Program-made: the position numbers and the translations under genes
Shown here: one piece after another, positions 1-64,000 of the stretch
Numbering within the stretch: position 1 is the first letter of the stretch
How the letters are laid out: each line of letters opens with the position of its first letter
The notes under the pieces: model-generated
What the model saw: only the letters and a program-made list of their open reading frames with translations
Database searches by the model: none
Told to the model about the DNA's origin: nothing
DNA from: Laetmonice hystrix
Taxonomy: Eukaryota
Direction of reading: 5' to 3'
Length of the DNA stretch: 64,000 nucleotides
Assembly: GCA_965235115.1 (NCBI GenBank)
Contig: OZ249447.1
Coordinates: 24,862,001 to 24,926,000 of the forward strand

Positions 1-1
1 G

Positions 2-1786
2 TTTGGTATACCTGCTAACATCATAGTTTGTCTGGCCGTCTACAAGATCAAAAGCCTGAGGACTTCTATCAATGCCTTGGTGGTCAATCTGGGCGTTGCT
101 GATCTGATCAACTGCGCCGTAACTTCTCCCGTCATGGTTGTTTGCTTGGTGGCCAGGTCGAAGGATTCAGTCTGCCCCATGGCGCTCTGCCGATTGGTGG
201 ACTGTTCTCACGTTCTAGGAGGCACGGTGCAGTTACTATCTATGGCTTGTATAAGTTTAGAAAGATACCAAGCCATTGCCAAACCGTTCGAGACGGAGGA
301 GAGGTTCAAGCGCATCCGCGTGACCTTGATAACGTCTTGGGTGGTTGGTGTCGTCTGCTCGGCCGTGTCGTCAGTTATGGCAGACGATCCGATCCGTTTG
401 ATGTGCAGCACGGGACACGAAACCATTGCGTTGTCAAATTATCAATTTGGATTATACATCTTTCTCCCGCTTTGCTCTGTCATTGTGGCAACCATTTTTT
501 ATTTCTACGTCAACATCATCCAGCTGGTGAACAAACATGTGAAAAACAGGGAAATGAATGAGAAACGCAGAAAAATGAGAGGACGATCAACTAAAGTCGC
601 CCCTTCTGCGCCGCCATTAAGAAACAGTCTTCCTTGTGTCGAAGGCAACGAGAAACGCCATTCTGAAATGAAACAAACGGGCAGATCTAGCCTGCCGACC
701 TCAAGCTCACATCAAACCACGACTTCAGTGGTGGAGCATAGCGCCGAGGATACGACAACGGAAATGGAAAAAAACCATTACTCGCCCCAGGTGTCGGTTA
801 TAAAGGAAGAGTCGACCTCTGCACAGACAGCGATAATCAGTGACGTCACAACAGCCAGCTTCAAACGAAGCTCGCTCATGCAACAAAGCGATACAGAGGA
901 ACATCCGTCTACCGCCTGTTTACGTATAGCACCAGGGGGAATACGTTATGATTACCGACATCGTATCTCGTCATCTCGGCCTGCTGGAGACAGCAGGCGG
1001 ACGAAATCAGCTAGTGACATGAGTCGGGATAAAAAGAAAGTCGCCTTAATGCATCAAAACAGTTTTGGTCATTTCAGCACACAAACATTGAAATCCACCA
1101 CAGAACTAAGAAAACTCGAGGTTTTCACGATTCAAGCGGTTCCGAAACACAGCGCTGTGCCCTTGGAGACAGATAGAAGCCCATTTGTACCCGAAACTGA
1201 AGAAGCCACAATCAACCAGGACAGCATTAGACATGTAATTCAAGGACAGAGTGTCACAAAAGCAGTCGCACGGGAGAAAGAGTCCACCGACGGTCAAAGT
1301 ATTCTGATTGGTACTTCCTCGACGGAAGTGGAGGGGCGTCCACACGAATATAGCCTCGGTCCAGAGAGAAGTCCCGCGTCCCGACGCAATACGCTGGTAG
1401 AGATCCACAACATGGACGGCAGCAAAGTCCAGGCCCATTTTGACGGAGCTGAAGTACATGGTTCCATCTGTGTGATGAACCCAGCCAACAGGGAACGTGG
1501 AAGGCGTCGCGTCGAGGCCAAGACGGCCAAACGTACCGCTGTCGTCATAGTAACGTTCATGACGTGCTGGCTGCCGTACTGGACCGTCATATTGTCCTCC
1601 ATTGGTCTCCCTATGACGTACATTGACGTACCGGCCTGGTGCGACGCCTACGTCATAACGTTTACTGTGGCAGTGTTGGCTGGACTTGTTAACCCAATCG
1701 TATACGGCCTAATAAATAACTACTTCCGGAGTGGGATCTTCAGAATGTTAAAAATGACGAGGACTACAGCATCAGTTAAACCTTAA
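2..1786 (+). CDS. Class A (rhodopsin-like) GPCR, orphan-type, 5'-truncated by window edge, no introns in visible part
   Basis: Frame is open from nt 2 (FGIPANIIVCLAVYK, TM1 Asn). Motifs: TM2 NLGVADL, TM3 CRLVD...SLERY, TM6 FMTCWLPY, TM7 NPIVY, then helix 8. ICL3 is about 330 aa and Ser/Thr-rich. Confidence 0.95.
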   Translation, partial: FGIPANIIVCLAVYKIKSLRTSINALVVNLGVADLINCAVTSPVMVVCLVARSKDSVCPMALCRLVDCSHVLGGTVQLLSMACISLERYQAIAKPFETEERFKRIRVTLITSWVVGVVCSAVSSVMADDPIRLMCSTGHETIALSNYQFGLYIFLPLCSVIVATIFYFYVNIIQLVNKHVKNREMNEKRRKMRGRSTKVAPSAPPLRNSLPCVEGNEKRHSEMKQTGRSSLPTSSSHQTTTSVVEHSAEDTTTEMEKNHYSPQVSVIKEESTSAQTAIISDVTTASFKRSSLMQQSDTEEHPSTACLRIAPGGIRYDYRHRISSSRPAGDSRRTKSASDMSRDKKKVALMHQNSFGHFSTQTLKSTTELRKLEVFTIQAVPKHSAVPLETDRSPFVPETEEATINQDSIRHVIQGQSVTKAVAREKESTDGQSILIGTSSTEVEGRPHEYSLGPERSPASRRNTLVEIHNMDGSKVQAHFDGAEVHGSICVMNPANRERGRRRVEAKTAKRTAVVIVTFMTCWLPYWTVILSSIGLPMTYIDVPAWCDAYVITFTVAVLAGLVNPIVYGLINNYFRSGIFRMLKMTRTTASVKP

Positions 1787-2019
1787 AGCGGCAGTCTCGT
1801 CCTCCAGCATTGCTCGATAAATGGGACCGTGCTATCGGTTACTTTGCTATTTATAGTCAGTTCCGATGCTATAAGATAGGATGGTCATAGTTATCAAAAA
1901 TGGCACTATAGGTGTCTGCGAGCATGGTCTAACGGACGAGACCTGTGGGTACATACACCTTATGTGTATCCTTGTATTTAGTAAGTGAAATGTGCTAACT
2001 TTTTCTTGACTTAGACTTA

Positions 2020-2177
2020 GGCCAGGTTCATACTGCTGCCCCGGGTCAAACTGACCCGGGGCATCCAACTCGGCCGCCAATCTGGACTAAGTTACCCCGG
2101 GCTAAGCGCGTTCACATACAACTCACCACCATTGACCCGAGTATTACCCGGGGGAAATCCTGAGTGTGAACCTGCCC
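2020..2177. mobile_element. PIF/Harbinger-type MITE (158 bp)
   Basis: Imperfect 15-bp TIRs (ggccaggttcatact / agtgtgaacctgccc) flanked by TTA on both sides (2017-2019 and 2178-2180). A 3-bp TTA TSD with GG-starting TIRs is the established Harbinger signature. Confidence 0.75.
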
Positions 2178-2878
2178 TTATCGAGGATCAGAGATAAATG
2201 TTTTTAACGCGACCTTTGCTGAATGTTAATGACGCCGTTCGAGCAGACTTCACACGGTAAAGCTGTTTCACTTTCACAAGCGTATAATCCGCTAACTCAT
2301 TATTTTTGTTATCAGTGTTGTGTGAAAATACAAATGGACATGGGATATACAAAAGCTATGGCCTACTTGACACAACTTATATATAGGCCTGCCTTTTTAA
2401 ACAATCTTTTCCTAAGAAAGTGAAATTTGTTAATGGCAAAATGAGGAATTGGAACATTGGAGTATTGACCTTGTTGCACTGAATAAACGATGATAATGAA
2501 AGTATGTGACAACTGTATTGACCGACCGTAATAGTCCAGGTCTACTTAAGTAGAGGCCGCATGGACCACTCAGTAATAGTGCGCTATTCAAATATGGTTC
2601 TCGCAAGCTGCCCACACACATAATACCCACAATCCCGCGTATGAGAACTTCATCCGGTACTATAGTTAACACACGGATTGTGTGCCTGATGTTATTAATA
2701 CGCTTTATTCTGTTTTAACAAAAAGTGTCCGTATCCACAATAACGCGGGGGTACATACCGACCCCGATATGGTCAAGGTGTCCGCGACAATACAATCCTT
2801 TATAAGCCATACTTATGGGTCAATCTGTGATGATTGTGTGATGGCAAGGAACGCGCTAAGGTCTGTGACAGTCCGATC

Positions 2879-2986
2879 ACAGGTTGTCAATACTGGGGAG
2901 GCCATAAGTTACGTAGTCAAGGGGGCATAACGAGATGGATCTAGGGTTATATCATGGCCGCCCCAGTACACGTATTGACAACCTGT
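2879..2986. repeat. Short inverted repeat / MITE remnant
   Basis: acaggttgtcaatactggggaggccat pairs with atggccgccccagtacacgtattgacaacctgt (one mismatch, 6-nt bulge) around a spacer of about 45 nt. Confidence 0.55.
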
Positions 2987-3571
2987 AACCTTTGGCAGGG
3001 GCGAGTCCAGGACTTTTGGAAAGGGGGGCGCATCCCCCCTCTCATGCGAGCGCCGAGGGCTCCGCCTGGTGCACGTGTATAACGCCAGTAACGCTGTCTT
3101 CCAAAAGTAAGTCTGCAGAAATAAGTGGGGGCTAAATCAGCCTCTGTGTAGTGAGAGGGGTTGTAAAATGTACCCCCTAGATATCATTGTCAAAGGTATA
3201 TCAAAGATCAACCCTCTGAGGGGTCAGCGTCAGTACAACGTTATCACTCCCGACGTCCGCCCTAGAACAGTCCCACGTCAACACGCTCATTGCTTAGAGA
3301 AACAGTCATGCGAAAGATGGATTTCGGCCTGCGGTTTATGTGTAGCAAGTAGCAAGTCTATTTTATATGATATATTCATAAAGGCCCGATATAGATATAA
3401 ATGCTACACATCAGACCGGACCCACTGATAGTGGGGGTTTTTTGCCGATCGTATAGAGTCACAAATGATACCAGCGACTTGTATAGAAAGGCGAAAACGC
3501 TTCCAAACGTAGGCTAATTACGCAACCACAATGACACCAAACCAAAATCCGTAAATAATGTTTTTCCCTTT

Positions 3572-6500
3572 TCAACAGTAGGAATCAAAATCCTGTTCGT
3601 CGTCGGCGGAGAGTGAAAAGGCGTAACTAGTTTTGCGCGTTTTCCCCGAATCTCTTTGTTGTTTGGCGAAGAGCTTGCAGTAACATTTGTCGCACACTCT
3701 AGCCAACCTGTTGTTCTGGTAAGGCAGTGGGAACTTGTTCGAGGAACACTTGTTGCAGATTACCTGCCAACATTAAATGGACTTTTTACAGACTAATGAC
3801 CCAATATTTTACAGTATTATTGGACAAAAAAGACAAAAACTCTCATAAAATGCAGTAATATATCGCTTAGGACGGTCCATTGCTCTACGGGAGAGGTCAG
3901 GAGAGCACGTCACTCTAAGAAAACAAAAGTTAAAAGGGGAAAAATAAAGGGGGACTTACAATGCCGCAAGCCTCGCAGTGATGTCGTGATTTTGTCATCT
4001 TAAAGGGACTCCGACACTGCATGCAAACGTCCGTCTTATACTCCTTGGTCAAAGTCGGGGCGCGCAAACCAAGCTTGTCATCCTAAAACAAATAAACCAG
4101 GTCGTCATTCTTGTCCGTAATGGTATTTTCCATAAATTTCAGTCCTTCAGTCTTATTTTTTTCTCTTTTTTTTTCTTTTTCTCCTTTTTCTCTTCTTTTT
4201 TTTTAAAAATCGCAATTGCTCATCAATACGAAATGGACACATCACTTCCTTTGTAACCACTGTTCAACACAACGGTGACTTCATTATAAGGAGGCTATGT
4301 GCTGTAACACCACGGAGACATGCATACAACACAGTGGTTGCTGTGGAAACGAAACCTCCGCCTGATAGCCTTGGTCACGTACCTCGTCCAAATCGTCTGG
4401 AATTGTCGACTCAGACCGCCGACTCCGCAGCCTTCTCCCCAGGTCCTCAACAACACTGGACATGACTATCATCCAGTCATGTTTTTCTTCCGTCGTTCTG
4501 TCCGAGAAAACGGGCAGCGTATCGATAAGACAAGTACTTCGTGGCAACTCATTAGAGCACGTTATTAAATCAACAACCTGGCTTTCGGTAAATTAATGTA
4601 TTAATCATTGCCCTCATGGCAGGAGGAGAAAAATCACTCCGGAGCAACTGGACGATTCCTTCTAGCAACCTCCTACCCATAACCTACTAATCATTGCTGA
4701 GTCTATATGAATAACGATTACCACTAGGTACTCCACCCATGAAAAAAAAGGAGAAAAAGAAAACGCCACGCAAGGAAATACTAAACATGATACCCACAAC
4801 ATTGTGCACATCGTGCGGTCGGCAATGCATAGCACACAGACTATAAGTGGTCAATTTAACCAGTTGAACATCTAGACCGCCAATCTCTACAAGTGGTATA
4901 AGTTCGCGAGGAAAAAGTCGGTACTTACTCGGCGTAAAGTTCAACACTCTTCACGGTGGAGCGAACGTAGAACGTGTTGAAGGTGTCAGAATTGTCACCC
5001 TCCTGAATCTGTAACCAAACGGAAGGGTGTTAGAAGTCTACTATCACACACACTGTGTTAGCTAGTCCAAACATTCTATATTTAATCAAATTAATGGTTG
5101 CTTACTATCATGCCTTCTATCGGCAGCCGAGTTTTGACCTTCCTCTGCTGCAGGCCTGACACACACAACAGGAGCAAGTCATTAAACTGAAATAGTAAAT
5201 TCGAACAAAAGTCCGTTATCTGAAGTCTGATACATGGAGGTTAAAATGGAGAAAAGTCTGTTATCTAAAGTCTGATACATGTAAGTGTAAATGGAGAAAA
5301 ATCTGTTGTTTAAAGTCCAATGATACTGAATTGCAAATAATTTTAGATCGCGAGTATCCGGAAGTGACGTCATAACAGAGCGTTCATACCAGGTAGACGT
5401 AGCGTTCGTGACGACTTCCGTTTTTGGGCGACACTTCCGACAGACACCCCTCCTTCACAAGCTCCCGACCTGGCTCAACCAAATCTTCAAGACCAGATAT
5501 TTTTTCTTGAAGTTTTAGTAGCTTACCAAACTTAGCCTAAGAGAGAAAAAAGAAATCAAATCACTTCACCTATCGTCATTGGTAGAATAAACTACGGTTG
5601 TATTCTATATAAGTTAGGTCTTTTGGTGGCGTTATCAAACTAGACTCACAAATTCGGTAGATTCCCTCTCAATCATCTCATTACAATGGCTGACTGCGTT
5701 CTGGACCAGCTCCAGTGCCTCTGAAGTCAGAACGCAACCACTTGTTATAGAAACGGTCATCATTTCATACTGCCTCTATAAAACTCCTATATTGAACACA
5801 TACTAACTCAAGTATGCTTCAAAATACAGAAAGCAGGCGGTTTCCGTGCGTGCTCCGATTGCCGTTTGATATAGTTCCGCGCCCTTGGTTTTCGATGCTT
5901 ACTCTATTGTTATAACCGATATTTTCACGCTTATAACTCCAATCTGGCCAGATCGTGAATTGAATACGGACCACATGACGGGGGGGGGGGGGACTCACTT
6001 TTAGAATCTTTCCAGTCATCGGAGTCCTTTGGAAGTTGGCGAATATACTCTGAAAGAAAACGGAATTATCAGATTTCCAGAATCAGTCTGACATTTTAGG
6101 CACGCCATCCAGTATAATAAGCATTATAACATCGCAGCTGTGACTCTTACAGTTTTATACAAATGTATGAAATAAAATATCATAATCAATTCTCCTGGCA
6201 ACCAATATCGTTCTGCTTACCTCTGATAAGTAGCTCGTATCTTGGCCCGCGTTGGATGGGCTCTAACATATGATGTTGTAAGGTGAGATTCGCACAATCG
6301 GGATCTTTCTGCCAAAGGATACGTGAAAAATCCAGTTGTAACAACAACTACATCTCATCAAATCATCCCGGCCCCTCTGTGGCAGGCCTTATCTCGGGAG
6401 ATCATTAAAACAGAGAATCACTACCTGAGAATTACTACTTCCCTATCTCAATCTTTGGTATTCTGCCTTACCCTCTCTCCCCGTCTCATTTATTTTTGAC

Positions 6501-8603
6501 CAGATGTATTTGACCTCGGACATTACCGTACCTGGACCTCTGCTAAGATCTTCCTAAAGGCCGAACTCTTGGCGTGCCACGTTCGTATCGTCTTCATGGC
6601 GCTGTCAAAGTTCTTGATGAATTCAGTGTAAAGCTTCAGGAATGGAACGCTTTTAATGAGAACATCGCCGATTTTCGGGTTTTCTTCCCTAAAAACAGTA
6701 CATTAAAGGGTGCGATTTGACTGGGATACTATACTAATGTCTGTGCTGGAACATTTGAAATGTCTACTCGCCTAAAAGTGATGCCTGTGACGAAGGACCC
6801 CTTATACCTAACCTGAATACATACGTTATACATACCAAGAGTCCAAGCGTTGCGTCAGTTGTGGCAAAAGGTGACTTTCATGGAATGTGCAGATACTGCG
6901 CAGGTTTGAGAACATCTTCTGGATGACGTCATCAGGGAACATTTTCTGTAATCGGTTCTCTGTCTCTAACCGAAGCTGGAATTTCTGAAACACATCGCAG
7001 ACTTCTTTGATATATTCCGACGTAATATTCCATCATCTAGGCCTATAGCCACTGCCATGTCGTATAATATCTGACTTACTTAATTCAGTTCACTTAATTG
7101 AATTCAAGTAACAGACTTGTAGATCCAGCAACGTATCAACCAGGTATGGTTATAGGCCCTGTGTGTGAGCAATATGCTCTCTATGTCCTGATGTTGATAC
7201 AATATATTAACAGGCCAGTCTGACCCAACATTAGTCCGGCTTTGTTTGGAATGAGGGGGGGGACTACCTTGGTAAGCAGTCGTAGACGTTTGACGTACGC
7301 CTCCTCTGTGGTCAACATTTCTCTGACGATGTGTTTTATCTTACGGTCGGGGTGTATCAACTTCGTCGACGATTCCTGTGTGCAGCAGCAAGCAAACAAA
7401 GGTCATTGCAATATACAAAGTGAGAGGTAACGTTTCGCTTTGATATGTAAGTTCAACAACCAATCACCCTGTTGTAATTTAACATGTATATTTTTTTCGA
7501 ATTATAAACAAAGTTTGCAGTGCCGAATAATCATAGATTGCATCATCTGCAAGGGTCTGCAAGGGGAATTGGGGCATTTCTCCTTTCGCTTAGCTAGCAG
7601 GAAAAACTGACTACATCCCCTTTCTATATTATGAAGAGAAACATTCACTGAATAGACATATGCCTAGCCCCCCCCCCCCCCGCCCCCCAACCTGACTTTA
7701 ATCCACAAAGACCACCACAATGTAAAGCAGCCGTAAACAATAATTACCTCGGCTTCAGAGTCACTGTGGCAATGACAATCGATGAAATCCGAATCACTGG
7801 ACACAGGCCGGTGAGACACGTTGTCGTCTTCACTTTGTGGGCGAGGTGTTTCCCACCTCCGCCAGGAGGCGCTGTGGTCGTCTTCGGAGTCATCGCCGAA
7901 ACCACTGCTGCGTGTGTCGCTGCAGTCGGAACAACTGCTATACAGGGAGTTCACTTTCAAGTTCGGACCCCTATTCCTGCGAAGTTCAACTTTGTCGGGT
8001 AAATCCGCAACTCGGATTGAAGCATACTGCCCATCATCAGAAGGCGTAAAAATCTCTTGCTCAAGATAGCAACCGCAGGAAGACCCTGCGATCTGATCGC
8101 TGTCGGTTTCCTTGTCGGTCTCGGTGTCCTTGTCGGTTTCGGTGTTTTCGATGGAAGACAGAGGGGACTTGGGAGGCAGGGTGAGGGATTTCTTGCGTGC
8201 GGCTGGACTGTGGATGTCACAGCGGACGCTACCAATGGGTGGAACCTGCATGGTGTGTCTCCGGAGGGTGGTGCACCTGCTCGGCTTGCGAGGGCCGTCC
8301 GGTGGACCGCCGCTGTTGTCGTCGGGACCGATGTGATTGTCCTTGTCCGCCGCTTTTCCTTTCCGTAAATCTAAGAGCAATTTAAGGAAACAGAGTTTAG
8401 ACTTGATATTAAATGAAATAAAAAATTCTGTCACATGGTTTTATGGAGTAAATGGGCATGGGTCTACAACATGGAGGGGCTTGGCAAGGCTGCCGAGAGA
8501 AATATTCTAAACACGAAATAATTGAAAGTGTGGGCCTCATCCTAGGCCCCTTTTGTATCTCTAGCATACTTCTAGGCATCTCATTGTCTCCTCCAGTATC
8601 CAT
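3572..8603 (-). CDS. FGD: FGD-family RhoGEF paralog A (DH-PH-FYVE, no C-terminal PH), about 672 aa, 14 coding exons
   Basis: Exons on minus strand: 8603-8570, 8370-7748, 7375-7268, 6984-6836, 6688-6532, 6308-6221, 6049-5999, 5720-5650, 5536-5390, 5186-5106, 5008-4929, 4497-4383, 4082-3960, 3763-3572. All junctions are GT-AG with consistent phases. DH motifs [12 protein letters not shown] and [17 protein letters not shown]; PH FNDLLL; FYVE CMQC..HHCEACG..CNKC..RVCDKC followed by TGA. Confidence 0.9.
5207..5326. repeat. 45-bp tandem repeat (about 2.5 copies) in FGD-A intron, just upstream of a 3' splice site
   Basis: gtc(c/t)gttatct(g/a)aagtctgatacatg...aatggagaaaa recurs at 5211, 5256 and 5301. 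Confidence 0.7.
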
Positions 8604-9830
8604 GATGACAAGGCGGAAGGGTTTCTAGACGGAAGGTTGTGTCTACAATCGTCAATCAACTAAATATTGAAGAGAAACCTGAAAAAGTAAAGAGTTTATC
8701 AGAAACACGTACGTCTTCACGGGGTGTTGTTATTCAAGAACATTCTGCGCAGGTTTGTTTTTCACTTTATGTGAACGTCATGAATGTTTGAAAATCGATA
8801 TAACGAGGAAGAACACTTTGGGTAAAAACGTTTTGGCAGCAGACAGAGATCAAAGTCTAGGTTCAAACTGTTCCGAGATAAGTGACACTTTTTTGCAATA
8901 GATTGTGACGTCAGCTAAAACCAAAAACTTCCATTTTTGAAAAAACAACCTTCTCCGACGTCTTGTGGCATTACGACCCAGAAACATTGTTAATTCATAA
9001 ATACTAATGATACAGGAATAAATAGGACGTTTACACGAACAATGGATGTCTATAAATCCTATGTGAAAACTTCTTTGTGGTTTGTATTTTCAAATGTTTC
9101 CCACGTTTCTAACCACTGTCCAAACGGAATTGGTATACCTGATCAGTAATCTGGGTTTTGGAAACTGACATGATGATCTTCCCCCGAGAAGCCTAGATCG
9201 CCCCTTTCCCCATCTCTGTATATATAGGTCCTCATGTGCTGTATGCTTCGTCGATTTGCCGGCATTTCACAAAGGGGCGTGTATATACAGCCAGCTCTGT
9301 AACTTCAAATAAATTCTCTCAAACTATGGGGACTTAATCACCCCTTACACCCAGTGAGACATTTAGAAGATTACAGAAGTTGGGGCACCGGTTCAAAGTT
9401 TTTATGGGGCGTTAGCAAGCCAAATGGGGCATGATGACCCCCCCCCCCCCCCACCGTCCCATGACCCAATGCTTACCCTACCTCCCTATAAACATCATAG
9501 TGTAACATTAACTTACGCTCTTTGGTTCGACTCAATTCAGAATATATTCAACTTTCCAAATTTAACAGACTACCACATTAAACTGTAGCTCACACTACAA
9601 AATCCTGAGTTCAGAACTAAAACTATTGTCCTATCGTAAGATCGCCAGAACGTGTTCATTTGCAGGCCTATACTTGCTTGTTTAAATGTTACAATACATA
9701 AGCATTATACATAATGGTAATTACAATAACTGAGATAAAGGTTCAAAGAAAGGCACATCATGTACCGACCCATGTGCAGAGAATAATGACTAATTAGGTA
9801 CGATGAATGAGTTTGTAATTAGACACTTAC

Positions 9831-9900
9831 CATGCAACCCTTGGAGAGTCGACTCGAGAGTGGCAGGCGGAGAAAACGTCCCAGCTATATGTATCCGAGT
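9831..9900 (-). other. Candidate non-coding 5' exon of FGD-A
   Basis: Strong minus-strand donor ATG|gtaagt at 9830. An acceptor tttttcag lies near 8680, ahead of the ATG at 8603. The upstream boundary is not determinable. Confidence 0.35.
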
Positions 9901-12900
9901 CTACATCATACACTACTGATCTGTCACCTAAACGACGTCACTGAGAGTCATGATAATATAGGCCTACTCTTATCGCTCTAGGATTGATCGACAGCCGCCA
10001 GTGCCTAATCCTGAGACGCCTAAGTCCACTCACAGCCGGCTGATAACGACGGGGTTTTCCAGTCTTAAAAAAAAACAAAAATCCACACCCACCCACGCAC
10101 AAACAGCCCCCCCCCCCCCCCAAAAAAAGTGGCTTTATTTTCCCGGGCAAATTCCATCTTAAAAGGTTTCCCCACATTGACCTTATGACCCTAGTCTTCC
10201 TTAATCGGTAGAACAATTGATCTGTAGTCTAATCGGACCTTTTTTACTTTCACTGCTATCAAAAGTGAAAGAATGGGAAGTAACTATTATTATTGATAGT
10301 CACACCAGTAGCAAGGTAAGAAACGAGACACGTAGGCCTCTGCAGAATGGCCAAAAAATATTAAGCAGTCTGGTCCGAAATCAAAAAAAGGAAACAAGAA
10401 TCCGGAGGGGTGCGTACTGCCAAGAATACCTCCCAGTTATATAGCCATCCCAGTGTTTCGTGTATGTTCAGATAGGTTTTGGATCAGTGAGATTTCGAGT
10501 ATCTAACATCGTTTCAAGGGTCCGACTGCCTCATTTTTTGACGCCAGTGGGGGGGTTAAAAAACGAAATGACACAACACACGGAGCAGGTAGTTAGGAAG
10601 AAACACTTCCTAACCGTCGTACTGAGGCGGGTAAGACTAAATATGCACAGACTCTCTATTTTACCAATCCTACAGAACACAGGGCCAAGAGTAAGATTAT
10701 TTCTTTAATGTTCATAAGCAGTGTATAAAATATACAAATGAGACCTTTATCATTAACAATATACAAATCATACAAAAAAATGATAAGTATTATAAGGATA
10801 AAATATCTCGCTATCATGCAACCTTTACATGTCCTCCTTGCCGGGTTGAAGATAACGCATGAAGAATATGCAGTTACATTAACAGACGTTTGAAAAATAT
10901 ATACATCACAAACAAAAACTGTTTAAGGAAAACTTGCCCAATTGCTCCCGTACTTGCTTTATTTCATCTATCGGATTTTCGACATGGGGCAACTAGACCT
11001 AAGCTCGGATTCTTTGTTATGGAAGACTAATTTGTATCCGTATTTCCCATAAACCTTTAAAACAAATACTTGTTTACTTGATGAAATAAGACACACCTTT
11101 TTAAAAAAAGGAGCGCATAATTATTTAGACCAATCAATCAATCAATAAAATTTCGCTTCTCAATCAATAAAATTTCGCTTCTGATTTCACATGTACCATT
11201 CGCTTGTAAATATGTTAAAACAAAAAGAAGAGAGAAAAAAGAGAGAAAGTTTTGCGGACGTGAGCTTCAAGTAAATTTAAAATCAAGAGCGCCTCCTGTG
11301 TGGCCCAGATCGGCCGAATACACAGGGTCAAAGTGCTCGTGTACTTGGCTTCGGTCGGCCTCCTCAAGTCATAATAAAACCCCTGGGATTGACCTAGAAA
11401 CGTATCCCACCGTGCGGTTCATCAAAAAACGAGCATATGATTCTCAGAAAAGGGCTAAAAACCAATATAAAACCTTGGACCATTGACTTCATTCTTCGGT
11501 TTGGGTGTTAGGCCTAATCACGATATGGTGCTTCTCTGAAACGGAATCATTTTCCACGTAGAAACAGCGGCTGTTGAGTAAAAGTACGCAATCTAAAATG
11601 GAATCCTTCAAAATCATCGTTCTTATCTGTCCATTTAACAAACAAAAAAATATAACAATAAAACTAGCGTCTCATGACGTCGTACGACATGTTGCCGAAT
11701 ACAATAATGTATACACTGTGTCGTGTGTCTGGTCAAGCAAGGTACTTGACCTACTCGAGGATGACGTATCAGATGATAATCAATCAAATCAAGTAGTAGG
11801 TCTATGGTTACTTTAGATTGGTTCATGATTTCACGCACACTATACTGCTCTCCCTCGCCCCAGCTCTCACCGCTCGCAGCTGAAGTTACAAACCTGAGTC
11901 TATGCTGCTCGGATAAAATCACATTTTATCATCCATGAATCGATCGACAGTCAGACTGACTTAAACAGAAGATAAAACAATTTCTGAGAATACACTACAT
12001 GTACTAATATTAACCTGTCCAGTACGTTTATTACAATGTTGGAAGACCTTAGCCTGATCTTTGCAGAAATACCACAGTCACTTGTTTCAAGTCACAGATG
12101 CTAGCTCCGCGCCGATTTCTTGAAGTCAACAAGAAACCGTCAGTTTGCATAGATTTCTCTACCCCCACACTGATGCGTGGACTAGACTTAATCACATGCT
12201 CTTACTCTACCTTCACCACACAGCCGATTTGATTCTCAAGTCAGGCTCAATCAGTTACCTTCCTTCTTCATACCTTCACTCATACATTCTTTCTGATTCA
12301 ACGAACAAACGATAGGAATAAAAACGACTAAATGAAATCAACAGCAAACAATAAAACATTGTAGATCCTTCAACTAAATTCCTTCCTATCATGGTACTTA
12401 CCGGATACGAATGAACGTAACCATCAACTCTTGTTTGCTAGATCTAAAAGATCTTTTATATCTGTAATGAAGTTTGCAGTATTTTAAAATTCAAAACATT
12501 GAAATAAAACAATCACCATGATATTATATAATAACCCATATACTGGTAATAAGAATGGTCCAGTCCGAGCAATAACTGATGTGTTGAACTGCAAGTATTA
12601 CCAATGAAAACACGGAATCAAATCACAAGGTGCCTTTTGCACTTCTGACTCTAAATAAGAACTAGGCATGCACTGTAAGTTAGTATTACTTGAATGTCAC
12701 TTTGTTGTAGCATGTGTGTAGTGACTATAAAATACCAATGTGACCTTTCTATTCACTGTCCACCAGGGCAAACACCGAGGCTGGAACAGCACTTTTAAAA
12801 CGTGTTCCATCTTCTGGTTTACATCACAATAAATAAAACCCTTTCATTTTATTCTTTGTTTCACATCCGTTTGACATCTCCCCCCCCCCCTTTTTTTTGG

Positions 12901-13337
12901 TAACATGAGGGCACACGTCTTCAGGCTGTTGAAGCATCTTTTTCTTAGCGTGGAATTCTGGCAGTGGTAATTTTAAATCAAGTTATACTCTATGCACAGT
13001 TCTCGGTAACTCAATATGATAATATCTAAGCAACACCTTAAGCATGGAAGATATGCTATACAGGATTCAGATCTTAATGACATTAATGTTCCATCACACA
13101 GCGATGTTCCTTTAATAAAACATATCTATAAAATGACCATGAGCGAGCCTCTTTCTCATCACAAATTACCATTTGTTCGGCGACAAATTTCAAGGTTATA
13201 TGAAGGTCTTAGAATTCGCAAACCAGATTTCATAACAAATCCTTTACTCCTAAGACGTCTCTCGGTCAAAATTTACACATGATTAAGTGAAACAACTCCT
13301 GAAGGTCAGGATATATGACCTTGACCTTTCATGGGGG

Positions 13338-16300
13338 TCAGCAGGTGCTGTCAGTTGGGGCAAGCGGCACCTTTGTGTCGACTTGTCGAGATGTGTCTGG
13401 GGTTTTTGCAAGCACTGCTTGGGATAATATACTGAGCCACCTGTAAAAATATGACAACAGTTAGTATTATGTAGAATGTATCACAGAATATAATGGGTTG
13501 ATTTGATGTAAAGGTAATTTCATCCGAACAAGTGTAGCATTATGCTCTGTCACAATGCACAATGGCATCTACTTGCACATTGTTATGTTCATGAGTAAAT
13601 AAATAAATTAATCAATCCAAAAAATATTAAAATTGATTAAGTCACAGTTATCCTGTTACTTACTTCTGGAGCACTACCCTGTCCTCTGCCTGGAAATAGT
13701 AGGCCTTCTTCTGACCCTTGTGGAAGAGTTTAAGGACGTTCTCACGGTCCACGTGATCGTCCTTCGTCACTTCTTGCACCTCGTAACCTGGCAACGGCAT
13801 CGACGTCATGGCATGCACGTCCTGCGTGACAGTCACACACAGTGATGTAGTCAGGAAATCATTAACATGGAGGAAGGGAGGGAGGAGGATTTTGTCACGA
13901 GACAAAACACCAGCAGTGGGTCAGGGAAATTGGCAACCCACAGAGGAGAGATCATGGCCAAATCTTCAGTCACGTTAGTTAAGTCAGTTACGTCTACGTG
14001 AACGTTGACCTCAGGTGGGCGATGGTCGGCCGACGGACTATAAACCGGGCTTTACACTGACTTAAAAAGAGTACGGTATGTTTTACAAGTCAGAGGTTGA
14101 TTTTTTTCTACATTCTTTGTTTTTTATTTGTTTTTCTTACCTGTGGAGCTTTGAAGGAGTAGAGGACAAACGTCCTGTGTGCCGCGAACCAGCGTCTCTC
14201 CCACGTCTTCCTGTCGGTACTCATCAATAGGTGAGAGGATATCATGGCGTCGTCGCTACCTTTCACCTGTGACAAACACCAAGATTATTATTACATTAAC
14301 ACCGACTTGTCTTCCTGTCGGTACTCATCAATAGGTGAGAGGATATCATGGCGTCGTCGCTACCTTTCACCTGTGGTAAACACCAAGATTATTATTACAT
14401 CAACACCGACTTGTCTTCCTGTCGGTACTCATCAATAGGTGAGAGGATATCATGGCGTCGTCGCTACCTTTCACCTGTGACAAACACCAAGATTATTATT
14501 ACATCAACACCGACTTGTCTTCCTGTCGGTACTCATCAATAGGTGAGAGGATATCATGGCGTCGTCGCTACCTTTCACCTGTGGTAAACACCAAGATTAT
14601 TATTACATCAACACCGACTTGTCTTCCTGTCGGTACTCATCAATAGGTGAGAGGATATCATGGCGTCGTCGCTACCTTTCACCTGTGGTAAACACCAAGA
14701 TTATTATTACATCAACACCGACTTGTCTTCCTGTCGGTACTCATCAATAGGTGAGAGGATATCATGGCGTCGTCGCTACCTTTCACCTGTGACAAACACC
14801 AAGATTATTATTACATCAACACCGACTTGTCTTCCGGTCGGTACTCATCAATAGGTGAGAGGATATCATGGCGTCGTCGCTACCTTTCACCTGTGGTAAA
14901 CACCAAGATTATTATTACATCAACACCGACTTGTGTAGTACTTGCCGACTTTTTACGGCAGTCTCTCCAGATTACACACCGTATCCCACGTTTTATTGAT
15001 TAAATTATTGGATTTCTTTTCTACTTGATAACAACTTTGTCACGATCACTACCATCAAGCCGATGAGATCGAGACTATAAATATACTTTCATGCGTAGAC
15101 ATTCCTCAGTCAAAACAACGTCAGATTCCACAACATCTTTCGGAAATCATGACAAAATTAAGAGCATTAGTGATTTAATCATCCTGTTTACCTATTTTTG
15201 CAATAACCGGACCATGGTAAAAATTAAAAATAAAGTTAACATAATTTCAATGCCTTTGGGTTCAGGGGTGAATGTCGCTTTCATCCCATGAACATTATGC
15301 CTATCAACCAGTTGTACTGTGATTACCGTACTACGACAGGCTGAACAGAGCTGTGACGAGAAATGTAGTGAGGACCCCTAGTCCTGAGGACTGCCTCTGA
15401 TTCCTGCTTACCTGGAGGACTCCTCTCTTCCGTGTGACAGCATTGTTCTGTCTCCGTATTGACATGGCCCGGTCACGGCGCCCGGACAACGTACGGTAAC
15501 ACTTGTCACAGACCCGGTCGGGTTTATTATCCTGGTAGGGCAAGGCCCACTTGTGGGACGAGCACTTAGCACATACCACCTACAAAAAACTACATACTTC
15601 ACATCATATTCAAAGAGATTCACGTCATATTATAAAATATTGGAAAAACCTTTACAACCTGGGATAAATCGATATGAATATTCCTTCATACTCCTCAGCG
15701 ATAAAATATAGAAAATGCCAGTATCTGTGTCCCCATATCCCCAAGTCCCTGTTTTGTTTTACCCACTACTTACAATGCCACAGCAGCGGCAGTGGTGTCG
15801 CCGCTTGATGACGGAGAATGCACACCCACACTGCATGCACATACTTGTGTTCTGGTCCTTGACCCAGGTGGGCGCCCGCACCCCGAGCTGGTCCTCCTGA
15901 AACTGGGGCAAAAAAAAACAAACACATGGGTCCTCATCTTCTATACAAATCTGACACCCAAACACATGGGTCCTCATCTTCTATACAAAACTAAGACCAA
16001 AAAACCCAAACACATGGGTCCTCATCTTCTATACAAAACTGCAACAAACCCCCAACACATGGGTCCTCATCTTCTATACAAAACTGCAACAAACCCCCAA
16101 CACATGGGTCCTCATCTTCTATACAAATCTGAGACAACCCACAAACACATGGGTCCTCATCTTCTATACAAAACTGAGACCAAAAACAAACAAACACATG
16201 GGTCCTCATCTTCTATACAAAACTAAGACAACCCCCAAACACATGGATCCTCACCTTCTATACAAAACTGGGACCAAAAAACCCCACACACATGGGTCCT

Positions 16301-19300
16301 CATCTTCTATACAAAAAACATACACCAGTAATATATTATTCTATGCTCACTCCGAGACAAAGATTGGGATAATAATCTCTCCTATTTCTGTGATTTATGT
16401 CACAGAATTAGGTTGAAATTAAGGGTTTATGTAATTTCCTGAAATTGCACTATTTGTTAACCACTGGAGGTAATGTTGTTGGGTGGGCGAATTACAAGCA
16501 GTAGATCATGATTTCCAGTTACAATGCCTCATTGTCGACATTTTTATGATGCCAGGTAGAACTTCCTAACACTGCGAGTGGAACAACTACGTGATGATTC
16601 CAATAAAGCTCGTACTGGGTTTGGTTTTTCTTACACGTTAATTAAACGTTATAAATCTTATGAAGCAAATTGACCTTAAAAACCTTCCCAAGTTTCTTAT
16701 CTACGATTTTTCTGTGTGGCCAAACACGTGCCTTGAAATATGACTTTGTCAAGTAGACCATAGACCTGTTGTTGCCCGTGACTGGAAAACCCGCCGCTGA
16801 GATTCCTCGTACCTAACTTTACTAATTAATGCTACCTGGTCCTGTCCAAGTTTCTAACCGACTCTGTAACTCTGCCGCATTCCCTACGTACGGAGCCCAG
16901 TTGTGTGCAGACTAAAATACCATGATACCTCTCAACAAAAGTGGCAATAGTTATGAAAAGACTGCAGAACACCAGACAACACTTCATCACGCAACTATAA
17001 TTAATTTTCTGATCTGTCGGCGTTACCTGTGAAAGCAGCCCAGATACAGGGGTAAATCAAAACCAATGTAAAGTGTGTTCAAACACCTGCTAGGTTACTG
17101 TTCGCGGAGATAAGGAAAGTGTACCCTCAATGAGTGGATCGTGAACGGACGGTGTTTATCCTTCCCAACCACGGATGTCGTTTCTCAAACCGACACTTCA
17201 CTCAGTCAATATTTACAGCCGGGGTACAGCAAAGTCACGGCTCCATCACACTTTCGGTATTAACAATATACACAAGACATTCCGTAAACACAATGGATGG
17301 TTTTGTCCATGTAGATAGGTGCTTTATAACAGATCTGACCTCAGTGGAAATATCAATTCTACAGCGTCCCTCACGTGTTTCGGAAGTACTTCCTGATAGA
17401 AAAACCTAAACATGATCCAGAAACCAGCTTGGGAGCTTAGGAAATTCTAAACTCTGAGCTGAACCTTGACATTTCCTTCATTGATATACACACCACTGGC
17501 TAATAAAGATATTCACAACTTTATTCATAAGATTTTTCATAACAATTCAGGGTTTCTTAATGAAAAAATGCTTTTAGCTATGGAATTAAAAACTACCACA
17601 TTTTGAAAGAACTCGAATCAAAAGTCTATGATACGACCAGGCAGTGAATGCCCATGATATACCAGAGTAGGAAAGTTTTGATAAAGGACTGATCCCATAA
17701 TGTGATTCAGGAGTACATAAAAAGCAAATAGGGCATAGTGGCTGTCACCCTTTAAGCACAAAGTCGCTAGACAATGGGAAGCATAATTTGTATTTTGGTG
17801 AATCATTGGCTGAAGGAATGAGTTGCAGACTGTAAATTTCCTGCATTCGTTATTTAAACTCTTTGACTTCCGTGTACAAAACTAACGTTCAGGATACTTG
17901 GCCCGGCTTCTGAAAACCTTTTCAAATGTTGTATGCCATCATAAAGGTTCTCTTAGTATCGGGTATGCATGCCTCTGAATCTAGATATCATGTCTAGTAT
18001 GATAGTCACATCCTGAATCTCTGACCACAGGGTATGGTGAAAATATCTTATCCACTCTGGCCATAATCTTTTTTTAAATCTCATTCTAATCAACAAGTGC
18101 TATCTACTCCCTATTGTCCGACCTCTTTGACTAAAATGTATCTATGCCACGAGTATCCGCTATAACTAAGATTATAAAGGTCCAAAGATGGATTGCTGGA
18201 CATTTAAAAAAGGCGGTAGAGGAAGGAAGAGAAAATATCTCATGTCAAAATGCAAAGGTTACTAAGAGAAAATCATTACTCACGACAGAAAGCGACCAAC
18301 CAGGCCATTTTTCCCATTATCTATCTGATATCTTGTCTGACTGAACAATGAGATCCCACATCCGATTTCAACAAGACCTTTTCACAAACTAATTGTACCA
18401 ACTAGAAATCAGCCATAGAGACCAACTACTAGTCAGACAAGCTACCTTGCTGACACCACAACCAACGTGTCCATTTGAGGGTCACTTTCACTGTGTGTAA
18501 CCCACTGTCTTCATGAGTACGCCACCTGGTGTACAGATACCGAAGTATTGCCAACAAGCCTTCTGGTCGTTCTTACGTATCGAATATAACTTACACAGAG
18601 CCGAGCGGTATACCACGGTATGCATTATCGACTTATTGCCAAGGAACATCTTGAGACTAACAATCATCTCAGCATTATCAAAGGTCTGTTAAAAACTAAT
18701 TTTCGGCCGTAAAACGGGCACCCCATTGACTGGGGAACTTACTGTGTATGGAGCCTATTCAACATCAAACTTATTCTTCAACTGCTTTCATCCTTGCTCA
18801 ATGTCAGGACATTTAACAAAATGCAAACTTAAGCCTATAGCTTTCCATTTAGGAGAGGTCAGGCAACGATTGCAGACCTTACTCTAATAGTACTACAACA
18901 TGAACCCATAGTTTCTAAGTAAGACTGTGTCTGTGACCGTTTAACTTACAGTATCTTCTCCTTCGTCGCCATCTACTGAGTCCTTGTACAACACAGTATA
19001 TCATTCTATCAATTTGCTGGAATTTCGTGACCACAAACTTTGTGGCAGCCCAAATTCCTCAGATACTTTGAACCCCAGTGACATTGTGTAAAAATGTCAG
19101 GTTCGAGCGATAAGCAAGTACATGTATGTTAAAAATGGAGTTATTTTAGGGCGTCGTTCGGTCCAACCACTATTTTCTGAAGCCAGCGTGGGCTGGGAGC
19201 TAGCGGTAATGATGTGTGTTAAAGGACAGCAGAGACATATTTTTCCATTCCATTTTTAAAATACTTTCGCTTATCGCTCAAACCTGAAATTTTAACATGG

Positions 19301-22300
19301 TATCACTAGAGTTGAAAGGTAAGTATTTGAGGAATTTGGCCTTGAATTTAACCTCCATTCTATGGTAACATACCAGGCTGATGTATTGTATTGTTTAAAT
19401 TTATAATCTCAGACATCTATCGATGTACCCATAAGCTGAAAGTCGTGATGGTGCCGTTAGATATTCATCAACAGTACACACTATACAATATTTCTATTCC
19501 ATTTGTGTAGCATAATTTCTGAACAAAATTCTTAGAATTTGCTACTGCTTTTGCTGTTAAACACAAAGTTACCAGTACAAGTGATGAATGAGTATGAGTG
19601 ATACTTACTGCTTCAAGAGACTTGAGTCCAGCTTGGCGGGACATCTGTTTCTTTGTGAAGTCTGCGATCACGTTCCACAACATCACCTGCCATTCCATCT
19701 TTTCCCCAGATGAGCTGCAATATTGAGTCGGTTTGAACAGAAGCAATTGGAGCCATTTAACCAGAGGAGAGTTAAGAAACTACACTTAGCAAATATCATC
19801 ACATTCAAGGATCTAAATTTAATGACTTTATATACTGTAACTGATGGTAGTACTAGACCAGGATACACTTACCTCGCCAGCATTTCAATTGTTTTTGTTT
19901 TTGACTTGATGTAGAACGTGTCAGGTGTTTGTAGATTATCGCCCTCGAGAACCTGTGACGACACAAACAGTTTGAAACTGGAACATGTATGATCATATTC
20001 CAAAGGAAAGTTACCGAACAAATAGGAAAGAGTACAGTTTGCAATGTGACTGTACACACATCTTTTTTCTAGTTTTTTTCATGAATCGCTCCAGCTGGCT
20101 GTCAGTCAGCCTTTTTGTGCCATCTGTGCCACGAGACCAGCTGCAGCGTACCTCACTCTGCCCATACCTGCATGCCTTCGATGTCCAGTTTGGTTTTGAT
20201 CCGGTAGTGGTGCAGCAGCCCAATAATGTGCGTCTGACACACGAGTAACATGTCGTTGAACTGAAACACACCCACCGTACAGCCCAACATTAGTACTATT
20301 AGTGCACATCTTAATCTCTATCCTAATCCAGAATATTATCTCCCGCCCTCCCAATTTTCAACTCCTATGAGGTTTTATATAGAAGATTTTAGAGCTAAAA
20401 AAAAATTCTGTGAAAACCTATTCATGAAATATAATTTCCCGAATAACAATTTGCAATGTAACATGATGTTAACAGATTTGTGTGTGTCCGACACATAGTC
20501 TTACCAGGAACAAGTAGCGGTCGTAGTGGACTCCATTGCGAGCTGAGATTTTCACCATCTTGCCTTCCTTCATCAGCTCACGTGTTGGGTCAATCAGATC
20601 TATCATTCCTCCAAACTTTTCATTCAGCTCCAACAATTTCCGGAACTTTTCCTGTACATTCAAATCACAACATTTGTACAAAACCTTTTGTGAATATTAC
20701 ATGGTTTTCATTCTGTGTTTCACATATCAATACAGCCGTTGTACACTGAAAATGTCGCACATTTTTCATGGATATCATTCAGAGGGCCATAAAACGCCCT
20801 GTGGACACTTGGTAAAGATCTAAACAAACCCTGAGAATGACAAAGTGACCCTCACCATTTTCCGCATGGCTTCATTGGAATGGGTGGCTGCAGTCGTCAC
20901 CAACTCTAGAGCCTCTGGAGAAACAAAACAAACCAGAGCTTTTTAAATGGTGCACAAAGCAACTTAACCTTGTCTTGCTAACTTTTGCTAAGTATGGGTA
21001 TGACCATAAAGTATAAAGAATGATTAATGCTCACTTTCTGTGTCTGTGCGGTCATCAGAATCCTCTGGAAGATGTTTTAAATAATCTGGAAAAAAACCCA
21101 AAGCCCAATGAAAACTAGGTGATTACTGGTCAGGGCAACAGGCTGGTTTCAACAATACTGTATATGAAAAATAAATTATTCGAGAAGTTTATTCAGTGGT
21201 GTGGATTCATTAACACTGTTACCAAATACTGCCAGGTATATTACCTTTGAGGAGGAGTTCGTAGCGGGGAACTCGCTGGATGGGTTCTAACATGTGATGC
21301 TGGAGAGTCAACATCCCACACTCTGGCTTTTTCTGTTGAAAAAAGTACCCAGTACATAATTATTACAAAACTCAATAACATTACATGTCATTGTAAATTA
21401 TCTTCAGTTGAAATGAGCACTGAGATCACACACTTGTCCAACTATGGTACATATCAAAACTAGATCCTGTCATTTCAGATTCTTCAGCATCAACCAAGTC
21501 TACAAACACTTATAACGCACTAATAATGCCACCAGGTGGCAGCACATGCAACCGTTTTTCCATATGCCTCACAGAAAATCATCTGAAAGACAAAGTAAAA
21601 ACTCCTGGCTTTCCAGTGCGAGGTATGGCTAATGAAGAACTAGATAACAGAGAAAAGCGATGAAAAATATGCTGCAATCCAACGATTTCCTCTTACCCAT
21701 CCCCCCATCCCCCACCCAGCCTTCAGACCGATTCTCCTCACCTGAACCTCCACCATGATGTTAGCAAAGACTGGACTCCGTTCCTGCCATGTGCTGATCA
21801 TGTTCATGGCATGGTCAAAGTTCTTCACGTACTCCGAGTAGAGTTTGAGGAAGGGAGCAAACTTCTTCATCAAGTCACCAACCTTTGGACAGCTATCCCT
21901 GGATAATCACGTCACAGAGACAAGTCAGTCAAATCAAGCTGCATTTTTTATGGAGTTATTGAGAAATTCCTATTTTAGTATTCAGCGATTTGAATGCCCG
22001 GAATAGCACTTACCATGCTTCCATTCGTTTAACAAGCTGGGGAAGCAGGAAGTCATGATGAAACTGGTAGATACTCTTGATGTTTGAAAACATCTGTGGA
22101 ATGACGTCATCGGGAAACATGTGCTGAGCACGGTTCTCCATCAAAACGCGGAAGTGAAAAATCTGCCAAGAACCAAAAAAATTAAGTTGATGTAAATGCA
22201 TATATGTTACCAGTATATGTATGAATACAGCCATTTTTGTTTATCCTGATCAGAAATTTAAACCATTCTACCCGATTGGGACTTTACCTGGTCAATGAGG

Positions 22301-25300
22301 TGAAGACGGTCCACATAGGCACGTTCTGTTGAGAGTAACTCGTTTGCGATATGGTGGAGTCTGTTGGTAGGTGGGCCTTCCTCAACTGGGGCCGAGCTCT
22401 AGTGGGTTCAACCAAATCATAAAGTCACCAACAGCACAAATTTGTCAAAACCTTTACTTTGCCAACTCCAGCACTTCATTTTTTCTCATATTCCAATTCC
22501 TGATTTTGTAACGTGAAATTCTGATGTTGTAGCTCACTGCTAAATTTTAACCTTCCCAGGTTTAACTAGACTTAATTAAGTGTAGTTTTGGGTAACTCCT
22601 CGGACAGCACATTTTAATATTTTTTATTCCTAATAAATTTATTATCACTCACCTCCAATGACTGATATATCTCTTTTTCAAATTCACTGTCTTCGTCCGT
22701 GAAACTATCAGAATCAAAGTCAAAGTCAGAGTCTGAGAAATTCTCAAACTCATCGTATGTTCCCTCTTCCTCGGTGTGATCTTCACGACCATCCACATTA
22801 CGACGTTTTGGTGTACGTCGTCGCAATGTTTTCCTTCGCCACGTGCTTCGCTTCTTTTGCACGGTAATTTCTATGTTTTCATACACGGGGGTCTGGGGAA
22901 AGTCTTGTGTCGATGGCTGCAAGTTCTCTTCAGTTTTTTGTTCATCAGCAATAGTATTGTTACCGTTTGCATCTAAGCCTTGTTGTGTATCTAGACCACT
23001 ATTGTTTTGGGTTCCAGTTGTTGGACTTTGATCACGAGTATCATCCTTACTGTCTTTTACTGAATGTTGATTGGTCACGGTATCGTTTGAAATATTCATA
23101 GCGGAATCGAGCAGGTCATTTCGACCAGCCTGGTTTTTGTGCACCTCGATGCCCTCATACACGGGGCCAAACATCATGTTTTCATACGGTACATCGCCAC
23201 TGGTCTGACTCCTTCTGTTTAGTTCACCACTAACACCCACTGACTCCATATTGTTTGGGAACTGCCGTCCTGGGGTGTCCTTCTCAGGAAGTTCAGGACC
23301 TTTGTTCCCCTCCCTGTCCTCAAGGACCACCTCAGATACAGCTACCACGTCCGAGGACTTCGCCTCGTCAATATCTTTATAAAACACAGCTTTACCAACA
23401 CGGGTTTCTAAGTCTTTAGAAACATCGGATTTCCCTTCTTCTGTCCCGTAAAATTTGGTTTTGCCCACCGTTTTCCAATCTTCATCCGATCCACCAATAT
23501 CATCCTTTGCCCGGGAAAGTTTCCGCATGATCCCCTCAATGATGTTCTTCTTCTCCCCATTTTTGCCCTTTGACTTCTTTTTGTCCCTCTGGGACTCCGT
23601 AGAAGCAGTGCTGCCAGTAGATATGGACGACACCATTGAACTCGGCCTGTTAACAGTGACGACGTTCAGACTGTGAGAACTCAAGGTGACGTCCTCCTGT
23701 CCTGTGGAGAAGGACTTCAGCAAGACGTGACCTGGGGAGGTTGTCGCTGGGTGCGAGTTGACATGTTCATCCTCATCGTCAGCATCATTTGAATCGGACT
23801 GCTGGGGCCGCACGGGTGGCCTCTCCGAGTCTGACGAGACGGGAGAATCTTTCTTGCTGATAATGTTGATCTGAGGGGAGGTGAGTATCGACTGGCTCGG
23901 CAGTTGTTCCTCGTTACTCGACTGGTCACTGCGGTCGTCGCGACCAGCCAGCCGGATAATGCGCTCCTGGATCAGCTGGGCAGGCGACACATCATGGCCT
24001 CTCTCAGTCAGACCGACTTTCATGAGTTTAGAATGACTTAGTTTAGGGGACCCAGATGGGGTGTGCTGTGGGGAACCCCCAGTCGGAGTGTTGCGAGGTG
24101 AGCTGAGAGGAGATCTTACTGTCGGAGTGTTACGAGGTGAGCCGAGAGGAGATCTTACTGTCGGAGTGTTACGAGGAGAACTTCTCGTGGGAGTGCCACG
24201 GGGTGACCCTGTCCTGGGCGCCCCACTCGGGGTGTTTGCGACTATGGAGGCCGGTAGGGGTGACTCCCTCAGTGCTTCTGGACTCTGAGGTGAACCAGCT
24301 TTCCCTTCAAATGTTGTGCAGGATTCTAAAAGTCGCGGGGACTGAATCGACTGTGGCGATGAGGAGCCAACTAGTGTTTTGTTACTAGGACCAGGTGAAG
24401 GCGGTGGAGGTGGGGAACAATTTGGTCTCCTCAAAGATTCCTTGCGGGATTTTTTCCTGGTCAACCCCACCTGACCTGGTGGGGTACTGGGACTCTGGGG
24501 GGACTCTGGCACTGGAAACTGATGGGGAGACTCGGGGGGTTTCTCCGACTCGTCTGCAGTACCAACTGCCGGTACTGGATCAGGCTTTGTATCTGACTTA
24601 ATGTCTGAAGAGATGACATGTTCTTTATCTATGAGAGAACAGTCCACTCTGATCTCTTGGCCACTCTCCGTGTCAGCTGTACTCTCCTCAACAAAGCTCC
24701 TGATAGGACCTGATCTCCGAGGCAGTATTCTCGTTTGTGCCGCAGTCAAGGCTGAAATTAAGGTGGCCCTTGCTGCCTGACACTTCTGCTTTTCGGTTGC
24801 ATCTCTGTCTTCAACACTGGTCTGGGTTTCTTCGGCAAGGGTTCTACTGGGGCTGGGTTGGTCAGACACCTGGCCAGGTGGACCAGTGTCAGTGACATCC
24901 ACCTTACTACTTTGTGTGAGGTTCACCTTCACGGCAGGTTTTGGTGACACAACCGGTGGTGCCGCCTTCCTTGGCACCTGTGGGGAGGATGGCCTGGATG
25001 AAACTTTAACTTCTGTGTCATCGTCAGCTTTGGTCTTGTTAACACAAGGTTTGGGTGAGACAGGGGGTGGCGCAGCTGGTTTAGGGGATCCACTGGTGGT
25101 CCCCACTGATGGCTTACTTTCACATGCATGAGACTGGACAGTTGATTTTGGAGGTTCTACCCCAGGTTTGGACTGGGATCGTAACTTTGGAATCCGTGTT
25201 TCTTTCGATCCTCGGCGCCTTGATGATAAAGAACTGTTTTTGGTCTGGGTTGCCGATGCGTCATTTTGGTTGACTTCTCTACCACTAGGTGGCAGGCGGG

Positions 25301-25486
25301 CAGATGTTCCGTCCCTCGGTGTGGACGGACTGGATCTGGAGGAGGGACGTGTACCTGACGTACGTGTTCTGGACGTGCCGGAGCCTGACGTTCTCTGTGC
25401 TGATTTGTTAACTTGTTTCTTCCTCAACTCCACTGGCCTATCTTCTCCAGTTTTACCAGGAACTTTAGGTTTGGGCTTTGTTGGCA
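13338..25486 (-). CDS. FGD: FGD-family RhoGEF paralog B, core (large low-complexity exon + DH-PH-FYVE-PH)
   Basis: Exons: 25486-22653, 22398-22288, 22162-22014, 21898-21742, 21332-21245, 21085-21035, 20914-20856, 20651-20505, 20260-20168, 19952-19873, 19714-19609, (18982-18950), 15896-15774, 15579-15412, 14266-14141, 13821-13664, 13440-13338. Motifs [45 protein letters not shown], and second PH WERRWF. Confidence 0.93.
14205..14932. repeat. 104-bp tandem repeat, 7 copies, each containing a 3' splice site plus the first 62 nt of an FGD-B exon
   Basis: Units start at 14205 + 104n. Minus-strand unit is aagtcggtgttgatgtaataataatcttggtgttt(gt/ac)cacag|GTGAAAGGTAGCGACGACGCCATG...AGGAAGAC. Confidence 0.95.
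15915..16320. repeat. Minisatellite, 9 copies, period 40-49 bp, abutting the FYVE-exon acceptor of FGD-B
   Basis: Core catgg(g/a)tcctca(t/c)cttctatacaaa at about 15925, 15965, 16013, 16058, 16103, 16148, 16197, 16242 and 16291. Confidence 0.9.
19050..19339. mobile_element. Degenerate palindromic MITE-like element
   Basis: Left arm ccaaattcctcagatact...aaaatgtcaggttcgagcgataagc mirrors right arm gcttatcgctcaaacctgaaatttt...aagtatttgaggaatttgg. Confidence 0.6.
24082..24179 (-). repeat. In-frame 39-bp coding repeat ([13 protein letters not shown]-like, about 2.5 copies) in the FGD-B large exon
   Basis: gtcggagtgtt at 24082, 24121 and 24160; 13-aa period in the translation. Confidence 0.85.
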
Positions 25487-25601
25487 CTGCAAGACCAACA
25501 TGGGGATTGGCCATTACTCTGGTGACAAAATCAAATTCCTACCCGTACTTCACAATTCATACTGATTCTAGATCAAACAACTAATTCTGTAAAGGTGTTA
25601 C

Positions 25602-25784
25602 CTTGAGGTTTGTCGGTTACAGTTGGGGTGTGCCTGAGGCCTCGGTTTGCGAATGCCCCTGCTGACTTGGACCTGTGCTGGAGACCATCTTTGCTTGCAC
25701 TGCTGCTGTCCCGCCGAGATTTCCTCGCTTCCTGAGATGACGTCCCAGATTTTGTGGTACTGTCTCCATCGTGACGTTTCACTT
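25602..25784 (-). CDS. FGD-B N-terminal exon (EVKRHDG...DKPQG)
   Basis: ctttcag acceptor and CAAG|gtaac donor; 183 nt, phase 1-1; joins in frame to the large exon at the gtcttgcag acceptor (25486). The acceptor choice is uncertain. Confidence 0.6.
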
Positions 25785-27723
25785 CTGAAAGATCGTCATA
25801 TTCATTGTTACTTTTTATCTGGTACATGGTTTCCCTTGACAGAAAACAATCTTGGTCAAAATGTCGCAATGAACTTTAAGGTCCAGGATATTACTCTTAC
25901 TGTTCAGAGGTTGAATATCTGAAATCATTAGCATAACATTAATCATAATGTATTATAGAAATTATATTTTCAACCCATAGAATGCAGTTTGTGTTTTTTA
26001 AACCTTAAAACAAGAGGTAATTCATTATTATTCCATCAGTCATGCAACTAAAGGTTTCATCATCATCAGATTTCATCATATTGCACATTTAAATTGTATG
26101 ATAAATGTTACAGAAGAATAGCTTAGGAACTAAAAATTGTAAAATTGTTTAAAACGACCAATTCCAACACAGGATTATATAATAATTTTACACTAGATTA
26201 GAAAATAACGACGTAAGAAATTAGGTCTGGCATTCTGCAAGAGAATCATGATGTTAGTGAGGTAAATATCGTTAGTAGAGCTACCCCCGCTTTGACTGGG
26301 ACCCAACCCAATCATGTATAGACTACAGATATCAACTGTCTCCGATTTCATTACGAATGGGCTGGGGACATGAGGTCCAGGAGAAAACGGTCGGAATATA
26401 CTGGTATGTTAATATTTCAATTAGTCAGCACAGACAGCCGATAAATATATGCATTCATTAATGTTTCAACGGTATGGAACCTTTAAACTTTATCTCCCTA
26501 CGCTAACAAAGTTTACCAAATATGTAGACCATTGAAATATCAGGGAAACGTGTGCAGTCATGCGTGACGTTGCTAATCTATGGTTCCAAACTCCACTGGA
26601 TCAATAGCAGTCATCATGTCTGAGATATGATCAAAGGGAATGTCAATCTTTAATATATCAAACATGACAAGAGAAAAAGGTTGTGATGATGTGAGGCAAT
26701 GGGTGTAAGGGAACATGATCCGATGTGAACGTGTGAGTGAGACTCCAGGTGCCTTGGAACTCCATGCATGGGTCCTGGCAGCTTCCTAACCCGGATACAA
26801 TGACAACTTCAGGTCTGAATGCTCCTCATCACCGACTTCAATGTAATCCAATGCTCCACTATATCCTCACCACTAACTCCATTATAACCAAATGATCCAC
26901 TACCTCCACAATGACTGACTTCAAGTACGCACACTGGGATCTCTTCAAATTTGTAATGACAATATCTGCAGCACCAAAATTCGGTGCGTTGTCCTCATAC
27001 ACATCTACATACATCTATACACCTTTCCCATGCGTTCCTGTCTCCACGTGGGCGTTTGCTATCTCTTAATCCCCACTCATCCCCACAGAATATCTCTAAA
27101 ACTCATGACCATCACCAAAAGATATCTCTAAATCCCAGTTTGATCTCCTAAAAATATCTTTGTGGTCAGACTTTGAGATGCGCCAGTGCCTCAGCAAAAC
27201 ACGTCAATTTAGCTATTCTATTTCTACCCCTTGTGTAGAGGTCCTCCACAGAGCTACCTTTTCTTTCTATAGTACAGAACAAACTGACTCTAATTGCCTA
27301 CCACTGTATCGAACATCTTCAGACACGTCCCTGAAGATGCTATCCAGTACGTACGTACCAAAGGAGACCACCCGTATCAGGGTGGCTGAAACCGTGTGCC
27401 TTTTGCTCAAGTAGCAGCGACACCTGCCATGGGTAGACCCCACACGCAGGGTCTGGGACCTACAGTATTCTACAACACATTAACCACGTTGCTATGGGTT
27501 ACTTCACTCGTTGTCAGTAGCAACCAAACGGGAAAAGTAGAAAGAAAGCAAGCACAAGGTAAGGCATTCCTAGCTGAACGGTGAGCTTCAACAACTGGAT
27601 CAACGAAACAAGCTGGATCAACATAAATCAACGGTAACAGTGATTATACAAAATGATTTAGAGAAAATATGAATCGATCAGAATGCTTGCATGGTGAGGG
27701 CGACCAACTTATGCTCTACAAAC

Positions 27724-27789
27724 CACGTTGTGGAGTTTTTGATGTTGGTACTGGGCGTTTTTGTCTTGCGCTTGCTGCTCGTTTCCTCC
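27724..27789 (-). CDS. Candidate FGD-B exon (GRKRAASARQKRPVPTSKTPQR)
   Basis: cttgttactttcag acceptor and weaker G|gtttgt donor; 66 nt, phase 1-1, open frame. Confidence 0.45.
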
Positions 27790-29393
27790 CTGAAAGTAAC
27801 AAGATTATAGTGTTCATAGCCCTTGGTCCTGGCAAGATCCTGGCCCAGTGATCGTTAGGGAAACCTTCGGTCAGTCCGGGAGTGAGGTCCACAGGTCATC
27901 CGATGTAACCAGGCAACCATTGCAGTATTAACATCATGTCTTATGTAAAGTGTCCAAGGAATCAAGATCACTTTAAAGGTGGTGTCAGAATATGAACTTT
28001 AACAACTCAACACCCAACTTGATGCTCTCCACACAGCTTGCTTTGAAGTACAATAAAATAAAGGTTCAGGCCTAATCAGAGAAATCAACCAAACATGAAT
28101 GCACTTTCATAACGTTTGCTGAGTGATATAAGAAATCGTTGTTTTCTGGCCTCTGTCACACAACTGAAAGCCTGGTATCCTATTTAACACTGCACCTAAC
28201 GTAAAACAATCAGTGACTTCTTCATTTGAGAAATAAGAAAACAAATCAAGCTGTTCAAGGTTCTATGTTTGTTCTATGCTTTTAAAAAGGGTCCTGGTTC
28301 CGGTATTGTGGGAAATAACACCATATTTTATAACCGGTAATTCAATACATGTGTACAAACAAATACTGTTATGAACTAGATTTTTTCTTCTTCTTTTCAC
28401 CCTATCAGAATACAATAAGATGCGAAATGTTCTACTCTCAATCCGTCCAAAGAAAAACAGACTTAAAACTGCTGGAGCTTATAAAACAAACTGCCATTCT
28501 CTCTTCCAAAGGGACAATAACTACCCTGCAGCTTTCATTTCCATGCCTTGCACAGACGACACAACACTGCTCCAAACTATCAGGAGCAGCATCGGTGGCC
28601 AACAATTTGTTATGTGTTTTTTTTAAACATGGTCCACGAGGACGGGACCAGACTGACATTAACTGTTGTATACCGGGCTGTCTGTCTGATATAGGGGGTG
28701 AACCAGGCAGGCTATATCTATCCAGTACACACTCCCTCCCACACTCTGATACATGATATCAACATTCTGCGACTGCCGTAATAAACGTATCTCACATCTT
28801 ATTAACTCCCAGACGAGTATCATCAACTTGTACATCCTTCTAACTGTACGTACGTCCATCATGACATGCAAGACTTTAGCCGAGAGTCACTGTGAAAAGT
28901 TTGTGACGACCAAGGCAACTTTTGTCTATTTTGATCTTTCATGTCAGGAGAACACTCGATCTGTCAGTAAATAGGGTTTGAACTGTCAGCCTTTTACAGA
29001 ACTTTGGGGTTGTGCGAGTTCGTCGGCGTTCTACTTATACAGAGCTGAATGCTGTTGTCGCAAACAAATTATTTAGTACATAGTATTTGTTCTGCCGTGT
29101 TTTTTTTTTTCTTTCTACTTAAATTTGTAAATAATATATAATACATGTGTACACATAACCCTGCCCAGTCCTCTCATTGTCAAGCAATATAAATAAAAGA
29201 TGAGATATTTGAATTCACTAAAGATGACATCCTCCCCTCCACTCCTAATGTCTGAGGATGAGCCTCCTCCTTACATCCGCTACTAACATTAACCACAGGA
29301 AGAGGCGCCCAAGCGTTACAACGGATATAATAAATATAAATGATGTCCATCACACTCACCAGGCTTCACTTTCGGTAGGAATCCATACCTTAC

Positions 29394-29432
29394 CAACATG
29401 ACTCCATCGATCAGTAGATGCAGTACCTTTCA
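29394..29432 (-). CDS. Candidate 39-nt FGD-B microexon (MKGTASTDRWSHV)
   Basis: ctgcag acceptor and G|gtaagg donor; phase 1-1. A second donor (G|gtgagt near 29359) could instead close an alternative ATG-containing exon. Confidence 0.35.
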
Positions 29433-29860
29433 CTGCAGTGATCTGGGCAAGCTTGGCCAAATATCATGTACCCATCCAATACTATCACTTAATGACTTTG
29501 GTACTCTAGGACGTCCTGAGTTTTAAGTCGACAGACATCCTGATTTGGGAGTATTGTAATTTGTATGACTACTAACTGTCGGCAAACGTTCATGTCGTTA
29601 AATTTAAAGTTGCCTGGTTTCATTTCTATCTGCTAAACTCTCTGCGTGACTTGCTGGAAGGATTAAATTTCACATAAAATACAAGGTTCCTATTCAATAC
29701 GTAAAATTCATTCTTAGTGTATTTCAATCTGAGATCTTGTAACTGTATTGGAACATACGAGACGTCTTTTTAAAAATAACTTGTAGAGCATTTCACTTTA
29801 GGTAACTTGAATCCTTGGAAGAATTCTTACTAGTAATATTGATATGAGAAACAGCAGTCT

Positions 29861-30490
29861 CCTGACCCTCACTAGCTAAGGGACCACAGAAGCCGGTAAC
29901 AGCAGCCTCCTGCCCCTCACTAGCTAAGGGACCACAGAAGTCGGTAACAGCAGCCTCCTGCCCCTCACTAGCTAAGGGACCACAGAAGTCGGTAACAGCA
30001 GCCTCCTGACCCTCACTAGCTAAGGGACCACAGACAGCTGACCGCAGAAGTCGGTAACAGCAGCCTCCTGCCCCTCACTAGCTAAGGGACCACAGAAGTC
30101 GGTAACAGCAGCCTCCTGACCCTCACTAGCTAAGGGACCACAGAAGTCGGTAACAGCAGCCTCCTGACCCTCACTAGCTAAGGGACCACAGAAGTCGGTA
30201 ACAGCAGCCTCCTGACCCTCACTAGCTAAGGGACCACAGAAGTCGGTAACAGCAGCCTCCTGACCCTCACTAGCTAAGGGACCACAGAAGTCGGTAACAG
30301 CAGCCTCCTGACCCTCACTAGCTAAGGGACCACAGACAGCTGACCACAGAAGTCGGTAACAGCAGCCTTCCTGACCCTCAGGGCCTCACTAGCTAAGGGA
30401 CCACAGAAGTCGGTAACAGCAGCCTCCTGCCCCTCACTAGCTAAGGGACCACAGACAGCTGACCACAGAAGTCGGTAACAGCAGCCTTCC
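29861..30490. repeat. 48-bp minisatellite, about 12 copies, some with a ~14-nt insert
   Basis: Unit cctgaccctcactagctaagggaccacagaagtcggtaacagcagcct. Confidence 0.93.
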
Positions 30491-32119
30491 TGAAGAACCA
30501 CAGATTGCTCCAACTCTACTCACAGTCACACACGCCGTCACCTCAGACTGCCACAGTTCCGTGCAAGGCCTCTTTCATTCCCAATTTGTGCAGACGAGGT
30601 GTATCCGCACTCCTAGATAATTGATACACTAGAGGCTTCCATACAGAGATTAGACCCGGAGGGGTATTCGGTTCTGCTGAATAGACTTATATTGAGGGCT
30701 AGACTAGACGGCACTTACCACCAGGGCAGGAGACTGACGGTGACTGGGTAGAAGTGGATAGTGGTGTATTCATATAAAGTGACCCCTACACCTTCTCTAC
30801 CCGTGGTGGTGGTTGTAGTGGTGGTGGTGGTGGTCATGGGGTGTGGGGGTCCACTCCCCTATACCACATCACGTTGATCCATACCCATTTCTACATTATC
30901 CCACTGTGTCACCGCTATCCCTATTGGTCCGGCTCAATGAGCTTGGCAGATGCGCTGATCCTTCCTTACTTGCCCCTACTAATACAAGCCGCCAACCCGT
31001 ACCCCTAGCGCGGATAGGAGGGGGGGGGGGTAGGGGGGCTACCCCCTCGCTTATAACAAAGTAGGTTTAAAATACACTAACAATGATCCATAAACTCCCC
31101 TTCCAATTTGCCCCCTCCCACCCCACTAGAATACCCCTCCTGTATCCGTCGCCGAACCCCCCACCACTCATCATCCATTTGCTGGCACAACATTGCCATA
31201 CAGAACATGCCCTCTTGTACTCACAGGCCTACCCGGCACATCAAGGTCACCATGGAGACCGTTAGCCCTGTCAACGACACGGCCTTCCTGATCGTTTATA
31301 TGGCTTCATTCAAACGTCCAAACTTGTGGTAAGTATCGGGTGGCCCCTTATCAAAGAAAAATTGGATAACCTCAACACCTTTAAATTATGCAACAAATCT
31401 GGTACTGGAAGATGCACCAGGCTTCAAGTCATTTCCAGCTGCGAGTCGTCCTTATTCAAAACAACTGCGTGTAAGAGAAAAAGATTTGTAGGAGGAGACT
31501 TTTGCTTGAATGAGATTGTGTTTTCTTGCTGGTCCTTGCTCTCTGTGGGGGTTAGATTTTCTCGTGTGGTGGTACAGTAGGAGGTTTACGGTATTTGTTG
31601 TGAGTGAGGGTGGGGTGTGGGGGTGGGGGGTGGGGGTGGGGTGGGGGTCTTGTGGACGGTGTACCCTTTCGCTCTGTTGTTATATATTGTACCGGTATGA
31701 TGGTGATAATGGCCACATTGATATCCTAGCCAGCACCCTGACATGTATACACCCGGTACCCGACACCCCCCCCCCCCCCCCTCCAGTACACGGTCCGTGG
31801 GGAGGGGGAGGGGGCTACCACGCTCGTGGATGGTGGCCTAGATGAAGATTTTGGGATGTTCTAGGAAAGGGGAGCATCTTCTCATGCATACTGATTATAA
31901 ACGAGATAAAAATCTAAAGTAACCCTAACTAAGAAATGAATATTATTTTTTATATTTCATTTGCAAGTATTTACAAGACTTGTAGTACTAATCATATTTT
32001 CTTCTATATATCTGATACTAAAACAAACCTACCGGTAATATTATGTGACATCATACTTTCTTTATAAATACATCTGTATACATTTGTGCATACAGATGTT
32101 ACTGCCAGCTGCTATATTT

Positions 32120-32250
32120 GAGATCAAGGCGTGCGTTTTGAGCCATGGCACAGGTTTGATGTCCCTGGTCGGAGCCATGGCAGGTTATGTTGACAGTGTT
32201 TTCTCGCCATTACCCTGGGTGTACATCCCGGTATAAAACTGGCACCTGAC
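32120..32250 (+). mobile_element. Degenerate tRNA-derived SINE-like remnant
   Basis: B-box-like ggtttgatgtccctggtcggagcca, followed by accctgggtgtac...ataaaactggcacc, which resembles the CCCAGGTGTATAAATGGGTACC segment common in invertebrate SINEs. Confidence 0.35.
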
Positions 32251-32814
32251 CATCATCCATCTAGCACCCTCTCAGTTCGGGCTCATCTCACCCCACCCCA
32301 CCCCACCGGCCGCACCCCCCGCCCCCCCCCAACCCCCATACCACCCGTACCCCGACATCACCTTACTTGACAGGTCACCTTCAAACACGTCAGATAAACA
32401 GTCATAAAGATAGAAACACTTTTCCTTTTTTGCTTGCCAGATGGCTTGATGTAGCAAGCTTTGACTCTACGGGTATCTTTGTGCCACTGTACTAGTTGAC
32501 CTACCCTTCCTGAGTATATGTTTCCATGCTGAATTCTAATATAGGCTAATGAGATAAAGTTTCCGACTTATGAGATGGAACCACCGGTACTACTTCACAC
32601 CCAGACACAAATACACGTGTATCCATGTGAATTTTCTCGCCTTTACGAAAGTACTGCTCCATTCCCTTTCTAATATATTCAGGTATTACATAAATTGCCC
32701 AAAACTCAGTTACTTTTGCAATGAAATCGCACCATGGAAAAGTCCGTACTTTTAATGAATTAGATAGAGATGCATGCAAAGTTATAGGAGTTATATTAGA
32801 GAAGACCATGTTAG

Positions 32815-32976
32815 CAGGCACAGATCCAAGGTCAGGGTGGGGGTGGGTGGACTTGAACCAACATGGAAAACTGAAAGGTGGATCCAAGAAATGTCAAGCT
32901 GGGAGCTGAAGAAAAATGCGGGGAGTCTAACCCTCAGCTTAGCCACCCCCAAACAACCCCTCTGGATTTGCCCCTG
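32815..32976. mobile_element. Small MITE-like element with CAGG..GATCCA / TGGAT..CCCTG ends
   Basis: caggcacagatcca...tctggatttgcccctg imperfect TIRs. Related ends occur at about 2995 and 54665. Confidence 0.35.
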
Positions 32977-33800
32977 GGTAGTATTTTCCTATAAAACTAT
33001 TCCATGTTAGACATCTACACACACAACATAGAGAGGTAGGACGATGGAGCAGGATAGTAAATAACATGCATTAGATTCGCCAATCTAAATAAAAAATCTG
33101 ATTTTATTTCGAGGGGGGGGGAGTGACCTGGGCAGGGAGAACTGCTCAACCCCTGTCAACTTACGAACTCTAATTAGGATACAGTTTTGACTTAATCCTC
33201 CGGGATTTCAAGATCAAAGATAACTTTATTAAAGTAGATAAATGTATGCTCTTTACCTCCAACAGCCACCTTACACCCCAACACTAGTAACACACACATA
33301 CTGCTAGACACAACGCAGATAGATACATATTAAATCATGACTCAATATAAAGACCGTGTTAAAAGATAAATACTGGCTGTGAAAATATTAGCAATGACAA
33401 CACATACAGTACAAATATCACAACAACCTGAAACAAAGAAGTTTTGAGTTTACCTGAAATGTCTAAAATATACCCAGCTTCACTTAAAAAATCTGAAACA
33501 AACAGAGAACGTGCAACTCATGCCATATGTAGCAATTAAAAAATGTATAGTTTAAATGCTTAAATCAAACCAGCTTACACTGTGAAAACTTCCATGTCTG
33601 TACTGAGACAATAGAAGTGCGCATTAACAGAGCAGAAGAGCTAAGCACAACATGATAGAGATATCAAGCTTCAGAGAACTACAATCTATGGAAACATACT
33701 TTAAATAATTAATAAAAAGTCACAGGCAGAATTCAGTGGAGAAGCATTTCAGTAGCAGAAAAACCGATCAATGCAAGGATTATTGTCAACGCATACTTAC

Positions 33801-34007
33801 TTTGAAACAGGTCCAAGTCTTCAGTCGTGAAAGACGTCGAGTTTTGTTTCCTCAGTGGCGCCCTTTTCTCCGTAGATGGCTGCTTCCTAATTTGCACACC
33901 AGGGGGCACCCTGGCGTTTCCTGTCTTTGGTAAAGGCGCAGGTTTTTTGACACTCTTCCCACCAGGGGGCGCTTGCGGACTCGGCCCCTCTCCATCGTTG
34001 TGGCTCC
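33801..34007 (-). CDS. FGD-B N-terminal exon (GSHNDGEGPSPQAPPGGKSVKKPAPLPKT...DLDLFQ)
   Basis: Strong acceptor tttttctccgccag and donor A|gtaagt; 207 nt, phase 1-1. The frame is open and Pro/Lys-rich, and joins in frame with the exon at 48452-48572. Confidence 0.65.
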
Positions 34008-34958
34008 CTGGCGGAGAAAAACGATGCCATTATGATGCAGTTCAGTCATATCACGAAAAAACAGCACACAAAACTTTTTTTCTCATGTTACAAGGTACTG
34101 TAAACAAGACACGCTCTAATAAATTCATATTCAATTTAAACAATCAGTAGGGACCTACACGGTAACACCTACAGTATAATGTTTGCAACCATAAATTAAT
34201 GACCGTATATACGCTATTAGATTATTTATCACAATCTTAAGAACGGTGACACGAATTATATCAGGTAATCTTGGCCAGAATACATCTGTACATTTCCCCG
34301 ATAATTCTTGCTTTAATAGAATTCTGAGAGAAACATCTCTTTCATCCATGTGTCAGCTTTTTACCTCGGTTACCCGACACAAGTGTTTTTGTTCTATAAA
34401 ATAAGCCCAAACATGATTGGAGCCTGTGGCGAATACTGTTTTCATTGCAGTCCTATATTCGTATGCCGGATTCACTAAATCACCCGCGCCATATCATCAA
34501 AAGTCCCTGTAGACGTGCGAACCGCGGATCGTTTTATATACCCGTCATATTATGGGGTTAATTAGTCTGCAGGGACTGCCTGTATACGGCAGTGGCGGGC
34601 AGTCCTGGCTGAGCCCGCCGGAAGGCACCAACTTCGGCCGCGCCTGGTCGGGAATTAGGGATATACATGTATAGTGAATTAGGGACATGGTGAATTAGGG
34701 ACATACCGACGGAGATATCGAGTTATCTCTACACTAGGTTCGGAAACTATTTCTGCTTCTGTGAATCCAAATGCTTCAATTTCCCCAAGTAAACTGTCTG
34801 CTTTGATATCATTGATTCCTCAGACCTTAGGTGAACGTGCAGCAGGGTTCCGGTATTCCGCCTGAGATGAGTACGTATTGTCACTGTGGTGACCATTACC
34901 ATTATCTTACCATTATCACTACAATTATCTGACCATTTGAACAGACCGAGTCGTGATA

Positions 34959-36503
34959 ACTTATTTCAAAAGTCAGTCCTCCATGGAGCCTCCCCTACTG
35001 GTACGAATCACACTTAACAATAACAGGATCAAGGTATTTCAAAAGTCAGTTAGTAGTTCTCCATCGAGTCTTCCCTACTGGTACAAATCACACTAACAGT
35101 TACTAACAGGATCAAGTTATTTCAAAAGTCAGTTAGTTCTCCATGGAGTCTCCCCTACTGGTGCGAATCACCCTAACAGTAACAGGATCAAGTTATTTCA
35201 AAAGTCAGTTAGTTCTCCATCGAGTCTCCCCTACTGGTGCGAATCACACTAACAGTAACAGGATCAAGTTATTTCAAAAGTCAAGTTTGTTCTCCATCGA
35301 GTCTCCCCTACTGGTGCGAATCACACTAACAGTAACAGGATCAAGTTATTTCAAAAGTCAGTTACCGGTAGTTCTCCATGGAGCCTCCCCTACTGGTGCG
35401 AATCACACTAACAGTAACAGGATCAAGTTATTTCAAAAGTCAGTTACCGGTAGTTCTCCATGGAGCCTCCCCTACTGGTGCGAATCACACTAACAGTAAC
35501 AGGATCAAGTTATTTCAAAAGTCAGTTTGTTCTCCATGGAGCCTCCCCTACTGGTGCGAATCACACTAACAGTAACAGGATCAAGTTATTTCAAAAGTCA
35601 GTTTGTTCTCCATGGAGCCTCCCCTACTGGTGCGAATCACACTAACAGTAACAGGATCAAGTTATTTCAAAAGTCAGTTAGTTCTCCATGGAGCCTCCCC
35701 TACTGGTGCGAATCACACTAACAGTAACAGGATCAAGTTATTTCAAAAGTCAGTTAGTTCTCCATGGAGCCTCCCCTACTGGTACGAATCACACTAACAG
35801 TAACAGGATCAAGGTATTTCAAAAGTCAAGTTTGTTCTCCATCGAGTCTCCCCTACTGGTGCGAATCACACTAACAGTAACAGGATCAAGTTATTTCAAA
35901 AGTCAGTTAGTTCTCCATCGAGTCTCCCCTACTGGTGCGAATCACACTAACAGTAACAGGATCAAGTTATTTCAAAAGTCAGTTTGTTCTCCATGGAGCC
36001 TCCCCTACTGGTGCGAATCACACTAACAGTAACAGGATCAAGTTATTTCAAAAGTCAGTTAGTTCTCCATGGAGCCTCCCCTACTGGTGCGAATCACACT
36101 AACAGTAACAGGATCAAGTTATTTCAAAAGTCAGTTAGTTCTCCATGGAGTCTTCCCTACTGGTGCGAATCACACTAACAGTTACTAACAGGATCAAGTT
36201 ATTTCAAAAGTCAGTTAGTTCTCCATGGAGCCTCCCCTACTGGTGCGAATCACACTAACAGTAACAGGATCAAGTTATTTCAAAAGTCAGTTAGTTCTCC
36301 ATGGAGCCTCCCCTACTGGTGCGAATCACACTAACAGTAACAGGATCAAGTTATTTCAAAAGTCAGTTAGTTCTCCATGGAGCCTCCCCTACTGGTGCGA
36401 ATCACACTAACAGTAACAGGATCAAGTTATTTCAAAAGTCAGTTAGTTCTCCATGGAGTCTACCCTACTGGTACGAATCACACTAACAGTAACAGGATCA
36501 AGT
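34959..36503. repeat. 76-bp tandem satellite, about 20 copies
   Basis: Unit ctccatggagcctcccctactggtgcgaatcacactaacagtaacaggatcaagttatttcaaaagtcagttagtt. The ORF track repeats with a 76-nt period. Confidence 0.95.
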
Positions 36504-37711
36504 TCAGTCTATGCACAGTTACCGGTAAATTCCTGACCTCGGAGTCAAATGTCAAACAGGTCGATTTACTATTCTACACATAGCGGTATCCTGGTTCGCC
36601 AGACCACCGATCTATAATATATACTCTGGATCTATGGTCAGACAGAGTCATCAACAAAACTTGAAACGTACCATAATGTTAAATTATCGGGTCAGTGTAG
36701 CTTTAATTGTCCTTAAATTACGCAAGGATCTACTAATCTACTGCTAGTTTTCAACTCTGTTGGAAGTCATAGCAGCAACAACTCTTGCCGCCTTGATTTT
36801 CATCTCTTAAGGCACTGCAACTGCAACCTCTGAAAGTAATTTCTGCAGAAACCACACCTACAGGTGTAAATTGTTTCTTCTAATAAACTGACCCAAAAGC
36901 AAAACTCTTCCTCTGAATTTCCTCTTCCTGCTAGGAAATCCTATGTGAACATTACAATATTTGTGTTTCGCGGAATAAGCTACAGACTGAATGACCGCCA
37001 AACAGCCCGACCCAATTAGCTACCTGCCGAGAGGCTTCCCTGAGGCCTCTACCGGGAAGGTCACAGAACCCACACTTTGCAGGGTGTGCCAAGCAGCTTG
37101 GCCGACGATCAACACCTCAGGCACAGGAGGCAACTATAGTCCATCCTGGATCTGCACAGCACTGCCATCTCTGGTAGCACTAATGTAGGATAATACACAT
37201 TTCTAGCACCGAGCTTATCGGGCCAATTAGATTATTAATACGCGGTTCTTTTTCATCAATCACTGGCAATTGACATTAAGGCAATAAGCTGATGCAAATT
37301 TACTATCAGTTGCCTTTGGCCGGGGGGGGGGGAGACGTTTTTACTGAAAATGCATACAATACATAATAATCTTAGTGATAGACGTTATAACATAAATTAT
37401 ATATCCAACTACCATCAATATAGCACACGGGCCAGCCGGCTCCCACCAGTACTGATTTACCGATATCTATTAAAAAGTGAACTTCCTTGTGACGGCATAT
37501 TCAAGTTATCAGTATTGCTCATCTTGTCTTGTCTTGCAACTGGGTCAAACAAACTGCCCTAGTTACTGAGTGAAGGCATTGTAATCATATCATTAATGTC
37601 CTTCCCCAAGTTAACTGCCACATCAGCGCCAAGATCCAAGCAAAACTAGAACCAGTTCTAGACTAGTACATGGATCCTTATTGTTACCGTGAAAATGCTC
37701 AAACACCGCGG

Positions 37712-37917
37712 CTGTAGTAAAAACCTCCAAACGGGTGGGACATATTTTGGTAAAAAGCGGACTTTTCCCCCAATTTAGGTAAAGGTGGCCCACCGTTGGC
37801 CTGGAGCCAGCTTTTCAGGATGGACCCAGGATATTTGCCCTTCAGTGAAAAACTGAAAACTGACCAAAGGCTTTCTGCACTTCTATGTAAAAGGTGGACC
37901 TGGAGGGTTTTCTACAG
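37712..37917. mobile_element. Possible MITE (206 bp)
   Basis: ctgtagtaaaaacctcca / tggagggttttctacag imperfect TIRs; no clear TSD. Confidence 0.4.
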
Positions 37918-38292
37918 GCTTGGTTAGACCGTTAGAGGGAGAGAGACTGCAGCCCAGTGTGTGAAATCAAGGACCACAGGGAGTTCCCAGGGTCAAACAC
38001 TAGCTGGGTGAACAGCGGGATGAATGGTGAATGTTCCGGTCAGAAGGCCATGACCCCTAGCTCTGACCTGGTCCTCACATCCCGATCATGCTGACCACAT
38101 CAAAATATACCCATCACGCGCTGACCCCATCACAATGTGTCAAACTGTTCAAGCTCTCTCAGTTGACCAGTATGATATCATTGTATAATATATATTGAAA
38201 AGGAAAGTGTTTTATCTGGAAGCCACCACATTCTCCAAACTCAGAGTGAAGTTGTGAGCTCATGTTATCCCATAACATTGACCAAAGTCCTC

Positions 38293-39141
38293 GGGTCATT
38301 CCATATGAACTCAACCAGAGGTCCCCAGGTCACCGATTCAGATTTGGCTCAAAAAAATTGTGGGAGTACCTTTACATATATAATGAACACATGCAAAATT
38401 TTAAGCTTCAAATCCCAAGGGTTTCTGAGATATGACCCTCAAAACATGGTGGGGGGTAGCCCACTTTTTGCACTCGCAAATCACTACGTTAATTTGTAGG
38501 GGGATTTGGAGGCCAATAGCTTGAAAATAAATCAAACTGTTTGGGCTGAAACTTGCTAGGGAAATATTTGCAAAAAAGTCATTTTTTCCAGCCGAGACCC
38601 TTTTCAGAGGCTCGTAACTCCTATATTAAAAGTATTTAATAAAGTCAATTTTCCTACTGCAGACAGATCTGTCCCCAAATAAAAGGAATCCAGCATCATT
38701 TACCCTCTGCAGGTGATTCTGGGCTGATGGGGGGTCCTTGAAAATTGAATTTTGTATTTTCGGCCATAAAAAGATTCATATTTGAGAGGCCAATAGCACA
38801 GAAATGAGAAGAGGTAGACTAATTTCGATGACAGATTCTGAAAGCCTGGGTCTCAATTACCCTGGCTAGCAAGTTTCAGCCCAAACCTTTGATTTATTTT
38901 CAAGCTATTGGCCTCCAAATCCCCCTACAAATTAACGTCCGCGATTTGCGAGTGCAAAAAGTGGGCTACCCCCCACCATGTTCAGAGAGGCATATCTCAG
39001 AAACCCTTGGGAGTTGAAGCCTAAAATTTTGCATGTGTTCATTATATGTCTAGGGGTACTCTGAAAAAAAAATTCAGCCAAATCTGAGTCGGTGACCCGG
39101 GAAAATTTCTCAAATTTGGTTGAGTTCATATGGAATGACCC
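38293..39141. mobile_element. Non-autonomous DNA transposon with TIRs of about 275 bp and a 4-bp TSD (Sola2-like)
   Basis: Starts gggtcattccatatgaactcaacca and ends tggttgagttcatatggaatgaccc; arms stay alignable to about 38565/38865; cctc flanks both ends (38289-38292 and 39142-39145). No transposase ORF. Confidence 0.8.
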
Positions 39142-39932
39142 CCTCGTAATAATGTGATACTTACTGAGAGACATAGATCACATATATGCCTACAGTCTGT
39201 CCTATACTCCTCACCTTGTTGACAATACTATTACCCCAGTTTGTACCTAATACATCACACTTGTACTATCTACTACTTCCTCAATTACTGTTGGTACTAG
39301 TTTTCCCTATGAGATACTAATGAGATTCTAATGCATGTCCGATATAAAAAGTGAACGTCCTTGCATTCATCTGGAACATCCTCACCCATTTCTGTCAATT
39401 ATACCTCCGGACGAAACATGTATAAATACTATATCTTTGGGGAAATGTGGCTGAAGAACTTTACCCCCTCCCCCTTTCGTAAACAGTCCAATTATCTTTA
39501 AAATTAAATGGATCTATGCGTCAGCCCATGTATTAACATATTCGTAACATTTCACATCAATTTGATACATTTTGTATTTGACATGCAGGCCTCATCAAAT
39601 CAGGCTTCATCTTTGGAGAACTATTCAAGGTGCCAGTAAAAAAAAATTCAGTGAAATACCTGCTAGACCTGTGCGTGTCGAGATTGGGCTCAACAATTTG
39701 GCACATTCTTTTGCCGAATGTGTGAAATATTTTAATTGTGGTGGCAAAAGGACCCAGGTCTGAGCGGCTTACCATGTATCTGAACCTTAGAGTAGACCCC
39801 GTCCAAAAACAAAACTACCCAGTGGGTGGGAGTCACGTACGTGATCTATTTTCACGAAGTGACGTTTCTTTTTCTTTTCTCCGTGCGTTTTTCCCAGATC
39901 GCCGGGACGCCCGTTCCCCTGTGGGGGTGGGG

Positions 39933-42443
39933 CTACGCTGTATCCCATTCATTTAGATGGGTATTAATTCTTATTAGGTTTTTTGCTGCCTTATGCACTA
40001 TGTTCTTGTCTTTCGAGAATATTTGCGAGATCAGGGTTTTTGTCTCATCGTCTTTGTGTATTCCTGGGCATGTTTCCATAAGGTGTTGTTGTGTTTCATC
40101 TTCTTGGCCACACCCCCTACATTGTAGGTTATTATATTTGTTTTTATAGTTTCCTTTGGCCTTTATCATCCTTGTTCTTGCCATGAATATTGCACTTGCC
40201 TGATTCCTTGTTAGTTCCTGTAGGTATGTCGGTGTTCTTTTTCCATCTTCCTTGTTTGTTGTTAGGAATATATACTTAGATTTGTTTCTCCCGTCATTCT
40301 TCATTTTCTCCTCCATTTGTTGTTTCGCCATTCTCCTTATTGTCTCTTTCCTTTGGTGTATCCCCATTGTTTGGAGGTTTGATATATCCATGCTCATCTG
40401 TTCTGCCAGTTGTCTGGTTCTTTGGTTCCATGATTTAGTGTTGTTGTCTTGGGTTATTTGTCTCATGCTTTTCAGGTTATTTCCTTGTAGTTTGGTGGCA
40501 TAGTTAATTTTTTTTGTGGCTATTATGTGTTCAATGTCAAGGAGTTTGGTTTCTTCGTATATGCATTCTCTTGGGGTGGATTGGGGTATTCTTAGGAGTC
40601 TTTTTATTATGTTGTCGAGGATTGTATTCAGTTTTTTCATTTGGGTTCGGTTTATGGTCCATGTTTCAGCTCCATATGTTATTATCGGGATTATGCATGT
40701 TTTCACTAGTGTCCATATGGTTTCCATCTCTATTCCTTTGAAGTTGTCGTCTTCTGCTATCTGTAGGATGGTTTGTAGTGCTGCTTCAGTTTTTCTTTCT
40801 GTCTCTTGGATGTGGTCGTCTATGTTGTTTTTATTGTTAATAGTCTCTCCCAGGTACTTGTATTTATTTGTTGGTTCTATGGTAACGTCCCCTATTGTTA
40901 GTATATTGTCGTGGTTTCCCTTACCTATGGTCATGGTTTTTGATTTTTCTTTTCCGAATTCTATTCTCAGGTCACTCGCCACTCTGTTTGTTATTGCTAG
41001 TAGTCTCTTTTGGTCATCCATGTTGTTTGTTATTAGGACTACATCATCTACCCACAGGAGGCAGATTGAGTTCTTGTCGATGCTGGTTTCCTGGAGTTCT
41101 TTGGCTTTCATTATTTCCTTGTTGATTTCATCCATGAGTGTGGCGTATTGGGTGACCGCTAGGACTCCACCTTGTCTTATGCTATCTCTTATTTTTATGG
41201 GTCTGGTGTTGCCGTGGGATGTTCTTATTGTAGCTGTTAGGTTATTGTTGAGTTTATCTATTAGGTTCCAGGTGGCTCCTGTGCATCCTTGTTTGTGGAG
41301 TATGAACATGATGGCATCGATCCATGCCTTATCGTATGCTTTGGTCACATCTAGGAATGTTATGTAGGTATTTTTGTTGCAATTTTTGTTTTGTCTTATT
41401 ATTTCTTTTATTCTTAGGATGTGGTCCGTGGTGCTCATCCCTTTTCTCCCTCCTGCTTGTTCGTCTGTTATTTTTATGGTTTTTAGGATTCTGTTGTTTA
41501 TCAGTCTCTCATATGTTTTTCCTATGTTACTTGACAGGGTTATACCTCTTTCATTGCTGCATTTTCCTTTGACTCCTTTTCCTTTATACATTCTAATGAC
41601 TTCTCCCTCTAGCCATTGGGTTGGGATTTCCTTGGTTTCCGAGATGTGGTTGAGTGCTGCTAGGTATATTTTCCTTGTTCTCTTGTTAGCATTTATGAGC
41701 ACTGTGTTTGGTATGTTATCTGGTCCATTGGCCTTTTGTTTTTTGAGTTTTTTAATGACTGTGTTCAGCTCTTCGCTAGTGAATGGTTCCATTTGGTCCT
41801 GTTGTGTGGTTTGTCTTAGTTTGTTGACCGTTGCTTGTATGTTTTTTGAGCTTTCTTCGTTTTCTGGTTTTCCTTCTCTTGCTTGGTACAGTTGTTCGTA
41901 GTAGTTAGCTATGTGGTTCTTTTTCTCCTGGGGGTTGGTTATCTCTACTCCTTGTTCGTTTCGGAGGTATTTGTCTATGTTATCTTCCTTTTTTAGGATT
42001 TTCTTCCTTGTTTTCCAGAAATCTTTGGACTTCGACCCTCCTTGGAGTACAAGGTTTTTCATTTTTATCCTTGTTGTTATCTCTAGGTTCGCTTGAATTC
42101 TGTTTCTTAGGTTTTTCTGTGCTCTTATGTAGTTGTCCTGTTTCTGTTCTATTTGGGGGTTAGGCTGTTTTGTTTTGATGGCCTTTTCGTACTCTTGTCT
42201 TGTTTTTCGTTTTTCTTCTCTTAAGTTCTTGGTTTGTCTGTCTTCTTTTTTTCTCCCTTTTCCTCTTATGGTTATTGTTCCTATATTTCTTTTTAGGCTT
42301 TCTTTTATTGTGGTCTCTAGGGTGCTGTAGCTAGTTTTCACCCTCTCTAGGTTTTTTGTAATATCATTGTTGAATTTTCTCCATGCTTCTTTGTTACCTG
42401 GTGCCCATATTTTTGTGTTTTTGTTTGGTTTTTCCGATGGCAC
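39933..42443 (-). CDS. LINE ORF2, RT portion plus C-terminal CCHC knuckle
   Basis: KANGPDNIPN, RGITLSSNIGK, FLDVTKAYD, IRQGGVLA, LLWVDDVV, YKYLG; C-terminal CRGC..ETQQHLMETC. Confidence 0.93.
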   Translation of the reverse strand: MPSEKPNKNTKIWAPGNKEAWRKFNNDITKNLERVKTSYSTLETTIKESLKRNIGTITIRGKGRKKEDRQTKNLREEKRKTRQEYEKAIKTKQPNPQIEQKQDNYIRAQKNLRNRIQANLEITTRIKMKNLVLQGGSKSKDFWKTRKKILKKEDNIDKYLRNEQGVEITNPQEKKNHIANYYEQLYQAREGKPENEESSKNIQATVNKLRQTTQQDQMEPFTSEELNTVIKKLKKQKANGPDNIPNTVLINANKRTRKIYLAALNHISETKEIPTQWLEGEVIRMYKGKGVKGKCSNERGITLSSNIGKTYERLINNRILKTIKITDEQAGGRKGMSTTDHILRIKEIIRQNKNCNKNTYITFLDVTKAYDKAWIDAIMFILHKQGCTGATWNLIDKLNNNLTATIRTSHGNTRPIKIRDSIRQGGVLAVTQYATLMDEINKEIMKAKELQETSIDKNSICLLWVDDVVLITNNMDDQKRLLAITNRVASDLRIEFGKEKSKTMTIGKGNHDNILTIGDVTIEPTNKYKYLGETINNKNNIDDHIQETERKTEAALQTILQIAEDDNFKGIEMETIWTLVKTCIIPIITYGAETWTINRTQMKKLNTILDNIIKRLLRIPQSTPRECIYEETKLLDIEHIIATKKINYATKLQGNNLKSMRQITQDNNTKSWNQRTRQLAEQMSMDISNLQTMGIHQRKETIRRMAKQQMEEKMKNDGRNKSKYIFLTTNKEDGKRTPTYLQELTRNQASAIFMARTRMIKAKGNYKNKYNNLQCRGCGQEDETQQHLMETCPGIHKDDETKTLISQIFSKDKNIVHKAAKNLIRINTHLNEWDTA

Positions 42444-42445
42444 AG

Positions 42446-43370
42446 CTTAGGTTGAGGGTAATGGTATTATGGTCCGTCTCTTTCTTCCCTTTCAGGGTGT
42501 AGATATTGTGGGTATGTATGGTGGTATCCGTTACCCTTTGTGCCATCCCTTCGTTGCATAAGATATAGTCAATTATTGAATGTTCTGAGTTCTTGTTTCT
42601 ATTTTGGCGTGTCCAGTTTATGTTGTGCGGTTCTGTGTTCAGGACTTTCATGGCTGTTGCTTCAATGATGTTTGTTAGTAGTTTTCCATTCCTGCTTTCA
42701 TCTTGTGTGTATGGTGGTATATCTGTTTTTATCTTTGCGTTAAAGTCTCCTATGAGTATGACGTCTCCTTGTTGTTTTAGTTCCGTGATTGTGGTTCCTA
42801 TTTCATAGTATTCCCTGCTTACTGTCTCCTTGTCTATTTTTTCTTGGGGTCCATAGTAGGCTCCGAGGTATGTTGGCTTGTTCTTTGTTTTGATCTTTAT
42901 CCATATGATTTCGTGGTGGTTATGTTTTGGGAGGTCTAGTTCTTGTGAGTTTTGGAAGGTTTCTTGGTCGATTAGTATCCCTATTCCTCCTCCGCTTTTT
43001 TCTTTTCTTGGTTTGTGGTACCATTGGTATCCTTCTATGTTTGGTGGTTTCTTGGTTTTTGTTTCTGCTATGATGGCTATGTTGGTTTCGTGGGTTCTTA
43101 GGGTTGCTTCTAGGCTGGCTTTTTTCCCTGTGATTCCATTTGCATTGGTATATAGTATTTTGATGGGTTTATTTTGGGTATTCCGATATTTTCTTTTCCT
43201 GGGGCTGTGTTTTCTTTTGTTTTTTTGTAGGGGGTGGCCTTCCTCCTATCTCCTGTGGTATCTGTCTGGTGATTGATTTCTGGGTCTTTTTTCTCTGGGC
43301 TCTGGGTTTTGCTCGTATCTTTGTTTGTTTGTTGTCCTTCCCTGTCTTTCTTCGTCTTCCCTCTGTTCCA
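42446..43370 (-). CDS. LINE ORF2, APE endonuclease portion (out of frame with RT, no initiator AUG)
   Basis: Hand translation is open throughout: ILYTNANG, IAET, SGGGIGIL, GAYYGP, IGDFNA, WTR, IIDYIL, TDH. Confidence 0.88.
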
Positions 43371-44952
43371 CTATTTTCATTATTTCGTGTATTGTTTGGT
43401 CTACATTTTCCGTTGTTGTTCCTGTTACTTTCATTGTCTCTGAGTCGTTGTCGTAGGCTGCCATGGTTTTGTTTCTGCTTGTTATTGTGTGTATTGTTTT
43501 CCCTCCTCTCCCTAGTACGTGTTTCACGATATTCCTGTTGATCTTTGTTTCTGCCGCACATTTTGTTTTTGTGGATATTTCGAGGTGTTCTGTGCTCGGG
43601 GTTTTTGGGTTTTTGGGTTTTTGGGTTCTTTCATCTGTTTTTTGTTCGTCGAGTAGTGCTTCAATCATTTCTGTCAGATTTTGGGCTGTTGCTTCCGCAG
43701 TCTCCTCTGTTATGTGGTATCCATCTTTCTCCAGTTTTGTGTTTCTTGGGTAGGGGTCGATTACTTTTTTGTTTTCCTCTCTTAGGTATTTTGGGAACAT
43801 GTTTCTTTCGATTTCTCTGGATGGTGTTGCGAATCTTGGGGGTTTTATGAATATCATTTTGTGAGGAGGTAGGTTCTTTGTGGCTCTTGTCAGTTGTCTT
43901 GTCGTTTCTTTCGCTGTCTCTCCGTGTCTGATGTGGTTCGTCCCTATGTGCATCATTATGATGTCGTGGTCCTCTATCTCTTGGGTGTTGTCATCTAGTG
44001 TCTCTTGGAGTTGTTGGGTAGTATATGTTGTTTTTATGTGGGTTTCGGTGGTTTCGGTGTCTTCTATGTATCTTGAGATCTTGGTCAGGTTTGAGTCACC
44101 GAGGATGACTACTTTGCTCTTTTTGGGTATTTTGTCTTTTTTTATGGTTTCTTTTTGGGTTTTCATTTTTTCTTCTATCAGCTGGTCAATTACCTCATCT
44201 TTGTGTCCCAGGGTTTCGTAGGCTTCTTCGTTTTCTTTCGTCAGGATTCTGATTTTCTCTTTGTCTTTTGCTGCTTCAAGTTTTAGTTGGGTTATCGTTT
44301 TTTCGTGTTCGTCAATTTGTTCCAGGGCGTTTTCTAGTTGGTCTATGGCATTCAGTGACTGTTCCTGTAGTTCTTCTTGTTTGTTTATAAGTTCTGTTAT
44401 TTTTGCGTTGGCGTTTCTTGCCTCCTGGGTTGTCTTTTGTTCGTCTCTGGCACTTTCTCTTTTGAGTTGGTTTTTTTCTTTTTCTGTTTCTGTTAGTTTT
44501 GATTTTAGGCTTTTGTTTAGGGCTTCCATTTCCTTCTTTGTTCGATTCGCTTCTATTTCCGTTTCTTTGATTTTCTCGTTGAGTTTTTTGTTTTGGGTTT
44601 CTGTCAGGTCACAGTTTTTGCACTTTTTATTTGTTTCCTTGCTGGTGTCTTTATCCTCTTTCCCCATCGCAAGTTTTTTGTAGCTTCCGTCTTTTTTCCT
44701 GGCAGACTCCCTCATTGGTCTGCTTGTGGTTGGGGTTAGGTCCTGTTGTGGTTGGGTTTTCGTGTTTTTTGGTTTTGTTGTTTGGGTGTTTTGGGGGGTT
44801 CTTGTCTGTGATTCCTCGCTATCTGTAGTTGATGATTCATCGTCCGTGTTTATTTTGCCTTTCGTTTGTATGTCGATTTCAATGTCAGAGGCTGACGTAT
44901 CGGGTTTTTCTTGTTTTTTTGGGTTTTTGGGGTCTTCTTGGTCTTGTTCCAT
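43246..44952 (-). CDS. LINE ORF1: coiled coil + SGNH/GDSL esterase + KH-like domain, 568 aa
   Basis: Heptad-rich region at about aa 110-265; VILGDSN, HIGTN and DGYH esterase blocks; C-terminal IVKHVLGRGGKTIHTI...MKVTG....VDQTIHEI KH pattern. Confidence 0.88.
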   Translation of the reverse strand: MEQDQEDPKNPKKQEKPDTSASDIEIDIQTKGKINTDDESSTTDSEESQTRTPQNTQTTKPKNTKTQPQQDLTPTTSRPMRESARKKDGSYKKLAMGKEDKDTSKETNKKCKNCDLTETQNKKLNEKIKETEIEANRTKKEMEALNKSLKSKLTETEKEKNQLKRESARDEQKTTQEARNANAKITELINKQEELQEQSLNAIDQLENALEQIDEHEKTITQLKLEAAKDKEKIRILTKENEEAYETLGHKDEVIDQLIEEKMKTQKETIKKDKIPKKSKVVILGDSNLTKISRYIEDTETTETHIKTTYTTQQLQETLDDNTQEIEDHDIIMMHIGTNHIRHGETAKETTRQLTRATKNLPPHKMIFIKPPRFATPSREIERNMFPKYLREENKKVIDPYPRNTKLEKDGYHITEETAEATAQNLTEMIEALLDEQKTDERTQKPKNPKTPSTEHLEISTKTKCAAETKINRNIVKHVLGRGGKTIHTITSRNKTMAAYDNDSETMKVTGTTTENVDQTIHEIMKIVEQREDEERQGRTTNKQRYEQNPEPREKRPRNQSPDRYHRR

Positions 44953-47378
44953 GTTGGTGTTGGGTCCGTTTGTCCGTCTCGTGGTCGGTGGGCGATATTG
45001 GAGGTCGTCAGGTGGTCGTGCTGGGTCGCTAGTTTTCCTTTGTTTGTTTTTGGGTTGTTTATTTATTTTTTTTTTTTTTTTTTTGGTGCTGTATTGTTTA
45101 TCGTCTTATTATGTGTCTTTGTTCCACTTATCTGCTTTGTTCCTGCCTTTGGTCTCCTTTTCTGTCGGTTTTCCCTTCTGGCTCGGGGCTTTTGCTTGTT
45201 GCATCCGCCATTTGCATTCTCTGTCGTGGATGTTTAAAATGCAAGGTTCATGTGATAAGATAAAGAAAACATAACCCAGAATAGCTATATTTGTACTTTC
45301 GATATCATCATAACGAGTCAAGGAGATCATTTTTCCCCTCCATAATTCCAAGTCGACCTGACGTGTGATGTAAAACACATGACCACAACAGATGTTGGGC
45401 AGGTTACAACGGTGCCTAAGTACTGAGCCAAATTATCGCCACCTTACATACCACACCCACTCTAACATCCAACTTACCACACACACGTGAGACCGTCTGG
45501 TCTATCAGGTTCATGTATGAAGTTATCAAGACAACCATGTGTCTCTACCCAGCAAACTGAGGCCGCCTTGGCTACTCTGGGTTGCCGCAACAAAGGTCTG
45601 GTTTGGTCCTTACAATAGTCAATGCTCATTGTTCTTAGGATTACCCTGAAGCAGGGTTACTCAGTGCATTAATCCAATCAGTCTGGGGCTGTTGGGTTTT
45701 TTTTCATCTAGATCTATGATACTCAGGTGTAGTACAATTATCAAATCCATGTCATACATGTCAACTGATATCACTGACTTAAATGCATCAACCTGGCCAG
45801 ATGCAGCCCAAGTTTAAACGATTATTGTTTGATTGTTTAAAACAAGATCAATAACGAATTTTCGACATCGGTGTTCAGTGTAGAAAAAAATAGTCCATTG
45901 TACATAAGTCTAGCTAGATACTGACTTTACTAACAGGGATGCCAGGGTGTTCTATTCATAAGTACTGCCAATGTGTTACTCAATGTAGCAATAAACGGAA
46001 GTTAAGACTGAAGTACCAAGAGTTCATGAATAGTAAATGTCTCTGCCATCATCATAATCATGAACATGAAACCGATTTCATTGGATTTCTAGGTCATAAA
46101 ATTGGTTCACGACCCATATGTCACCCATAGGACTACCTGTAAGTCGGTCTGACTGACTCAGTAACTGCGCATCATTGTGAACATGACAGACAATGTACGG
46201 TATTGCTCTCATATTGTTCTTCCCAAAGTAGACATGAACTGTAAGTGAATGGTAGCCATGACGTTGACTCATCATCTCATTCTTTCTTCTTTACTTTTAG
46301 CTTGAGTTTGAAACAAGTAGAATTACATATGAATAAAATATGAAGAGTGAATAAAATAAACAAATCATAATCAGAGGTCGCACAAACTATATGCAAACAT
46401 TTCTTCATAAGAATTCAGAATTTAACTCAAAACATCTCAAAGAATAATAAATTAATAATAATTGCATCCATAATCACTCATACCAGTTAAAATGCTTGTT
46501 TTGAAGTTCATAATTTGGCCATGATTATTAAATTATAATGCACAGTTGGAATGGTTGATTTACATGGATAAATACCGTAGTTCTCTAGACATGCATGGTA
46601 TCATTAATTACAACTTATGATCAAGTCTCATTTTAAGAGCAAATTGAACTCATGAAAATAAAAGATAATCAGCACATGTGAGTGACAGATTATAGCCTGA
46701 TAACAATGGGTTACTATATGTTTAAATCAATTATCAAATCAGAGTATCTCAAGGATTGACAAGAACTAATGCCACTTAAAACCTTTTCAGTTTTGATGTC
46801 TCAGATCTTGGCTCTCTCAACAAGGTCAGGTATGGTTTAGTTCTGGGATAATTCCTGGGTAGCTGGGTTATAAACCCATAGGAAAACCATCACTCACATG
46901 ATGGATTCATGATCAGTAGCTCCCCAACAGTACAGTAGTACCAATTAACTCTGAAATCCATCCAAGCCCTCCTGGAGGTCCTACACTACAGGCCTCTTTG
47001 AAGGAGACCCCCCCCCCCCTGCGAAAACCTGTAAGGCAACACCCCAAAGTTTTCTGGCCTTCATTTTTCAAAATGCCTTCCTATTACTTTAAAGTTTACC
47101 TTACCCCTAATTTTCCAAGTTCTTCTCCCCCCCTAAAAAAAGGAAAATGAGGTGAAATATCCCCAGGGTAGTATCACTATCAGTACTTATGGCCATGACA
47201 TTTGGGTAGGCCTATTACACGTAATAATATTCCAAGTCCTTATGGGATAATGTGCTTTATCAGATCTACTCTGAACCCAAGCCTGGGACTCGGCTAGGCT
47301 GGTATAGTTGATTCAGTGACCAGAGATTAGTCTTATTTTTAGTACTTACTCAGCTACTGACAGTACTATTACTAACTA

Positions 47379-48286
47379 GGCCGAGGGGCAGCCGAGGTGT
47401 AGACTGAGGGGCGGCCGAGGTGTAGACTGAGTGGCGGCCGAGGCGTAGACGGAGGGGCGGCCGAGGTGTAGACGGAGGGGCGGCGGAGGGGTAGACTGAG
47501 GGGCGGCGGAGGGGTAGACTGAGGGGCGGCCGAGGTGTAGACTGAGGGGCGGCCGAGGTGTAGACTGAGGGGCGGCCGAGGTGTAGACTGAGGGGCGGCC
47601 GAGCTGAGACTGAGTGGCGGCCGAGACCTGTGTAGACTGAGGGGCGGCCGAGGTGTAGACTGAGTGGTGGCCGAGGTGTAGACTGAGGGGCAGCCGAGGG
47701 GTAGACTGAGGGGCGGCCGAGGTGTAGACTGAGGGGCGGCCGCGGTGTAGACTGAGTGGTGGCCGAGGTGTAGACTGAGTGGTGGCCGAGGTGTAGACTG
47801 AGTGGCGGTCGAGGTGTAGACTGAGTGGCGGCCGAGGTGTAGACTGAGGGGCGGCCGAGGTGTAGACTGAGGGGCGGCCGCGGTGTAGACTGAGTGGTGG
47901 CCGAGGTGTAGACTGAGTGGTGGCCGAGGTGTAGACTGAGTGGTCGCCGAGGTGTAGACTGAGTGGTGGCCGAGGTGTAGACTGAGTGGTGGCCGAGGTG
48001 TAGACTGAGTGGTGGCCGAGGTGTAGACTGAGGGGCTGCCGAGGTGTAGACTGAGGGGCGGCCGAGGTGTAGACTGAGGGGCGGCCGAGGTGTAGACTGA
48101 GGGGCGGCCGAGGTGTAGACTGAGGGGCGGCCGAGGTGTAGACTGAGGGGCGGCCGAGGTGTAGACTGAGGGGCGGCCGAGGTGTAGACTGAGGGGCGGC
48201 CGAGGTGTAGACTGAGGGGTGGCCGAGGTGTAGACTGAGGGGTGGCCGAGGTGTAGACTGAGGGGTGGCCGAGGTGTAGACTGAGG
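47379..48286. repeat. 23-bp G-rich minisatellite, about 39 copies
   Basis: Unit gaggggcggccgaggtgtagact (variant gagtggtggcc); degenerate units flank it at 48290-48340. Confidence 0.95.
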
Positions 48287-48451
48287 CAGTGACTGAGTGA
48301 GGGGCCGCCGAGGTATATTGAGGCCAGTGAGGGGCGGTAGTACTGGTGCCAACCATATACCTCAAAACATACTATTTCCAGGTCTAGCCCTAAGCCTAGT
48401 AATAGGCCTAACATGTGGCATGTGCCAATTAACCTTAAATAATTAGCCCAC

Positions 48452-48572
48452 CTGTTTGTTCGGGTGCAGCTGCTCTGGCTCTGGGCGAGTCGTTTTCTTT
48501 GGTAGGCGACGACTGTTCCGTCTTCCGCGGTCGAGCTTGGAATTTAGAAACGACCTGTCCTACGTGGGACAT
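48452..48572 (-). CDS. Probable first coding exon of FGD-B (MSHVGQVVSKFQARPRKTEQSSPTKENDSPRARAAAPEQT)
   Basis: ATG with A at -3, 121 nt, ends in phase 1 at AG|gtgggc, and is in frame with exon 33801-34007. It lies just downstream of a promoter-like segment. Confidence 0.6.
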
Positions 48573-48679
48573 TGTGCCTTCATTCACGTAAACACATCAG
48601 AATCCATGCTTATTACACTCCTTCCCTGGATTGTAATCTTCTCCTCATTTTGATGCAACGACCTGCGTTGCTCGTAAAT

Positions 48680-48830
48680 ACAAGCGCAGAAACTTTATCA
48701 GAAGTTTCAGCCGGAAGTCATTAGTGCGCAGCTGTACAGGAGGGCAAACAAAGCCACGCCCCCGTTTCACGTCCACACGTGCTCGCGGAGGGGCAAAACC
48801 AAAACACTGCTGCAGCAGGCTGGTCAGTAA
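48680..48830 (-). promoter_or_regulatory. Putative TATA-less promoter of FGD-B
   Basis: GC-rich patch with CCGGAAGT (ETS, 48711), GCCACGCCCCC (Sp/KLF, 48753) and CACGTG (E-box, 48776). Confidence 0.45.
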
Positions 48831-51163
48831 AATGTGTCTATCTCTGATTCAGTGTAGGCCTCACTACATATAGAATACAAACTGAATTATTTTGGTGTTC
48901 TAGGATGAAAATTTTTAAGTTAGATTTTCCTTATAAATAAAAGTTTGAAATCCCTTGTACAACTCAATTTGACCTATTTTCCCCTCCGTGGCCTTTGGCG
49001 CGGCCGATTTTCCCGGCGATGTGTGTCAAGAACACCAAAGTCAAAGACTCAATATTCCAAGCTTGTGCTCATCATGTGAATCTTCCCAATATTCTGTGAA
49101 ACGGTAGAAGAAGACACCCTATGCTATACCGTAGCTGTGCCCACGCCGAAGGGTAGGATACCTAGAATAGATGTATATTATTGCAGTGTAGTCGTAGTGC
49201 ATTTAGTCACGGGTTAGCGTAGTTCCTGGTGGTGACCCCCGACCGGTGACTGGTCCATCCATGTACGGAACCCATGTCCGTAGGCCTGCTCGCTCGACGT
49301 ACGATTGGAGAGGAAATTGTATGCATTACAGTCCGGTTTCTGCTAATTTCCTGGCCGCAGTTACTATACTGGTTGTAATCCCGGGTGAGATCACTGTGCT
49401 GTCGGAGCTGAGCTGTTTCCTGCCGAGCAAGCCTGCATAGTGTGCCTGTGCCCAGTTGCCCAGCGCCCCGGACCCTGAGCACAGATGATCCGCGGACGGT
49501 AGGCGTACACGTGTGGCGAGGGGTGATGAAGGGTGTGCGCCGCGGTCAGACAGTGCTGCCCATTCGGTGATGATGTCATGCACGTACCACTGATTACGGT
49601 TGATTTAGTGACGTAATTAAAGCCCAGCCCCAGGCGACCCCTCTATCACCTACAAAACGGCACAGTGAACCCCTCTTATTCCTATAAATAGGGGCTGTAA
49701 ATGCCCAAGTCAACTTGAGCCGGGATAGAATATATATATCATACTTTCTTTTTTAGGTTACAATATTAATGAGCCTAATAATTAATAACGACATATAGAC
49801 TATATTATAGGGCCTATAATTATATAATACAACATCATTATTTCATATATTCAATGGTGATATCAAAACGATATATTTGGCAGATTAAAAAGGAGAATAT
49901 AAGAACTAAGATATTCGTGATGATTGGTTTAATGCTTATTTTTCTCATATTTATGTATGAATATGGGATACTTAAAACTATTTGTAGGTCTATCAAATAC
50001 ATAAATACCTCTAAGATATAGGGTAGGCTACGTGCAAGGTAGGCATACGTAGGCCAATACTAAATTTGAAAGTCCCTTCCCTTCATATGCCCAGTCTTAC
50101 GTCAAATCAGGCCCGCAATACGGGGCATATGCCATTTTTTGACCTTTCCCGCCTGCTTATGTGCATGGCATTTCACACAGTTCGATTCAGAGAGTGTATA
50201 CACCACCTATAACCTCCGGTGTAAAATGTGTGACCTTTGTGGGATATGGAGTGTCATTGCCGATTATGACGTAATGCAGCGGTTGACTTGTTAATACACT
50301 CAATGCCATGTGATGGGGATTCCCCAGCACTCTGCACAGACTCACAGACAATGCCAGGCATGGTGATTGTGAGTCAGTCAACTGGGTCATGATTGTCAAA
50401 GGTCAAATCTGGGTGATACAAAAGGGGGTGAATGAATAAGTAAGTAAGCGCCTACGACGTGCACTTTGTCCCCAGAGAATCAGACCCGGCTAACTGAGCC
50501 TGAGTCATCACGTCTGTGAGGTTGTATTTCATTCATTCTGTCGATCGGTCTGTGCCTGCCTGAGCTCGCATGGTGCTCAGGGCAGCACAAGCTAGCACAA
50601 GGAGAGTGGCCTACCTGGTTGTTGTAGGAGAAAAAATGCTGACTGAAGGCAGGAATGCAGTCACAGCTGTCACTCATCTCCTCTCTAGACATAGTGGACA
50701 TAGTCAGACAAGGTCTAGGTGATACATATACCTATACTGTCAATATCAGGAAGTTCTAATGTGTCGTTAATAACACCGCGGACTTTTATCATCGTAGTAA
50801 TCTAGCATGGGTGTATTGTTTCTACTCATAATAGAGGGAGAGGATGTGTGAACTGGTTGTTTGCGTATTTCCATTGTATTCCATTGTTGCATATTTCCAA
50901 TTATCAAAATAGTCCCATGCAGACAGAAGTGTTATATTTACACAGTAGAATAGTTAAAAGGAAGGTTTTATTAGTCTTTCTTGCTTGCTTTCTTTCTTGC
51001 CTCCTTTCTACCTCTTTCTTTGTAAGTGTTGCTTATATCCTCACTGTGTTTTGATCTCTATGTGTACTATCAGTGAGTCAGAAGTGCCCAGTATCAGTGA
51101 ACTAACAATTAGAAGGTCAGGTTTATGAACTCTGACCTTTGAACTATATGCGCCCAGGTGGCC

Positions 51164-54100
51164 ATGCTGCAAGGTGTGATTCAGACGGTGGGGAGGATGG
51201 CTTTGAGATGTCCCCCTGAAGTCCTGCTGAGAAATGCAATCAGGTGAGTAGACCATTAGTATACCTTAGGTAATGAACAAAAAAACAAAATACTGATAGT
51301 GTATATCAAGGATATCATCTCCAAGGTTATCTATCAACTGCATGTGATACTTTAATCCAAACGAATTCTAAAGGTCTGAAGATAGGGAAGAGTTCGATAT
51401 TACATGTAAATGCTTTACATGTAAATGTTTGATAAAAACCTACATATATTGATTGAACATTTCCACTTGAATAACCCCAGAAGCCAGCAGGAGACTGGAG
51501 TCGGAGTGTCGGCTCGGTGTGTGAGTAGCTCGGCGGACGTTCCCACGTACCGGGCGGCCGTTTGTACCGACCTCGGCCAACCCCTCGGTCTGCGGCAGCT
51601 GCCGCGCCCGCCGCTTGGACACGGAGAGGTGAGTTTACTCTTACAGAAAAATTTTATTTTGTCGGGTAAGAAACGTCAGGTATAATGCAGCTGCTACTAG
51701 CATACCGGTGGTGTAAAAAATTAGTATGCCTACCATTATGAGGACATTTAATATTAGACTCCTATATCAGTTATGTGAAAAGTTATATGAAGTTACGAAG
51801 ACTTCTGGACATCCCTTCACGGGGCATGCGTGTTTTCTCAAATGCATAGAATTGAGTGATGTTCATAGTTTGAGATACACAGTTTTATCCATTGATTCCT
51901 AATTAGGGAGAACTGTTTAACATATGGGGTGGGGCGGGGACTGGTATAGAAATACCCCATAGTTTATTCGTATAAAAATAGGGCCTACCCGGGTGGGGCA
52001 GGGACTAGTATAGAAATACCCAGTAGGCCTAGTTCAGGTCATTGGTCAAAAACGTTTTATTAAGTGGAGACTTCCCCTGTGTATCCATGTGGCCAAGGAC
52101 CCGCTGGCTGGTACACTAGAAAACTGTAGGAGTAGAGTACCCCCCACCCCCACCCCCACCCCCCACCCCCCCGCTACTATCCTCGATCCTCTCCCCTGTC
52201 ACGGTGGTTCTGTTACCTATACGCAGTAGGCCTACCTGATATAAACACAGAATGAGAACTGACTACAGCTTGTGGATAACTGTAGGTTCGCGTGGCCGTA
52301 CAGAGTGCCGGGATCAACTTTGCTGACATTTTGCTGATCCAGGGAAAGTATCAGGAAAAACCGGAGCTTCCCTTCGTGCCTGGTAAGTCAGCACGTACAT
52401 CATCCCGCTAGGGGGCAGTAGGTGCAAGTGCTCACCACCATTTTGGACCAACCTCCCGTTAGGTGGCAGCATGTGCAAGTGCTCGCCTTTCATTGCCCCG
52501 AACAGTCCCACTGTCCTACTTCTAAATTAAGGATGTCTACAAGAATGCTGACAAAACTTACGTACCCGCTCTAAATGGCGAAGTACTGTGTTCTTGTTGA
52601 CACTACATGATACAGTGCCATGACCCTCAGTATCTGTAAGCCGATGAGTACAAACAGGGCAGGTACGGACAGAAAGAGACCGGCAATAATTAGCCTGGTT
52701 CCCCTGCCCGCCGCTACGCTCCTTGGCGCTGATGGTCGTTCGCCAGCGACCATCAGCGCCAATGAGCGGAGCGGCCGGCAGGGGAACCAGGTCAATAGTT
52801 TGCTCTTTGCCCCCCGTCAATTTCAAACCATGCTAGCATTATATTGCCCCGATTTTCTTTTACTGGTATGTAGGGTCGGAGCTTGCTGGAGAAGTACTGG
52901 AGGTTGGTAAGGGAGTAGAGAATGTTCAGCCTGGTGATAGAGTTCTTGGAGTGAGTCCAACATTTGGGGCATTCGCTGAAGAAGCTGTTGTTCAGAGTAG
53001 AGTAAGTGTACCCAATCTTTTCGATAATTTATCTATCACATTTTTGTAACTTTGTCGTTTCTATTTATGTACCAATATGCTGACGTTTTAATGCAACCCG
53101 TTTTTATGTTCTCAGGTCCTCGCCCCCCTCCCAGACAGCTTGTCATACACGACTGGAGCAGCCTTAGTGATAACATACGCCACAGCCTACATGGCCCTGA
53201 CGCGGCGAGCCAACATCAAAGAAGGGTTAGTCACTCTACTGCCACCTACCGTCTCATTGGTCAAGTCAGGTCAACTAATCATACACGCTTTTCAATAGGT
53301 CAACTTTTTGCTCGCTAAACAATAGTATTTTTCTTTTAAAATATTTTTAGAAAATTATTTTTATCGCGATGTATGTAAGGCAGAATGGGTTGAAATGAGT
53401 GTTTGTGAGGATATGTTATACGATGACCGTCGTCGGTAGTTTAATCTCAGACCTGTCCTCACACCGTTCGATCTACAGGGACACGGTGCTCGTGACAGCA
53501 GCCGCTGGAGGTGTCGGGCTGGCTGCCGTGGACCTCGCCGCTAACGTTTTCAACGCTAAGGTTGGTTCAAAGTCACTCTGTCCATGTCACCGGGGACTAA
53601 AAATCGTGTCATTTAACCGTTTTTTTTAACCAAACTTTAAATTTTCTCTTTATGTATAGGTGTTGATCTGTTTTCACGAAGGGCTTTATATATTCTCCAG
53701 GTGATTGGAGCGTGTGGTAGCCCGGCTAAGTGTGCTCTTGTTAAGGGAAAGGGAGCGTTTGCTACCATTGATTATAGCCAGGAGAGTTTGAGGGAGAGAG
53801 TTAAAGAGCTGACTAACGGCAGAGGCGCTGACATCGTGATGGATGCTGTGGGCGGCACGGTGTTTGACCAGTGTCTCAGATGGTTAGTGTCATCCTCACA
53901 CCCTAGGGGGCGGCGCTGTCGGCTTTAGCACAACGGACGATTAGCCTGGTTCCCCTGCCCGCCGCCCCGCTCCTTGGCGCTGATGGCGCCAAGCAGAGGA
54001 GCGGCGGGCAGGGGAACCAGGCTAAACGGCCCATGTGACTTTCATTATGTTCTCTTAAAAAAAATCTCATCAATTTTTTCTATATTTCCTTCTAAGTGAT

Positions 54101-54868
54101 ATTTGTAGCATTAATTATTCCGTTCAGTATAAGTTGTCTAATTATGTATCAGGGCTAGGGCAGGCCATGGGAATCTTTGTGAATCACATGGAATTTTATT
54201 CATGTCAGTGGTGGTAGACGATCTAGCACATTTTCTCCCATCTTTTTTGAAGCATAGCGTTCGAGGGTAGATTGGTGGTGATTGGGTTCGCATCGGGTGA
54301 GATCCCTAAGGTACCAGCCAACATTCTACTGGTGAAGTCATGCTCAGTGGTGGGGATCTACTGGGGCAGCTACAGCGTGCGCTGTCCTCCAGCGTTTGCC
54401 GAGTCGGTCCGGGCAGTGCTCCAGTATGCTGCCGACGATAAGATAAAACCGCACGTCTCACACGAGTTCGGCATGCACCAGGTGGGCAGTGACAGGGGTA
54501 TTAGTATACATGAGTCCACATGGGGAGCTTCAGTGGGGGATCGAAGGGGGGTCTACCCTTCTAAAATCAGGATGTTATTATTATCATGAATGACATGGGG
54601 GCCGCCCCCCTAACCAAAGAAAACTCCTGTATCTGCCAGGGAGGTTGCCTGAAACTAAAATAATCCAGGCGCGGATCCTTGAACAGGTGTCGAGTGGACC
54701 CCAGCACGTAACATTATTATGTGAAGAATTTATTATATATCAATTTTTACATTACATTGACTGATCTGTGACTTTTGTCCAAAGGTAAACAACGCCATCA
54801 AGATGGTTGCGGAGAGGCAGTCGACCGGCAAAGTCATTGTCGACGTGCGGTACTCTTTCGAACATTGA
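51164..54868 (+). CDS. CRYZL2: Quinone oxidoreductase-like protein 2 (MDR / zeta-crystallin family, NADPH-dependent), 379 aa, 9 exons
   Basis: Exons 51164-51243, 51481-51628, 52286-52382, 52874-53001, 53116-53225, 53479-53560, 53701-53882, 54253-54481, 54785-54868; phases consistent. Motifs AGINFAD..GKYQEKP.LPFVPG.E.AG, TAAAGGVG, DAVGG, GFASG, STGKV. The symbol is a family-level assignment. Confidence 0.9.
52691..52794. mobile_element. Palindromic hairpin MITE, copy 1, in QOR intron 3
   Basis: tagcctggttcccctgcccgccgct...gctgatggtcg / cgaccatcagc...gcaggggaaccagg; near-perfect fold-back. Confidence 0.8.
53942..54024. mobile_element. Palindromic hairpin MITE, copy 2 (internally shortened), in QOR intron 7
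   Basis: tagcctggttcccctgcccgccgc...gcggcgggcaggggaaccaggcta with TA at both ends. Confidence 0.8.
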
Positions 54869-55247
54869 CAGCAGTCTGACGAACTAACCAAACGAACGGA
54901 TGCTTTATTACAATGCTCTGCGATAGGTTAACTAACACTTTCATGAGATTAGACTAATTTCGATTCGTTCATGAATATGTTCATGAATGGGTAGTTAAAA
55001 CTGGCCCAAGTCATATTGTCTGAATATGGACACCTGTACAATGTTGGAAACAAGATGTTGGATGATAAAATCACCTCAGAGCACAGAGACAACCCATCCA
55101 GTCGTTTTCTGTCAGGGATAAACGTTGATCAAAGCGGTTAATGTGTTAGAAGGACCTTTGTCAGAACCTCCTAAAGAAACAGGAATGTGGTGCTACGTGT
55201 CCAGTTGTATATATTTGTAAACTGCATACCTAATAGGTAAAATTTGT

Positions 55248-55292
55248 AATAAAGAATGTTTTTATGTTGCTTAAACAAAAGCTTGATTTATT
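55248..55292. terminator. Back-to-back polyadenylation signals of the convergent QOR (+) and FGD-C (-) genes
   Basis: AATAAA on + at 55248-55253; TTTATT (AATAAA on -) at 55287-55292. Confidence 0.5.
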
Positions 55293-55754
55293 TGTTACCT
55301 GTTACTGTTATAGTTTGTTAATACAAACACATTTAGTTCCATGGAGTCTCCCTTAATCTGGATATTTCGCTCATATTGCATGCATTGCATATGAAGTACT
55401 GCATTATAAGGTCCCAACCCAAAATTGCATTCAAACTTTGAAAGCATAACGCCCACATTGAAATTTCAGAAGGTTAGGAAAACGTGTTATAATTCCTTAC
55501 GACTATCGTCATACTCCGTGTAATATTACCATACAGTCTGATTGCCTTAATGTTAGGCCCTTATAATGTTAGTATAGTAATATCGATAGTGCTGGTTTAG
55601 CAATTTGGGTGCACATGGAAACAATTTGGTGGAGATCCCTATATCAGCCCACCTTTCTAGTGGTTTCCCAAGAGTTAGTTAGCCTTGAGACCATGGATCA
55701 TCATCAAAAGAAGGCACTGGTTCAAGGTTTGGCTGACGGGCCCGGCGCATGACG

Positions 55755-58700
55755 TCACGGACTGGAGTCGTTACTATGGAGCGGCGGTTCCGGTTTGGCG
55801 CCGTCTGGCGGTGGCGTTTGGAGGTCCGGCGGCAGCTCAGCTATAACGGCACAGTGGAGGACTCTCATCCACCTGCAACCACACCAGTACGGATCCAACA
55901 GTCAACCAGCATTTCAATGACGGTAACAGCTAAAACATATTAAATTTCTGTCTCTGTTTGCCTTTCTCTCTCTTTATCTCTCTCTCCCCCTCTCTAACTC
56001 TGTCTTAGCGCCTTCATCTCTTCCTCTCTATCTTTCTATCTCCCTACTATCATTATAGAAATGAGGAGACTATGTACAGCAGGGGGTACCTCTCCATGCT
56101 GGCGCTGTCGTCTGTGTAGAAGTAGTAGGTCTTGCCGAGCCCGGTGTGGAAGATAATGAAAGCGTTCTCCTGGTCAATGTGGTCCTCCAGCACTGCCTCC
56201 CTCATCTGGCAACCGGGCAGTGGCAGGGTCGTTTTGGCGTGAATATCCTGAAGATCAAAGGACAAGGTAGCAATGAGTGAGTGAAAACTCATTTGGTCCA
56301 CGCAGATGAATCTGCATGCCGACACATATGTCATTCAACCAACGGCACCAATGAGTCATACAGTATTCTAACCTACCACTGGCAATTAAACGGTCTTTGC
56401 TGCCGTCTGGTGTTTTGACTTTCAATTAAAACTATAAGAACTGCCCCCGTACCTGGGGAGCCTTGAAGGAGTAGAGTACAAAGGTTGCGTGGACGGCGAA
56501 CCAGCGTCTCTCCCATGTCTTCTTGTCCAAGCTGATCCAGAGGTAGGAAGACAGAACCGCGGGGTCGTTCCCCTTCACCTGTACATGGTCATGCAACGTA
56601 CCAACTTTAATACTTTAATTACTAATATCTCTACCTTTATACATGTATTTTATCATTTATTAATTAAGTGGATATAAATATAAAAGGGCACCTGTTTTTC
56701 AAAAGCGGTACCTTTTCTGTTATTACTGAGGAGCAACTGACACCCTGTATAGGTTCGGGCCTGCTCACTTTGAGAATGGCTCGTCGCCGCCGACTCCTCT
56801 GGGACCGACGTACGCTTGGCGCCCCCTTCTGGCCTTTGCCGGAGATGATCTGGAAGCATTTCTTGCACACCCTACCCGGCTTGTCGTTCAGGTACGGCAG
56901 CGGCAGCTTCTTGGACGAGCACTCGGCGCACACCACCTATATGACATTATCAAACACGTACTGTTCAATATTGCTTCTTATTCTTCAATTGGATTTCTGG
57001 TTCTTGTAACTTCACCTCGGCTGTAAATCTAACTCTACTGAGAAAGGACAGAGTTTTGTGGCTGATCAAGTGGTGGGGGGAGGAGGAGCTTCCCCCCCCC
57101 CCCCCGCCTCCAGCTGACTTGCTAAAATTGATATTTTCAGGATGCTAACCAGGCCACAGCAGCGGCAGTGATGGCGCCGCCTGATGACAGAGAATGTGCC
57201 TCCACAGTGCTGACACATACTGGCGTATTCGTCCTTCACCCAGGTGGGCGCCAGGTGACCCAACTGGTCCTCGTCTATCTAGGTCAACGTCAAGGTCAAC
57301 ACTTATATAAACTTCTAACAATAGCCAGCCGAGGTCATAACAAGTCATGCATCAATGTTCCATATCTTTGCCTGTCCTTTTATTTGGTCTGTCTTTAAAT
57401 ATGTCGACGGATTCGTGGATTAGACTAATCCTGTACTCCTATAGCTGGAGGGCCGGCATTGTCCCTAAAGTACGAATAGTGTGATCGGCCCCTTATTATC
57501 CAAAACATCTAATCAGTTTATTTTTCTATACTTCTGTGTCCTTTGGATCCGAATCCTGCCCGCTGAGTTTAAACAATCGCCATTATTACCTACCAGAGGT
57601 TCAATGTTACTCGTCCTCTTCTTACTGGCCAGCTCTGTGATGGCATTTCCAATTTTTGACATCCACTCAGACTTCTCACTATCCGAGCTGTCATGCATTA
57701 AGATATCGCAATTCCATAATTTAGGTGAGCCTATTTGTCGGTTTTACTTCTTGGCACAAAAGTAGTCTAAAGCGGTTACCAATAAATCATAGTAAGATAC
57801 AGATTGCATTTGATCGATAAACTTGAACCACGTCTGTAACACAATGCTTAACTCCCGGATCAAATTAAATGTTAAATACACACCAATATTGTTTGTGAAA
57901 GAATACTAAAATCCTGAACATCATTTGCCGCAGAAGTTAGTTGTGTGTGAAAACTTAAGGCTGAAGGTATATTACCTGGCGCGGATCTCTATTGTGACGA
58001 TTTTAGACTTGAGGTAGAAGGAGTTGGTATTTTTTAAGGTGTCCCCCTCCAGAACCTGTGTACAATATAGACAACTCTCCAATGTGAAATACGGAATGCT
58101 GTACTAAAGGTATTGATTAGAACGTATATCTGTTTCTAGTCACTTAGTTTTGACTCCCAAAATAATATAAAATGTCTTCCTCTACCTTTAGTTTTGCCAG
58201 ATCCATTTTCTGATCGATGTGGTATCGATGAAGCGGGCCAATAAGATGACTCTTGCATATCAGCAACATGTCACTGAACTGGAATCAACAACCCATATTA
58301 ACGTTAAACCTTATGGTAATACGTTGATGGTGAGTAGTATTTCCTACAAACTTTGTATTTTTTCATTTATTTCATTTCTTTTCCTTTCTTCTTTACCAGA
58401 AACAAGTATCGGTCACGGCTGGTGGCCTTTCCTCTTGCTATGATGACGAGCTTGCCCTCCTTGATGAGTTCTCTCGAGGGGTCAATGAGGTCAATTGCCC
58501 CGCCAAATTTGTCTTTCAGGTCCAACAGCTTCCGGAATTTTTCCTGTTGGAGGGCACCGTTAAAAACGAACTATCGATAAGTTTGGGTAAAAATTCAGAA
58601 CATAGAATCATGAGAAGCACGTTTATATTAGGACTAATTTTAGGCCTACTATGGAGCTAATTCTGCGAGGAAGTTAATATTTTGTCGGTTGTAAACGTGT

Positions 58701-61700
58701 CTCATCAGGTCCATATTAGAAACTATAGTAGTTTTTTTTACCGATAGTTGCATCCTATACTACAGGGTGTGTAAAATAAGTGTTTCAGACACCCTGGATA
58801 AACAGTTTAGGAGTAAACAGTACCCACCGTTTGTCTCATCGTATCGTTGATACAGGCTGCTGCTTTCGTCACGGATTCAAGCGCTTCTGTCATGGTGAAT
58901 GAGATTAAATGATTTTACATGAATCAAAAAAATGCATGCCGTCTGTAAAAGGAACTTTTACAGAGATTTTCAATATGATATTCTTGTCTTGTCGTCCTTT
59001 GTTTGATCTTAATTCGATAAATTATTGGTCTGGTTTTGAAAGCATTATTTGATAAACTCTATATCAAAACAAAAATTCATTCATCACTTACTTTCCACAT
59101 CCTGCCTGTCTTCAGAATTTTCTTGAAGTTCTTTCAAGTAGTCTGCCAAGTCGTAAATCATTACGTTCAATTCAAAATGACGGAAAAGTATGGATTTGGC
59201 AAATAAGTCTCTTAATAATAAATCTTTACCTACGGATTCACAGTATTATGAGGTTTTGTAAATGCATTAAAGGTTTCTCGCTTAATTTACATAGGATTCT
59301 TCAGAAAAGGTCAACCAACCTTTGAGGAGGAGTTCATAACGTGGGACCCGCTGGATGGGTTCTAACATGTGATGTTGGAGAGTCAACATCCCACACTCTG
59401 GCATTCTCTAAAAAATAAAAGAAGAAAAAAAATAAGTCTGCCCACAATAGGTGTGAACTAGTCTTCTAATTCCAGTCAGTTTCAGATCACAAGAGTAGGC
59501 TCATTACAGAAGTTCGAGCGATCTCAGTATTAAAATGTCGTCTTTCAACATCTTAATTCTAAAGACTTCCTATAAATTTCCCCTGGATGTTGCTCTCCAA
59601 TACAAACAGGCCGACGTACGTGTATTTCGTTGATGATGTCGGCGAACGGCTTGCTGCGTTCCTGCCACACTCTGAGAATGTTCATAGAGTGGTCAAAGTT
59701 CCGCACGTACTCGGAGTACATTTTGAGGAAGGGCGCAAACCGGCGGAACAGGTCACCGATCTTTGGCAGCTTGTCCCTGGAGAAGTTCATCGGTTTATGG
59801 CGTGAAAACGCTGACAGTCAAATGCTTGTACACAAATGTAATTTACAGTATTTGATTATTGGCCTAAAATAAGGTGAGTATACAACCAAGAACAGGGTAA
59901 GGCGGGAATAACTATACTCCCGTGCCAGGAACTATGCCTACTCCGAGCCTAGAGAGGGTCTCCGACTTCTGTTTTTTTATTTCATGGGTGAGGCCCGGTA
60001 TACTTAGTATTGTGGCCTTGCCCCCCACCGCCGACCAACTTACCACACTGCCAGTCGGCGGTCCAGTTGTGGAAGGAAAGTCTCCTTGTGAAGCTGGTAG
60101 ATACTCTGAATGTTGGCAAATATCTGCGGAATGACGTCAGCCGGAAAGAGGTGTTCTCCCTCATTGGCCAGTGCGACGCGTTCATTGAACACCTGAATCA
60201 TAACGGACTCTTGAGGGTCAAAAGGTTGAGTTTAACCATCAGATTCAGATGACCTTCAGATTAAGATGACCTTCATCGAAGTGGTGATGGTTTCTGACAT
60301 ATTTCATATCTTTCATGGAAAATACAGTGTCGACTTCGTGAAACAGACCTGAACACTTGTGTTTATCCATAACGATATGAAATCTGCTAGGCCTATTGAT
60401 AATGAACATAATATAGCATACCTCAAAGATAAGATGTAACCGTTTGACGTAGGCCTTCTCAGTCGTTAACAGTTCCTCTGCCACGCGCTTTAATTTTCCT
60501 CCACCTTCCGTCGTCTCCTGCGGTGATACCTCAACAGAGAAATGTTAATTGACAAAATTATCATATCTCCATGAATCAGCGATTTAAGCTGCTTTTGTTT
60601 TATACTTTGGGATTAGAAATCCCCATTTTCTATACTCACCTCCCCTGATTTTTGCGAGTAATCGCCATCACCTTCTTCACTTTCGCTGTCCGAGCTAAAA
60701 TCGCTGTCCCAGTAATAGTCATCGTCGTCATCGTCGTCATCACTATAGCTTTCGTCATCCTGCACCTCTTCCCCTCTCCGATGGACTGCATACTGACCGG
60801 CATTCTCATATAGGGGTTCCGGGTTCAGAAACATGGAAACGTTTTCATAGACCGTTTTCCGGGACGCTTTTACTTCATGCTGTTTTGTGTTAGTTTCGTT
60901 GATAGTTTCGTAGAGATCTTCCTGGGATTGCCAGAGTGCGTCCATTGTTTTTCGGGCGTGCTCCAATAACACCGAGTCCTTGACCTCTTTAGTGTCGCAT
61001 GGCCATGAAGTATTGTCGTCCTCGTATGGTTGGCTGGTGTCTGATGCGTTCTGCTCTAGGTCATCTGCTGTGTGGTTTTCGCCATGCGTTTCTTCGTAGT
61101 CAACTTCGACTGGCCAGGCTTCTGTGTATCCATATTCTGTTTCACCTAGAGAATTATCAAATTGTGTTCTTGGTTTTTCTGTGTTGGACTCATTGGCAGT
61201 TTGCTCCGGTTCGAGATGGGACTCATTGGCAGTTTGCTCTGGTTCGAGATGGGACTCTTTGGCAGTTTGCTCCGGTTCGAGATGGGACTCCAGACCTTCC
61301 ACGGACGCGACCTTTGGCACGTCCTTGAATTCATGACATTGTTCGGTATTGTCACTGATGCCTGCGATGTCGCCATCCTGATCTTCATCATAGAACAACG
61401 ATTTGCTGGTGTCTACTTGCCTCTTCTTTCTTGAATCATTAGAAAATCTCGTTCTCATCTTCTGCAAGAAGGTCCTTTTTTCGCCATTTGGATTCCTTGG
61501 TTTCTTGTCCAATGATTCCGTGCTGGACGTTTTGGACGACGGGTGTTCAGGGGAGCGGACGTCATAAGGGTCATGACCTCTGTACACTGCCCTCGGTTCT
61601 GTCTTCCTAGGTCCCTCCATCACAGCAGACGGAAGTCCACCACCCGCTGGATCCTTTGATTTCGGAGATTCCAGAGCACTTAAACCAAATTCTCCTTTCT

Positions 61701-63950
61701 TTCTTCCTTCTTCCTCTAGTGCCGCTGATGGTTCAGACACGCCGTCCTCTGGCCCATGTACAGGATGGAACTTCTGGGTGTTTCCGTGGGCACCCGCAGG
61801 TAGTTCCTGTCCGCTCGGTTCTGGAACGTTCCCGTGAATCCCGTCCACTAACTGTGACGGAACTTCGCCTTCGTCTTGTTGAGATGCGTCTGTGATTGTT
61901 TCAGTTGCTCTTGAAGTGACGCTGCCATTTTGTGTCTCCTCTGCTGGGAGGCTTTTACCCAGTTGACCTTTGTAGGTCAGGTCATCTCTCCGTTGTCCGA
62001 TATCTGACGGTTCCTCGAGTGCGGCGTTTAATTTGACCTTACTTGCCGCAGTTTCATCGGCGCCTTGGGTGTCGACAGCTTTGGTTTTCTTCGGTTTACA
62101 TGGCGTAGGAGGGCGTGATTCTGAAAATGTGTATCTCGGATTTTTTCAGAGCGGCAGGATATAAGAAACACGTGATGCCGAAACTAATATGCCGGTTTAT
62201 GGCTGACACTTAATCATATACGTGTATCACTGCGGGCCGTTAGTTATCTATAACTGATAGACTGTTAAATACGGGCCGTCAATCTATATGTTTACATTGT
62301 TTGTTGTTGTTTCACTTGAGGCGCAGACGTCATGTATATGGGTTACAAGATAACTGTGCCATCGTGACCACCCGTATGCTAGTAGATAGTTTCAGTTTCA
62401 GGAATCATGTCTCGGGCTTTACGGAAATGAGAACCAATATGTCTATCATTACGGCGAATTATTCACAGCATGTAGACACCATGAGACTCCGGGTTAGTTC
62501 TAAAATTGGCAGTGTATCTTTACTGTTTAGTATTCCCGAGTTGTTATAAATTATCTGTATTTAGATAAAATAGTATAGTAGTGCCATACCGAGAAGAGAT
62601 TACGATCCTGATATACTTTAAGTAGTTCAGGAAGAGGAATATGTATATTACATACCATTTCTGATGTCAGGGTCTCTCTGTAAATAAGATTTGTTCTTGG
62701 CAGCAGGGCCTGGGGCCGGTGGTTCTGCGATAAAAACACAGGGTTTCACAGAATGTCTAGAGATGTTTGAATGGAAATCGTCGAAGCACTAATTTCACAC
62801 TGACTACCTGCTCGAACGTCCTTTCCGTTTCGATCTCCATGGTATGTGGACGCTTGAGGTTTTGTTCCCATCGGTTTGGGCCAATCTGGAAAATAAAAAA
62901 ATATTAAGGACAAAATATCAAACTGCAAAAAAAGCCCTATAAAATCATGAATAAATCAGAAAATATTTTACCTTTCGTCACATCAGCTGTCCCCTCCTCT
63001 TTGTGACCCACGACGGCAATTTGTTTGGTGGACTGCAACGCAGGTTTTTCTCCTTCAGCGAGCGGTTTTGGCGACTCTAGAAGATATTGAAAATATCCAC
63101 CTACGTGTATACCAATGATACTACTGTAAAAAGGGACAATAAAATATCCACCTATACGTGTATACCAATGATACTACTATAACTATAAGAAGGGATGATA
63201 ACACAACTGTTTGATGAGATGGGGGTCTTACTTTTCTTCAGATTGATTGATTTTCTGTCGTCCAGCCCGGCCCTTTTATCTCTGACCTCTTCAGTCACTG
63301 ACGCTGGAGATGGGTGTGGTTCTGCAAGATACAAACTTCAGGTAAACCAATTGCATTAGTTTAGGAAACCTAAAAGTCACTTTGAGAAGTGTTAGCACCG
63401 ACCCAAGCCTACATTACACAGGAAAAGTTGAGTATACAGGCCTGTATACAGTTTTCCCATAATACCATTTCCTATGGAATGAATTATATTTACCTGATTT
63501 CTCCGGGGCCGCCTTGTCCTCTTCAGCCTCTGGCCGGTCACCGTACCTGTAGGCCTTGGACACTATCGATTTGAGATGGAATCGGAACACAATTTACAAA
63601 ATTCTCAATCAAGACAGAACAGGTCATCTAAATCCTCTTAGTCATCTGAACGGAACTTATAAAACTGCCAAGAACCTTTTTCTTCTCCTTGGGTGTTACT
63701 GAAACGAATTTACCTGCTGGAAAGTGTTTTCTCTCCGAATCCTCATGTTCCGTCCAAGGTTGAGATTCTGTCCGCTTCTTATCCTGACCCCAGACGGGAG
63801 TTTCTCTGGAGGGCGGCATTTCAGGTTCCTCTTCAGCGGCTGGCTTTGGCGACTCTAGCGTGGACTGAATACTTTTACCCGATTTCTCCTCTTCCGCATC
63901 TGAGTGGCTGCTGCTCCTGTAGGCCTTGGATACTCTGGGCTTGGGCCCAA
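55755..63950 (-). CDS. FGD: FGD-family RhoGEF paralog C (DH-PH-FYVE-PH), 5' end beyond the window
   Basis: Exons: 63950-63714, 63562-63494, 63321-63232, 63076-62972, 62885-62808, 62724-62656, 62120-60640, 60517-60422, 60192-60044, 59776-59620, 59407-59320, 59142-59092, 58886-58828, 58543-58397, 58278-58186, 58055-57976, 57687-57594, 57278-57150, 56936-56769, 56578-56453, 56247-56090, 55872-55755. Core exon sizes match FGD-B. The six most upstream exons are less certain. Confidence 0.9.
55943..56045. repeat. CT-rich simple repeat in the last FGD-C intron
   Basis: Imperfect (tc)n run. Confidence 0.6.
61187..61290 (-). repeat. In-frame 33-bp coding repeat ([12 protein letters not shown] x3) in FGD-C
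   Basis: gactc...ttggcagtttgctc(c/t)ggttcgagatgg at 61187, 61220 and 61253. Confidence 0.9.
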
Positions 63951-64000
63951 CTTAAAATGGAAGAATACAATTTACCTAATGTTCAATAAACAGACAGAAA

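What the first reader, a model, noticed from the sequence alone, without database searches (positions are those of the whole stretch)
43246..44952. LINE ORF1 with an apparent KH RNA-binding domain fused to an SGNH esterase
Seen: after a coiled coil and an esterase with Ser, Asp and His intact (GDSN, GTN, DGYH; about 44115-43680), the segment at about 43560-43370 reads CAAETKINRNIVKHVLGRGGKTIHTITSRNKTMAAYDNDSETMKVTGTTTENVDQTIHEIMKIVE. This matches the type I KH layout: beta1, helix, GxxG loop, helix, two strands, final helix. Known: described ORF1 nucleic-acid modules are RRM, CCHC knuckles and PHD, and esterase ORF1s occur in CR1, L2 and RTEX elements; I do not recall KH being described in ORF1. 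Inference: a possibly undescribed ORF1 architecture in which a captured KH domain supplies the RNA binding that esterase-only ORF1s lack. The N-terminal RPMRESARKK motif and a CxxC may add chromatin or Zn binding.
Basis: partly seen in the sequence, partly recalled or inferred. Interest (0 to 1): 0.8.

Follow-up and report, generated by a model that had tools for sequence, protein, structure and literature searches.

The report
LINE ORF1 with esterase plus KH
A young jumping-gene (LINE) family in this animal genome makes a first protein that joins a lipid-type esterase to a genuine KH RNA-binding domain, a combination that the literature on esterase-type LINE proteins said did not exist.

Summary

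**What is there**
- Window 43246-44952 (minus strand) is an intact 568-aa ORF1 of a 5.36-kb non-LTR retrotransposon (window 45222-39865).
- ORF1 reads: N-terminal low-complexity region, coiled-coil-like stretch, SGNH/GDSL esterase (aa ~278-445), disordered linker, type I KH domain (aa ~465-535), basic tail.

**Evidence for the KH domain**
- Pfam KH_1 scores above its gathering cut-off.
- A family profile hits solved KH domains at E 1e-16.
- The AlphaFold model (pLDDT 90-93) has beta-alpha-alpha-beta-beta-alpha topology, and its 50 best PDB matches are all KH domains.

**It is not a one-off**
- The genome holds about 7 copies that are 98-100% identical, plus diverged subfamilies.
- At least 40 protein clusters from at least 7 other samples share esterase+KH, each one checked lying upstream of an EN+RT ORF2.
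- dN/dS on the KH is 0.06-0.09.
- Most relatives add a CCCH zinc finger after the KH.

**Novelty**
- Schneider et al. 2013 stated that no esterase ORF1p carries a structured RNA-binding domain.
- I found no paper describing KH in an ORF1. Repbase could not be checked.

**Side finding and limits**
- In 9 of 9 lineages ORF1 and ORF2 share one frame, split by a single UAG in known leaky-stop contexts. This suggests Gag-Pol-like readthrough.
- The RT clade (RTEX-like by ORF1 layout) and expression remain untested.
- Earlier scan notes held nothing on this.

The parts
39865..45222 (-). Whole non-LTR retrotransposon copy (5358 bp)
   Evidence: blastn against four sister copies gives 99.4-99.5% identity over exactly this span. 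The junctions are shown.
44953..45222 (-). 5' UTR
   Evidence: Shared with sister copies up to the common 5' end, which begins AGAGAATGCAAATGG.
43246..44952 (-). ORF1, 568 aa, intact, ending in TAG (43246-43248)
44692..44721 (-). RPMRESARKK motif (aa 78-87)
   Evidence: Found only in the window family and L010, with a loose match in P0051. It has no domain hit.
44611..44622 (-). CxxC (CKNC, aa 111-114) at the start of the helical region
   Evidence: Kept in the window family, L010 and P0001 only. Function unknown.
44143..44610 (-). Coiled-coil-like region (aa 115-270)
   Evidence: No Pro, one Gly, rich in E/K/Q/L. Heptad periodicity is weakly above shuffles (p 0.06 overall, 0.015 for aa 190-270). 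Relatives give weak hits to coiled-coil Pfam families.
43618..44121 (-). SGNH/GDSL esterase domain (aa ~278-445), with Ser287, Asn339, Asp410 and His413
   Evidence: AF2 pLDDT about 97. Foldseek and VIA place it with GDSL hydrolases at Z 16.5. Catalytic residues are conserved in 36-38 of 38 relatives.
43561..43617 (-). Disordered, variable linker (aa 446-464)
   Evidence: pLDDT 57-58. Its length varies widely in alignment A3.
43348..43560 (-). Type I KH domain (aa 465-535); GxxG loop GRGG at 43501-43512
   Evidence: dN/dS is 0.06-0.09.
43249..43347 (-). Basic C-terminal tail (aa 536-568; 11 K+R, no Cys)
   Evidence: In most relatives this position holds a CCCH zinc finger.
42397..43245 (-). 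ORF2 first part (spacer plus AP-endonuclease), open in the same frame as ORF1 directly after the TAG
   Evidence: The EN domain is called by Pfam in the sister copy L033.
39936..42446 (-). ORF2 second part (reverse transcriptase plus a C-terminal CX2CX8HX4C motif), in a different frame in this copy
   Evidence: RVT_1 at 7e-24. This copy changes frame at about 42446-42397, whereas sisters L033, L034 and L035 have one open frame of 1104 codons.
39865..39935 (-). ORF2 stop codon (39933-39935), 3' UTR, and a short variable (GAAAA/GAAA)n tail

Best explanation
This is the ORF1 protein of a young, multi-copy non-LTR retrotransposon family whose ORF1 layout resembles the RTEX type. The protein is modular: a long coiled-coil-like region (multimerisation, inferred), an SGNH esterase with an intact Ser/Asn/Asp-His active site (probably active, probably membrane or lipid directed as shown for ZfL2-1, inferred), a flexible linker, and a canonical type I KH domain with an intact G-[KR]-x-G loop. 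The KH domain, helped by the basic tail, most likely binds single-stranded RNA and lets ORF1p coat the element's own transcript to form the retrotransposition RNP. In most relatives a CCCH zinc finger follows the KH and would add to this binding. That gives this esterase-type ORF1p the structured RNA-binding module that the CR1/L2-type esterase ORF1ps lack. Shown here: the domains, their fold, their conservation and purifying selection, and their constant position upstream of EN+RT. Inferred: RNA binding, esterase activity, multimerisation and RNP formation.
For: KH identity: Pfam KH_1 is above its cut-off in the window copy and hits 38 of 38 relatives. The family profile matches solved KH domains at 9e-17. 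Long proteins each hit profile positions 195-260 in 5-10 separate stretches, the pattern expected of multi-KH proteins such as vigilin; I did not check their identity. The AF2 models have beta-alpha-alpha-beta-beta-alpha topology. All 50 top Foldseek matches are KH domains, several solved with RNA or ssDNA. Functional loop: the first Gly is kept in 37/38, K/R in 33/38, and G/A at position 4 in 35/38. Selection: KH dN/dS is 0.07, 0.09 and 0.06 against subfamilies L012, L018 and L017. Esterase. LINE context: an EN+RT ORF2 lies directly downstream in the window family and in 8 other lineages. Family-wide second RNA-binding module: zf-CCCH scores above its cut-off in P0018, P0080, P0093 and P0137, and 18 of 25 full-length relatives have exactly 3 Cys in the tail. 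Literature gap: esterase ORF1ps were reported to lack any structured RNA-binding domain, and how they bind RNA was left open (PMC3905857).
Against: No binding, enzymatic or expression data exist; no RNA-seq run was found for this organism. KH domains can bind ssDNA as well as RNA. The SGNH block II glycine is not conserved in this family (alignment A3). The transposon-specific His of ZfL2-1 (H191) is present in the window copy but in only 9 of 38 relatives, so esterase behaviour may differ from ZfL2-1. This particular copy has a frame change in ORF2 and is not autonomous. The RT clade could not be determined.
Confidence: 0.8

Rival explanations
1. The KH domain binds single-stranded DNA rather than packaging RNA. 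For example, it might bind the nicked target strand or the first-strand cDNA during target-primed reverse transcription.
For: Some of the closest structural and profile matches are ssDNA-binding KH domains (FBP KH3/4 with FUSE ssDNA, hnRNP K KH3 with ssDNA). If ORF1 and ORF2 are fused by readthrough, the KH would be carried to the integration site.
Against: Most matches are RNA binders (Nova, IMP, MEX-3C, PNPase, vigilin). Most relatives pair the KH with a CCCH finger, a typical ssRNA module. The ORF1ps studied so far act on RNA.
Confidence: 0.1
2. The KH fold is kept as a structural or protein-interaction module, for instance to recruit host factors, and does not bind nucleic acid.
For: Some KH domains have lost nucleic-acid binding. 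A few family members have degenerate loops (RKNE, GKGK).
Against: The G-[KR]-x-G loop is conserved in about 90% of members, and the domain is under strong purifying selection.
Confidence: 0.06
3. The architecture is real but not new. Curated RTEX-type (or other) Repbase or Dfam entries already carry KH (+CCCH) after the esterase, and it was simply overlooked or never written up.
For: Automatic Pfam hits to KH_1 are already stored for some of these proteins. RTEX ORF1ps have the same long coiled coil and late esterase layout. The family is widespread.
Against: Schneider et al. screened all RepBase esterase ORF1ps and reported no RNA-binding domain. Five full-text searches and five targeted paper look-ups found no mention.
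Confidence: 0.25
4. The resemblance to KH is a chance match in an A-rich, low-complexity ORF.
For: The single-sequence Pfam score is only just above the cut-off.
Against: Profile, fold, conservation and selection evidence all agree.
Confidence: 0.01

Closest known systems
Esterase-type (type IV) ORF1p of CR1/L2 elements, e.g. zebrafish ZfL2-1 ORF1p (PDB 4c1a, 4c1b; Schneider et al. 2013, PMC3905857)
   Same: ORF1 lies upstream of an EN+RT ORF2. A coiled-coil region precedes an SGNH esterase with a conserved active site. The window copy has the His that corresponds to ZfL2-1 H191.
   Different: ZfL2-1 and CR1 types have a short coiled coil and an arginine-rich motif, and they end with the esterase. 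Here the coiled coil is long, there is no ARM at that position, and a linker, a KH domain and a basic tail (CCCH in relatives) follow the esterase. The H191 equivalent is not family-wide (9 of 38).
RTEX-clade ORF1ps (RTEX-n_NV, _BF, _SK in Schneider et al. Table S1)
   Same: A long N-terminal region, a coiled coil of about 110-160 aa, no ARM, and an esterase of about 170 aa starting far into the protein.
   Different: They were reported to have no RNA-binding domain. Whether they really lack KH, and whether the ORF2 here belongs to the RTEX RT clade, could not be tested.
Type I KH domains of cellular RNA-binding proteins (FBP/KSRP, IMP1-3, Nova, hnRNP K, MEX-3C, vigilin, PNPase)
   Same: The same beta-alpha-alpha-beta-beta-alpha fold, GxxG loop and profile.
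   Different: There is a single copy, it is fused to an esterase, and a transposon encodes it. No specific donor family was identified.
Jockey-like (RRM+CCHC) and L1-like (coiled coil+RRM+CTD) ORF1ps
   Same: The likely role is the same: a multimeric protein that coats the element's RNA.
   Different: The RNA-binding modules differ: KH (+CCCH) instead of RRM, CCHC or CTD.
Gammaretrovirus and epsilonretrovirus gag-pro-pol UAG readthrough (MoMLV UAG-GGA; WDSV UAG-GAU; PMC13517186)
   Same: A single in-frame UAG followed by G separates the nucleic-acid-binding protein from the enzyme ORF.
   Different: No conserved downstream pseudoknot or hairpin was found. Readthrough itself has not been demonstrated.

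Membership tests
Type I KH domain (Pfam PF00013) | Profile score at or above the Pfam gathering threshold | tested here: met
   21.9 bits (whole ORF) and 25.0 bits (piece) against 21.5. 38 of 38 relatives hit, best E 2.9e-15.
Type I KH domain (Pfam PF00013) | beta1-alpha1-alpha2-beta2-beta'-alpha3 topology | tested here: met
   DSSP on the AF2 models gives E191-196, H199-206, H208-219, E222-227, E232-237, H240-260.
Type I KH domain (Pfam PF00013) | GxxG loop between alpha1 and alpha2 | tested here: met
   GRGG at aa 481-484. In the family, G1 is kept in 37/38, K/R in 33/38, and G/A at position 4 in 35/38.
Type I KH domain (Pfam PF00013) | Structural similarity to solved KH domains | tested here: met
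   The 50 top Foldseek PDB matches are all KH domains, TM 0.64-0.87, mostly 0.75-0.87.
Type I KH domain (Pfam PF00013) | Binds single-stranded nucleic acid | not testable with these tools
   Needs EMSA or anisotropy measurements with a loop mutant as control.
SGNH/GDSL hydrolase | Block I Ser, block III Asn, block V Asp-x-x-His | tested here: met
   Ser287, Asn339, Asp410 and His413. Family counts are 36/36, 38/38, 37/38 and 37/38.
SGNH/GDSL hydrolase | Block II Gly | tested here: not met
   Alignment A3 has no conserved Gly between blocks I and III; the consensus there is W..x..Y-T..L. The fold and the other blocks are intact, so this is a variant, not an exclusion.
SGNH/GDSL hydrolase | Three-layer alpha/beta/alpha fold | tested here: met
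   Foldseek E 1.4e-6. VIA Z 16.5, rmsd 2.4 A over 155 residues.
SGNH/GDSL hydrolase | Hydrolytic activity | not testable with these tools
   Needs an enzyme assay.
Transposon-encoded esterase ORF1p (Schneider et al. 2013) | Encoded as ORF1 upstream of EN+RT in a non-LTR element | tested here: met
   The window family and 8 other lineages.
Transposon-encoded esterase ORF1p (Schneider et al. 2013) | Esterase preceded by a coiled coil | tested here: inconclusive
   The region is Pro-free and rich in E/K/Q/L. The heptad signal is weak (p 0.06 overall, 0.015 for aa 190-270). No dedicated predictor was available.
Transposon-encoded esterase ORF1p (Schneider et al. 2013) | Transposon-specific buried His/Ser pair (ZfL2-1 H191/S228) | tested here: inconclusive
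   The His equivalent (H335, two residues before G-T-N) is present in the window copy but in only 9 of 38 relatives. The Ser equivalent could not be placed with confidence.
Transposon-encoded esterase ORF1p (Schneider et al. 2013) | No structured RNA-binding domain (stated as a class property) | tested here: not met
   A KH domain is present, and a CCCH finger in most relatives. This is the point of difference.
RTEX clade of non-LTR retrotransposons | Placement of the RT domain within the RTEX clade | not testable with these tools
   No named reference RTs were available. RT relatives are unnamed. The best PDB hit is human L1 ORF2p at 5.7e-19, ahead of R2.
RTEX clade of non-LTR retrotransposons | ORF1 layout: long coiled coil, no ARM, late esterase | tested here: met
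   Compared with Table S1 of PMC3905857.

The most novel reading that the evidence does not exclude
This LINE lineage has rebuilt a retrovirus-like Gag/Gag-Pol strategy from different parts. ORF1p (coiled coil, esterase, KH, with or without CCCH) would be the abundant RNA-coating protein. A programmed readthrough of the single in-frame UAG (contexts UAG-GAN, and UAG-CAA-UCA in one lineage) would occasionally produce an ORF1-EN-RT fusion. That fusion would tether the enzyme covalently to the RNA-binding module and so enforce cis-preference.
Probability: 0.45. Interest if true: 0.75.

Novelty: new variant of a known kind. Interest (0 to 1): 0.64.

Why it matters
Esterase-type ORF1 proteins are one of the three main architectural classes of LINE ORF1p. 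They are the only class for which no RNA-binding domain is known. The structural study that defined the class concluded that the combination of an esterase with an RNA-binding domain 'never occurred' or brings no advantage, and it left open how such proteins form RNPs (PMC3905857).

A widespread invertebrate lineage with esterase + KH (+ CCCH), under purifying selection and recently active, shows that the combination does occur and is maintained. It provides a natural system in which to separate the lipid/esterase role from the RNA-binding role of ORF1p. It also adds KH and CCCH to the list of modules that LINEs have recruited for RNA binding.

The conserved in-frame UAG, if it is read through, would be a mode of ORF2 expression different from the termination-reinitiation mechanisms described for SART1 and L1.

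Tried and rejected
- **Chance KH match:** rejected.
- **Segment unique to this copy:** rejected.
- **Host KH gene mis-joined to a LINE:** rejected. Nine lineages keep the same order upstream of EN+RT.
- **MLV-like downstream structure after the UAG:** not found. RNAalifold gave 0 pairs, and single-sequence z-scores were +0.6 to +1.2.
- **RT clade assignment:** failed. Source names were all blank, Atlas clusters were unnamed, and PDB contains only L1 and R2 RTs.
- **Host taxonomy:** organism names are coded. The only hint is that the best Atlas cluster is commonest in Annelida.
- **Accession searches** for GCA_013332695, JAAUYH and ERZ25767047 in papers found nothing.
- **The Kapitonov 2009 RTEX paper** is not held.
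- **RNA evidence:** no RNA run was found.
- **Atlas search** with a KH+CCCH relative gave nothing useful.
- **Target-site duplications** were looked for by eye at five copies and not resolved.
- **The OCR of Schneider's Figure S1** is corrupted, so I used it only to locate the H-x-G-x-N motif.
- **Complex prediction** was not used, because no protein-protein binding claim is made.
- **Earlier scan notes** near this place concern unrelated FGD genes, and a word search returned nothing.
Full report
**1. The observation**

Window 43246-44952 on the minus strand is an uninterrupted 568-codon ORF from ATG to TAG.

Downstream on the same strand lie an AP-endonuclease-like stretch and a reverse transcriptase (RVT_1, E 7e-24). 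blastn against four sister copies fetched from the same genome defines the element as window 45222-39865, 5358 bp. Identity is 99.4-99.5%, and the element ends in a short, variable (GAAAA/GAAA)n tail.

**2. Is the KH domain real?**

- **Single sequence.** Pfam KH_1 gives 21.9 bits on the whole ORF and 25.0 bits on the cut piece, against a gathering score of 21.5. phmmer against PDB lists only KH domains among its five best hits: four PNPase KH entries and TDRKH.
- **Family profile search.** A three-sequence profile of the esterase-to-KH region was run exhaustively against 1.84 billion representatives and found 564 proteins at E<=1e-3. Dozens match the whole profile in one stretch. Long proteins match only positions ~195-260, 5-10 times each, which is what multi-KH proteins such as vigilin would do.
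- **38-sequence alignment (18-39% identity to the window).** It keeps the I-P-x5-H-x-I-G-K-x-G ... V-x-I ... I-x-G ... A-x2-I pattern.
  - Every one of the 38 members hits KH_1 on its own, best E 2.9e-15.
  - The profile hits solved KH domains at 9e-17 (FBP), followed by KSRP, IMP1/3, Nova, hnRNP K, MEX-3C and vigilin.
- **Structure.**
  - AlphaFold2 on the alignment gives mean pLDDT 93.5. It shows an alpha/beta domain, a disordered linker, and then beta-alpha-alpha-beta-beta-alpha.
  - The KH-only model has pLDDT 90.4.
  - Its 50 best Foldseek PDB matches are all KH domains, with TM 0.64-0.87 (mostly 0.75-0.87) and rmsd mostly 1.1-1.7 A. Several were solved with RNA or ssDNA.

I consider the KH assignment settled.

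**3. The esterase**

- The N-terminal half of the model matches GDSL/SGNH hydrolases only (PAF-AH, TesA/TAP, acetyl esterases), at Foldseek E 1e-6 and VIA Z 16.5 over 155 residues.
- Catalytic residues are conserved: Ser 36/36, block III Asn 38/38, Asp 37/38, His 37/38.
- The block II glycine is not conserved in this family.
- The His that Schneider et al. call transposon-specific (ZfL2-1 H191, two residues before G-x-N) is present in the window copy (H335) but in only 9 of 38 relatives.

**4. Not a one-off, and always a LINE ORF1**

- **Same genome** (627 Mb, 35 contigs). There are seven ORF1 copies at 98-100% identity (six uninterrupted, one with an internal stop), plus diverged subfamilies. 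L010 is an intact 574-aa ORF at 38% identity with the same GDSN/GTNH/DGIH/GKEG motifs. L012, L017, L018, L021, L025 and L029 also cover the KH region.
- **Other samples.** Relatives come from at least seven other samples: five ENA assemblies, one Logan run and one NCBI assembly. In every locus inspected (L031, L036, L037, L038/L039, L040, L041 and the P0002 place), the esterase+KH ORF is followed directly by an ORF with Exo_endo_phos and RVT_1.
- **Apparent exceptions.** Three members that looked esterase-only in the search table (P0043, P0137, P0101) also carry KH_1.
- **Selection on the KH codons.** Between subfamilies, dN/dS is 0.07 against L012 (dS 0.72, 69 codons), 0.09 against L018 and 0.06 against L017.

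**5. The wider architecture**

- In 18 of 25 full-length relatives the tail after the KH has exactly three Cys.
- Pfam calls a C-x8-C-x5-C-x3-H zinc finger there. It scores above the gathering threshold in P0018 (26.6 bits), P0080 (25.4), P0093 (25.7) and P0137 (20.8), against 20.5.
- So the family norm is coiled coil + esterase + KH + CCCH.
- The window's sub-lineage (window, L010, P0001, P0002, P0011, P0023, P0081) has a Cys-free basic tail instead.
- The coiled coil is plausible from composition, but my periodicity test supports it only weakly.

**6. Mechanism**

- **Shown:** domain identities, folds, intact active-site and loop residues, selection, and the position in the element.
- **Inferred:** ORF1p multimerises through the helical region. 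The esterase acts on or docks to lipids, as shown for ZfL2-1 (PMC3905857). The KH, with the basic tail or CCCH finger, binds the element's single-stranded RNA to build the RNP.
- **Rivals:** ssDNA binding at the integration site, or a non-nucleic-acid role for the KH. Both are less likely, given the conserved G-[KR]-x-G loop and the CCCH partner.

**7. Comparison with what is known**

- Schneider et al. [quoted passage not shown] They suggested that such a combination 'never occurred' or bears no advantage, and proposed arginine-rich peptides instead.
- Metcalfe and Casane 2014, the 2026 survey of CR1-group elements, Arkhipova's bdelloid study and a 2024 gastropod survey do not mention KH.
- Full-text searches combining KH with ORF1, LINE, RTEX or esterase found nothing relevant.
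- Table S1 of Schneider et al. shows that RTEX ORF1ps share the layout seen here: a long coiled coil, no ARM, and a late esterase. The family is therefore RTEX-like by ORF1.
- I could not place the RT in a clade, and I could not inspect Repbase.
- Automatic Pfam labels for KH already sit on some of these predicted proteins. The novelty is therefore one of description, not of data availability.

**8. State of this copy**

- ORF1 is intact.
- ORF2 changes frame at about window 42446-42397, so the EN part (open 43245-42397) and the RT part (42446-39936) are in different frames.
- Sister copies L033, L034 and L035 have a single open frame of 1104 codons.
- I built no consensus and repaired nothing.

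**9. Side finding: the ORF1-ORF2 junction**

- In the window family ORF1 ends ...R-R-TAG, and the ORF2 frame opens at the very next codon in the same frame.
- The same holds at every junction examined, in nine lineages. The stop is a single in-frame TAG, and no other stop follows for as far as I read (283 to over 490 codons).
- The spacer before the endonuclease varies from about 27 to over 110 codons. The frame stays open even though the sequence is A-rich.
- The first in-frame Met lies 28-339 codons downstream, and at about codon 190-340 in five of the eight junctions read. In four of those five the printed translations show it to be beyond the start of the endonuclease.
- Seven of the eight junctions read have UAG-GA-N. 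One of them is UAG-GAU, which the review PMC13517186 lists as a type III leaky context and as the WDSV gag-pro junction.
- The eighth, L041, has UAG-CAA-UCA, which fits the type I consensus UAG-CAR-YYA (the consensus is from established knowledge).
- No conserved downstream structure was found.
- Frame conservation would not be needed for termination-reinitiation, the mechanism described for SART1 and L1. Programmed readthrough giving an ORF1-ORF2 fusion is therefore a reasonable but untested reading.

**10. Verdict**

- This is a new variant of a known kind: an esterase-type ORF1p that carries a KH, and usually also a CCCH, RNA-binding module. It contradicts a published generalisation and bears directly on the open question of how esterase ORF1ps bind RNA.
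- Expression, binding, esterase activity, readthrough and RT clade remain to be tested.

Noticed in passing
window 43246-43248 and the codons after it; also L010:3178, L031:10140, L036:2830, L037:7177, L038:2432, L040:2916, L041:2373: ORF1 and ORF2 are in the same frame, separated by a single TAG, in 9 of 9 lineages. Seven of the eight junctions read have UAG-GA-N and one has UAG-CAA-UCA. The first in-frame Met lies far downstream. This suggests programmed stop-codon readthrough. No conserved RNA structure follows the stop.
   Followed up: partly
P0018 aa 598-619, P0080 aa 861-883, P0093 aa 665-685, P0137 aa 726-744 (loci L038, L041): Most relatives carry a CCCH zinc finger right after the KH domain. 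The window's sub-lineage has replaced it with a Cys-free basic tail.
   Followed up: partly
window ~42446-42397: This copy's ORF2 changes reading frame between the endonuclease and the RT. Three sister copies keep one open frame of 1104 codons. In L032 an indel in or near the end of ORF1 puts the ORF2 frame out of register with ORF1.
   Followed up: yes
alignment A3, between SGNH blocks I and III (window aa ~300-315): The family lacks the conserved block II glycine of SGNH hydrolases and has a W...Y-T...L pattern there instead. Five of 38 members also hit the Oskar OSK domain model.
   Followed up: no
L033, 5' junction: This sister copy has a short duplication of the element's first ~20 bases at its 5' end (GCAAATGGCGGATGCAACAAGC is repeated).
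   Followed up: no
window 39936-40130 (ORF2 C-terminus): There is a CX2CX8HX4C motif near the end of ORF2, with a weak hit to Pfam zf-RVT (E 0.02). It may help place the clade.
   Followed up: no
window 43169-43561 (-), 42878-43276 (+) and other overlapping ORFs: Several ORFs of 80-280 aa overlap the element in other frames and on the other strand. They look like by-products of the strongly A-rich coding strand, not genes.
   Followed up: no
L017:2019-2735 (-) and L037:11754-12664: Fragments of other retroelements (an RNase H-like ORF; gag-asp protease and RT_RNaseH_2) lie next to diverged copies, which indicates nested repeat clusters.
   Followed up: no
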